DNA of 46,461 nt from an uncultured Actinomycetes bacterium (GTDB lineage: Bacteria > Actinomycetota > Coriobacteriia > Coriobacteriales > RUG033). The notes below the pieces were generated by a model that had not been told where the DNA came from, searched no databases, and was given only the letters and a program-made list of their open reading frames with translations. The position numbers were made by a program, and so were the translations under genes. Where the stretch lies: NCBI GenBank assembly GCA_900314665.1, contig OMWF01000116.1, forward strand, positions 1 through 46,461, read 5' to 3'. How positions within the stretch are numbered: position 1 is the first letter of the stretch; each line of letters opens with the position of its first letter. This document shows positions 1 to 46,461 of the stretch, in pieces.

Positions 1-1026
1 GAAGGCGACCGCCCGGCGGCGGGTCTCATCGCGCACCTGCCCTCCCCGCTCCGCGCCGGCGGGCAGGGCGGAGGCCCGCACCCGCGCGGGCGGCTCGCCG
101 TCGGTGGGGGCGGGCAGCCCGCAGGCTCCTGAGAAGAGCCCCGCCTCGCCCAGCGCCCCCCACTGCGCGGGGGTCATCATGCTCGCCGCCCCCACACCCA
201 GGCCCAGGTAGCTCCCGCCGGTCCAATAGGTGGTGTTGTGACGCGCCTCGCAGCCTGGGCGGGCGTAGCTTGCCACCTCGTAGCGGACGAGCCCGGCCGC
301 CGCCAGACGCTCCTGCGCAGCGAGCATCATGTCCGCCTGCAGGTCGGGATCGGGATCTGCCCCGACCGCCGCCAGGGGCGTGCCCTCATCCACCGTGAGC
401 GGATAGACGCTCAGATGATCGACGCCGCAGGCGATCGCCTGGTCGAGGTCGGAGAGCCAGCCCTCCATCGTCTGCCCGGGGATGCCGCAGATGAGGTCTG
501 CCGAGACCTGCGCCCCCCGCTCCTTGAGGGCCTCGATGGCGACGCGCGCCTGACGCCCGGTGTGGGGCCGTCCCAAAGCGGCGAGCAGGTCGTCGTCAAA
601 GCTCTGCACCCCCAGCGAGAAGCGCGTCACCCCCAGGGCGAAGAGGTCGCGCGCCAGGGCCAGGGTCACGGACTCGGGATTGCACTCCACGGTCAGCTCG
701 AAGTCGCCCTCCACCCGGGGCACCAGCACCCCCAGCAGGTAGAGCAGGCTCGACAGGTTGCGTCCCCCCACGTGGCTGGGGGTCCCGCCGCCCAGATAGC
801 AGCTCTTGACCGAGGCCAGCAGCCCCGTCTTGGAGGCCCTCCTCAAGCTGAGGGCCAAGGCGTCGCAGTACCGATCGATAAGCGGGTCGTCCGCCGGCGC
901 GGTGCAGGTGGGAAACGAGCAGTACGAGCATCGTCCCACGCAGAAGGGCAGGTGCAGGTAGAGGGCGTCAAAGCCGGGGGCCTCGACAGACGGCGCCGAC
1001 GTGCGCCCGGCATCAAGCCAGCTCAC
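1..1026 (-). CDS. hemW: HemW-like radical SAM protein (heme chaperone / oxygen-independent coproporphyrinogen-III oxidase-like); 3' end runs off the window
   Basis: Absent from the ORF track because no stop is reached. Hand translation of the minus strand from GTG at 1026 gives [38 protein letters not shown]...KSCYLGGGTPSHV. This contains a CX3CX2C radical SAM motif and the GGGTP motif typical of HemN/HemW. The GTG overlaps the dus stop (GTGA). This is the classic position downstream of lepA. Confidence 0.75.
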   Translation of the reverse strand, partial: MSWLDAGRTSAPSVEAPGFDALYLHLPFCVGRCSYCSFPTCTAPADDPLIDRYCDALALSLRRASKTGLLASVKSCYLGGGTPSHVGGRNLSSLLYLLGVLVPRVEGDFELTVECNPESVTLALARDLFALGVTRFSLGVQSFDDDLLAALGRPHTGRQARVAIEALKERGAQVSADLICGIPGQTMEGWLSDLDQAIACGVDHLSVYPLTVDEGTPLAAVGADPDPDLQADMMLAAQERLAAAGLVRYEVASYARPGCEARHNTTYWTGGSYLGLGVGAASMMTPAQWGALGEAGLFSGACGLPAPTDGEPPARVRASALPAGAERGGQVRDETRRRAVAF

Positions 1027-2085
1027 AGCCCTGCCTCCCCCGCCAGCTCAAGCGCCTTGTCGCAGAGGGCGTCAAAGTCCTCGAGGGACGTGCAACCGTT
1101 TACCTGGGCCCGCAGCCGGGAGGCGCCGGGAAGGCCGGACAGGTACCACATGGCGTGCTTGCGCATGGCAGACAGGTTGGGACCGAGCTGCTCATGGTGG
1201 TTGGCGGGCTGGCGCCGGCGCCCGCGGGGGCGGCCCGGGCCCTTCTCGGAAGCCTGGCTCTCCTCGCGCCACGCGGCAAAGCGATGGCAGTGCTCGCGCA
1301 GCTGAGCGACCCGCTCGGTGATGCCCGGGATGCGCGGCTCCCGCCCCGCCTGTACCTCTGCGATCTGCGCAAAGATCCACGGGTTGCCAAGCGCCCCTCG
1401 GCCGACAAGCGCTCCATCCACGCCGCTTCTGGCCATCTGGACCACCGCCGCGGCCGCGTCCGTGAGATCGCCGTTTCCCAGCACGGGCACGCTCACCGCT
1501 CGCTTGACCTGCGCGATGCAGCCCCAGTCGGCGCGCCCCCGGTACAACTGGCCGGCGGTGCGCCCGTGGACGGCCAGCAGGCTCGCCCCGGCCTCCTCCA
1601 GCGCCCGGGCAAAGTCCACGCAGTTCTCGTCCTCAAGGCTTATGCCCCGCCGGAACTTGGCGCTTACCGGCACGCTCACGGCGGAGTCGACGGCGCGCAC
1701 GATGGCAGCCGCCCGCTCCGGGTCGCGCATCAGTGCCGATCCGGCCCCCTTGCGGGTCACCTTGGGCACCGGGCACCCCATGTTGAGGTCGATGAGGGCG
1801 AGCTTCTCGCCGAGGTCGGCCTCCACCGCGGCCGCCGCCCGGGCAAGCTCGTCGGGGTCGGAGCCAAAGAGCTGGACCGCCACCCGGTCCTCGCCGGGTC
1901 CGGGGGCGTAGAGCTGACGAGTCTTGGCTGAGCCGTAGGCAAGCCCGGTGGCGCTCACCATCTCGGTCACCGCCAGCGGGCAACCGTGCTCATGGCAGAC
2001 GGCGCGGAAGAGCTGGTCGGTGACGCCCGCCATGGGCGCCAGCCATACGTTGCCAGCCGCCAGCAGGGCCGCCACCTGGTCTGGC

Positions 2086-2102
<17 letters not shown>
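1023..2102 (-). CDS. dus: tRNA-dihydrouridine synthase
   Basis: ORF 1023..2108 contains LAPMAGVTD...AVQLFGSDP...IDLNMGCP...AVHGRT, which are Dus family motifs. The second ATG (2102) has AGGTGG 6 nt upstream, so it is preferred over 2108. The 5' end overlaps the lepA 3' end by about 17 nt. Confidence 0.85.
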
Positions 2103-3906
<1,804 letters not shown>

Positions 3907-4024
3907 GTGAGCAATGATAGCATTCAATCCGGCCCTGGGCAGCGCCTTGGCGCTCGCATCGGTCAAGCCCGACCCCGCGTGCCCAGGCGCTGCCTTTCAC
4001 CATCCCGACGCAAAGAGAGCCTCC

Positions 4025-4606
4025 ATGTCCGCATCCTCTGATTTATCCTCAGACGAGAACAAGCAACCCCGGCAGCGCTCGCTCGCCCGCAGAGCCAACG
4101 GCGTCGTGACCGCCCTGCTGGTGGCCTTCTTTCTGGGCGCGCATGGCCTGCTCGGGAGCGCGTCGGCAATCGTTGCCCTCGACTCATCGCTTTCCTGGAT
4201 CGCTTGGATAGGCACAGCAGCCATCGCCGTGCACGTGTGCCTCAACGTGCGCGTCACGGTCGAGAAGCTCTCCGACCCCGAGAAGCCCCCGAGCGCGCAC
4301 AAGAAGGCGAAGATTGCGCTTCGCTGGGCGACAGGCATTGTGCTCCTCGTTACCATCGTCCTGCACATCACCCTCGTTCGCACGCACGGAGCCGGAGCAG
4401 CCTGGGCCACCCCGCCGGCCGTAGCGGCGACCGTGGTGCTCATAGCCGCGCTCTCCGCCCATGTCTTCCTCTGCCTCAAGTCCCTTATACGCGACCTGGG
4501 CGGCAGCAAGGAGCTCAAAGACAAGGTCACGCCCTTGGTGAGGGCGGTGCTCTGCGCCTTCGCGTGCTTGCTCTATGCCATGGTGGTCGCCGGCCACCTT
4601 CGGTGA
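4025..4606 (+). CDS. Hypothetical polytopic membrane protein (about 4-5 predicted TM helices)
   Basis: ORF 3914..4606. Start trimmed to ATG 4025 (MSASSDLSSDENKQ), preceded by AGAGAG. Hydrophobic segments VVTALLVAFFLGAHGLL, WIAWIGTAAIAVHVCL, IVLLVTIVLHITLV, AVAATVVLIAALSAHVFL and VLCAFACLLYAMVVAG. No recognisable family. Confidence 0.5.
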   Translation: MSASSDLSSDENKQPRQRSLARRANGVVTALLVAFFLGAHGLLGSASAIVALDSSLSWIAWIGTAAIAVHVCLNVRVTVEKLSDPEKPPSAHKKAKIALRWATGIVLLVTIVLHITLVRTHGAGAAWATPPAVAATVVLIAALSAHVFLCLKSLIRDLGGSKELKDKVTPLVRAVLCAFACLLYAMVVAGHLR

Positions 4607-4710
4607 AGCGCTTCGCGGAGTCGCTCCCCGCGCATGCCGCCGCCGAGCCGTCCGCGGGGCTTCATCACGGGAGTCGCCCCCGTCAGGCTTGATGCCCGCG
4701 CTGCGTCATT

Positions 4711-4735
4711 TATAGTAAGTTATATATAATTGACC
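4711..4735 (+). promoter_or_regulatory. Candidate promoter in an AT-rich island (TATAAT at 4725..4730) with the perfect palindrome TTATATATAA (4720..4729)
   Basis: tatagtaagttatatataattgacc is a sharp AT-rich island in an otherwise GC-rich sequence, about 45 nt upstream of the GTG at 4775. The -35 is weak. The palindrome overlapping the -10 could be an operator. Confidence 0.3.
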
Positions 4736-4774
4736 TGCTTTCGACGGCACAGCTGTGCAAGACGGGAGGAACGG

Positions 4775-5518
4775 GTGGTAAAGAGACGCATCACCGCTCT
4801 GGCGGTGGCAATCGCATGTGCATTGCTTATGCTTCCAGGAGCAGCATTCGCCGGCAACGGAAGCGGTTCCGGCGACGGTGGTGGGCAAGCGACTCCCACG
4901 CTGGTCGCTTCGATGCCAGAGAACGGCACCGAGGTCTCGCCTGCCAGTACCGAGGAGATGTGGGTCCAGTTCAGCAACAACGTCGCCGAGGCGACCGTTG
5001 CCGATGGCAACATCGAGAAGATCTCCCTGACTCATTCCGACGGGACGCCTGTCGACGTGGACGTGTTTGTCGCCGACACCCAAACCGAGCCCGATAAGCG
5101 CACGTATCTCTACATCTCCCCCGCCGACCAGCTTGAACCCGGAGCATACGTCATCACCGTGAAGGCGGGCATAACGGCCAAGAACGGCATCTCCTCCGCC
5201 ACCGATGAGACCATCTCCTTCACGGTGGCCGATGCCGCCGGTAACAGCGCGAGCTCCGCAGACGCCGCCGCAGCCCCCGCCAGCTCTGCCAGCACAGTTG
5301 CCTCCGCCAGTCCCGCGAGCAGCGCTGCAGCCTCCTCTGGAGCCGGCGAGGAAAGCTCCCACCAAGGCGCCGTGCCCGTCGCTGCCGTCGTGGTGGTAGT
5401 CATCGTCGCGGCGGTCTGCATCGCAGCCGCCCTGCGCTTCCGCAAGAAGAAGAACGACTCTCGCGCAAGCGATGACACGGCAGAGGACGCAACGCCCAAA
5501 GACACCAAGTCCGAGTAG
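4775..5518 (+). CDS. Secreted, C-terminally membrane-anchored protein with one bacterial Ig-like (SbsA/Big_5-like) domain and an Ala/Ser-rich stalk
   Basis: GTG 4775 with GGGAGGA at 4764..4770. Signal peptide VVKRRITALAVAIACALLMLPGAAFA. The pattern PENGTEVSP...MWVQFSNNV...ISLTHSDGTPVDVDV...YLYISPADQLEPGAYVITVKAGI is typical of Big_5-type Ig folds. SASSADAAAAPASSAS linker. C-terminal TM VAAVVVVVIVAAVCIAAAL followed by RFRKKKN. No LPXTG motif. Confidence 0.6.
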   Translation: MVKRRITALAVAIACALLMLPGAAFAGNGSGSGDGGGQATPTLVASMPENGTEVSPASTEEMWVQFSNNVAEATVADGNIEKISLTHSDGTPVDVDVFVADTQTEPDKRTYLYISPADQLEPGAYVITVKAGITAKNGISSATDETISFTVADAAGNSASSADAAAAPASSASTVASASPASSAAASSGAGEESSHQGAVPVAAVVVVVIVAAVCIAAALRFRKKKNDSRASDDTAEDATPKDTKSE

Positions 5519-5581
5519 CTATCCGCAGCAAAACAGCCGGGCGCGGTGGCGGCGTCCCGCATAAGCGAAGAGAGACATACC

Positions 5582-6742
5582 ATGGAGATTGCACGCAACG
5601 CGGAGGGCGGCAGATGCGAGCAGCCCGCGGAAGGCATGCCCGCACGACAGGGCTGCCAGGAGCAGTGCTCCTCGATTGTGCTGTGCGTCGACGATACAGA
5701 TGACGAGACGCGCAGCACGTCCACCGGCAAAGTGGCGGCGCTTATAGCGCAAGCCGTCGTGAGGTCAGGCGGCCGCATCCGCCTCGGCATAACGCGCCAT
5801 CAGCTGCTCTTGCGCAGCGATGTGCCCTATACCTCGCACAACTCATCGATGGCCTTTGAGGCCCAGATCCCTGTCGGCGCCATCGACAAGCTCCGCGAAG
5901 AAGCGATCGCCGTGCTCGCGGCCGAATGCGTCCCCACCGCCGACCCGGGCCTCGCCCTGGCCGTCCTCCCCGAGGCAGGCTTTGTCGGCGGGAAAGGCGA
6001 GCAGCAGCTCGAGGGGCTCATCGCCTTTGGCAAGCGCGCAAAAGTCGAGTACTGCCATAAGGAGGACGCGTACGCCCTGGCGCAAGGCATCCCCTGGGTC
6101 TCCCTCAGCGAGCACGGCGGCACAGGCCAAGGCGTCGTGGGCGCCCTGGCCGGCATCGGCTTGCGGCTCTCCGGGTCAGACGGGCGTTTCCGCGGCAAGC
6201 AACGGATCGACCAGCTGCTCGGAGAGGACGGCGGCGCCGATGCCCGCGGCGGAAAGGCAGGCCGGGGAGGCGGCGGGCACCGCCAAGGCGCGGGCGGCGG
6301 ACGTCGCGATGACGCGCCGAGGCGCAGTTCCGACCCCGTTGAAGGACAGGGAGTAGGGGCGGGGCCCCGGTTTGTATCCGTAGGCCGCATCGTCGAGAGG
6401 CTGTCGGCGTGTAAGAACGGCCCCGTCAGGGTTGTGGACGCCACGGGGGCCGTGCTGGGCGACGACGTACCCGTGCGGGTCGATGTCGTGGCTAAGTCGA
6501 TCTACCTCGGCGGCTCATTCACCATCGTCTGTTCGGTTGAAGACGGCATCGCCACGCCTCTGGAAAAGGACCAACTGGCAGATGGCGCCGGCGAAGGCCT
6601 GCTCTCTCATGTCTGCAGCAGCTTTGAGTGGGACAACGACGCCGAGGAGTGCACCAGCAGAACCGAGTCGTGCCGCAACTGCCTGCATCGCCGATGGGAG
6701 AGCTGGGGATTCAGCTGCATGGGCGACGGCCGTCGCCCATGA
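5582..6742 (+). CDS. TiaS-like protein (homologue of archaeal tRNA(Ile2) 2-agmatinylcytidine synthetase: kinase-like N-domain plus C-terminal zinc ribbon); function in bacteria unknown
   Basis: ORF 5546..6742; the ATG at 5582 is preferred. Collinear motif matches to TiaS as I remember it: VDDTDD; RHQLLLRSDVPYTSHNSSMAF; GTGQGVVGALAGIG; C-terminal CRNCLHRRWESWGFSC. The stop overlaps the permease start (ATGA at 6739..6742). The start codon and the Gly/Arg-rich middle section are uncertain. Confidence 0.55.
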   Translation: MEIARNAEGGRCEQPAEGMPARQGCQEQCSSIVLCVDDTDDETRSTSTGKVAALIAQAVVRSGGRIRLGITRHQLLLRSDVPYTSHNSSMAFEAQIPVGAIDKLREEAIAVLAAECVPTADPGLALAVLPEAGFVGGKGEQQLEGLIAFGKRAKVEYCHKEDAYALAQGIPWVSLSEHGGTGQGVVGALAGIGLRLSGSDGRFRGKQRIDQLLGEDGGADARGGKAGRGGGGHRQGAGGGRRDDAPRRSSDPVEGQGVGAGPRFVSVGRIVERLSACKNGPVRVVDATGAVLGDDVPVRVDVVAKSIYLGGSFTIVCSVEDGIATPLEKDQLADGAGEGLLSHVCSSFEWDNDAEECTSRTESCRNCLHRRWESWGFSCMGDGRRP

Positions 6743-7812
6743 GGACAGGCACCGCAAACACGTCTGCCGCCGCCACCAGAGGGAGGCGCGCACTCAGGGC
6801 AGGCACCGTCACAGTCGGAGCGTACGCCCTTCCCGTCGCACTCGTCATCGTCTCGCTGTTCATCGGCCGCTACCCCATCTCGGCAGGCGACGTGTTCGGC
6901 TCGCTCGGCGCGGCACTTGGCGTTAGCGGGGCGGCGGATTCGATCCAGGCGCGTTCGGCGGCGTACACGCTGGTGGTGAACGTGCGCCTCCCTCGCGCAA
7001 TCGCGGCGGCGCTGGTCGGCGCCGCACTCGCGGGGTCGGGCGCCGCGTTTCAGGGCGTGTTCAGGAATCCGCTCGTAAGCCCCTCGATCCTCGGCGTCTC
7101 CTCAGGGGCCGGGTTTGGGGCCGCGCTGGCCATCGTGTTCTTCTCCTCCGCAACCGCGGTCGTCGCGCCGTTCGCGTTCCTGTTTGGCGTGCTCGCCGTG
7201 ATTGCGAGCTATCTGATAGCGCGCGTCTACCGCTCGACGCCGACCATCATGCTCATCCTGGGCGGCACCATCGTCTCGGCGGTGTTCTCCGCGCTCATAT
7301 CGCTCATGAAGTTCATAGCCGACCCTGAGACCCAACTTCCCAACCTGGTCTATTGGCTCATGGGCAGTCTCTCCGCCATCGGCTGGGAGCAGTTCGCGGC
7401 GGCCATCCCCATCGCCATCGGCCTCATCGCCCTCGACGTCCTGGCCTGGCGCGTCAACATCCTCTCCATGGGCGACAAGGAGGCGCGCTCTCTGGGCCTC
7501 GACGTATTCCGCGACAAGCTGCTCATCATCGCCGCGGCGACGCTCTCGACCGCTGGCGCCGTCTGCATGTCAGGCGTCATCGGCTGGGTCGGCCTGGTCA
7601 TTCCCCATATCGGGCGAATGTTGGCGGGAAGTGACAATCGACGGCTCATTCCCCTTTCCGCCGCCGCAGGGGCCTCGTTCATGCTGGTCATCGACCTGCT
7701 GTGCCGGACGCTCTCGTCCTCTGAAATACCGATTGGCGTGTTGACGGCTCTTATCGGCGCTCCGTTCTTCGTCTACCTGCTGAAGAAGACGAAAGGCAGG
7801 GATTGGCAGTGA
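6739..7812 (+). CDS. ABC importer permease, FecCD/BtuC family (type II importer)
   Basis: ORF 6628..7812 trimmed to ATG 6739, which overlaps the upstream stop. LPRAIAAALVGAALAGSGAAFQGVFRNPLVSPSILGVSSGAG and IPIGVLTALIGAPFFVYLL are typical FecCD signatures. About 9-10 TM helices. Confidence 0.9.
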   Translation: MRTGTANTSAAATRGRRALRAGTVTVGAYALPVALVIVSLFIGRYPISAGDVFGSLGAALGVSGAADSIQARSAAYTLVVNVRLPRAIAAALVGAALAGSGAAFQGVFRNPLVSPSILGVSSGAGFGAALAIVFFSSATAVVAPFAFLFGVLAVIASYLIARVYRSTPTIMLILGGTIVSAVFSALISLMKFIADPETQLPNLVYWLMGSLSAIGWEQFAAAIPIAIGLIALDVLAWRVNILSMGDKEARSLGLDVFRDKLLIIAAATLSTAGAVCMSGVIGWVGLVIPHIGRMLAGSDNRRLIPLSAAAGASFMLVIDLLCRTLSSSEIPIGVLTALIGAPFFVYLLKKTKGRDWQ

Positions 7813-8657
7813 AGGCCGACCCGGTGCTCGTCCAGCTGGACGGAGTTTCGTACACCTATCCCCAAGCCAGCGCACCTGCGGTCGACCAGGTGACGCTTGA
7901 AGCTGGGGCGGGGACGGTCACCTGCCTCATGGGCGTCAATGGCTGCGGCAAGTCGACGCTCATCGACTGCATACTGGGTGAGAACAGCCTCACGTCGGGT
8001 CAAATCCTGCTCGACGGGACCGACATCTCGACGCTGCGCCCCTCCGCCCTCGCGCGCAAGGTCTCCTATGTGCCTCAGGTCCACGAGCGCGCGTTTCCCT
8101 ACCTGGTGCGCGACGTGGTCCTCATGGGACGCACGCCTTACCAGGGGATTCTCGGATCATCGAGCGATGCCGACCAGGAGATAGTCGACCGGGCGCTCCG
8201 TCTCTGCCGCATCGAGCGCCTGGCAGACCGCCCCTACACCCAGCTCTCAGGCGGCGAGATGCAGATGGTGCTCCTCGCCCGCGCCCTCGCGCAGCAGACC
8301 TCCTTCATCCTGATGGACGAGCCCACGGCACACCTGGACTTTAGGAACGAGCTGTCCTTCATGGAAACGGTCGTGCAGCTTGTGCGCAACCAGGGCGTCG
8401 GCGTGTTTATCGCCACCCACTCCCCCAACCAGGCGTTCTTCTTTGAGTGGAGCGGCGTGCCGACGGTCTGTACGCTGATGAGCGCGGGGCGCGTCTATCA
8501 GACGGGCGCTCCTTCCCAGGTGCTCACTTCCGAGAACCTTCACGACCTGTACGGCGTGCACGCACGCATCGTCTCGACCCCGACCAGCACCGGCAGGCCC
8601 CTCAACCAAATTCTCCTCATCTCCACGGAAGAGTGCTCCCATGACCAGAAGCGCTGA
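7803..8657 (+). CDS. ABC importer ATP-binding protein (FepC/BtuD-like)
   Basis: Walker A GVNGCGKST, signature LSGGEMQ, Walker B ILMDEPTAHLD. The track start is TTG 7803. GTG 7809 overlaps the permease TGA (GTGA) and is equally plausible. Confidence 0.9.
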   Translation: MAVKADPVLVQLDGVSYTYPQASAPAVDQVTLEAGAGTVTCLMGVNGCGKSTLIDCILGENSLTSGQILLDGTDISTLRPSALARKVSYVPQVHERAFPYLVRDVVLMGRTPYQGILGSSSDADQEIVDRALRLCRIERLADRPYTQLSGGEMQMVLLARALAQQTSFILMDEPTAHLDFRNELSFMETVVQLVRNQGVGVFIATHSPNQAFFFEWSGVPTVCTLMSAGRVYQTGAPSQVLTSENLHDLYGVHARIVSTPTSTGRPLNQILLISTEECSHDQKR

Positions 8658-9909
8658 CCAGAACAGCCGGGCGGAGCGCCCGCTCGACATCACCTGCGAC
8701 CGGCGCCGTTTTTGCGCCCTGGGGCTGCTTGCGCTCATCGCGTGCTGCGGCGCCCCGGCCGCAGCCCTGGGAGGATGCGCTCCGGGCGCAGAGACCGGCA
8801 GCTCGCCCTCAGGCGCCTCCTCTGCTGCGCAAGCCGCCAGCGATGCACTGCCGAGCAACGCCGAGGGCGCCTCACAGCCGGACACGATCGCCCTAACCGA
8901 CTCGGTCGGAAGGACGGTGGCGGTCCCCGCCTGCTGCACGCGCATTGCCGCACTCGACTCGTTCTCAGGAGAAGCGCTGGTCATGGCAGGCGCCGGCCCG
9001 CTCGTGGTGGCAGTGCCCAGGGGCGTCGCCAGCGACACCATCCTGCTTCAGCTCTACCCGGACCTCGCCACGGTGCCGTCTCCTCAGTCGGGCGGCACGG
9101 TGAACGTCGAGTCCCTGTGGGCGCTCGACCCCGACGTCGTGCTCGTGAAGCCGTCGCTGTACTACTCGCAGGAGGAGATTGGAAAGCTTGATAAGCTGGG
9201 GATGCCGTACCTGGTCATCGACTACCTGACCATCGAGGAGCAGCTCGCGGCGCTTGAGATGATCGGGAGCATCCTGCCGTCGGAGCAAGCCCAGCGCATG
9301 GCGGCGATCGTCTCGACGTACCGCTCAGGCGTCGAGCGCGTGGAAGCTTGCGCCGCGCGCATACCGGACGACGAGAGGCTGCGCGTCTACCACGCAATCA
9401 ACCAGGCGGTCATCACCGATGGACCCAGCTCGATCGGTGCCGATTGGATAACGCGAGTCGGTGGCATCGACGTCTCGGCCGTAAGCCTGGGGGCGGACGG
9501 CGGGACGGAGGCCTCTGCGAGCTCGGACAGGGGAGATTACCAGGCGACGCTCGAACAGGTCTTTGTATGGGATCCCGACATCGTTATCTGCAACGAGGCG
9601 TCGACCGCCACGTACCTGCTCAGCGACAGCAAATGGGCGGGGCTGCGCTCGGTCGCCGACGGGCGCGTCTACAACATACCCGTTGGCGCGACCCGATGGG
9701 GGCAGCGCGGCAGCGTAGAGACCTGGTTCGCGATGATGTGGCTCGGCACCACTGCCTATCCCGAATACTACGGGGAAATCGACCTGCGCGAGGAGGTTGC
9801 CGCATTCTACGGAACGGTCCTCGGCATCGACGTCGATGATGCCCTGTACGAGCAGATGCTCTCAGGCCAGGGAATGCGCAAGCAGGCCACGGGTAAGAGC
9901 GTCTCCTAG
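8641..9909 (+). CDS. ABC importer substrate-binding lipoprotein, periplasmic-binding-protein class (siderophore/heme/cobalamin type)
   Basis: RRRFCALGLLALIACCG...LGGC signal/lipobox followed by a Ser/Ala linker. VAVPACCTRIAALD, DPDVVLV, VWDPDIVI and RWGQRGSVE are typical of FhuD/BtuF-like binding proteins. The start overlaps the ATPase gene by 17 nt. Confidence 0.85.
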   Translation: MTRSADQNSRAERPLDITCDRRRFCALGLLALIACCGAPAAALGGCAPGAETGSSPSGASSAAQAASDALPSNAEGASQPDTIALTDSVGRTVAVPACCTRIAALDSFSGEALVMAGAGPLVVAVPRGVASDTILLQLYPDLATVPSPQSGGTVNVESLWALDPDVVLVKPSLYYSQEEIGKLDKLGMPYLVIDYLTIEEQLAALEMIGSILPSEQAQRMAAIVSTYRSGVERVEACAARIPDDERLRVYHAINQAVITDGPSSIGADWITRVGGIDVSAVSLGADGGTEASASSDRGDYQATLEQVFVWDPDIVICNEASTATYLLSDSKWAGLRSVADGRVYNIPVGATRWGQRGSVETWFAMMWLGTTAYPEYYGEIDLREEVAAFYGTVLGIDVDDALYEQMLSGQGMRKQATGKSVS

Positions 9910-10117
9910 CCACCTTCTCGATGTTCCTTGAAGGCAGTGCATCGGCGGGTCTCGGCATGCGGACAAGCGTAAAATCTCGACGCGGCACAGCGTTACTATT
10001 GAGCGGAATCACACCCGACCCCGTCCGCTTTGCGATCTGGCGCTTGCGGGGTTGCCTGACTGACGGCCTTGAAGCCCCGTGAGCACCTGGCAGACGGTAA
10101 GGCAGGAGGAGCTTCTC

Positions 10118-11803
10118 ATGCGCGAGCGATTCTCGACCGGCACCTTCACCCCCGACTCGATGATCAGCTGCCGGACCCTGATCGAGGCCAACGGCTACTC
10201 CCAAGACGACGTCTCCCGGCCCCTGATCGGCATCGCCGACTCCTTCACCGACCTAGTGCCCGGCCACCGCAACCTGCGCGAGCTGACCCAGCAGGTCAAG
10301 TACGGCATCTACCGGGCGGGCGGAACGCCGGTGGAGTTCGGGACCATCGGGGTCTGCGATGGCGTCTGCTGCACCCATGACGGCGCCCGCTACTCGCTGC
10401 CCTCCCGCGACCTGGTGGCCGACAGCGTCGAGGTGATGGCCCGCGCCCACCGCCTGGACGGCCTGGTTCTGCTCGCCGGCTGTGATAAGACCGTGCCCGG
10501 GATGCTGATGGCCGCCGCCCGCCTCGACATCCCCTGCGTCTTCGTGGCCGGAGGTCCCATGCTCTCCGGCCCCGCCTTTGGGCCTAAGGCCAAGTCGGAC
10601 AGCACCTCCATCGAAGAGGCCTATGGCATGTACCAAACCGGGTCCGCCACCCGCGAGGAGCTTTCCGACCTGGAGCTCAACTGCTGCCCCACCATCGGCT
10701 CCTGCCAGCACATGGCCACCGCCAACACGATGTGCTGCCTGGCCGAGGGCCTGGGGCTCTCGCTGCCGGGATCGGCCGCTATCCCCGCCGTCTACAACGA
10801 GCGCCGACGCTCGGCGCTCTCCGCCGGCGAGGCCTGCGTAAAGCTGGTGCGCCGGGGCATCACCGCCCGCGACATCGTCACCCCCGAGGCGCTGGAGAAC
10901 GCCGTCAGGCTGCTGCTCGCCTGCGGCGGCTCCACCAACGCCGTCATCCACCTCGCCGCCCTCGCCCACGAGATAGGCCTCGACCCGGCCTGGGTCCTCG
11001 AGCTCATCGACGAGGTGGGAGGCGAGACCCCGCTGCTGGTCAAGATCAACCCCTCCTCGCTCGAGCACGACGCCGAGGACTTTTACCATGCCGGCGGCAT
11101 GCCGCGGGTGATGCAGGCCCTCGCCAGCCAGCTGCATCTGGGCTGCCTCACCGTCACCGGGCAGACCGTCGAGGACAACCTGGCCTCCTACCACTACCGC
11201 TACCCCGCCAACCCGAGCGTCATCACCACCCTCGACAAGCCGTTCTCGACGCTGCCGGGCATCGTCGTGCTGCACGGCAACCTGGCTCCCCAGACGGCGG
11301 TGGCCAAGCCTGCCGCCATCGCTCCCGAGGTGCGGCGCTTCTCGGGGCCGGCACGCTGCTTCGACTCCGAGGCGGCGTGCGCCGCAGCCATCGGCCGGCG
11401 AGAGATCAAGCCGGGCGACGTGGTGGTCATCCGCTACGAGGGTCCGCAGGGGGCGCCCGGGATGCCCGAGATGTTCGGGCCCCTGAAGCTCCTCAACGGC
11501 CAGGGGCTGGCCAGGCAGACGGCCCTCATCACCGACGGGCGCTTCTCGGGCACCAACAACGGCTGCTTTGTGGGGCACATATCGCCCGAGGCAGCCGCTG
11601 GCGGCCTCATCGCGCTCATCGAGGACGGCGACATCGTGACCATCGATGTCGTAAGGCGAACCTTGACGCTGGAGGTCGACGACGAGACCATCGCCCGCCG
11701 CCGGGCTGCCTGGAGCTACACCCCGCCCCAGGTGGACGGCTATCTGCGCCGCTACGCCGCCCAAGCGTCATCGGCTAACCGCGGAGGCGTTCTGGGGGCG
11801 TGA
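10118..11803 (+). CDS. ilvD: Dihydroxy-acid dehydratase (IlvD/Edd family)
   Basis: ATG 10118 with AGGAGGA at 10104..10110. PLIGIADSFTDLVPGH, LLAGCDKTVPGMLMAAARL, ITDGRFSGTN and IEDGDIVTID are IlvD/Edd hallmarks. No other ilv genes are adjacent, so a sugar-acid dehydratase role cannot be excluded. Confidence 0.88.
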   Translation: MRERFSTGTFTPDSMISCRTLIEANGYSQDDVSRPLIGIADSFTDLVPGHRNLRELTQQVKYGIYRAGGTPVEFGTIGVCDGVCCTHDGARYSLPSRDLVADSVEVMARAHRLDGLVLLAGCDKTVPGMLMAAARLDIPCVFVAGGPMLSGPAFGPKAKSDSTSIEEAYGMYQTGSATREELSDLELNCCPTIGSCQHMATANTMCCLAEGLGLSLPGSAAIPAVYNERRRSALSAGEACVKLVRRGITARDIVTPEALENAVRLLLACGGSTNAVIHLAALAHEIGLDPAWVLELIDEVGGETPLLVKINPSSLEHDAEDFYHAGGMPRVMQALASQLHLGCLTVTGQTVEDNLASYHYRYPANPSVITTLDKPFSTLPGIVVLHGNLAPQTAVAKPAAIAPEVRRFSGPARCFDSEAACAAAIGRREIKPGDVVVIRYEGPQGAPGMPEMFGPLKLLNGQGLARQTALITDGRFSGTNNGCFVGHISPEAAAGGLIALIEDGDIVTIDVVRRTLTLEVDDETIARRRAAWSYTPPQVDGYLRRYAAQASSANRGGVLGA

Positions 11804-12099
11804 CGGAGGCCCTCTGGGAAAGCGAGGGCCGAGTGGCGGCCCTGCCCGGGATGGCTTGACGCGAGGCGCGAATTGCCCTCCCGAGCGCACGCACTGCCGG
11901 CGACCCGGCCGCGAACATGCAGCGCATGGGTCCCGGCCCGTCCGCTGACAGCCGCCGCTTGCCGTCCGCTCGAGCCTAGCGCACGGTGCTGCGTGGCGCG
12001 CTTGGAGGGCGCGTGCTACTATTCCGCTGTTACACCCTGCAACGGATTCCCACTGCGGCGGGTTTGACAGATCGCGAGCATTGAGAGGAAACGCACAAA

Positions 12100-12366
12100 G
12101 TGGCAAACATCAAGAGTCAGAAGAAGCGCATCAAGACCAATGAGAAGGCCCGTATGCGCAACAAGGCGGTCCGTTCTGAGCTCAAGACCGTCATCAAGCA
12201 CGTCGACGCCGCCGTGGAGGAGGGTGACGCGGAGGCTGCCGCCAAGGCCGCCCGCCTCGCCTACAAGAAGCTCGATATGGCTGCAGCCAAGGGCATCATC
12301 CACAAGAACCAGGCTGCCAACCGCAAGTCCAAGGTCGCCAAGAAGGTCAACTCCATCGCTCAGTAG
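12100..12366 (+). CDS. rpsT: 30S ribosomal protein S20
   Basis: [30 protein letters not shown]... is the classic S20 N-terminus. GTG start with GAGAGGA 10 nt upstream. Confidence 0.95.
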
Positions 12367-12397
12367 CGCTGTTGACCGCAACCGATTAAGCAGCATC

Positions 12398-12430
12398 AAA
12401 ACGGCGTCCTGCGGGGCGCCGTTTTTGTTT
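12398..12430 (+). terminator. Rho-independent terminator of rpsT
   Basis: aaacggcgtcc-tgcgg-ggcgccgt forms a stem of about 8 bp with one bulge, followed by tttttgttt. Confidence 0.7.
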
Positions 12431-12575
12431 GACCCGAGGACCAAACGCGCTTGCCGGAGAAGTCCGCCCATGAGGGGCACCGCTCACCTGGAGCGAAAGC
12501 GTCGGGCGCGATGACTTGCTCGGTCCAGCCCGTGAGAGGTGCGGGTTGCATTCAAGGGGACGAGGAGGACGCGCG

Positions 12576-13448
12576 ATGCTCACGCGCAGGCAGTTCATAG
12601 GAGCCGCAGTCGGGGCTGCGGCGGCTGCCGGAGCGGCCGGCAGCGGGGTGGGCATGTCCGCCGAAGCACAGAACCTCAAGCTCACCGGCTACGAACTCGC
12701 CCTGGGCTCCCTCCCTGCGGGCCTTGACGGCCTGCGCATCGTCTCGCTCTCCGACTTTCACGGCAAGCGCTTCGATGACGAGAGCGCGCTCCCGGGTCTC
12801 ATCGCCCGCTGCGCGCCCGACCTCATCGCCCTGCCCGGGGACCTGCTCGACCGACATCACCCAGAGGCCCTGCCCAGGGCGCTTGGCCTGGTCGACCTGT
12901 GCGTGGCGACCGCACCCACCTGCTACGTGCCCGGAAACCACGAGAACGGGCTGGCAAACAGGGAAGACGTGTATCGGGCGGTCGCCGGGCACGGTGCCCG
13001 CGTGCTCATCTACGACCAGGAGCTGGTGGAATGCCGGAACGGGTCGCTTGTCGTGTCCGGCGTTCCCGACCCGGTGGCAGCTGGCGACTGGGCCGGCGGC
13101 GTCAAGAGCCTGGCCCGCGCCGAGGACGCCCTGCCGGATGGCGGGAGGCGTCCCTTCTCGATCCTGCTCTCGCATCGGCCCGAGCGCTTTGCGGCGTACG
13201 TCGAGGCGGGCTTTGACCTGGTGCTCTCCGGTCACAGCCACGCCGGCCAGATCTGCCTGCCGGGCGGCATACCCCTCTATATCCCCAACCAGAGCCCGCC
13301 CTACCGCTATGTGAAGGGCGTCTACCAGGAACGGGGCACGACCATGGTGGTGAGTGCCGGACTGGGCGAGACGGGCGTAGGCCTGCGCGCCTTCTGCCCG
13401 CCCGAGGTGGTTCTCGTCACCTTGAGAAGCGCCGGAGCGGACGGCTAG
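12576..13448 (+). CDS. Tat-signal metallophosphoesterase (YkuE/calcineurin-like)
   Basis: ATG 12576 with GAGGAGGA upstream. Twin-arginine signal MLTRRQFIGAAVGAAAAAGA. Metallophosphoesterase motifs SLSDFHG, LPGDLLD, VPGNHE and LSGHSHAGQ. Confidence 0.8.
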   Translation: MLTRRQFIGAAVGAAAAAGAAGSGVGMSAEAQNLKLTGYELALGSLPAGLDGLRIVSLSDFHGKRFDDESALPGLIARCAPDLIALPGDLLDRHHPEALPRALGLVDLCVATAPTCYVPGNHENGLANREDVYRAVAGHGARVLIYDQELVECRNGSLVVSGVPDPVAAGDWAGGVKSLARAEDALPDGGRRPFSILLSHRPERFAAYVEAGFDLVLSGHSHAGQICLPGGIPLYIPNQSPPYRYVKGVYQERGTTMVVSAGLGETGVGLRAFCPPEVVLVTLRSAGADG

Positions 13449-14446
13449 CGGCTGGCGGCGGAGGTGCCTCTGCAGACCCCCAGCACCCACAGCTCAAAGA
13501 CGGTCTGCGCATCGGCGCCGGTCTTCATCTGACGTTCGGCCTCGGCGGCGTCCTCGAGCGCCTGGCGCAGCTCCCGGGAGGTGAAGCGGGCGGCCCAGCG
13601 GCGGTGGTCGCGCAGCTGCCAATCCTGCACCCGGGGATTGACCTTGCGGATCTGCTCGACCAGCTGGTAGCCCTCGCCCCGCTGCTCGAGCGCCTTGGTG
13701 ACGATCAGCTCCCGGATGCGCGAGACGCACCAGGAGAGCAGCCCGGGCCACGACTGGTCCTGGATGCGCGAGATGAGCAGGGCGCACCGGTGGGCGTCAC
13801 GCTGGGCGAGGGCGGCGGTCAGGTCCCAGGGCTTGACGTCGGCCACCCGCGTCACCAGGTGCTCCACGTCATCGACGCCGATGGCGGTGCCGCCGCGGGC
13901 AATGACCACGTCTGACAGCTTCTTTACCTCGGCATCGAGCTGGACCGTGTCGGTGCCCACCCGCTCTACGAGCTGCTCGGCAGCCTGCCAGTCCAGAGAG
14001 GTCCCGTGGGTCTCGGCCATCTTCTGCACCAGCTGAGGGAGCTTCTTGCCCTTCTTGGGAGTGCAATCGATGACGGATCGAGGGCCCACCTTGGCGGCGG
14101 CCTTGTAAAGACGGGTGTTCTTAGCCAGCTTGCCGGCGACCAGCGCCATCACGGTGGTGGGATTGGGATCGGCCAGATAGCTCACCAGCAGCTCAGAGGA
14201 CTCCTTGGGCAGCTTCTCGGCGTTCTTTACCACAACCAGGCGGAGGTCCGAGAGAAACGGAAGGGTGTTGGCCGCCTCCACGATGGCCTGCCCCTCGGCG
14301 CCCTGGGCACCGTCGAAGACCTCGCGGTTGAAGTCCAAGTCGCCCTCCTGGGCCACCCGGTCCGTGAGCCGGCGCAATGCCTCCTCGGCCTTGAGGGTGT
14401 CCTCGCCCACGATGAGATAAGCGGGGAGCAGCTGCGCTTTAGCCAT
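13445..14446 (-). CDS. holA: DNA polymerase III delta subunit
   Basis: ORF trimmed to ATG 14446 (MAKAQLLPAYLIVGEDTLK), preceded by GAGGAGG. Length and position immediately downstream of comEC are canonical for holA. The stop shares the CTAG at 13445..13448 with the convergent gene. Confidence 0.85.
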   Translation of the reverse strand: MAKAQLLPAYLIVGEDTLKAEEALRRLTDRVAQEGDLDFNREVFDGAQGAEGQAIVEAANTLPFLSDLRLVVVKNAEKLPKESSELLVSYLADPNPTTVMALVAGKLAKNTRLYKAAAKVGPRSVIDCTPKKGKKLPQLVQKMAETHGTSLDWQAAEQLVERVGTDTVQLDAEVKKLSDVVIARGGTAIGVDDVEHLVTRVADVKPWDLTAALAQRDAHRCALLISRIQDQSWPGLLSWCVSRIRELIVTKALEQRGEGYQLVEQIRKVNPRVQDWQLRDHRRWAARFTSRELRQALEDAAEAERQMKTGADAQTVFELWVLGVCRGTSAASR

Positions 14447-14514
14447 GGGACCTCCTCTCAGCCATCGTCCAAGCCATGTCATCGTAACACGGGTCGCCGC
14501 AGCGGGAGGGTCCT

Positions 14515-16944
14515 TCACGCCGCGCGGCCCCAGGGCGACCGCCTCACCACCGGCCCGGCAGCCGTGAGGTCGACCCTGACGTCGCCCTGCCGGTCCGTGC
14601 GCAGCACCTGCGCGCCCGCTTCCTCAAGCTCGTCAAGGCATTCCTGGTGGGGGTGGCCGTATCGGTTGCCAGTACCGCACGAGATGAGCGCCAGCCGCGG
14701 GCCCAGGGCCTCCGCCACCCCGTCTGAAACCGAGACCCGCGACCCATGGTGCCCCACCTTGAGGACGTCCACCTCGGCCAAGCTCCCCTCCCTGACGAGG
14801 CGGCCGGTGACCTCGGATTCGGCATCGCCAGTCAGGAGCACGGTGTCGTCCACCTCCCCGTCGGCGTCCTCATCGCAGCTGACAAGCATCACCAGGCTGT
14901 CGGCATTGCCGCCGCCTTCGGTGAAGCGCTCCGGGGAGAGCACGGAGACGGTCAGGCACCCCACCTCCATCCCCTCATGCAGTCCCAGGTAGACGGGGTC
15001 AGCGCCGCTCACCCGACGGGCCTCCCCCACCACCTGGCAGGCCGTCTCGTCCCCGGCGGAGGCAAGCTCCGCCATCCCTTGGGCGAGCAGCACCTGCCTC
15101 ACCGGCACCACGCCGTACAGGCTCTCCAGACCCCCGTAGTGATCGTCGTGGAGATGGGTGATGACCACCGCGTCAAGGGAGCGCACGTGGTTGCGGGCAA
15201 GCGCCCCGCGCAGGTCACCGTATTCCGGTCCGGTATCCACCAGCACCGTCCGACCCCGGCTGGAAAGGAGCACGGCATCGCCCTGCCCCACGTCAAGCAT
15301 CGTGATGCGGGTGGCGCTCGTCCCCGTTGGGAGCAGGACGACTGCCAGGGCCGCCACCACGCCCGCCGCCGCAGCGGCTCGCATGCAGCGCCGGGAAGGC
15401 AGAGGCCAGAGGACCCAGGTCGCAACCGCGCAGACCACGCCGCCGAGAGCGGCAGGGCCGGCGGGAAGCGACACCGGCAGGGATGCCCCCGGCACGCCGG
15501 CAAGCACCGAGGCCACAGAAGCGGTAGCAGCCCCCAGCGCTCCCAAGGCGGCCAGGCCCACCTGCGCCGCCGCGCTCACCGGCGCGACTGGCAACACCGC
15601 CAGGCAGGCGAGCGGAACCCCGCCGGCTATCATCGCCGATACCAGCGGCGCGCAGAGCACGTTGGCGAGCGGTGCGATGAGCGAGACCGTCGAGAAGAGC
15701 GGAGCCGTGACGGGCACGGTGGCCAGCTGGGCGGTCACGGTTAGTGCGACCGGCTCGACAAGCGCTGATGCGGCATCCGGAAGCAGGCGCCTCGTCCACT
15801 CCCCCGCCAGCGGCAGAAACAGCGCCAGCCCCAGCACGGAGAGCGTCGAGAGAATGAAGCCCGCGTTGAACGCGCAGGTCGGCTCGGCGGCCAGCATCAC
15901 GAGGGCGCAGAGACTGACCGCCGAGCCCATGTCGCGACGCCGGCCGAACAGTCCGCCCGCCAGCCCCAGAGCAAGCATGATGAGGGCCCGCACCGCCGAA
16001 GGGGCCAGCCCGGTGAGCAGCGCGTATCCCGTCACCGGCAGGACGGTCGCCAGGTAGCGCACCGTATGCCCCGCCCCAGTCCTGGCAAGCACCCAGGCGA
16101 CCAGCGAGGCAACCAGGGCCAGGTGGCTTCCCGAGACCGCCACCAGATGGGAGAGCCCGCACAGCGCGTAGTCGTCCTCGACCTCGCTGCCATGCAGACG
16201 GGTGCGGTCGCCGAGCACCACGCCGGAGAGAAGCGCGCCGCCCGGCCCCGGCACCTCATCGATGCGCTCCCCGGCCTTCTGGCGCAGCTTGCAGACCACG
16301 CCGATGCAATCGGTCCGCCAGCCCGCGTCGGAGACGCCCCGCAGGGTCACCGTCCCCGCGATGCCGTTCTTATGAAACCATCTCCCCGTCTCGGCCGCAT
16401 CGGGCGCCCTCACTGACCCATACGCCGTAAGCACCGTCCCCAGCGGCTTCGGGTCGCTCCCGCGGGGCCAAGCGACGCGCACCGTGGCGGCGTGCCCCCT
16501 GACCACCGTCGAGGCCGTCGAGACGGCGCCATAGCCTTTCTCCTGGGGATCCGAGGTGATGGTGTAGGTCCTTCTGATTCCGCCTTGGGCTGCCAGGGAT
16601 GCGCCGTCCAAAGCCCAGCTCTCCCATTGCACGATACCGCACGCAAGTCCCAGCGCGCAGCCGATGAGAGCCAGCGCCACCGTCCCCCGGCCCGTGCGCC
16701 GCCGATGCGCCTTGCCCCGCCTCCAGTGCCAGACGGCGAGAAGAGCGCCCGCAAGGACGCACGTGATGGCCAGGGGAACGGGCGGAAGCGGCATCCCGAC
16801 AGCGCCGCCACGCTCGAAGATCCTCCACGAGACGTGCTCGGCCAGCGCCGTTCCGCCCCAGGTGCCGACCGCGGCCACGAGGAGCAGGGGCAGGGTGGGA
16901 CGGACCGGGGCGTCCAGCCGTCCGCCTCCGCATCTCACGCTCAT
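14515..16944 (-). CDS. comEC: DNA internalisation channel ComEC/Rec2 (competence domain plus metallo-beta-lactamase domain)
   Basis: Polytopic membrane core plus a C-terminal MBL domain: ITMLDVGQGDAVLL, VITHLHDDHYGG, KVGHHGS. The ATG overlaps the comEA stop (ATGA). Confidence 0.9.
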   Translation of the reverse strand: MSVRCGGGRLDAPVRPTLPLLLVAAVGTWGGTALAEHVSWRIFERGGAVGMPLPPVPLAITCVLAGALLAVWHWRRGKAHRRRTGRGTVALALIGCALGLACGIVQWESWALDGASLAAQGGIRRTYTITSDPQEKGYGAVSTASTVVRGHAATVRVAWPRGSDPKPLGTVLTAYGSVRAPDAAETGRWFHKNGIAGTVTLRGVSDAGWRTDCIGVVCKLRQKAGERIDEVPGPGGALLSGVVLGDRTRLHGSEVEDDYALCGLSHLVAVSGSHLALVASLVAWVLARTGAGHTVRYLATVLPVTGYALLTGLAPSAVRALIMLALGLAGGLFGRRRDMGSAVSLCALVMLAAEPTCAFNAGFILSTLSVLGLALFLPLAGEWTRRLLPDAASALVEPVALTVTAQLATVPVTAPLFSTVSLIAPLANVLCAPLVSAMIAGGVPLACLAVLPVAPVSAAAQVGLAALGALGAATASVASVLAGVPGASLPVSLPAGPAALGGVVCAVATWVLWPLPSRRCMRAAAAAGVVAALAVVLLPTGTSATRITMLDVGQGDAVLLSSRGRTVLVDTGPEYGDLRGALARNHVRSLDAVVITHLHDDHYGGLESLYGVVPVRQVLLAQGMAELASAGDETACQVVGEARRVSGADPVYLGLHEGMEVGCLTVSVLSPERFTEGGGNADSLVMLVSCDEDADGEVDDTVLLTGDAESEVTGRLVREGSLAEVDVLKVGHHGSRVSVSDGVAEALGPRLALISCGTGNRYGHPHQECLDELEEAGAQVLRTDRQGDVRVDLTAAGPVVRRSPWGRAA

Positions 16945-17768
16945 GGCGAGACCGTGATGCTGTCAGCGAGCGCCGCATACTTCTTCTCCCCGATTCCGCT
17001 CACCCTCTGCAAGTCCTCCTTGGAGGAGAACGGCCCGTTGGTCTCCCGGTCTGCGACGATCTTGGCGGCGGTGGAGGGGCCGATCCCCGGCAGCGCCTCG
17101 AGCTCTTGGGAGGTGGCGGCGTTGATGTCGACCAGCCCTCCCGATTCGTCGCCGCCGCTCGTGGCCGCTCGGGCATCGCCGCCCGCAGATGCGCCTGGCA
17201 GCGCCCCTCCGTCCGATGAGGGCAGATAGACCTGCTCGCCGTCCTTGAGCAGCCGGGCGAGGTTGACCTGCGCGGTGGCGGCGTCTTCAACGGGCCCGCC
17301 GGCCGCCTCCACGGCGTCCACCACCCGCGATCCCTCCGGAAGGCGGTAGACGCCCGGATTTGCCACCGCGCCCGCCACGTCCACCACGAGTTCCGCCGTT
17401 CGATTCGCGCCCTGAGATGAGGCGGCGGCAGCGCTGGGTGCTGCCGCCGCAGCAGAAGGAGCGGTCGTCCGGCTCGTCGCGGATGCTGTGGTTAGGGTTA
17501 TTCCCGCGTCGGGGCCGGACGGCCACCAGTGCCAGAGGGCGGCACCAAACAGGAGTACGGCGATGACCGCCAGGGCGCCCAGCGCGCCATCGGGAACCCG
17601 ACGAAGCGGAGACTTTCGCACCGCGCTCATCAGCCGATCGCGCAGGGAAATGCCCGGCCTGCGCCGACCGCGGGGCCGCGCAGGGGGCGTGGGCGAGAAG
17701 GGCTCGTCCTCATCACGTTCGTCAATCGGGTCATAGTCGTCAATAAGCTGATACGGCTGGTTCGGCAT
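16941..17768 (-). CDS. comEA: Competence DNA receptor ComEA (SLBB plus helix-hairpin-helix)
   Basis: ATG 17768 with AGGAGGTGG upstream (the track start 17789 is TTG). N-terminal TM. VVDVAGAVANPGVYRLPEGSRVVDAVEAAGG is an SLBB domain. VDINAATSQELEALPGIGPSTAAKIV...SGIGEKK is HhH. Confidence 0.85.
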   Translation of the reverse strand: MPNQPYQLIDDYDPIDERDEDEPFSPTPPARPRGRRRPGISLRDRLMSAVRKSPLRRVPDGALGALAVIAVLLFGAALWHWWPSGPDAGITLTTASATSRTTAPSAAAAAPSAAAASSQGANRTAELVVDVAGAVANPGVYRLPEGSRVVDAVEAAGGPVEDAATAQVNLARLLKDGEQVYLPSSDGGALPGASAGGDARAATSGGDESGGLVDINAATSQELEALPGIGPSTAAKIVADRETNGPFSSKEDLQRVSGIGEKKYAALADSITVSP

Positions 17769-17839
17769 GTCACCCCACCTCCTGCCCAAGGAGTATGGGC
17801 AGAAGGTGGCGACCGTTCGCAGAAGAAGCCTGGCCCGTG

Positions 17840-18098
17840 CCTGACCGCAGCCCGACCACGCTCACCAGTCGAGTCCGACTCGGTCCTGACCAGAACCTGA
17901 CTGGGGACGCCAGTCGGCCCTCACCAGGACCTGACTGGAGCCTGACAGAAGGCCTGCCAGGGCTGACCCTGGCTTGACCTGGGCCTGACTGGAACCTGAC
18001 AGCGCGCACAGGTCGGGCCTGACCCGTACCTGACGGGGACCCGACCGCGCACACAGTCCGAGTCGGACCCATACCTGACCGGGACCCGACCGGGTCCC
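17840..18098. repeat. Degenerate tandem repeat array (about 44-45 bp units) rich in the hexamer CCTGAC, non-coding, upstream of comEA
   Basis: CCTGAC starts at 17840, 17885, 17896, 17930, 17941, 17984, 17995, 18018, 18029 and 18074. Four pairs are exactly 11 bp apart. The best-aligned units are 18003..18045 and 18046..18090. The array ends in the hairpin GGGACCC-gacc-GGGTCCC (18081..18098). Confidence 0.7.
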
Positions 18099-18204
18099 GG
18101 CCCCGCCACGGCCCTAACGCAAGAGGGAGCCGGCATCCCAGCCCCCTCTCAACTTACAAGCATGCGATTGCGCCGCTGCAGACATGTTTGTCGTGAGCAA
18201 GCGG

Positions 18205-19107
18205 CTACGGCCTGGTCCGCCATGCGCGGATGGCGCAGAACAGGACCGCCAGCGCCGTGAAGAGCAGCAGCACCAGCTGGATGTTGCCAGGCACGGTCAC
18301 CACCCCAAAGAGGGAGCCCTCCCCCCTGGTGCTGAGCGGAAAGAGGCTCGGGCAGGCAGCAGAGGTCAGCGCCACGCCAAAGCCCATGCGGGCCACCAGC
18401 AGGTAGAAGAAGCGAGTCGCGAAGGGTGCGAGCAGCCCTCCGGACTCCAGCCCCACCAGCGAGAGCAGGAGGGAGACTGCCACGCAGACCGCGGCGCCCG
18501 TCGCCGACAGGGGAATGCTCTGATAGGTGACGCCTAAGAAGACCAAGGTGGACACGATGACCGCGGAGACGTCGCCAGAGCGCGCCTGGAGAACCGAGAA
18601 GACGTAGCCGAAGGAGATGATCGTCTCGGTGGCGGCCACGGCAGCCAGGTAGACGATCCACCAGGCAAGGCCCTTGAGGGGCTCTGACACCGCGGCCACG
18701 CCCGGGCCCTCTGCCGCGCCCAGCGGCACGCTCAGCCCCAAGCCGGTCGCCACGCCGCTATCGGGCATGATGGTGGCGGGCTCGATGGAGCAGGCGCCCG
18801 AGAAGACCAGGATGATGACGGGGAGGATGAGGGTGAACCCCACCAGGAAGCCCACCGTGCCCCCGCGCAGACGCCCCAGGGCCAACGTGCCGTTGCCGTG
18901 GGCGTCGGTGTCGATAAACCCGAACACCCAGGAGAGCAGCAGGGCGGGCACGAGCGCGCAAAGCTGGTTGCGCAGGGCCCCCTGGGCTCCGGAGAGGGAC
19001 GCCAGCGCCGGGGCATAGACCATCAAACGCTGGCACAGCACGGTCGCCAAAACCCAGGCGACCAGAAACAGGGCCGAACGAACAAGGGCCACCAGCAGGT
19101 TCTTCAT
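18205..19107 (-). CDS. Hypothetical polytopic membrane protein (about 8 TM helices)
   Basis: 300-aa hydrophobic ORF, 12 nt downstream of the thiI stop. No diagnostic catalytic motifs were seen (CPBP EExxxR/FxxxH were looked for and not found). Confidence 0.6.
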   Translation of the reverse strand: MKNLLVALVRSALFLVAWVLATVLCQRLMVYAPALASLSGAQGALRNQLCALVPALLLSWVFGFIDTDAHGNGTLALGRLRGGTVGFLVGFTLILPVIILVFSGACSIEPATIMPDSGVATGLGLSVPLGAAEGPGVAAVSEPLKGLAWWIVYLAAVAATETIISFGYVFSVLQARSGDVSAVIVSTLVFLGVTYQSIPLSATGAAVCVAVSLLLSLVGLESGGLLAPFATRFFYLLVARMGFGVALTSAACPSLFPLSTRGEGSLFGVVTVPGNIQLVLLLFTALAVLFCAIRAWRTRP

Positions 19108-19119
19108 GAGGCGGACCCC

Positions 19120-20361
19120 CTACCCTTCAGCCGCCTGCACGTCGGCGGAAGTGCGCACGGGCTGACGCCAGCGCCGCGGCGGACGGTAGGCCGGGCAGGG
19201 GTACGTGCGCCACTCCACCTCATCGAGGATGCGCTCCACCCATTCGTCGTGGGGCAGCGCCTCCCAGGCCTCCAGAACCCGGTCCAAGCGGGCGTGCGTC
19301 TCGGGGTTTCTCGGCATGAAGAGCGTGCAGCAATCGGCATGGTCCTGCACGGAGATGTCGTAGGTGCGCAGCTTGCGGGCCTCGGCGATGATCTCTTGCT
19401 TGTCATTGCCGATGAGCGGCCGCAACACGGGCATCGAGACCACCTGGTCGACGGCGGCGATGTTGTCGAGGGTCTGGCTGGCCACCTGGCCCAGGCTCTC
19501 GCCGGTGGCCAGCGCCTTGGCGTGCTCGATGCGGGCGATGCGCTCCGCCACCGCAAACATCAGGCGACGGTAGAGGATCACACGCAGGTCGGGATCGCAC
19601 GTAGCGGCGATCTGCCGCTGGTAAGACCCAAACGGCACGACGTAGACGCGCCCCAGCCCGGCGGCTGGCGCCAGGGCGTCGGCAAGCTGGTCGACAATCT
19701 CCTCGCTCGAGGCCGAGGTCTCGGGACGCCCCGAGAAGTGCACTCCCACGGCCACCGCGCCCCGGCGCATCAGGCGCCAGGTGGCGACCGGCGAGTCGAT
19801 GCCGCCCGAGAGCAGGCAGCAGACCTTGCCCGACGAACCCACCGGCAGGCCCCCGACGCCCGGATCGCTCTCGGCGTAGACGTAGGCGCTGCCCTGCACG
19901 ACGTCCACGTGGACCTTGGCGTCCGGGTCGCGCATGATGATGGCCTTGTCAGGCGCAACCTCGTGCAAGTACGAGCCCACATCGCGGTTGAGCTGCATCG
20001 AGTCGATGGGGAAGTCCGTGTTTGAGCGACGGGCGATGACCTTGAAGCTGGCGCACGGCTCGCAGCCAGCCAAGGCCAGGGCGGCCGCCCGGTTGATGTC
20101 GTCCATGGTGCGCGCGGTGCGCCACCCCACCGAGCAGCGCGCCACCCCCGGGGTCTGGCGAATCAGCGCGGCGATGTCCTCGATCTGCTCCTCACTCGTG
20201 ACCTCCACCAGCAGGTGTCCCGAGATGCGGCGGACGTCGCTCACTGCATACGGAGAGAGGACCGCCTTGAGGTTGTCAACCAGGCGGTGCTCAAAGACTG
20301 CTCTGTTACGGCCCTTCAGGCCCAGCTCATGGTAGTGGACGAGACAAACGCGCTCGAACAA
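19120..20361 (-). CDS. thiI: tRNA 4-thiouridine(8) synthase ThiI (THUMP plus PP-loop)
   Basis: N-terminus HYHELGLKGRNRAVFE and PP-loop LLSGGIDSPVA. TTG start 2 nt after the rpoZ stop, with AGGAG inside the rpoZ 3' end. Confidence 0.9.
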   Translation of the reverse strand: MFERVCLVHYHELGLKGRNRAVFEHRLVDNLKAVLSPYAVSDVRRISGHLLVEVTSEEQIEDIAALIRQTPGVARCSVGWRTARTMDDINRAAALALAGCEPCASFKVIARRSNTDFPIDSMQLNRDVGSYLHEVAPDKAIIMRDPDAKVHVDVVQGSAYVYAESDPGVGGLPVGSSGKVCCLLSGGIDSPVATWRLMRRGAVAVGVHFSGRPETSASSEEIVDQLADALAPAAGLGRVYVVPFGSYQRQIAATCDPDLRVILYRRLMFAVAERIARIEHAKALATGESLGQVASQTLDNIAAVDQVVSMPVLRPLIGNDKQEIIAEARKLRTYDISVQDHADCCTLFMPRNPETHARLDRVLEAWEALPHDEWVERILDEVEWRTYPCPAYRPPRRWRQPVRTSADVQAAEG

Positions 20362-20363
20362 GC

Positions 20364-20624
20364 CTACTGCTCCTGCGCGTGGAGGGCCTCGGCGTCATAG
20401 GAGACCTCGCCGCGGGCGATCTCCTCCATGGCCAGGGACAGCGGCTTGCGGCTGGAGAGCTCGGCGATCTCGCTCACGCTCTGCAGGGCGACGGCGCGCT
20501 CATGCTGGCCGCGCATCATGTCGTTGATGTCGCGGGCGCGCTTGTACGCAAGGGTGCAGAGCAGGAACTTGTCCTGCTCGGTCTTGTCAAGAAGGGTGTT
20601 GATATCAGGCTCGACGATCGACAT
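20364..20624 (-). CDS. rpoZ: DNA-directed RNA polymerase subunit omega
   Basis: 86 aa with DKFLLCTLAYKRARDIN...PLSLAMEEIARGEV. Position after gmk is canonical. Confidence 0.9.
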   Translation of the reverse strand: MSIVEPDINTLLDKTEQDKFLLCTLAYKRARDINDMMRGQHERAVALQSVSEIAELSSRKPLSLAMEEIARGEVSYDAEALHAQEQ

Positions 20625-20627
20625 TGA

Positions 20628-21224
20628 CTAACGCTCCTCACTGCCGCGGGCGCGCGCCTCCATGAGGGAGACGAGCTCATCGCTGGCCCGGGTGATGTCA
20701 TCGTTCACGATGACGTAATCGTATTCGCTGCGCCGTCCCATCTCCGTCCGGGCGTTGCCGAGACGGACCTGAACCTCGTCGGGGGTCTCGGTGCCCCGTC
20801 CGATCAGACGCCGCTCAAGCTCCTCGAGCGACGGCGGGGCTATGAAGATCAGGCAGGCGGCCGGATAGCTCTGACGCACCTGCATGGCCCCTTGCACGTC
20901 AATCTCAAGGATGACCTGATAGCCTGCGGCGATATGCTCCTCGGCCGGACGGCGCGGAGTGCCGTAGAAATGGTCGTGGACCTGGGCCCACTCCAGCAGC
21001 CCGCCCTCATCGCGCAGCTTGATGAAGGCGCCCTCCGTCATGAAGTGGTACTCGCGGCCATCGACCTCATGCCCGCGCGGCGCCCGGGTCGTGCAAGATA
21101 TCGAGTTCCATGCCCCCTGAACTTGAGGAAGGGCACGCTCGAGGAGCGTGCCCTTCCCAGCTCCCGAAGGCCCGGAGATCACAAAGAGATTGCCTTTGCG
21201 GCCGCGGATATCCTCAGGCTGCAT
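20628..21224 (-). CDS. gmk: Guanylate kinase
   Basis: GNLFVISGPSGAGKGTL P-loop, TTRAPRGHEVDGREYHF, and the right length. Confidence 0.95.
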   Translation of the reverse strand: MQPEDIRGRKGNLFVISGPSGAGKGTLLERALPQVQGAWNSISCTTRAPRGHEVDGREYHFMTEGAFIKLRDEGGLLEWAQVHDHFYGTPRRPAEEHIAAGYQVILEIDVQGAMQVRQSYPAACLIFIAPPSLEELERRLIGRGTETPDEVQVRLGNARTEMGRRSEYDYVIVNDDITRASDELVSLMEARARGSEER

Positions 21225-21227
21225 CGG

Positions 21228-21536
21228 TTACTTGAAGCGAGCGAGCAGCTCTTCGCGCTGGCGCTTGCCGAGGCCCTTGACGCGGCGGCTCTCGGAAATC
21301 TGAAGCTCCTCCATCACCTTTGCTGCGCGGACCTTGCCGTAATCAGGCAGGCTCTCGAGCAGGGTGCGGACCTTCATGCGACCGATGATGGGATCGTCAG
21401 CCTGATCGAGAACCTTCTTGAGGCTCATCTCGCCAGACTTGATCTTCTTCTGAAGCTCAGCACGCTCATGACGAGCCTGGGCGGCCTTTTCAAGCGCCTT
21501 CTTACGATCTTTGTCCGACAGCGTGGGAAGTGGCAT
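21228..21536 (-). CDS. mihF: Integration host factor, actinobacterial type (MihF)
   Basis: Trimmed to ATG 21536 (MPLPTLSDKDRKKALEKAAQAR...) with GAGAGGAGG upstream. C-terminal LPDYGKVRAAKVMEEL...RRVKGLGKRQREELL. The pyrF-mihF-gmk-rpoZ order is conserved in Actinobacteria. Confidence 0.8.
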   Translation of the reverse strand: MPLPTLSDKDRKKALEKAAQARHERAELQKKIKSGEMSLKKVLDQADDPIIGRMKVRTLLESLPDYGKVRAAKVMEELQISESRRVKGLGKRQREELLARFK

Positions 21537-21604
21537 CGTCGGAGCCTCCTCTCTGATAAAACAGGTAACCCCTATGGCTCCCTGCAGCGAATCATGCTTT
21601 GCGT

Positions 21605-21632
21605 ATGATAGCGCACCAAAACCGAGGTGCAA
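21605..21632 (-). promoter_or_regulatory. Candidate sigma-70-type promoter for mihF-gmk-rpoZ
   Basis: On the minus strand: TTGCAC (21632..21627), 16 nt spacer, TATCAT (21610..21605). About 60 nt upstream of the mihF ATG. Confidence 0.35.
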
Positions 21633-21845
21633 GCAGGTTCAAACTCCGCACGGTGTAATTTTCCCTGCAAACATCTTTTCTCGGCTGCAACTGGCAAGAT
21701 ATCTCATTTATGCAGGTAAATCGTGGTTTTCCGTGAAAGGCCTTGCAATTCTCTCCCAATTGTGCAGGTACAAGCCTTATCCACGGCTCCAACCAGCAGT
21801 TTTTCTGGCTCCAGAGGGGAGACGAGACACCTGTCTCAAGCCTCC

Positions 21846-22598
21846 CTAGAGGGCTGAAGCAACCTCCTCCACGATGGCGTTGAACGCGGACAGGGGGTCT
21901 GCCGACCGGGTGATGGGACGCCCCACCACCAGGTGCGAGGCCCCGTCCCCGATGGCCTTGGCCGGCGTCGCCACCCGTTGCTGGTCGTCGCTTGCCGATC
22001 CGGCCGGACGCACTCCGGGGGTCACGACCAGGGCGCCCGGGCCCAACGCCCGGCGCATGAGCGAAGCCTCCCGAGGCGAGCAGACCACCCCGTCGAGGCC
22101 TGCCCCACCTACCAGCCCGGCCAGGCTCCGGACCTGCTCCGCCGCTGTGCGGGAGACGCCAACGCTGGCAAGGTCCTGGTCGCTCATGCTGGTGAGCACC
22201 GTGACCCCGATGACCGCCGGCCGGTCGACCCCGGCGCGGCGGCCCGCGTCTCCGGCGCTCGCCCCGGCCAGGGCGGCGCGCATCATCTCCGCTCCCCCGC
22301 TGGCATGCACGGTCATGAGTTCGGCGCCCACCTGGGCAAGCGAGCGGGCCGCCCCCTCCACCTGATGGGGGATGTCATGGAGCTTGAGGTCGACGAAGAC
22401 CTTGAATCCCTGCTCGCGCAGGCGACGCACGACCAGCGGGCCGGCCGAGTAGTAGAGCGTCATCCCCACCTTGAGGAAGGTGGCGGTCCCAGCCAAGCGG
22501 TCTGCCAGGGCGTACGCCTCATCCTCCGAGCAGTCCAGGGCCACGATGACGCGATCCGCCGGGGCGGTACCAAGCGCCGCTGCCGCTCCCTCTAGCAT
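21846..22598 (-). CDS. pyrF: Orotidine-5'-phosphate decarboxylase
   Basis: Trimmed to ATG 22598 ([22 protein letters not shown]), which overlaps the pyrD stop. [19 protein letters not shown] and VHASGG are OMPdecase motifs. The 399-aa track ORF is an upstream read-through of the pyrD shadow frame. Confidence 0.9.
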
Positions 22599-23512
22599 TG
22601 CAGGCCTCCGATCAACTCGTTCACGTCCGTCACGCCCTCTGCCCGGCAGAAGTCCTCGATGCCCTCTATGACCTCGGCGGTAGCGCGCGGGTTGGAGAAG
22701 TTGCCGGTACCCACCGCCACCGCGGTGGCGCCGGCCAGCATGAACTCGACCGCGTCGGTCCCGGTGCGGATGCCGCCCATCCCCAGGATGGGCAGGCTCA
22801 CGGCCTGGTGCACCTGCCAGACCATGGCCAGGGCCACCGGCTTGATGGCAGGGCCGGAGAGCCCCGCCACGGGGCGGGAGGTACGGGGACGCCGTCGGTG
22901 CGCGTCGATGGACATGCCCTTCAGGGTGTTGATCAGCGAGACGGCATCGGCCCCCGCCTCCTCCACCGCGCAGGCGATGGCTGCCACGTCGGTCACGTTG
23001 GGGGTCAGCTTGACGATGAGCGGCCGGGCGGTGCACTCGCGGCACGCGCGCGTCACCTGCGCGGCAAGCACCGGGTCGGTCCCCAGCGCCAGGCCGCCGG
23101 CGTCCACGTTGGGGCAGCTGATGTTGACCTCGTAGGCGGCGACCCGCGGCTCCCGCTCGAGGCGCTCGATGACCGCCACGTACTCATCGATGGAATGTCC
23201 GGCCACGTTGACGATCAGGGGGGTGGTGAAGCGGGAGAGCCAGGGCAGCTTCTGCGAGCAGAACGCCTCCACCCCCGGGTTTTGCAGCCCGATGGTGTTG
23301 AGCAGGCCCGAGGGCGTCTCGGCGATGCGAGGATAGGGGTTTCCCTTCCAGGCGACGGCGCTCACCCCCTTGGAGGTGATGGCGCCGAGGGACTCCAGGT
23401 CCACGAAGTCGCCGTACTCCTGCCCGATGCCAAAGGTGCCCGAAGCGCAAGTCACCGGGTTTTTCATCTCCAGGCCGCCCAGGTTGACGGCCAGCTTGAC
23501 CTCAGAGCTCAT
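22592..23512 (-). CDS. pyrD: Dihydroorotate dehydrogenase B, catalytic subunit (class 1B)
   Basis: [37 protein letters not shown] and LPILGMGGI. Paired with pyrK upstream. Confidence 0.9.
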
Positions 23513-24437
23513 CCCACGCCACCTCCGAAGCGTCCATCACCGGGCCGTCGACGCAGGCCCGCAGCGACTCGCCCGAGCGCTGGGGGACGATGCATGACAG
23601 GCAGGCGCCCACCCCGCAGGCCATCAGGCGCTCCATGCTCACCTCAGTGGGGATGCCGGCGGCCACCAGCGGCTTTGCGCAGGCCCGCATCATGGGCGTC
23701 GGACCGCAGACCGCCGCGTACTCGTAGCGCCGGCCCTTCTCGAGCAGGCGCTCAAGCGGCACCGAGGCAAAGCCGTGGTCGCCCTCGCTGCCGTCATCGG
23801 TGGCGATGAGCACCTGCGAGGCAACCGCCTCCGCCCGCCGGCGGGCGAGCAGCAGCTTCTTGGTGGCCGCCGCCACGATGACGTCGACCTTGGTGCCGGC
23901 CGCCGCCAGCACCTCGGCCAGCGTTGCCAGCGGAGCCATCCCCAGGCCGCCGCCCACGAGCAGCGCCGTCTTGGGGACGCCGGCAATGACCCCCGACTGG
24001 GTCCAGGCCCGGCCGAGGGGACCCACCAGGTCTGCCCCCTCGCCCGCCTCCATCCGGCTCATCAGGTTGGTGGAGTTGCCCAGCACCTGGTAGACAAGGT
24101 CGATACGTCCCGTCTCGGGATGGGTCTGGTAGATGCTGATGGGCACCCGCAGCACCGAGTCGCGCTCTTGGAGAAGGCGCAGGTTCACAAACTGGCCCGG
24201 CAGCGCCATCTGCGCGGTGAGGGGTGCCGCCAGGGTCATCATGAAGTTCTTGCCCGCGAGGTGCGTGTTGGCGGTCACCAGGCAGGCCTCGAGCACGGGG
24301 CGGGCGCGACCGGGAAGCCAGCCGCACTCGTACTCGTCGCTCATCGATGTGCCCAGATCTCCGGCACCGAGGTCGGAGAAGGCCGTCATCTGGGAGCGAA
24401 GTCCGTCCAAGCTCCCCGGCATCGCGCTGTCGCTCAC
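23502..24437 (-). CDS. pyrK: Dihydroorotate dehydrogenase B, electron-transfer subunit (FAD / 2Fe-2S)
   Basis: C-terminal [13 protein letters not shown] cluster motif and [11 protein letters not shown] nucleotide-binding motif. GTG 24437 overlaps the carB TGA (GTGA). The true start may be an internal ATG (for example MSDEYE at about 24344). Confidence 0.85.
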
Positions 24438-27400
24438 TTGCGCACCATCTCCTCAGGGGTGGGCTTCGCAGGCTCCCACTGGTCCAGGTCCTGCAGGGCG
24501 TGCGGCTCGAGCCTGCCGTCCTGCGCGGCGGTGATGGCCAGGACCATGGCGTTGGCGGCGCTCATGGTGGTCACATAGCAGATGCCGTAGCGCACGGCGG
24601 CGCTGCGCAGCTGGTAGCCGTCGGAGCGGGTCTCCTGCCCGTAGGGCGTGTTGACGATCAGGTCGACCTCGCCGTTGGCCACCCGGTCGAGGATGTTGGG
24701 CCGGGCCTCGCTGGCTTTGTTGACCGCTTCGACGGGGATGCCGGCCGCCTTGAGCGCCCGGGCGGTCCCCTCGGTGGCGATGAGCGAGAAGCCGAGGTTC
24801 TTCAGGTCGCGGGCTACGTGCAGCACCTCGCGCTTGTCGTCGTCGTTGACGCTGATGAAGGCCGTGCCGCCGGTGGGCAGCGAGTAGTCGATGGCGAGCT
24901 CCGCCTTGGCGTAGGCGGCTGGGAAGTCGTTGGCGATGCCCATCACCTCGCCGGTCGACTTCATCTCGGGCCCTAAGATCACATCGGCGCCGGGGAAGCG
25001 CCCGAAGGGCATGACCGCCTCCTTGACCGAGTAGTGGTCGAGCGTCCGGTCCTCGGGGGGCAGGTGCAGGTCGGCGATCTTCTCGCCCGCCATGATGCGG
25101 GCCGCGCACTTGGCGAGCGGGACCCCCGTGGCCTTGGAGCCAAAGGGCACCGTGCGGCTGGCGCGAGGGTTGACCTCGATCACGTAGATGGTCATGTCCT
25201 TGATGGCAAACTGGACGTTGACCAGGCCCACCGTGCCCACCGCCAGGGCCAGCTTGCGGGTGCACTCGCGCAGGGCGTTGACCAGGCGGGTGGAGAAGGT
25301 GAAGGGGGGCGTGCAGCAGGCGGAGTCGCCCGAGTGGATGCCCGCCTCCTCGATGTGCTCGAGGATGGAGCCCACGTAGACCTCGGTGCCGTCGCAGAGG
25401 GCGTCCACGTCGCACTCGATCGCGTCCTCCAGGAAGCTGTCGAGGTAGACCGGGTGGTCGGGGGTCACCTGTGCGGCCTCGGTCAGGTGCTTCATGAGGT
25501 AGGCCTCGTCGTAGGCGATGACCATGCCCCGCCCGCCCAGCACGTAGCTGGGGCGCACCAGCAGCGGATAGCCGATGCGGGCGGCCACCGCCTTGGCCTC
25601 GTCGGGGTCGTTGGCCACGCCGGAGGCGGGGTAGGCGATCTTGAGGTCGTCGAGCAGCGCCGAGAACTTATCGCGGTCCTCGGCCAGGTCGATGGCCGCG
25701 GGCTTGGTGCCCATGATGGTGACGCCCTCGTCCTCGAGGCTCTGGGCGAGCTTGAGCGGGGTCTGGCCGCCCAGGGTGACCACCACGCCGTCCGGGTGCT
25801 CCACGTCTACGATGTCCATCACGTCCTCGTACGTGAGGGGTTCGAAGTAGAGGCGGTCGGAGGTGTCGTAATCGGTTGAGACGGTCTCCGGATTGCAGTT
25901 GACCATGATGGTCTCGTAGCCCATGTCGTGCAGGGCGTAGGCGGCATGGACGCAGCAGTAGTCAAACTCGATGCCCTGGCCGATGCGGTTGGGGCCGGCG
26001 CCCAAGATCATGGCCTTGGGCTTGTCGCAGGGCTTTATCTCGGACTCGGTGCCCTCGTAGGTCTTGTAGTGGTAGCTGGTGCGGGCCTGGAACTCGGCGG
26101 CGCAGGTGTCGACCGTCTTGAAGGTGGGCACCACGCCCAGCTCCTTGCGGCGGGCGCGCACGGACTTCTCGTCAGAGCCGGTGAGGTAGGCGATCTGCAC
26201 GTCGGACAGGCCGGTCTCCTTGGCGAGGCGCAGGTCCTGCCTGGTCAGACCGGGCAGGCGCTTCAGGCTCACCAGGTGCTCGACGTCCACGATGTGCTGG
26301 AGGCGCCCCACAAACCAGGGGTCGACCCCGGTGAGCCGGCTCACCTCGTCCACCCCGTAGCCGCGGCGCAGGGCCTCGGCCATGTAGTAGATGCGCTCCT
26401 CGGTGGGGGTGGTGAGCTTGGTCTTGAAGTGGGTGTCGTCAAAGGAGTCCTTGCCGTCGGCGCCCAGTCCCGCGCGGCCGTTCTCGAGCGAGCGCATGGC
26501 CTTGCCCAGGGCCTCGTCGAAGGTGCGGCCGATGGCCATGGCCTCGCCCACGCTCTTCATGCGGGTGGTGAGCGTCTCGTCGGTGCCGTGGAACTTGGCA
26601 AAGGTGAAGCGCGGGACCTTGACCACCACGTAGTCGATCGAGGGCTCGAAGCAGGCCGGGGTGGCCTTGGTGATGTCGTTCACGATCTCGTCGAGGGTGT
26701 AGCCCACCGCCAGCTTGGCCGCCGCCTTGGCGATGGGGAAGCCGGTGGCCTTGGAGGCCAGGGCGCTGGAGCGGGAGACGCGGGGGTTCATCTCGATGAC
26801 GATGAGGCGCCCGTCCTTGGGGTTGACGGCAAACTGCACGTTGGAGCCGCCGGTCTCCACCCCCACCGCCTCCAGGATGGCCAGCGAGGCGGTGCGCATG
26901 TGCTGATATTCGACGTCGGTCAGGGTCTGGGCCGGGGCCACCGTCACCGAGTCGCCGGTGTGCACGCCCATCGCGTCGAAGTTCTCGATGGAGCACACCA
27001 CGATGCCGTTGCCGGCCTTATCGCGCATGACCTCCATCTCGTACTCTTTCCAACCGATGATGCTCTCCTCCACCAGCACCTCGTTTTCAGGGGAGAGGTC
27101 GAGGCCCTGGGCCACGATGTCGCGCAGCTCCTGGATGTTGTAGGCGATGCCGCCGCCGGCGCCTCCCATCGTGAAGCTGGGGCGCAGCACCACCGGAAAC
27201 CCGAGCTCGGAGGCGATCTTCTCGGCATCCGCCACCGAGTAGGCGTAGCCGCTGCGGGCGCAGTGCAGGCCGATGCCCTCGATGGTCTCGATGAACCTCT
27301 TGCGGTCCTCTCCGCGCTCGATGGCGTCCAGCGAGCAGCCGATGAGCTCCACGCCGTGCTCGGCCAGGTAGCCGCTCTTGGCCAGCTCGACCGCCGAGTT

Positions 27401-27688
27401 GAGGCCGGTCTGACCGCCCATGTTGGGCAGCAGGGCGTCGGGCTTCTCGATCTCGATGATCCTCTTCAGGAACTCGGGGGTGATGGGCTCGACGTAGGTG
27501 CGGGTAGCGACCGCCGGGTCGGTCATGATGGTGGCCGGGTTGGAGTTGACGAGCACCACCTCGTAGCCGTCCTCCATGAGCACCTTGCAGGCCTGGGTGC
27601 CCGAGTAGTCGAACTCGCAGGCCTGACCGATGACGATGGGGCCCGAGCCGATGAGGAGGATCTTCTTGATGTCGTCGCGACGAGGCAT
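24434..27688 (-). CDS. carB: Carbamoyl-phosphate synthase large subunit
   Basis: 1084 aa. Duplicated ATP-grasp halves with an MGS-like C-terminus. N-terminus [26 protein letters not shown]. Confidence 0.97.
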
Positions 27689-28996
27689 CTACCTCGCCTC
27701 CTTTGCGAGGATGGAGGAGCTGGAGAGGTACTCGCGCTCCATGCGGTTGCCGGTGGTGTTGATGTCGAGGAAGTCCGACCGCCCGTCCATGAGCCTGCAG
27801 AACGCCTCGAAGAGGTAGCTCGCGTCGGAGGGGCCGGGGCTCGCCTCGGGGTGGTACTGGACCGAGAACACGGGCTGGTCGAGGAAGGCCATGCCCTCGG
27901 CGGTGCCGTCGTTGAGGTTGACGTGGGTGAGCTGGATGCGGCCGTAGCGCTCGTTGTTGACCACCGGTGCGATCCGGCGCTCGCTCCAGAAGCGCAGGTC
28001 ATCGTGGTGGGAGGACTCGCCGCCGGAGAGCTCGGGGACGATCGGCCCCATCGAGGAGAAGACCTGCCCGAACCCGTGGTTCTGGGAGGTGATCTCGACC
28101 ACCCCGGTGCGCAGGTTCATGACCGGCTGGTTGCCGCCGTGGTGTCCAAAGGGCAGCTTCTCGATGGCGCCGCCGGCCGCCAGGGTGATCATCTGGTGTC
28201 CCAGGCAGATGCCGAAGATAGGCTTCACGCCCACCAGCTCGCGCACCGTCTGGTAGGTGGTCTCGACCGGCTCGGGATCGCCCGGGCCGTTGGAGAAGAA
28301 GACCCCGTCGGGCTCTCGCTCCAGAATGTCTTGGGCCGGCGTGTCCCACGGCACGCGGGTCACCTCGCAGCCGCTCATCTGCAGCCCGCGCAGGATGCCG
28401 CGCTTGAGCCCGCAGTCCACGGCCGTCACCCGGTAGCGGGGCGTGGCCGACGGTCGGCCGTCGCGGTCGAGGGCCGGGAAGACCTCCACCGCGGGATGGC
28501 TCACCTCTCCCGCCAGGTTGCGGCCCACCAGGGAGCGGCTGGCCCGCGCCTTGGCGAGAAGGCTCTGGTCGTCGAGGTCGACCGTGGAGATGACGGCCCG
28601 CATGGCGCCGTGGTCGCGGATGTGCCGGGTGAGCTCGCGGGTGTCCACCCCCTCGATGGCCACAATGCCGGCCTCCTCGAGAAGCGCCGGCAGGGTGGAG
28701 GTGGCCCTGAAGTTGCTGGGCGTGTAGCACATGCTGCGCACCACCAGGCCGGACAGGAAGAGTTTGTCGTTTTGGAGGTCGGCGTCATTGACCCCGTAGT
28801 TGCCGATGTGGGGGTAGGTCATGGTCACGATCTGCCCGGCGTAGCTGGGGTCGGAGATGACCTCCTGGTAGCCGGTGAGCGAGGTGTTGAAGCAGACCTC
28901 GCCCGCCGACTCGCCCGCTGCGCCGCAGGCCCATCCCTCAAAGCAGGTGCCGTCTTCCAAGACGAGCTTTGCCGGAGTGCTGTACTGCTCTGCCAC
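27689..28996 (-). CDS. carA: Carbamoyl-phosphate synthase small (glutaminase) subunit
   Basis: GYQEVISDPSYAGQIVTMTYPHIGNYG and GICLGHQ, a class I amidotransferase Cys. GTG start. The stop abuts the carB ATG. Confidence 0.95.
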   Translation of the reverse strand: MAEQYSTPAKLVLEDGTCFEGWACGAAGESAGEVCFNTSLTGYQEVISDPSYAGQIVTMTYPHIGNYGVNDADLQNDKLFLSGLVVRSMCYTPSNFRATSTLPALLEEAGIVAIEGVDTRELTRHIRDHGAMRAVISTVDLDDQSLLAKARASRSLVGRNLAGEVSHPAVEVFPALDRDGRPSATPRYRVTAVDCGLKRGILRGLQMSGCEVTRVPWDTPAQDILEREPDGVFFSNGPGDPEPVETTYQTVRELVGVKPIFGICLGHQMITLAAGGAIEKLPFGHHGGNQPVMNLRTGVVEITSQNHGFGQVFSSMGPIVPELSGGESSHHDDLRFWSERRIAPVVNNERYGRIQLTHVNLNDGTAEGMAFLDQPVFSVQYHPEASPGPSDASYLFEAFCRLMDGRSDFLDINTTGNRMEREYLSSSSILAKEAR

Positions 28997-29078
28997 GTGC
29001 TGCCTTCTTTCAATCAGAAGTCGTTTGGGCCGGTGCTCGATGCCGGGCGCCCCTCAGGGCGCGCCGGCGACGCAGTGC

Positions 29079-30356
29079 CTACGCCTCCCAGGCGATGGCG
29101 CCGCCCACAATCGTGAGCGATGCCGCCCCGCGCAGGTGCTGTCCGAGAAACGCGCTGTTTGCGGACTTGCTCTTGAAGTACTCGGGAGTGACGGTGAGGG
29201 GCGTCTCGGGGTCGATGAGGGTCAGGTCGGCGGCACTGCCGACGGCGACGGAGACCGGATCGACGCCCAGGATGCGCCGCGGCTCAAGGGCCATGACCTC
29301 GACCAGGCGGTTCCAGCTCAGGCGCCCGGTGGCCACCAGATTGGTGAGCATCAGCGGCAGGGCGGTCTCCAGGCCGGTGGTGCCGAAGGGCGCGTGCTCA
29401 AACTCGAGCGCCTTCTCGTGAGCCGCATGCGGAGCGTGGTCGGTGGCCACGACGTCCGCCACGCCGTCGATGAGGGCTTCGATGAGGGCCTCGTTGTCGG
29501 CCCGCGTGCGCAGCGGCGGGTTCATCTTGAGGTTGGTGTCGTAGTCCGCGGTGAGGTCGTCCTCGTTGAGGAACAGGTGGTGGGGCGTCACCTCGCAGGT
29601 GATGTCCAGACCCTCGTCCTTTGCCTGCCGCACCAGCTCGATGCCGTGGGCGGTGGTCACGTGCTGCAGGTGCAGGCGTCCGCCGGTCAGGCGCAGGATC
29701 TCTATGTCGCGGGCGATCATCGCCTCCTCGCCCGCCGCCGGCCATCCGGCAAGCCCCAGCCTGGTGGAGGCGTCGCCCTCGTTGACCTGGCCGTTCTCAA
29801 CCAGCCCGGCATCCTGCTCGTGAGCCATGACCACCTTGTTGAACATCTTGGCGTAGTCCATCACGCGGCGCATCATGCCGGAGTTCTGGATGCCCTTGCC
29901 GTCGTCCGAGAAGGCCACCGCGCCGGCGGCTGCCATGTCGCCCATCTCGGCGAGCTCGACGCCCTTGAGCCCCTTGGTGCAGGCGCCCACCGGATGGATG
30001 TGGCAGGCGGCGGCGCGCCCCTTCTCGACGATGGCCGAGACGGCTGCCCCGTTGTCGATGACCGGCTTGGTGTTGGCCATGGGGGCGACGTCCGTGAACC
30101 CGCCGTGCACGGCTGCCTGGCTGCCGGTGAGGATGGTCTCCTTGTACTCCAGACCGGGATCCCTGAAGTGCACGTGGACGTCGGTCAGGCCGGGGACGAG
30201 CACCTTGCCCGCGCAGTCGATGACGCGGGCGCCCTCGGGGGCGGCGAGGTCCTCGCCCACCTGGGCCACCGCGCCCTCGGCGATGAGGACGTCGACCGTC
30301 GCGTCGAGCGCGGCGGACGGGTCGATGGCGTGTGCGCCCTTAAGCAGCAGTGACAT
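29079..30356 (-). CDS. pyrC: Dihydroorotase
   Basis: LVPGLTDVHVHFRDPG metal-binding HxH motif, VATDHAPH, 425 aa. Overlaps the pyrB 3' end by 17 nt. Confidence 0.9.
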   Translation of the reverse strand: MSLLLKGAHAIDPSAALDATVDVLIAEGAVAQVGEDLAAPEGARVIDCAGKVLVPGLTDVHVHFRDPGLEYKETILTGSQAAVHGGFTDVAPMANTKPVIDNGAAVSAIVEKGRAAACHIHPVGACTKGLKGVELAEMGDMAAAGAVAFSDDGKGIQNSGMMRRVMDYAKMFNKVVMAHEQDAGLVENGQVNEGDASTRLGLAGWPAAGEEAMIARDIEILRLTGGRLHLQHVTTAHGIELVRQAKDEGLDITCEVTPHHLFLNEDDLTADYDTNLKMNPPLRTRADNEALIEALIDGVADVVATDHAPHAAHEKALEFEHAPFGTTGLETALPLMLTNLVATGRLSWNRLVEVMALEPRRILGVDPVSVAVGSAADLTLIDPETPLTVTPEYFKSKSANSAFLGQHLRGAASLTIVGGAIAWEA

Positions 30357-31293
30357 TCTCGTCGCCTCCCAGCAGCAGGTAGAGGACCGCCATGCGGATG
30401 CTCACACCCGCGTTGACCTGGTCCAGGATGAGGTTCTTGGATGTATCGACCGCCTCTGAGGCAAGCTCCACCCCGCGGTTGACCGGGCCGGGGTGCATTA
30501 TGACGGCGCCCGGCTTCATGGCCTGCATGCGGGCGCGGTCGATGCCGTAGAGCATGGCGTACTCGCGCAGGCTCGGCAGCGGAGCGTCCTCCAGCCGCTC
30601 GAGCTGGATGCGCAGCATGTAGACCACGTCCAGCTGGGGCAGCACCTCGTCCAGATAGGGCGTGTAGCTGCAGCCGAGCACCTCTGGCCTGGCAGGCATC
30701 AGGGTGGGCGGGGCGATGAGCGTCACCTGGCAGCCCAGGCGGGCGAGCAGCGGGGCGAGCGACCCCACCACCCGGGAGTGGGCCACGTCGCCCACGATGC
30801 CCACCTTGAGCCCCTCAAAGCCCGCCAGCCCCTCGAAGCCCAGGTGCTTGCGCAGGGCATAGGCGTCGAGCAGGGCTTGGGTGGGATGGCGGTGCTTGCC
30901 GTCGCCGCCGTTGATGATGTGGGCGTCCATGGTGCGCGCCAGCACCGCCGGGGTGCCGGCCGCCTTGGCCCGCACGATGACCGCGTCGCAGGCCATGGCG
31001 TTCAGGGTCTTGGCGGTGTCGACCAGGCTCTCGCCCTTGACGGTGGAGCTAGAGCTTGCGGAGAAGCCCTGGATGTCGGCTGACAGGCGCCGCGCGGCTA
31101 TCTCAAAGCTGGACTTGGTGCGGGTGGAGGGCTCCATGAAGAGCGAGACCACCGTGCGGCCGCGCAGGGTGGGCAGCTTCTTGATGGTCCTGCGGTTGAC
31201 CTCCTCGAAGCTCTTTGCCGTGTCGAGGATGAGGGCGATGTCCTCCAGGGTCAGAAACTCCGTGTCGATAAGGTGCTTGGTCGAGAGCAGCAT
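30340..31293 (-). CDS. pyrB: Aspartate carbamoyltransferase catalytic subunit
   Basis: FMEPSTRTKSSFE (STRTR-type motif), HPTQALLD, MHPGP. Confidence 0.95.
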   Translation of the reverse strand: MLLSTKHLIDTEFLTLEDIALILDTAKSFEEVNRRTIKKLPTLRGRTVVSLFMEPSTRTKSSFEIAARRLSADIQGFSASSSSTVKGESLVDTAKTLNAMACDAVIVRAKAAGTPAVLARTMDAHIINGGDGKHRHPTQALLDAYALRKHLGFEGLAGFEGLKVGIVGDVAHSRVVGSLAPLLARLGCQVTLIAPPTLMPARPEVLGCSYTPYLDEVLPQLDVVYMLRIQLERLEDAPLPSLREYAMLYGIDRARMQAMKPGAVIMHPGPVNRGVELASEAVDTSKNLILDQVNAGVSIRMAVLYLLLGGDENVTAA

Positions 31294-32220
<927 letters not shown>

Positions 32221-32469
32221 TTAGAGGTGGGAGTCCCCTTCCGCCTCCGCTCCCGAGACGCAGACCGTTTGGGCGGCAGATGGGGCCTGCGCGTCCCCGG
32301 GTGCGGCCAACGCCCCCGGCATGGTCTCGAGCGCGCCCGCGGTGGCAATGCCGAGCGCCCCCTCGGCATCGTCCAGGGTGCGCTTGAGAGCGCGTCGCAG
32401 CAGGAGCAGCCCCGCTATCACGGCGACGAGCACCAGCACGCTCAGGGTGTGGGCCAGCGTGATGTGCAC
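32221..32469 (-). CDS. Small single-pass membrane protein (82 aa), hypothetical
   Basis: GTG start with GGGGAGG 9 nt upstream, 6 nt after the stop of the preceding gene. TM LAHTLSVLVLVAVIAGLLLL followed by RRALKR. No family recognised. Confidence 0.45.
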   Translation of the reverse strand: MHITLAHTLSVLVLVAVIAGLLLLRRALKRTLDDAEGALGIATAGALETMPGALAAPGDAQAPSAAQTVCVSGAEAEGDSHL

Positions 32470-32475
32470 GGTGCG

Positions 32476-33522
32476 CTACCTCCCCATCCTCTGGCAGAAG
32501 GCCTGGAGCGCCTGCGCGCGACGGCGCTTGACCCAGAGGGCGGGCGCGATGAGCGGCGCCAGGGCGACAAGCCCCGCCGCCGCGATGACCGCCGCCGCTG
32601 CCAGCACCACGAAGTCGAAGAGGGTGGGCGCGGCTAGGAAGCCAGGTGAGACGGGGTCGCCGACCGGACCCGCTGCGGCCTTATCCCCGGCGGCCGCCGG
32701 TACCGCCAAGCTGACGGCCTGGTCCGCCGTCGCCCCAGCCCCAGCCGCATCCTCCCCTGTCGGGGTGACCTGGCCAGCTCCGCCTGAACCCGTCGCGCCG
32801 CCGTCGCCAGAGCCCCGGCCGCCAGCGGCGACAGCCGCGGGGGCGGCGGGGACCGCCTCGGCGGCATCGTCCACGGCTGCTCCGGTGGCGGGAACCGCCC
32901 CGGTCTCGACCGCGCCGCAGACGGCGCAGGTGCGCTGGATCGAGCCCTCCGCCTCCGCGCTCGGCTCGCGGACGGTCTCCCACGCGGTCCACTGGTGACC
33001 CGTCGCCGGCACCTCATACGAGGCGAGCACCGCGCCGCACCGGGTGCAGACCAGCTGGCTCAGCCCCGGTTCGGTGCAGGTGGGCGCCGTGACCTCGATC
33101 GTCTCGCCCTCATCGTGCCCCAAGGCCGCCACGGTCTTCTGCTCGACGTAGCCGCCATGCGACCGATAGGTGCACACCCGTTGGGCGAGTCCGGCGTCAG
33201 TGCAGGTCGGGGCTTTGATCGTCTCCCAGTCGCCCCAGGCGTGCCCCTCATGGGTGTAGGTCTGCTCGCCAAAGGCCTGTCCGCATTTGGAGCAGACGTA
33301 GGCCACCTTGCCCTCGGGGTTGCTCTCAGTGATGGGGGTTACGAGCACCGGATCGCCCAACGCCTGGTGCCACCCGCCCGCCGGGCAGGTGTCCGCGCTG
33401 GCGGTATGGGCGCCCAGCGGAGAAATCGAGAGCGCAAGCGCCATCAGCACCGCAGCGACAAGCAGCCGGCGGCGTCGCCGGCCGTCTGCCCTCGCCTGCC
33501 TCCCTTTGCGCTCAAGTCTCAT
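32476..33522 (-). CDS. Exported Cys-rich repeat protein with C-terminal membrane anchor
   Basis: Signal peptide RRRRRLLVAAVLMALALSISPLGAHTASA. Three to four modules of roughly 40 aa of the type GHxWxxWExxxxPTCTxxGLxQxVCxxCG. Gly/Ala-rich linker. TM LFDFVVLAAAAVIAAAGLVALAPLI followed by KRRR. GAGAGG SD 7 nt upstream, directly after the response-regulator stop. Confidence 0.7.
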   Translation of the reverse strand: MRLERKGRQARADGRRRRRLLVAAVLMALALSISPLGAHTASADTCPAGGWHQALGDPVLVTPITESNPEGKVAYVCSKCGQAFGEQTYTHEGHAWGDWETIKAPTCTDAGLAQRVCTYRSHGGYVEQKTVAALGHDEGETIEVTAPTCTEPGLSQLVCTRCGAVLASYEVPATGHQWTAWETVREPSAEAEGSIQRTCAVCGAVETGAVPATGAAVDDAAEAVPAAPAAVAAGGRGSGDGGATGSGGAGQVTPTGEDAAGAGATADQAVSLAVPAAAGDKAAAGPVGDPVSPGFLAAPTLFDFVVLAAAAVIAAAGLVALAPLIAPALWVKRRRAQALQAFCQRMGR

Positions 33523-33540
33523 GCCCCAGCCTCTCGCTTC

Positions 33541-34290
33541 TTACTCCGCCTCGTCCGCCTGCCCCGCCACGGCCGATGAGAGCGCCAACATGGCCTCGCT
33601 CAACGGTTTGTAGCGTTGACGCCCCACCGGCAGCTCGGTGCCGTCCTTGAGCAGGACCTGCTTGAAACTGTACCGCTTGACCGCTGCGCAGTTGACCATG
33701 AAGCTGCGATGGATGCGCACGAAACCGCGAGCTACCAGCAGGTTTTCCAATCGACCGAGCGTGCTCACAAACTCGAAGGACTCGTCCCGCCCATAGTGGA
33801 CGGTGCAGAGGTGCTTGTCGATCTCAAAGTACCTTATCGCGTCGATTGCGATGTTGCAGCGCTCGGTGATGCCGTTGAGCAGCAGGTACTCGCGCGTGCG
33901 CTCCTCCTGCTGGCGGTACGCCTCGAGAAACACCCGCTCAAAGCGCTCCTCGTCCTCTTCGCGCTTGACCACGTAGTTGAAGGCCCCCACGTCAAAGGCC
34001 TCGAAGGTGCGGGAGTCCAGCTCGCTCACGTAGATGAGGGCCCCTGAGGCAAAGCCCCGCCGGCGCAGCTCGCGACCGAGCTCGAACCCGTCCATCTCCG
34101 GCATCTTGATGTCGAGAACCGCGATGTTGGGCATCGTGGAGGCGTCATGACAGGCAAAGAGAAGCTGCTGCGGCGTATCGAACTGCTCCAACGTGAAGCT
34201 CAGGTCATGGCACACCCGCACTCGATCGATAAGGACGGCATTCTTCTCTAGAGAAGCCGGGTCATCGTCGCACATGACCACCCGCAGCAC
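33541..34290 (-). CDS. Response regulator, REC plus LytTR DNA-binding domain
   Basis: REC: VVMCDDD, phospho-acceptor IAVLDIKMPEMDG, YVS, NYVVK. LytTR: IRYFEIDKHLCTVHY...FVRIHRSFMVN...LKDGTELPVGRQRYK. GTG start. No histidine kinase gene is adjacent. Confidence 0.9.
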   Translation of the reverse strand: MLRVVMCDDDPASLEKNAVLIDRVRVCHDLSFTLEQFDTPQQLLFACHDASTMPNIAVLDIKMPEMDGFELGRELRRRGFASGALIYVSELDSRTFEAFDVGAFNYVVKREEDEERFERVFLEAYRQQEERTREYLLLNGITERCNIAIDAIRYFEIDKHLCTVHYGRDESFEFVSTLGRLENLLVARGFVRIHRSFMVNCAAVKRYSFKQVLLKDGTELPVGRQRYKPLSEAMLALSSAVAGQADEAE

Positions 34291-34407
34291 GTCTCCACCC
34301 CCCTGGCCTAGCGTCAGCCCAACGCATCACTTCTCCGATTGTACCAATACTTGTTTTCTATGGGACAGAGTTTGGACAAATCCAGCTCAGAACTTCGGCT
34401 TCTCTGC

Positions 34408-34508
34408 GGGATGTTGTCATCGGGGGCGTCACTGGGGACGGTTCTCTTTGGTGTCGCTGGGGACTGTCACTGGGGACGGTTCTCGATGACACCCGATGAC
34501 AACATCCC
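34408..34508. repeat. 101-bp element: perfect 17-bp terminal inverted repeats enclosing three direct repeats
   Basis: GGGATGTTGTCATCGGG (34408..34424) and its exact reverse complement (34492..34508). Inside are GTCACTGGGGACGGTTCTC at 34428..34446 and 34466..34484, plus GTCGCTGGGGAC at 34453..34464. Confidence 0.8.
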
Positions 34509-34516
34509 AGGCATAT

Positions 34517-34550
34517 GAGAAGGGCCCGGCGGCGCGGCCGGGCCCTTCTC
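34517..34550 (-). terminator. Strong hairpin (14-bp perfect stem) downstream of the radical SAM gene
   Basis: GAGAAGGGCCCGGC (34517..34530), 6-nt loop, GCCGGGCCCTTCTC (34537..34550). Lies 34 nt after the stop at 34584. No long U-tract, so the terminator function is inferred. Confidence 0.55.
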
Positions 34551-34583
34551 AGAGTGACTCATCCAGCGTGGCGCCGGCTGGGG

Positions 34584-36161
34584 CTAGACAGCCGCCTCCT
34601 GCTTGATGGAATCAGCGTTCTCGACCTCGATCTCGGTCTTCTTGCCAGCCAGCAGCTCAGCGCGTGCGGCGGCCGCGGCATCGAGCTCCTCCTGGGAGAT
34701 GGGGTTGGTGACGCCCTTGGCGGTCTCCGGGACCATAGTGTTGTAATCAGGACGGTTCTGGAGCTGGTTCTCCGGCTCGACCGTGCCGTTGAAGCCGGTC
34801 TTCACGTGGCGCTCAAAGCCCTTGGTGTCGCTCCAGAGCTTGTCGGCGACGGGCTTCCACTCCTCGGCATAGGGGGTGAGCTTGTCGCAAAGCTCCTGGG
34901 CGGTCTCGGGGGCGGTGTAGTCCGTGCACTTGGCCTCGGTGCGGGCCACCATCTCGGCGAGCTTGCCGGCGTTGTCCATCATGGGGCAGGGGCGCAGCAG
35001 GTTGCCCGAGAAGGGCTGGCCGTGGTGGTACTCCTGGAACAGCGGCGAGGTGTAGGCCTCGAGCAGGCTCTTCTCGCGGATGTTGGAGTCGGAGTAGTGG
35101 CAGAACACGCAGGGCTCGACGTCGCCGCGGGCGTTGATGTGCAGGTAGTAGCGGCCGCCGGCCACGCAGCCGTAGACCATCTCGCCGTCGTTCCAGAAGT
35201 CCATGGCAAACAGCGGCTTGGTCTTGCGGAACTCGCCGCAGATCTTGTCGTGCATCAGCACGCGCTGGTCGGGACGGACCATCAGGTCCATGGGGGCGTT
35301 CTTGCCCGTGGGCATGTAGAGGAAGTACCACATGAAGATGACGCCCAGGTCAATCATCTTGTCGTAGAACTCCTCGGAGCAGACCACCTCGGCGTTCTTG
35401 TTGGTGGTGCAGACCGAGACGCCAAAGGGCACGTGGTGGTTGTTGAGGTTCTCGATTGCCTTCATGGTGCGCTGGTAGACGCCGTCGCCACGACGGAAGT
35501 CGGTGGTCTGCTCATTGCCCTCGATGGAGATGGCGGGGATGAAGTTGCCCACGCGGGCGAGCTCGGCGGCAAACTCGTCGTCGATGAGGGTGCCGTTGGT
35601 GAAGCACAGGAAGATGGAGTCGTTGTGCTCCTCGCAGAGGCGGATGAGGTCCTTCTTGCGCACCAGCGGCTCGCCGCCGGTGTAGATGTACATGTAGGTG
35701 CCCATCTCGTTGCCCTGGTCGATGATGTCGGAGATCTCCTCATACGACAGGTTGAGCTGATGGCCGTAGTCGGCAGCCCAGCAGCCCGTGCAGTGCAGGT
35801 TGCAGGCGCTGGTGGGGTCGAGCAGGATGGCCCAGGGGATGGAGCAGTGGTACTTCTCGCGATACGCGACCTGCTTCTTGGCACCGATCATGGCGGCGTT
35901 CATGAAGAAGTTCATGAAGAAGGTCTCCATGATGTGGGGGTCGGTGTTCTTGAGCGTGCGCATGATGAGCTGGTACCAGTTGGAGGACGGGTCCTCGAGC
36001 ACGTTGCGGAACGCCTTGCGCTGGCCGACCCAGTGGTTGTTGGTATCGAAGCGGTCGATCCAGTCGAGGAGCTTGAGCAGGTTGTGCTCAGGGTCCTTCA
36101 TCGCGTAGCGCAGAGCCTTGCGCGCGCCGTAGTCGGTCAGGGATCTCTTGATGCTTGCCAT
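34584..36161 (-). CDS. Radical SAM enzyme with SPASM/twitch-like auxiliary-cluster domain and a helical N-terminal extension of about 110 aa; substrate unknown
   Basis: ILLDPTSACNLHCTGCWA is the CX3CX2C motif. YIYTGGEPL is the SAM-binding GGE motif. GCVAGGRYYLHINARGDVEPCVFCHYS is a SPASM/twitch-like beta-hairpin plus CxxC. AAGGAGG SD upstream of the ATG at 36161. Confidence 0.85.
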   Translation of the reverse strand: MASIKRSLTDYGARKALRYAMKDPEHNLLKLLDWIDRFDTNNHWVGQRKAFRNVLEDPSSNWYQLIMRTLKNTDPHIMETFFMNFFMNAAMIGAKKQVAYREKYHCSIPWAILLDPTSACNLHCTGCWAADYGHQLNLSYEEISDIIDQGNEMGTYMYIYTGGEPLVRKKDLIRLCEEHNDSIFLCFTNGTLIDDEFAAELARVGNFIPAISIEGNEQTTDFRRGDGVYQRTMKAIENLNNHHVPFGVSVCTTNKNAEVVCSEEFYDKMIDLGVIFMWYFLYMPTGKNAPMDLMVRPDQRVLMHDKICGEFRKTKPLFAMDFWNDGEMVYGCVAGGRYYLHINARGDVEPCVFCHYSDSNIREKSLLEAYTSPLFQEYHHGQPFSGNLLRPCPMMDNAGKLAEMVARTEAKCTDYTAPETAQELCDKLTPYAEEWKPVADKLWSDTKGFERHVKTGFNGTVEPENQLQNRPDYNTMVPETAKGVTNPISQEELDAAAAARAELLAGKKTEIEVENADSIKQEAAV

Positions 36162-36263
36162 GCGTAAACCTCCTTCGCGACACCCCTAGCCCAAGGTACG
36201 GGGAGGTTTCCACTGCCGAGTCATCGGGATTCGGTGCGGGAACCGCGTCGCTCGTTGTCCACT

Positions 36264-36319
36264 CAACAACGTGTTGACTAACACTGGTAGACAGTAGAGA
36301 ACCGCCGGCCGCAATGCAA
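36264..36319 (-). promoter_or_regulatory. Candidate promoter of the radical SAM gene with overlapping dyad operator (probable TetR site)
   Basis: Minus strand: TTGCAT (36319..36314), 17 nt spacer, TACTGT (36296..36291). Directly downstream are two overlapping dyads, CAACA-acg-TGTTG (36264..36276) and GTGTT-gact-AACAC (36271..36284). Confidence 0.4.
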
Positions 36320-36433
36320 GTGCGAATCCGCCTCTCGTGTAAAATTGTTTCCCTATGGTTCAATATGAACGGTAGATACGGCGGGCGCACCAACGTGGTG
36401 CGCACCAATCACGAGACGCGACGGAGACGGCCC

Positions 36434-37003
36434 ATGGCTGGTCAAGGCAAGCAGGAGACGATCGACCGGATCAAAGAGGCCTTCTGGTCGCTCTACGAGC
36501 ACAAGCCCCTGTCCGATATCACGGTCAAACAGATCACCAACGTCGCGGACTTCAACCGCGGCACCTTCTACTTGTACTTCGACAACATCAGGCAGGTCCT
36601 CGACCAGATCGAGGACGACCTCATCGAGGACATGGTGGGCGACCGCGACGCCAACTCCATGCTCTCGTTCCTGCTCGTCCAGCGCCCTCTGGACGAGGAG
36701 CTCGAGGGCTTGAGCAGCATCTTCTTTGAACACCAGCGCCACTTGGTGGTGCTCTTTGGGGACAACGGCGACCCGGCCTTCTCGCGAAAGCTCAAGGAGG
36801 CCATCAAGGCCAAGCTCTCCCCCGAGGTGCAGCGCATGTCGGACTGCGACCCCGCCGCCGTGGACCTGGCGCTCGAGTACATCCTCTCAGGCGAGTTCGG
36901 CCTGCTCACCAAGCTCTTCACCAACCCCGGCGAGTTGGATGCCGACTCGCTCAAGGACACCCTCAACCTGATTCAGGTGGTTACCACGGCCATGGCGTTC
37001 TGA
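36434..37003 (+). CDS. TetR/AcrR family transcriptional regulator
   Basis: Trimmed to ATG 36434. IDRIKEAFWSLYEHKPLSDITVKQITNVADFNRGTFYLYF is a typical TetR N-terminal HTH. Divergent from the radical SAM gene. Confidence 0.85.
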   Translation: MAGQGKQETIDRIKEAFWSLYEHKPLSDITVKQITNVADFNRGTFYLYFDNIRQVLDQIEDDLIEDMVGDRDANSMLSFLLVQRPLDEELEGLSSIFFEHQRHLVVLFGDNGDPAFSRKLKEAIKAKLSPEVQRMSDCDPAAVDLALEYILSGEFGLLTKLFTNPGELDADSLKDTLNLIQVVTTAMAF

Positions 37004-37140
37004 CGCGCGAGAAGGAGCCACCACCGCACCCGGACGCTCTTTCTGCCGCGCACAGAGCCCTGTAACCCAAGGCGCGCCCCGGAGCCCATCCGGGGCGCGC
37101 CTCTTCGTCATCTGCGCACGCTGCCGGGCAGTGCCAAACC

Positions 37141-38328
37141 CTAGCCCATCGCGTGGCGATAGATGGCGAGCATGTCCTGCTCGGTCAGCACGCGGAACGT
37201 GCCGAGGGTGCGGGTGCCGTTGCGGCTGGCGCCGCGGGCCATGCACTCGAGCTGCTTGTCCGAAGGATTGATGCCCAGGTCGGGGATGGAGGTGGGCATG
37301 CCCAGCTCGCGGAAGAATGCCTCCATCGCCTCGATGCCTTGAATCGCCAGGTCACGCCCCTGCTCGGGGTGGTACTCGAGGTCCATGACCTTCATGGCAA
37401 AGCGTTCGAAGCGAGCCGGGTTGGCGTCCATCACAAAGCGCGCCCAGCTCCCCCAGATGGCGGCCAGACCAGCGCCGTGGGCCACGTCGAACATGCCTGA
37501 GAGCTCGTGCTCGAGCTGGTGGCAGGACCAGTCGCCCAAGGCTCGCGGGCCGGTGACGTCGTTGTGCGAGAGCGCGGCTGCCCACATCACCTCAGCGCGC
37601 GCCTGAAGGTCACCGGGATTGGCCTTGAGCTCGCGGGCGTTGTAGATGACGCTGCGCATGAGCGCCTCGGCCATGCGGTCGGTGGTGTACATGGGCTGGG
37701 CGGCGTTGAAGTAGCGCTCCATGGTGTGCATGAGAATGTCGACGCACCCCGAGGCGGTCTGATATGGCGAGACGGTCAACGTGAGCTCGGGATTCATGAG
37801 AGCGAAGCGGGGACGGGAGAGGTTGTTCTCGTAGCCGCGCTTGGTGCCGGTCTTGTTCTCTGTGATGACGCTGGAGCCGCTCATCTCAGAGCCGGTAGCA
37901 GCCACGGTGGGCACCACGCCGATGGGCATAGCCGCAGTGGCCTCGCGCTGGCCCAGGTAGAAGTCCCAGACGTCGCCTCGAGCAGGATCGGCGGCGCCAT
38001 AGGCGATAGCCTTGGCCGAGTCGATGACCGACCCGCCGCCCACGGCCAAGATGAAGTCGATGCCCTCGTCGGCGACCAGCTTGATGCCCTCGCGCACCAG
38101 CGAGAGCCGCGGATTGGGCTCTACTCCCCCAAATAAAACGTGCCCGATGCCCTGGGCATCGAGCGACGCGACCACACGGTCCAGAAGCCCGGACCTCTTA
38201 GCCGATTGCCCGCCAAAGTGGACCAGCGCCTTGGTTCCCCCAAACTCCTTCACCAACTCGCCAGCCCGCTCCTCGGACCCCGGCCCAAAGACCACCTTCG
38301 TGGGAGCGTAGAACTCAAAGCTTCTCAT
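37141..38328 (-). CDS. Iron-containing (group III) alcohol dehydrogenase, butanol dehydrogenase/YqhD-like
   Basis: ATG 38328 with GAAGGAG 9 nt upstream (the track start 38337 is TTG). AVGGGSVIDSAKA, HQLEHELS and DVAHGAGLA metal-binding His motifs. Confidence 0.9.
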   Translation of the reverse strand: MRSFEFYAPTKVVFGPGSEERAGELVKEFGGTKALVHFGGQSAKRSGLLDRVVASLDAQGIGHVLFGGVEPNPRLSLVREGIKLVADEGIDFILAVGGGSVIDSAKAIAYGAADPARGDVWDFYLGQREATAAMPIGVVPTVAATGSEMSGSSVITENKTGTKRGYENNLSRPRFALMNPELTLTVSPYQTASGCVDILMHTMERYFNAAQPMYTTDRMAEALMRSVIYNARELKANPGDLQARAEVMWAAALSHNDVTGPRALGDWSCHQLEHELSGMFDVAHGAGLAAIWGSWARFVMDANPARFERFAMKVMDLEYHPEQGRDLAIQGIEAMEAFFRELGMPTSIPDLGINPSDKQLECMARGASRNGTRTLGTFRVLTEQDMLAIYRHAMG

Positions 38329-38747
38329 CTTGAACAACTCCTTCGGGTTTCAATGAGGTGCTGCCTGCCGTTGACCAACCGCCTGGGTGTTGCCTTGGGT
38401 CACATTATGGACTAGCGGGCAGCGCTTGGGGCGTGTCAATCCCACACCTTGACAAGAAAACCCAAATTTAGCCGTTATGCCTGTTCAGATAAGCGAGATG
38501 GCGCTCGGAACAGCATGCCGTCAGACACCGGGAGCCGCGGCGGTCGGGGTGATGTCCCACCCCTCGCCACGCAGCGCGATTCTCGAAATCCAGCAGTACG
38601 TGCAGGGAGAGGACCGGGGGCACGCCCCGCTGTGCGGCGCGGCGCCATTTGGCCCGCCCCCACTGCTGGAAAAGTAAGAACGCGAAGATTATGAAGCTCG
38701 GCGGCTCCACGCTGTCGCGAATGCAGCAGAACTCGAAGGCTTCAGCC

Positions 38748-39130
38748 CGGGACCCTGGGGAGGGGCCAGCGGCGGCCGCGCGAACCGGCACGGGCCGATG
38801 CCCCGCCGGGACCCCTGGGGAGGGGCCAGCGGGCGCCGCCGCCGATGCGGACCCTGGGCCTTTGACGGAGGCGCCCGCTCGCGGCCGGGCCCCGCCGGGG
38901 AAAGTCCCGCGCTTCCCGGTGCCGCTCCAACTTTTGACGGCTTTGGCCGGGCGCCCGGCCCGCCGCGGCGCGGCCGGCGGGACCGGCAAGGCGCCTACCT
39001 GCGGCTGCACTTTTGCATGCCTCCCCGCGGCGCCTCTCGGGGCGCCGGCTTTGGCCAAAGCCGTCAAAAGCTGGAGCGGAGCGTCGACGTAACGGCGTTC
39101 TCTGGTCAAAGCCGTCAAAAGCTGGAGCGG
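38748..39130. repeat. Repeat-dense GC-rich non-coding segment: two direct repeats of about 25 bp plus three copies (one inverted) of a 27-mer
   Basis: CGGGACCCTGGGGAGGGGCCAGCGG at 38748..38772 and, with one extra C, within 38806..38832. CCGCTCCAACTTTTGACGGCTTTGGCC at 38922..38948 is the reverse complement (one mismatch) of GGCCAAAGCCGTCAAAAGCTGGAGCGG at 39053..39079. A third direct copy lies at 39104..39130. Perfect palindromes at 38945..38960 and 39046..39063. Confidence 0.8.
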
Positions 39131-39207
39131 CGGGCTGCCGAACCGCGGGGGAGCTGGACGCGCAGCGCGACCGCGCAGTCCCTTACTCCCACCGGGCGTA
39201 TTGCGCC

Positions 39208-40167
39208 TTACTCCCCGTCCTCGGCAGAGGCGTCATGTCCCTGGCCGCTGTTGACTATGGAGTGGGCATAGCCCTTGAAGTGGCTGATGATGACGTCGGC
39301 AAGTTCGCGGACCGTGTTGTTGATCTCTCCGGCGGCAAAGATGAGCGAGGTGGTCGCCATGAGATCTTCCCCCTCCGACGCCGCAAACGGTTTGAAGACC
39401 ACATTGGCGGGGGCAAACTCCGAGAGGTACGAGGGCAGCACGCCCACCGCCTCGTCCGAGGCGACCATGAGGAAGAGCTCCTCGGTGTTGTGCGCCACCG
39501 TCTTTGAGCCAAAGATGAAACCCCCGCGCTCAAACCGGCTGCGCATCTCGCGGTAGTCGCTCGGCATTCCCTGCGGCTCGAGCACCGCCACCCGCTCGTT
39601 GGACAACGTGGTGGCCTCGACCGCCTCCTCCTCCGCAAGCGGGTTGTCCGTGCTCACGACCGCGTCGCACGGCCCGCTCAACAGGTCGACCGTCTCGAAA
39701 GTGCCGTCGTCGACCACGTCGTACGGCCAGCAGATGCCCAGATCGGCCTCACCTTGACGCAGCGCCTCGGGAATGGCCCGCAGGTCGACGATGCGCACCG
39801 CCACCCGGTATCCGGGGTGCGACTTCTTGTACTTATGCAGCGCCGGCATGATGAGCAGCCCCTCGTAGACGCTGGGCACGATGATGCTGGCGCCGGTCTC
39901 GTTGCCGCTGGCGGTGTCCAAGCCGTGCTGGACCGCCTCCTCGTACGAGCGCACGATGCGCTGCGCCCGAACGTAGAAGTCCTTGCCGGCGGGAGTCAGC
40001 TTGACCACATGGTTCTTGCGCGAGAAGAGCTGGAACCCCAACTCCTTCTCCATCTTGGCGATGTGCAAGCTCATCGCGGTCTGGGTGATGTAGCACTCGC
40101 GAGCGGCGCGGGTGAAGTTCAAGCACTCCGCCGCACTGATGAAGTATTGCAAGCCCCTGATGTCCAC
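39208..40167 (-). CDS. LysR family transcriptional regulator
   Basis: MDIRGLQYFISAAECLNFTRAARECYITQTAMSLHIAKMEKELG is a canonical LysR wHTH, followed by a C-terminal substrate-binding domain. GTG start. Confidence 0.9.
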   Translation of the reverse strand: MDIRGLQYFISAAECLNFTRAARECYITQTAMSLHIAKMEKELGFQLFSRKNHVVKLTPAGKDFYVRAQRIVRSYEEAVQHGLDTASGNETGASIIVPSVYEGLLIMPALHKYKKSHPGYRVAVRIVDLRAIPEALRQGEADLGICWPYDVVDDGTFETVDLLSGPCDAVVSTDNPLAEEEAVEATTLSNERVAVLEPQGMPSDYREMRSRFERGGFIFGSKTVAHNTEELFLMVASDEAVGVLPSYLSEFAPANVVFKPFAASEGEDLMATTSLIFAAGEINNTVRELADVIISHFKGYAHSIVNSGQGHDASAEDGE

Positions 40168-40325
40168 GAGATATGACCCCCGCGTCGCGTAAAAAGTATT
40201 ACTTAGCTATAACGAGTCTATCCTATCACCGATACTACGCGGGTGACAGGATGGGCGACGGGGCGGGAAGCGCAAGCTCTCCGGTCGGGCCGACCCACGC
40301 ATGCGACACCGCGCCCAACGTCTTC

Positions 40326-41405
40326 TCAGTTGCCGTATTCCAGCAGGTAAATGCTCAATCCAGCCCTGCTGAAGAGGTCGTTCACGTAGCTCGACCAGGC
40401 CGAGTTGGCAGCGGTGGCGGCATTGTAGTACTGCTGCGCCGCCACCCCGTACGCCGCCTCGGCGCACCCGTAGGTGTACTCGCCGGCCGTCAGGTCAAAG
40501 CCGGAGAGCGCCGAGCGATACGGGCTCTGCTCGTTAGTCCAGGTATTCGAGGTGAAGTCGTAATCGTTGGCGATAAGAGCCTGAACGTAGGCCTTGTAGT
40601 TAGCCGAAGCCACGTCCGCCGCGTCCTGCCCGTCCCCGACGCTGGGCGCGTCGGGCTGCTGGGGTTGAGCGGGGATGCTTGTCTCGCCCGTCACCGCCTG
40701 CTCGAGCTTCTGCAGGCGCACGGTGCGGGCCGCCACGGTCTTGATCTCCTCGACGGACAGGCCCAGCTGCTGCGAGGCGCTCGCGTAGGTGATGGCCTGG
40801 TTGCCGGTCAGCGAGGCCAGATACTGCAGGCACTCGTCATCGGAGGCGGAGTACCCCTGAGCCTGCGCCTCGGTGTCGAGCACCAGCCCGCGGGCATAGG
40901 AGAGCACCTGGTCGGCAGTGGGCAGGTCGTAGAGGTTGGAGTCATTGGCATTGAGGTCGTTGTCGATGCCGGTGTACATGCTCACCACCTGGGCGGCGGT
41001 GATGTCGGTGGCCTTGCCCTTATAGGTGCACGTCCCCACCACGGTGCGGTCGAGCTGGTCGCGGGTGACCGCCGTGGTGCCCGCCTGGGTGCGGCCCTCT
41101 ACCTGGGGGCCCGCCGAGAGGACCGGGGTGGTGAGGCGCCCCGCCGCAAGCATGGCGACGACCACCGCCGCTGCGCCGATGACCATTCCGATGACAAGCG
41201 AGAAGGCTGAGAGCCGCAATCGCCTGGGCTTTGCGGCGGACGCCTTGGCAAGAGAGGCGCGGGTAGCGTCCGCATCCCCTGCCGGCTGTGCGGCCGAGGC
41301 CGCCTCCGGCGCCTCCTCCGACCGCCCTGCCTGGCGTGCCCCCTCTTCTGCGGCGCCGTCGGCGCCGGCGTCCTCTAAGGCGTCCTTGCTCTCATCGTCA
41401 GCCAT
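40326..41405 (-). CDS. Hypothetical membrane-anchored extracytoplasmic protein (acidic cytoplasmic N-tail, one TM)
   Basis: ATG 41405 with GGGAGAG 5 nt upstream. TM LSAFSLVIGMVIGAAAVVVAMLAAG. Extracellular part of about 260 aa with no recognised motif. Confidence 0.6.
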   Translation of the reverse strand: MADDESKDALEDAGADGAAEEGARQAGRSEEAPEAASAAQPAGDADATRASLAKASAAKPRRLRLSAFSLVIGMVIGAAAVVVAMLAAGRLTTPVLSAGPQVEGRTQAGTTAVTRDQLDRTVVGTCTYKGKATDITAAQVVSMYTGIDNDLNANDSNLYDLPTADQVLSYARGLVLDTEAQAQGYSASDDECLQYLASLTGNQAITYASASQQLGLSVEEIKTVAARTVRLQKLEQAVTGETSIPAQPQQPDAPSVGDGQDAADVASANYKAYVQALIANDYDFTSNTWTNEQSPYRSALSGFDLTAGEYTYGCAEAAYGVAAQQYYNAATAANSAWSSYVNDLFSRAGLSIYLLEYGN

Positions 41406-41540
41406 AGTCACTCTCCCTCAAGATGCTCCGGCACCGGAAGGGCCCGGCGCCGGATTGACCTTTGGGCCATGGTACCCGTTTGCCACCCGCCTTCCAGCCA
41501 CAGCTGCGCAACGGCGGGCCGTCGTCCGCACGCGCCGCAA

Positions 41541-42623
41541 TCAGGTGCCGGAGATGCCGTCGAAGGCCGAGGCGCCGCGCTCGAGCAGGCCGCCGGGCGG
41601 TAGGTTCTCGATGATGGAGAGGATGGCGGCTCCGGTCTGCGTGCGGCCGAGGCTGCGGTCGGCGAGCTCGTCGAGCACCGCCGCCAGGTCCCAGGGGAGC
41701 TCGTCGGCGAAGGTGAGCCGCTCCCCGGTCATCGGGTGGGCCAGCGAGAGCCGGTAGGAGTGCAGGAACTGGCGGGTGAGTCCGAGGTCGGCCCGCACGT
41801 CGGTGCGCTTGCGCGTGCTGATGCCGTAGAGCGGGTCGCCCACGCAGGGATGGCTGATGCTCGCCATATGCACGCGAATCTGATGGGTGCGGCCGGTGTA
41901 GAGGTGGCACTCGATGAGGGTGTAGCCCTCATCGCGGGACCCCGCCTCAAAGCGCTCGAGCACGCTGAAGGTGGTGATGGCGCTGCGGGCTCCCGGGTCT
42001 TCGGAGACGGCCATCTTGGTGCGGTCCCTGGTGCTGCGGGCGAGGGGGGCGTCGATCAGCCCAGTGTCCGGGGCGATGTAGCCATGGACCAGAGCCAGAT
42101 AGCGCCGGTCGATGCTGCGCAGTCGGATGCCGTCCTGCAGAATCGCCTGCGCCTCGTTGCTTTTGGCCGCCATCATGAGCCCGGTGGTGTCGCGGTCCAG
42201 GCGGTGCACGATGCCGGGCCGGTCGGGTCCCTGCAGGGTGCCTACATGCTCGGGGCCGCAATGGGCGAGCAGGGCGTTGGCGAGCGTGCCCGACTCATGG
42301 CCCACAGCCGGGTGGCAGACCAGGCCCGCCTGCTTGGACAGCACGATGAGGTCGTCATCCTCGAAGCGTATGTCGAGCGGGATGTCCTGAGGCTCGAGCA
42401 CCGGGCGCTCGGCCACCGAGGTCACCGGCGGGTAGTCGATGAGGTCTCCCTCCCCAACCAGGTAGCGCTTGACCTGGGGCTCCCCGTTGACCAGCACCTC
42501 GCCGGCAGACGCCAGCTTGGCCGCCGCCGAGCGCGAGGCGACGTCGGGAAGCGAGCCGAGAAGCGCGTCGAGGCGCATGCCCTCCTCGTCGGCGTTGACG
42601 ATGTGGCGCGCCCGCCCGCTCAT
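41541..42623 (-). CDS. rluD: 23S rRNA pseudouridine synthase, RluA family (RluD-like, S4 domain plus catalytic domain)
   Basis: Trimmed to ATG 42623, which overlaps the lspA TGA (ATGA). Catalytic motif HRLDRDTTGLMMAAK and GRTHQIRVH. The lspA-rluD pairing is conserved. Confidence 0.9.
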   Translation of the reverse strand: MSGRARHIVNADEEGMRLDALLGSLPDVASRSAAAKLASAGEVLVNGEPQVKRYLVGEGDLIDYPPVTSVAERPVLEPQDIPLDIRFEDDDLIVLSKQAGLVCHPAVGHESGTLANALLAHCGPEHVGTLQGPDRPGIVHRLDRDTTGLMMAAKSNEAQAILQDGIRLRSIDRRYLALVHGYIAPDTGLIDAPLARSTRDRTKMAVSEDPGARSAITTFSVLERFEAGSRDEGYTLIECHLYTGRTHQIRVHMASISHPCVGDPLYGISTRKRTDVRADLGLTRQFLHSYRLSLAHPMTGERLTFADELPWDLAAVLDELADRSLGRTQTGAAILSIIENLPPGGLLERGASAFDGISGT

Positions 42624-43153
42624 GGGCGCGGCTCCGGGTCCTGGCCGTCTGCGGAGGGCGCGCGGCCCTCGCGCGCGGCCTGCGCCAGCAGGCAGATGAT
42701 GAACAGGGCGCAGCCGCAGGTGATGCACATGTCGGCAAAGTTGAAGACGGCGAAGTCCATGAAGGTGAGGTCCACAAAGTCCGTGACATAGCCCAGGAAG
42801 AACCGGTCGATGACGTTGCCCAGGGCACCCCCCACCACCATGGTCAGGGAGACGGTCACGCCCCAGGAAAGCGATCGCGAGCGGGCCAGGTAGGCGATCA
42901 CGATGGCAGTCACGGCAAAGGCCACCAGCACGAAGAGGAGCTGGTTTCCCTCGCCCATGCTAAAGGCCGCCCCGGTGTTGCGCACCAGCTCAAACCGAAA
43001 GACGCCGGGGATGCCGGGCATGGTCTGCCCCACCTCCGTGAGCCGCGCCCGCACATGGGCCTTGGACAGCTGGTCGAAGGCGATGAGGGCGGCCGCCAGG
43101 ACGCTGAAGGCGGTGAGTGCTTTGCGGTTGGGTACGGACTTGGTCGCGGGCAT
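42620..43153 (-). CDS. lspA: Lipoprotein signal peptidase (signal peptidase II)
   Basis: Trimmed to ATG 43153. DQLSKAHV, NTGAAFSM, GGALGNVIDR and FNFADMCI are LspA motifs, including both catalytic Asp contexts. Confidence 0.9.
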   Translation of the reverse strand: MPATKSVPNRKALTAFSVLAAALIAFDQLSKAHVRARLTEVGQTMPGIPGVFRFELVRNTGAAFSMGEGNQLLFVLVAFAVTAIVIAYLARSRSLSWGVTVSLTMVVGGALGNVIDRFFLGYVTDFVDLTFMDFAVFNFADMCITCGCALFIICLLAQAAREGRAPSADGQDPEPRP

Positions 43154-43221
43154 CCTCGCCTGGGTCCTCCTCGCACGCAGGGGCGGGCGCACGGCACGCC
43201 CGCCCCTGCCATCGGTCGTCG

Positions 43222-46101
43222 TTACTCGTTCAAGGGGTCAGGCGCCCCCAGCTCGTCAAGGACGTCGCCGCAGCGCTGGCAGACATGCGGGTGGGCGGGA
43301 TTCCCGCCCAGCTCGCGGATGTTCCAGCAGCGGGGGCAGACGTCGCCTGTGGCCTGCTCCACCGTCACCTGAAGCTCGGCGTCCCCCGCCTGCGGCTCCA
43401 GGGTCACGTCGTTCACGATGAAGAGCTCGCGCAGGGTCTGCGGGCTGCAGGCTCCCAGCTCGAGCATCCCCTGGCCGCCGGTCAAGGTGACGTTGGCCTC
43501 CTGGCTCTTGCCCACCAGGCCGGACGTGCGGGCGTCCTCCAACGCCTTGGTCACTGCCTCGCGCGCGGCGAGCACCGCCTGGAAGTCAGCAAGCAGCTGC
43601 TCGGCCTCGGGAGCCGGAACCGCCGGGTTGAAGTCCTCCTCGTCGACCCAGCCCATGAGGTCGGCGAAAGCGGGGGCGCCGGCTCCGCGCAGCTCGGGCG
43701 TCATGCTCTCCCACACCTCATCCACGGTGAAGACCAGCACCGGGCCGTACAGGCGCAGCAGCACCTGCAGCACGTTGTTGAGCACCGTCTGGGCGCTGCG
43801 GCGGCGGGGGCTTGACGGTGCCTCGGAGTAGAGGCGGTCCTTCAAGGCGTCGAGGTAGACCGAGGAGAGGTCGCCCACGATGTAGTCAAAGAGCTTGCGG
43901 AAGGCAGTGTGGAACGAGAAGCCCTCGTAGTCGGAGGTCACCTGGCGGTTGAGCTCGTGAACGCGGGCCAGCGCCCAGCGGTCGAACTCCTCCAGGTCCT
44001 CCCAGGCCACGCCGTCCTTGGCGGGATCGAAGTCGGAGAGGTTGCCCAGCAGGAAGCGGAAGGTGTTGCGGATGCGGCGGTAGGCGTCGGCGGTGCGGGG
44101 CAGGATGTTCTGCATGTCGATGGAGACGTCCTGCGAGTAGTCGACCGAGAAAGCCCACAGGCGCAGCACATCGGCACCGAAGCTGCTCGTCACCTCGGCC
44201 GGGTCGATGCCGTTGCCCTTGGACTTGGACATCTTCTCGCCGTTGGCGTCCACTGTGAAGCCGCAGCTGATAACGTTCTTGTAGGGGGCCTCTCCGTAGG
44301 CGCCCACGCTGGTCAGAAGCGAGCTCTGGAACCAGCCGCGGTGCTGGTCGGAGCCCTCCAGATAGACATCGGCGGGACGGCGCAGGTAGGGACGCGCCTC
44401 AAGCACGGAGGTGTGGCTCACGCCGCTCTCCCACCAGACGTCGAGGATGTTCTTGTCGGGAACCAGGCGGGTGCTGCCGCAGGAGGGGCAGGAGCAGCCC
44501 ACGGGCAGGTACTCGGAGGGGTCCTTGGCAAACCAGGCGTCAGAGCCCTCGCGCGAGAAGAGCTTGATGACCGCGTCGAAGGTCTCCTCGGTGGCCACGA
44601 TCTCTCCGCAGTCCGCGCAGTGGAAGACCGGGATGGGCACGCCCCAGGCGCGCTGGCGCGAGATGCACCAGTCCGGGCGCTCGGAGACCATGGCCTCGAT
44701 GCGGTTGTGGCTGCGGGCGGGATACCAGGTGACCTGCTGCTCGATAGCCTCGAGCGCCTTGTCCCTGAAGCCGTTGTCGTCCATCGAGACAAACCACTGG
44801 GTGGTGGCGCGGAAGATGACCGGCTCGTGGCAGCGCCAGCAGTGCGGATAGCTGTGGGAGAGGTCCTGTCGGGCGAGCAGCATGCCGCGCTCGTCAAGCC
44901 AGGCGATGATGTCCTCGTTGGAGGCCACCGCGCTCTTGCCCGCCCAGGGGCCGCCGTCCTTGGTGAAGAAGCCGTTGTCGTCGACCGGCATCTTGGTGGG
45001 GACGCCAAAGCGCTGCGCCACGACGTAGTCGTCCAAGCCGTGGCCCGGGGCGGTGTGGACGCAGCCGGTGCCGGTGTCGAGCGTGACGTGGTCGCCCACG
45101 ATCACCACGCCCGCATCCTCCGGGAAGATGGGCTCGTGGTAATGGGTGCCCACCAGCTCGTCGCCGCGCATCCGCACGGTCCGACCCTGGGCGTCGGCGA
45201 GCAGGCGATACGAGCCCTCCTCCCAGCCGGCGGCCTCCGCCACCTGGCTCACCAGGGCCTCGGCCATCACGTAGGCCTCGCCGTCGGCGAGCACCGCCAC
45301 GTACTCCGCATCGGCCTTGAGGCACACGGCGGTGTTGGCCGGCAGGGTCCAGGGGGTGGTGGTCCAGATCACGAGGCGCAGGCGAGAGCGGTCGTTGGCA
45401 TCCGCCAGGGCTTGGGTGAAGGGCACGGGGGCCTCGTCGTCTAGGAAGTCGAACTTGACGAAGATCGAGGGGCTGACCTCGTCGCCGTACTCGATCTCCG
45501 CCTCGGCCTCGGCGGTGTGGCAGTGGGTGCACCAGTGCACCGGCTTGCGGCCCACGTAGATCTGCCCGTCCAGGTAGAGGCGCTTGAAAATCTCGACGAT
45601 GCCCGCCTCGTACTCGTGGGTGTAGGTGAGGTAGGGGTTGTCCCACTCGCCGCGCACGCCCAGGCGCTTGAAGCCGTTGCGCTGGATGTCGATGTACTTG
45701 TCGGCCCACTCATGGCACAGGCGGCGCAGGGTCACCTGGTCGATCTTCTTCATCTTCTCGGGACCGAGCTTGTCCTCCACCATGTGCTCGATGGGCTGGC
45801 CGTGGCAGTCCCACCCGGGCACGTAGGGGGTGTAGAACCCGCGCTGGCTGTGATAGCGGATGATGATGTCCTTCAGAATCTTGTTGAAGGCATGCCCGAT
45901 GTGGATGGGGCCGTTGGCGTACGGGGGGCCGTCGTGCAGGATGAACGAGTCATGCCCCTCGTTGGCCTTGAGGACCTGCTCATAGACCTTGTTCTCCTCC
46001 CAGGCGGCCAGGCGCTTGGGCTCGTTCTGCGCCAGGTTGGCCTTCATCGAGAACGAGGTCTTGGGCAGGTTCATGGTGCTCTTGTACGGATTCTTGGCCA
46101 C
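43222..46101 (-). CDS. ileS: Isoleucine--tRNA ligase
   Basis: GTG 46101 with AAGGAG 7 nt upstream (the 1077-aa track ORF reads through the leader). PPYANGPIHIGH (HIGH), KMSKS, and a C-terminal CPRCW...CQRC zinc finger. Confidence 0.95.
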   Translation of the reverse strand: MAKNPYKSTMNLPKTSFSMKANLAQNEPKRLAAWEENKVYEQVLKANEGHDSFILHDGPPYANGPIHIGHAFNKILKDIIIRYHSQRGFYTPYVPGWDCHGQPIEHMVEDKLGPEKMKKIDQVTLRRLCHEWADKYIDIQRNGFKRLGVRGEWDNPYLTYTHEYEAGIVEIFKRLYLDGQIYVGRKPVHWCTHCHTAEAEAEIEYGDEVSPSIFVKFDFLDDEAPVPFTQALADANDRSRLRLVIWTTTPWTLPANTAVCLKADAEYVAVLADGEAYVMAEALVSQVAEAAGWEEGSYRLLADAQGRTVRMRGDELVGTHYHEPIFPEDAGVVIVGDHVTLDTGTGCVHTAPGHGLDDYVVAQRFGVPTKMPVDDNGFFTKDGGPWAGKSAVASNEDIIAWLDERGMLLARQDLSHSYPHCWRCHEPVIFRATTQWFVSMDDNGFRDKALEAIEQQVTWYPARSHNRIEAMVSERPDWCISRQRAWGVPIPVFHCADCGEIVATEETFDAVIKLFSREGSDAWFAKDPSEYLPVGCSCPSCGSTRLVPDKNILDVWWESGVSHTSVLEARPYLRRPADVYLEGSDQHRGWFQSSLLTSVGAYGEAPYKNVISCGFTVDANGEKMSKSKGNGIDPAEVTSSFGADVLRLWAFSVDYSQDVSIDMQNILPRTADAYRRIRNTFRFLLGNLSDFDPAKDGVAWEDLEEFDRWALARVHELNRQVTSDYEGFSFHTAFRKLFDYIVGDLSSVYLDALKDRLYSEAPSSPRRRSAQTVLNNVLQVLLRLYGPVLVFTVDEVWESMTPELRGAGAPAFADLMGWVDEEDFNPAVPAPEAEQLLADFQAVLAAREAVTKALEDARTSGLVGKSQEANVTLTGGQGMLELGACSPQTLRELFIVNDVTLEPQAGDAELQVTVEQATGDVCPRCWNIRELGGNPAHPHVCQRCGDVLDELGAPDPLNE

Positions 46102-46461
46102 GGTCTTGCTCCTTTGCATCGCCGGCGGCGCGCCGGGGTGCCACGCCGCCTTATAGGGCGGGGCGAGAAGCAGAAAGCGCTCCCGTCCCCTGAAAGCTGC
46201 CGGGACGGGAGCGCATGAGATGAGATGCGGATCCGCGGTACCACCCAGCTTGCGGGCCAGCCTCAGCCCGCCACTCGGTCGGCTCTGGTAACCGTGCCTG
46301 CGGCTGGAGCCTACCTCCGGCTTGCAGCCGGAATCGGTCCAGGGCTCAGGGGTGATACGGCGCTTCTCGGTGTGCCTGCGGGCTCTCACCGTCCCCGCTC
46401 GCTGGTCAGGCTCCTTGTCGATGCCGCGCGTCCCCGTCATCGCCTGTGCGCCCACTGTAGC
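46102..46461 (-). promoter_or_regulatory. T-box riboswitch leader, isoleucine specifier (AUC); the 5' end may extend beyond the window
   Basis: Minus-strand RNA contains the hallmark T-box sequence GGGUGGUACCGCG (46246..46234), an AGCGA (AG bulge) motif, a GGUGAGAG distal-loop-like motif, a GA/K-turn-like AUGA...UGA at the Stem I base, and AUC followed by A directly 5' of the closing helix (codon at 46356..46354). It lies upstream of ileS. Confidence 0.85.
46165..46214 (-). terminator. Intrinsic terminator of the ileS T-box leader
   Basis: On the RNA: GCGCUCCCGUCCC, 12-nt loop, GGGACGGGAGCGC (13-bp perfect stem, 46214..46177), followed by UUUCUGCUUCUC. Confidence 0.75.

Follow-up and report, generated by a model that had tools for sequence, protein, structure and literature searches.

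Organization of the locus

The window, i.e., the whole stretch of DNA analyzed here, comprises 46,461 nucleotides of contig OMWF01000116.1 from an uncultured bacterium of the Coriobacteriales. An apparent operon on its forward strand begins with the gene of a secreted surface protein, followed by the gene under study, which the earlier note had read as a bacterial homologue of the archaeal tRNA agmatidine synthetase TiaS, and by the genes of an ABC importer. The features, with the parts of the TiaS-like protein listed after the whole, are as follows.

4730 to 5518, + strand: secreted surface protein with a Big_5 (CopC-like) Ig domain and a C-terminal membrane anchor (Pfam Big_5, E = 1.4e-6)
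5582 to 6742, + strand: TiaS-like protein, 386 aa, without internal stops (translation)
5672 to 6190, + strand: TCKD-fold kinase-like domain, residues ~31 to 203 (alignment, profile against TiaS structures, Foldseek)
6224 to 6349, + strand: Gly/Arg-rich low-complexity linker, residues ~215 to 256 (pLDDT <50 for 220 to 256, predicted disordered)
6365 to 6586, + strand: small alpha/beta middle domain, residues ~262 to 335, with an invariant K305 (pLDDT >90)
6614 to 6718, + strand: acidic Cys4 ribbon, C345-x18-C364-x2-C367-x11-C379 (alignment)
6739 to 7812, + strand: FecCD-family type II ABC permease (Pfam FecCD, 1.2e-86)
7803 to 8657, + strand: ABC ATPase of the importer, overlapping the permease end (Pfam ABC_tran, 2.1e-29)
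8641 to 9909, + strand: lipoprotein-type substrate-binding protein (Peripla_BP_2), MolA-related (Pfam, 3.8e-11)

The translation of the second ORF agrees with the protein quoted in the earlier note; a GTG at 5546 is a second possible start. The permease ATG at 6739 overlaps the stop codon of the TiaS-like gene (ATGA), which makes the two genes translationally coupled in the window. The mature N-terminus of the Big_5 protein is GNGSGSGDGGGQ. The rest of the window holds housekeeping genes only, all uninformative here, among them lepA, ilvD, comEC, holA, thiI, pyrF, carAB, pyrC, and genes for an Fe-ADH and a class I aminoacyl-tRNA synthetase.

A large bacterial family with a TiaS-type kinase domain

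The TiaS-like protein founds a large bacterial family that so far has no name. The family forms about 650 to 965 clusters at 50% identity, in more than 540 GTDB species, and its hosts include gut Coriobacteriia, Eubacterium, Syntrophomonas, Geobacter, Shewanella, and Bacillus. It had been described as lacking an assigned function, and this holds: every member carries the source name "hypothetical protein," and the single 386-aa sequence has zero matches in Pfam. A phmmer search of the PDB with that sequence gave chance-level matches only, and nothing on bacterial TiaS-like proteins or TCKD mechanism came up in a search of the literature.

Residues ~31 to 203 are genuinely, if remotely, homologous to the kinase domain (TCKD) of TiaS, on the evidence of profiles and of Foldseek. 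The single sequence matches the NCBIfam TiaS model NF040849 at E = 8.8e-4 (residues 32 to 196, profile positions 3 to 154 of 422). A HMMER profile of 34 family sequences matches the TiaS chains 3amt, 3au7, and 4rvz in the PDB at E = 1.3e-4 to 4e-4 and 3u02 at 3.5e-5, whereas the best unrelated match in the same search reaches only E = 0.5. Pfam PF22641 (TiaS_TCKD) does not match the window protein up to E = 10 and matches 7 of the 34 family members weakly (best, 5.2e-4). The sequence-level E-values for the TCKD are thus marginal, 1e-3 to 1e-5, and we count this against the main reading given below. The structural comparison suggested in the earlier note likewise led to the TiaS crystal structures. 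An AlphaFold model of the 386-aa protein (pLDDT 79.4) retrieved no entries other than TiaS at E ≤ 1e-3, with 5xob best at 2.5e-8, followed by 3amu, 4rvz, 3amt, 3u02, and 3au7; the set spans ~167 to 202 columns with an rmsd of 2.6 to 5.5 Å.

Three motif pairs that had been noticed by eye recur in the HMMER profile alignment: DDTDD..STG with GIDDTDS..CTTY, RHQLL..PYTSHNSSM with RLIRLNPTIPYKTRGNG, and GVVGALAG with GLIGALAA. Given this alignment, the NF040849 match, and the retrieval of TiaS alone by Foldseek, the pairs go beyond chance. D37, D38, and D40 pair with D8, D9, and D11 of AfTiaS and T48 with its Thr18 (HMMER; numbering derived from the tagged chain). The residues of the domain that are invariant among the 34 aligned sequences include D37 D38 T39 D40 D41, S47 T48 G49, R72 H73 Q74 L75, Y83 T84 S85 H86 N87 S88, P122 G123, G187 A188 L189 A190, L194 R195, G201, and R204. 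The family and TiaS have in common the TCKD fold of the N-terminal ~170 residues, the DDTD motif, the Thr18-equivalent Thr, and the motifs PY.T..N, NPG, and G..GALA, which together make ATP-dependent phosphoryl chemistry plausible. In contrast, RHQ, SH.S, LR, DGRFRG, K305, and the acidic Cys4 ribbon are invariants specific to the family, which is bacterial, whereas TiaS is archaeal.

A C-terminal half unlike that of TiaS

This kinship does not make the protein an orthologue of TiaS. Its NF040849 score of 17.9 bits compares with an equivalog cut-off of 600 bits, i.e., there is no full-length TiaS match, and neither the OB fold nor the zinc ribbon with which TiaS binds tRNA is detectable in it. 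The proposed homology thus stands for the N-terminal ~170 residues and is unsupported for the protein as a whole; the similar total length, which had been cited in its favor, counts for nothing.

A separate model of residues 255 to 386 (pLDDT 81.9) had a best Foldseek match of E = 0.69 against the PDB, with no TiaS entry, and no TiaS-type OB fold or zinc ribbon was found in this half. Nor is the equation of the C-terminal Cys ribbon with the zinc ribbon of TiaS supported (HMMER score -2.2, i-E 1.7e4). A TOBE/Mop-like molybdate-binding fold was also considered for the middle domain, for which Foldseek gave no structural match. The Gly/Arg-rich linker is missing or different in most homologues (gapped in the alignment). 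Apart from its cysteines, the Cys4 ribbon has the invariant residues F348, D351, D353, E356, L368, and R370. The Cys4 motif is present in at least 62 of 80 loci, fused or as an adjoining small ORF; in other species the ribbon is a small gene of its own or forms part of a fusion with a TupA-like binding protein, as in Geobacter (L061).

Neighborhoods in other genomes

Neighborhoods were counted at 78 distinct loci in GTDB species genomes, for genes on the same strand and within 7 kb. FecCD and binding-protein genes lie near the TiaS-like gene in 52 of these loci and an ECF T-component in 12; either importer type, a MolBC-A-like type II ABC system or an ECF system, is found in 62 of 78, and at two more loci the transporter is divergent from the gene. 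TonB receptors are encoded nearby in Shewanella and Geobacter. Homologues of the Big_5 protein ("c5") adjoin the gene in 37 to 50 loci, with a GDG(S/T)GGG-type motif after the signal peptide in 25 of 50, versus 2 of 637 background ORFs. The closest relative (L083) has the gene order of the window. In L084, a relative from the Coriobacteriia, the gene is immediately preceded by a molybdopterin oxidoreductase operon, and elsewhere (L075) a Tuco-controlled molybdopterin oxidoreductase is encoded 3' of the gene. MoeA or MoeA-PBP_like genes occur on the gene's strand at 8 loci.

This context bears on the suggestion that the protein modifies an RNA, namely that it is a bacterial TiaS-type enzyme using agmatine or a similar amine to modify C34 of tRNA-Ile2 or some other RNA. 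The catalytic motif of the TCKD is kept, and the Cys4 element occupies a place along the protein equivalent to that of the TiaS zinc ribbon (a match that is not significant). However, the equivalog score falls far short, the C-terminal half is unlike the tRNA-binding domains of TiaS by Foldseek, and short family forms of ~245 aa have no candidate RNA-binding domain at all. The window has no tRNA gene, and none of the 78 loci surveyed, 62 of which have the transport and Mo/W context, has tRNA-linked genes. Bacteria, moreover, generally use TilS. We therefore regard this reading as highly improbable. The context of TiaS is translation; that of the family is uptake operons and Moco riboswitches, and the other idea in the earlier note, activation of a small molecule, fits best with the importers, the Tuco-type riboswitches, and the MoeA context.

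Moco (Tuco) riboswitches

RF01055 was found at its gathering score in 22 of the 28 loci tested, the 22 being all the hits of our own covariance model among 80 loci (81 sources). The copies lie on the gene's strand, apart from a single divergent copy in each of L058 and L063, and seven of them directly precede the TiaS-like gene. The P3 stem is absent from all 14 of the 14 alignments inspected, and P3-less RF01055 is the class associated with the tungsten cofactor (Regulski 2008, PMC2408646). The same paper describes a triple-riboswitch operon of Syntrophomonas wolfei as containing "other genes of unknown function." In Eubacterium limosum, tungsten limitation induces a Tuco-riboswitch-controlled FecCD-type ABC operon, fetABC1 (PMC11725836). 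The TiaS-like family is neither named nor analyzed in these two papers; the loci of E. callanderi and E. limosum that carry the TiaS-like gene have no riboswitch in the flanks examined, which counts against the tungsten link.

P3-less RF01055 precedes homologous operons as in the Tuco/Moco regulon, whereas the window copy has no riboswitch: RF01055 is absent at its gathering score from the whole window and at E ≤ 1 from positions 3500 to 6000, and the window has no Rfam element of any kind. Nor was a riboswitch found at the Coriobacteriia loci examined. The window has neither a Moco riboswitch nor a MoeA gene, and the tungsten link rests on the homologous loci, mostly from Bacillota and Desulfobacterota; this too we count against it.

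The importer: molybdate/tungstate or iron

The best PDB match of the permease, by 20 orders of magnitude, is 2nq2 (HI1471, MolB; 8.4e-69), versus 1.8e-48 or weaker for the haem, hydroxamate, and B12 permeases. The binding protein matches 4ovk best (1.5e-22) and MolA (HI_1472; 3psa/3psh) second (2.9e-16). MolBC-A (HI1470/HI1471/HI1472) of Haemophilus influenzae is a type II ABC importer for molybdate/tungstate; MolB and MolA are thus among the closest solved relatives of the window permease and binding protein, and both systems are linked to Mo/W. MolBC-A as described (PMC4031551) has no cytoplasmic TCKD partner.

From this evidence we propose, with a probability of roughly 60%, that the gene product is an accessory enzyme acting in the cytoplasm as part of a tungsten/molybdenum acquisition operon, and not a tRNA agmatidine synthetase. 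Two properties of the transporters count against this. [quoted passage not shown] The corresponding alternative is that the operon imports iron or a siderophore, that Tuco control only matches the iron supply to Fe-S-rich tungstoenzymes, and that the TCKD enzyme processes a ferric chelate. The family assignment of the importer and the TonB receptors in Shewanella and Geobacter agree with this, and the authors of the E. limosum study read two Tuco-controlled "Fe ABC-type" operons as iron transporters (PMC11725836). Yet the permease is far nearer MolB than any permease for haem, hydroxamates, or B12, the neighbors and fusions include MoeA and TupA-like proteins, and fetABC1 responds to tungsten limitation (PMC11725836); genes for iron regulation or siderophore biosynthesis did not turn up in the loci examined. 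We give iron-chelate handling little credence.

Flavoprotein partners and the nature of the cargo

Rosetta-stone fusions join the TiaS-like gene to a DAO plus BFD flavoprotein (P0151, P0166). Type 2 glycerol-3-phosphate oxidase/GlpA comes nearest to the fused flavoprotein, which scores 258 bits against an equivalog cut-off of 460, and a Pyr_redox_2 plus DUF1667 partner accompanies the flavoprotein fused to or adjoining the TiaS-like gene; the operon in the window has no flavoprotein gene. An amine or opine oxidase was ruled out for the neighboring flavoproteins, whose nearest relatives are glycerol-3-phosphate oxidase/GlpA and 2-hydroxyglutarate oxidase. Glycerol kinase/glycerol-3-phosphate oxidase pairs follow the same kinase-then-flavoprotein order, although the glycerol kinase fold is unrelated to that of the TCKD.

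These partners bring up a salvage kinase as an alternative. A dephosphorylated or oxidized molybdopterin or Moco-related compound would be imported instead of the metal and re-phosphorylated by the TCKD enzyme; its redox state or side chain would be set right by the flavoproteins, after which MoeA would add W/Mo. Cofactor riboswitches often control transporter and kinase salvage pairs (TPP, FMN, and B12 regulons), and type II ABC systems, ECF systems, and TonB-dependent receptors, all of which accompany the gene, are typical for vitamin-sized cargo. The fused flavoprotein is also similar to enzymes whose target is a CHOH-CH2-O-phosphate moiety, and MoeA adjoins in the 8 loci noted above. Against this, MolB and MolA handle oxyanions, the Cys4 module of L061 is fused to a binding protein of the oxyanion type, and our literature search found no described bacterial Moco/pterin uptake system. 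We consider pterin salvage of this kind unlikely.

The gene might also act without kinase activity on the cargo, as an ATP-dependent W/Mo storage protein, a chaperone, or a transporter-gating protein. The logic has parallels in the kinase-fold Mo storage protein and the TOBE domains of ModC. The tight coupling of gene and transporter would suit such a role, as would a degenerate paralogue without catalytic motifs that occurs in tandem arrays (L070, 7989 to 8735), and the invariant acidic Cys4 module could bind metal. However, none of the 34 aligned sequences departs from the catalytic Asp triad and Thr of TiaS, and the fusion with a redox enzyme points to a metabolic reaction. Such a non-enzymatic or regulatory role is unlikely in our judgment.

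A proposed role for the TiaS-like protein in tungsten/molybdenum acquisition

For an accessory enzyme of W/Mo acquisition, the role most likely indicated by sequence and context is that of an ATP-dependent cytoplasmic enzyme that processes the imported cargo. The TCKD domain would use ATP as in TiaS, with formation of AMP + PPi and phosphoryl transfer, and Thr48 may be an autophosphorylation site. The enzyme would phosphorylate or otherwise activate the cargo at the cytoplasmic face of the transporter, thereby trapping it and making the metal available to cofactor synthesis through MoeA. Its obligate partner, the acidic Cys4 ribbon in fused or separate form, may be a metal- or partner-binding module. 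The cargo could be the tungstate/molybdate oxyanion itself or, more probably, a hydroxylated organic metal carrier, which the TonB receptors and the flavoprotein partner favor; the flavoprotein fusion points to an organic substrate and the TupA-like fusion to an oxyanion.

It is tempting to go further and envisage a previously unrecognized route, in which W (or Mo) is acquired as an organic complex or a pterin cofactor precursor is salvaged. We hold this extension tentatively and think it rather less probable than its failure. Cargo would be captured at the surface by the Big_5 protein or a TonB receptor and taken in by the type II ABC or ECF importer. The TiaS-fold kinase and its Cys4 partner would then dismantle or re-activate the carrier, a step joined in many species by the glycerol-3-phosphate-oxidase-like flavoprotein.

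To our knowledge, a single archaeal tRNA enzyme has so far been the only known bearer of the TCKD fold. If the extended route exists, this fold would be a small-molecule kinase fold in metal-cofactor metabolism, and several Tuco-controlled "iron" ABC transporters would belong to the tungsten pathway. The widespread bacterial TCKD family has a consistent genomic signature, unlike that of TiaS, and is a candidate for an enzymatic step between W/Mo import and cofactor insertion. With tractable hosts and mutable residues, it could also provide an experimental handle on the true cargo of MolBC-A-like transporters. W/Mo enzymes of gut Coriobacteriia and Eubacterium drive the metabolism of drugs, polyphenols, and lactate.

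The C-terminal half of methanogenesis marker protein 11 (TIGR03280) also matches residues 30 to 194 weakly (E = 0.023; score 13.8 against a cut-off of 255.8 bits). TIGR03280 is archaeal and has another N-terminal domain; this sequence match suggests that it may be a third TCKD-containing family.

The TiaS kinase domain in a large bacterial family

The open reading frame at 5582-6742 on the forward strand is uninterrupted and encodes, with the same translation, the 386-aa protein that the earlier note had likened to archaeal TiaS. This single sequence has no match in Pfam and finds only noise in a phmmer search of PDB sequences. Among NCBIfam models, it weakly matches the TiaS equivalog NF040849 (E 8.8e-4; 17.9 bits against a cut-off of 600; residues 32-196 on profile positions 3-154) and, still more weakly, methanogenesis marker 11 (E 0.023). 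Homologues are nonetheless numerous: more than 1,790 proteins were found at E ≤ 1e-3, all unnamed or "hypothetical" and none with a Pfam domain, in Coriobacteriales, Eggerthellaceae, and Clostridia such as Anaerovorax. Among the 1.84 billion cluster representatives of one library, 965 belong to the family at E ≤ 1e-3, 649 at 1e-10, and 245 at 1e-30. They occur as long forms (∼290-390 aa, including the window's) and short forms (∼245 aa), and our literature search found no paper on the family.

An alignment of 34 members shows invariant N-terminal motifs (DDTDD..STG, RHQL, YTSHNS.M, PG, and GALAG.GLR..DGRFRG), an invariant K305, and, towards the C terminus, a C-x18-C-x2-C-x11-C element that includes an acidic F..DND.EE stretch. 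Against 177,635 PDB sequences, the profile of this alignment retrieved only TiaS entries (3u02, 3.5e-5; 3amt, 1.3e-4; 3au7, 1.7e-4; 4rvz, 4e-4), the first non-TiaS match coming at E 0.5, and the match is confined to the TiaS kinase domain (TCKD; residues ∼31-203 of the window protein). The profile alignment places D37, D38, and D40 on D8, D9, and D11 of AfTiaS and T48 on Thr18. The "Thr18-Cyt34 kinase domain" is named for Thr18, whose role was reportedly described by Terasaka and Osawa in 2011. The Pfam TiaS_TCKD model gives weak matches to 7 of the 34 members. An AlphaFold model of the window protein (pLDDT 79.4, pTM 0.75) matches nine PDB chains at E ≤ 1e-3, all of them TiaS (5xob, 2.5e-8; ∼167-202 aligned columns). 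The window protein contains a true TCKD domain; judged at the sequence level, its homology to TiaS is remote.

The profile and structure searches suggested in the earlier note thus retrieve TiaS with significance, over the TCKD domain only. Three of the four motif matches proposed there are paired in the profile alignment exactly as they had been by eye. The fourth, which equated the C-terminal Cys ribbon with the TiaS zinc ribbon, scores -2.2 in HMMER, and a model of residues 255-386 (pLDDT 81.9) finds no TiaS entry among PDB structures (best E 0.69). C-terminal to the TCKD domain lie a disordered Gly/Arg linker, then a small alpha/beta domain, and finally an acidic Cys4 ribbon; our searches found no known relative of any of these. 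Measured against TiaS, the protein falls short of the full-length model, has no detectable tRNA-binding domains, and differs in biological context, and the window has no tRNA genes; it resembles TiaS only in the ATP chemistry presumed for a single domain. The original observation largely holds, and its headline interpretation as TiaS largely does not.

A mobile Cys4 ribbon and fusions to a flavoprotein

The Cys4 ribbon, with the pattern C..F..D.[DE].E...C.NC.[YF]RRW..F.C, is fused in the long forms. With the short forms, found in Bacillus, Thermincola, Geobacter, Shewanella, and others, it has a small ORF of its own immediately behind or in front of the TiaS-like gene. Fused or separate, it occurs in at least 62 of 80 loci (numbered with L, each carrying the TiaS-like gene in another genome) and is a mobile, near-obligate partner of the TiaS-like protein. 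Neither Pfam nor NCBIfam has a model for it. Examples are as follows.

L046 8811-8915, L036 8872-8976, L049 7823-7927: separate Cys4 ribbon gene beside a short TiaS-like gene
L061 8778-9917 (Geobacter): Cys4 ribbon fused as the cytoplasmic N terminus of a membrane-anchored TupA-like (SBP_bac_11) binding protein

In two cluster-library proteins, P0151 (922 aa) and P0166 (826 aa), the whole TiaS-like protein is fused to a DAO + Fer2_BFD flavoprotein. The best match of the flavoprotein is type 2 glycerol-3-phosphate oxidase (4x9m, 1.7e-44; NF033460, 1.2e-76, under its cut-off), and its near relatives also include GlpA and 2-hydroxyglutarate oxidase. Amine oxidase was not close in these searches.

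A MolBC-A-like importer in the window

The TiaS-like gene is the second of five tightly packed, co-directional genes.

4730-5518, same strand as the TiaS-like gene: Big_5 (CopC-like) protein, secreted and membrane-anchored
5582-6742, forward: TiaS-like gene
ATG at 6739, same strand: FecCD permease, overlapping the TiaS-like stop codon as ATGA
7803-8657, same strand: ABC ATPase
8641-9909, same strand: Peripla_BP_2 lipoprotein

Because successive genes overlap (ATGA at 6739-6742 between the TiaS-like and permease genes, 10 nt at 7803-7812, 17 nt at 8641-8657), the sequence indicates translational coupling. The best solved relative of the permease is HI1471/MolB (8.4e-69), followed by haem, hydroxamate, and B12 permeases (1.8e-48 to 1.4e-41); for the binding protein, the uncharacterised structure 4ovk (1.5e-22) comes first and MolA, HI_1472 (2.9e-16), second. 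MolBC-A is a known type II molybdate/tungstate importer (PMC4031551), and by sequence the window's transporter belongs with MolBC-A-like systems. No Rfam element was found in the window, and its remaining genes are housekeeping. A 230-aa ORF (3914-4606) separates lepA (minus strand) from the operon; it may be a real gene, or part of the operon, and has predicted membrane helices and an Sdh_cyt match below threshold (E 3.6e-5; 24.3 versus 25.8 bits).

Importers accompany the gene across lineages

When one genome of each GTDB species was scanned, at least 541 stretches encoding a family member came to light, and 80 loci were kept. Their hosts are Coriobacteriia, Bacillus/Neobacillus, many Clostridia (Anaerovoracaceae, Eubacterium limosum/callanderi, Syntrophomonadaceae, Desulfotomaculia), Geobacterales, Desulfobacteraceae, and Shewanella. 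All ORFs were clustered and neighbours counted over 78 distinct loci, with a transporter scored if it lay within 7 kb of the TiaS-like gene and on its strand. FecCD with a binding protein is present in 52 of the 78; in 12 its place is taken by an ECF-type module (double ATPase, CbiQ-like T component, small membrane protein), often with a TonB-dependent receptor in Shewanella and Geobacter. One or other importer is found in 62 loci, and two more have a divergent transporter. Other neighbours are the Big_5 surface protein (37/78), a flavoprotein pair (DAO + Fer2_BFD; Pyr_redox_2 + DUF1667; 20/78), MotA/ExbB accompanied by DUF2149 (9/78), and MoeA or MoeA-PBP_like genes (8/78). In Gram-positive hosts, 9-10 loci have a MotA/ExbB + DUF2149 pair beside the operon, which suggests energy coupling to surface proteins.

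L003 9003-10110, L001 9074-10130, L029 6396-7794, L040 6869-7937: MotA/ExbB + DUF2149 pair
L046 3238-7975, L082 8785-11717, L061 9892-12106 (Shewanella and Geobacterales): TonB-dependent receptor with an ECF-type module whose double ATPase is fused, together with a CbiQ-like T component and an unannotated small membrane protein

The arrangement of the window recurs in the closest relative (60% identity), and a molybdopterin oxidoreductase-ferredoxin-NrfD operon lies immediately upstream of a Coriobacteriia relative at 49% identity. Gene order varies among hosts: the window and Anaerovoracaceae have the TiaS-like gene at the front, Gordonibacter, Bacillus, and Syntrophomonadaceae at the end. 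Such variation is the mark of a link by function and not by inheritance.

About 12 loci (L016 11839-16579 and other Anaerovoracaceae) have a MoxR AAA ATPase, DUF58, and a transglutaminase-like membrane protein after the importer genes. Syntrophomonadaceae have three short TiaS-like paralogues in tandem (L070 7210-9625, L075 7128-9443); the middle copy in L070 (7989-8735) may be a pseudo-enzyme subunit, because it has lost the DDTDD, STG, and YTSHNS motifs.

Tungsten cofactor riboswitches

The Moco/Tuco (molybdenum/tungsten cofactor) aptamer RF01055 was found at the Rfam gathering threshold in 22 of 28 loci submitted, and a covariance model built from three of these loci found the same 22 and no others among 81 sources. 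Apart from a divergent copy in each of L058 and L063, all copies lie on the strand of the TiaS-like gene, upstream of the operon. In seven loci (L015, L019, L027, L034, L058, L061, L082) the aptamer immediately precedes the TiaS-like gene, and in L082 and L061 the ECF-type module lies downstream of it; there appears to be no earlier description of an ECF-type system in a Mo/W regulon. The P3 hairpin is deleted in 14 of 14 printed alignments, and P3-less Moco RNAs track Tuco genes (Regulski et al. 2008, PMC2408646). L063 and L075 have three copies each, and such multiple copies recall the triple riboswitch of Syntrophomonas wolfei reported in 2008.

L063 258-805; L075 2917-3045, 9808-9939, 14814-14947; L069 775-1090: double or triple P3-less Moco riboswitches

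A further Tuco riboswitch just downstream in L075 controls a molybdopterin oxidoreductase, an XdhC-like protein (read by eye), and a TsaA-like protein. Neither the Coriobacteriia loci, including the window, nor the fetched Eubacterium loci carrying the TiaS-like gene showed a riboswitch. E. limosum has five Tuco riboswitches, all without P3, two of which control "Fe ABC-type" transporters (fetABC1/2), and fetABC1 is induced by tungsten limitation (Schut et al., PMC11725836). Schut et al. read these transporters as iron uptake (PMC11725836), but they may instead be MolBC-A-like importers of the tungsten pathway. In Anaerovoracaceae, large LRR_5/Big_2/fn3 surface proteins are encoded between riboswitch and TiaS-like gene. 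In an Actinomycetes MAG, a fluoride riboswitch (RF01734, 44.5 bits) at L003 13959-14032 follows the operon at a distance of a few kb and is probably unrelated to it.

Proposed role

We thus have a large, unnamed bacterial family in which the TiaS kinase fold is re-used inside tungsten-cofactor-regulated uptake operons, a context arguably more interesting than the TiaS reading. Recurrent partners are MoeA, molybdopterin enzymes, and a hydroxy-phosphate-type flavoprotein, and we infer an ATP-using enzyme that acts on transporter-delivered cargo. Three uptake architectures (type II ABC, ECF, TonB receptor) accompany the gene, which therefore seems tied to the cargo and not to one transporter. What is the cargo? 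The binding proteins, being TupA-like and MolA-like, point to tungstate/molybdate, while the TonB receptors, ECF/type II architectures, and fused flavoprotein argue for something larger, hydroxylated, and organic, such as a metal carrier or pterin precursor. We favor, at a probability of roughly 0.6, the general claim that the enzyme acts on an imported tungsten/molybdenum species; the chemistry is more tentative. The enzyme would phosphorylate or activate this species, which would trap the cargo and free the metal for MoeA, with the acidic Cys4 module as a possible metal- or partner-binding element. For the window operon, the putative tungsten link comes from comparative genomics of other lineages, not from the window.

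A glycine-rich motif at the cell surface

A GDG(S/T)GGG-type motif opens the mature Big_5 chain right behind the signal peptide; in the window, the junction reads AFA followed by GNGSGSGDGGGQ. The motif occurs in 25 of 50 loci versus 2 of 637 background ORFs.

Window 4730-5518, L043 4087-4911, L057 8996-10240, L018 14214-14921, L046 3238-5409, L055 2719-5409: GDG(S/T)GGG-type motif or repeat

Some TiaS-like proteins, in their linkers, and TonB receptors of Shewanella also contain long insertions of G-N-G-S-G-G-G repeats, and such elements could bind ligand or serve as tethers.
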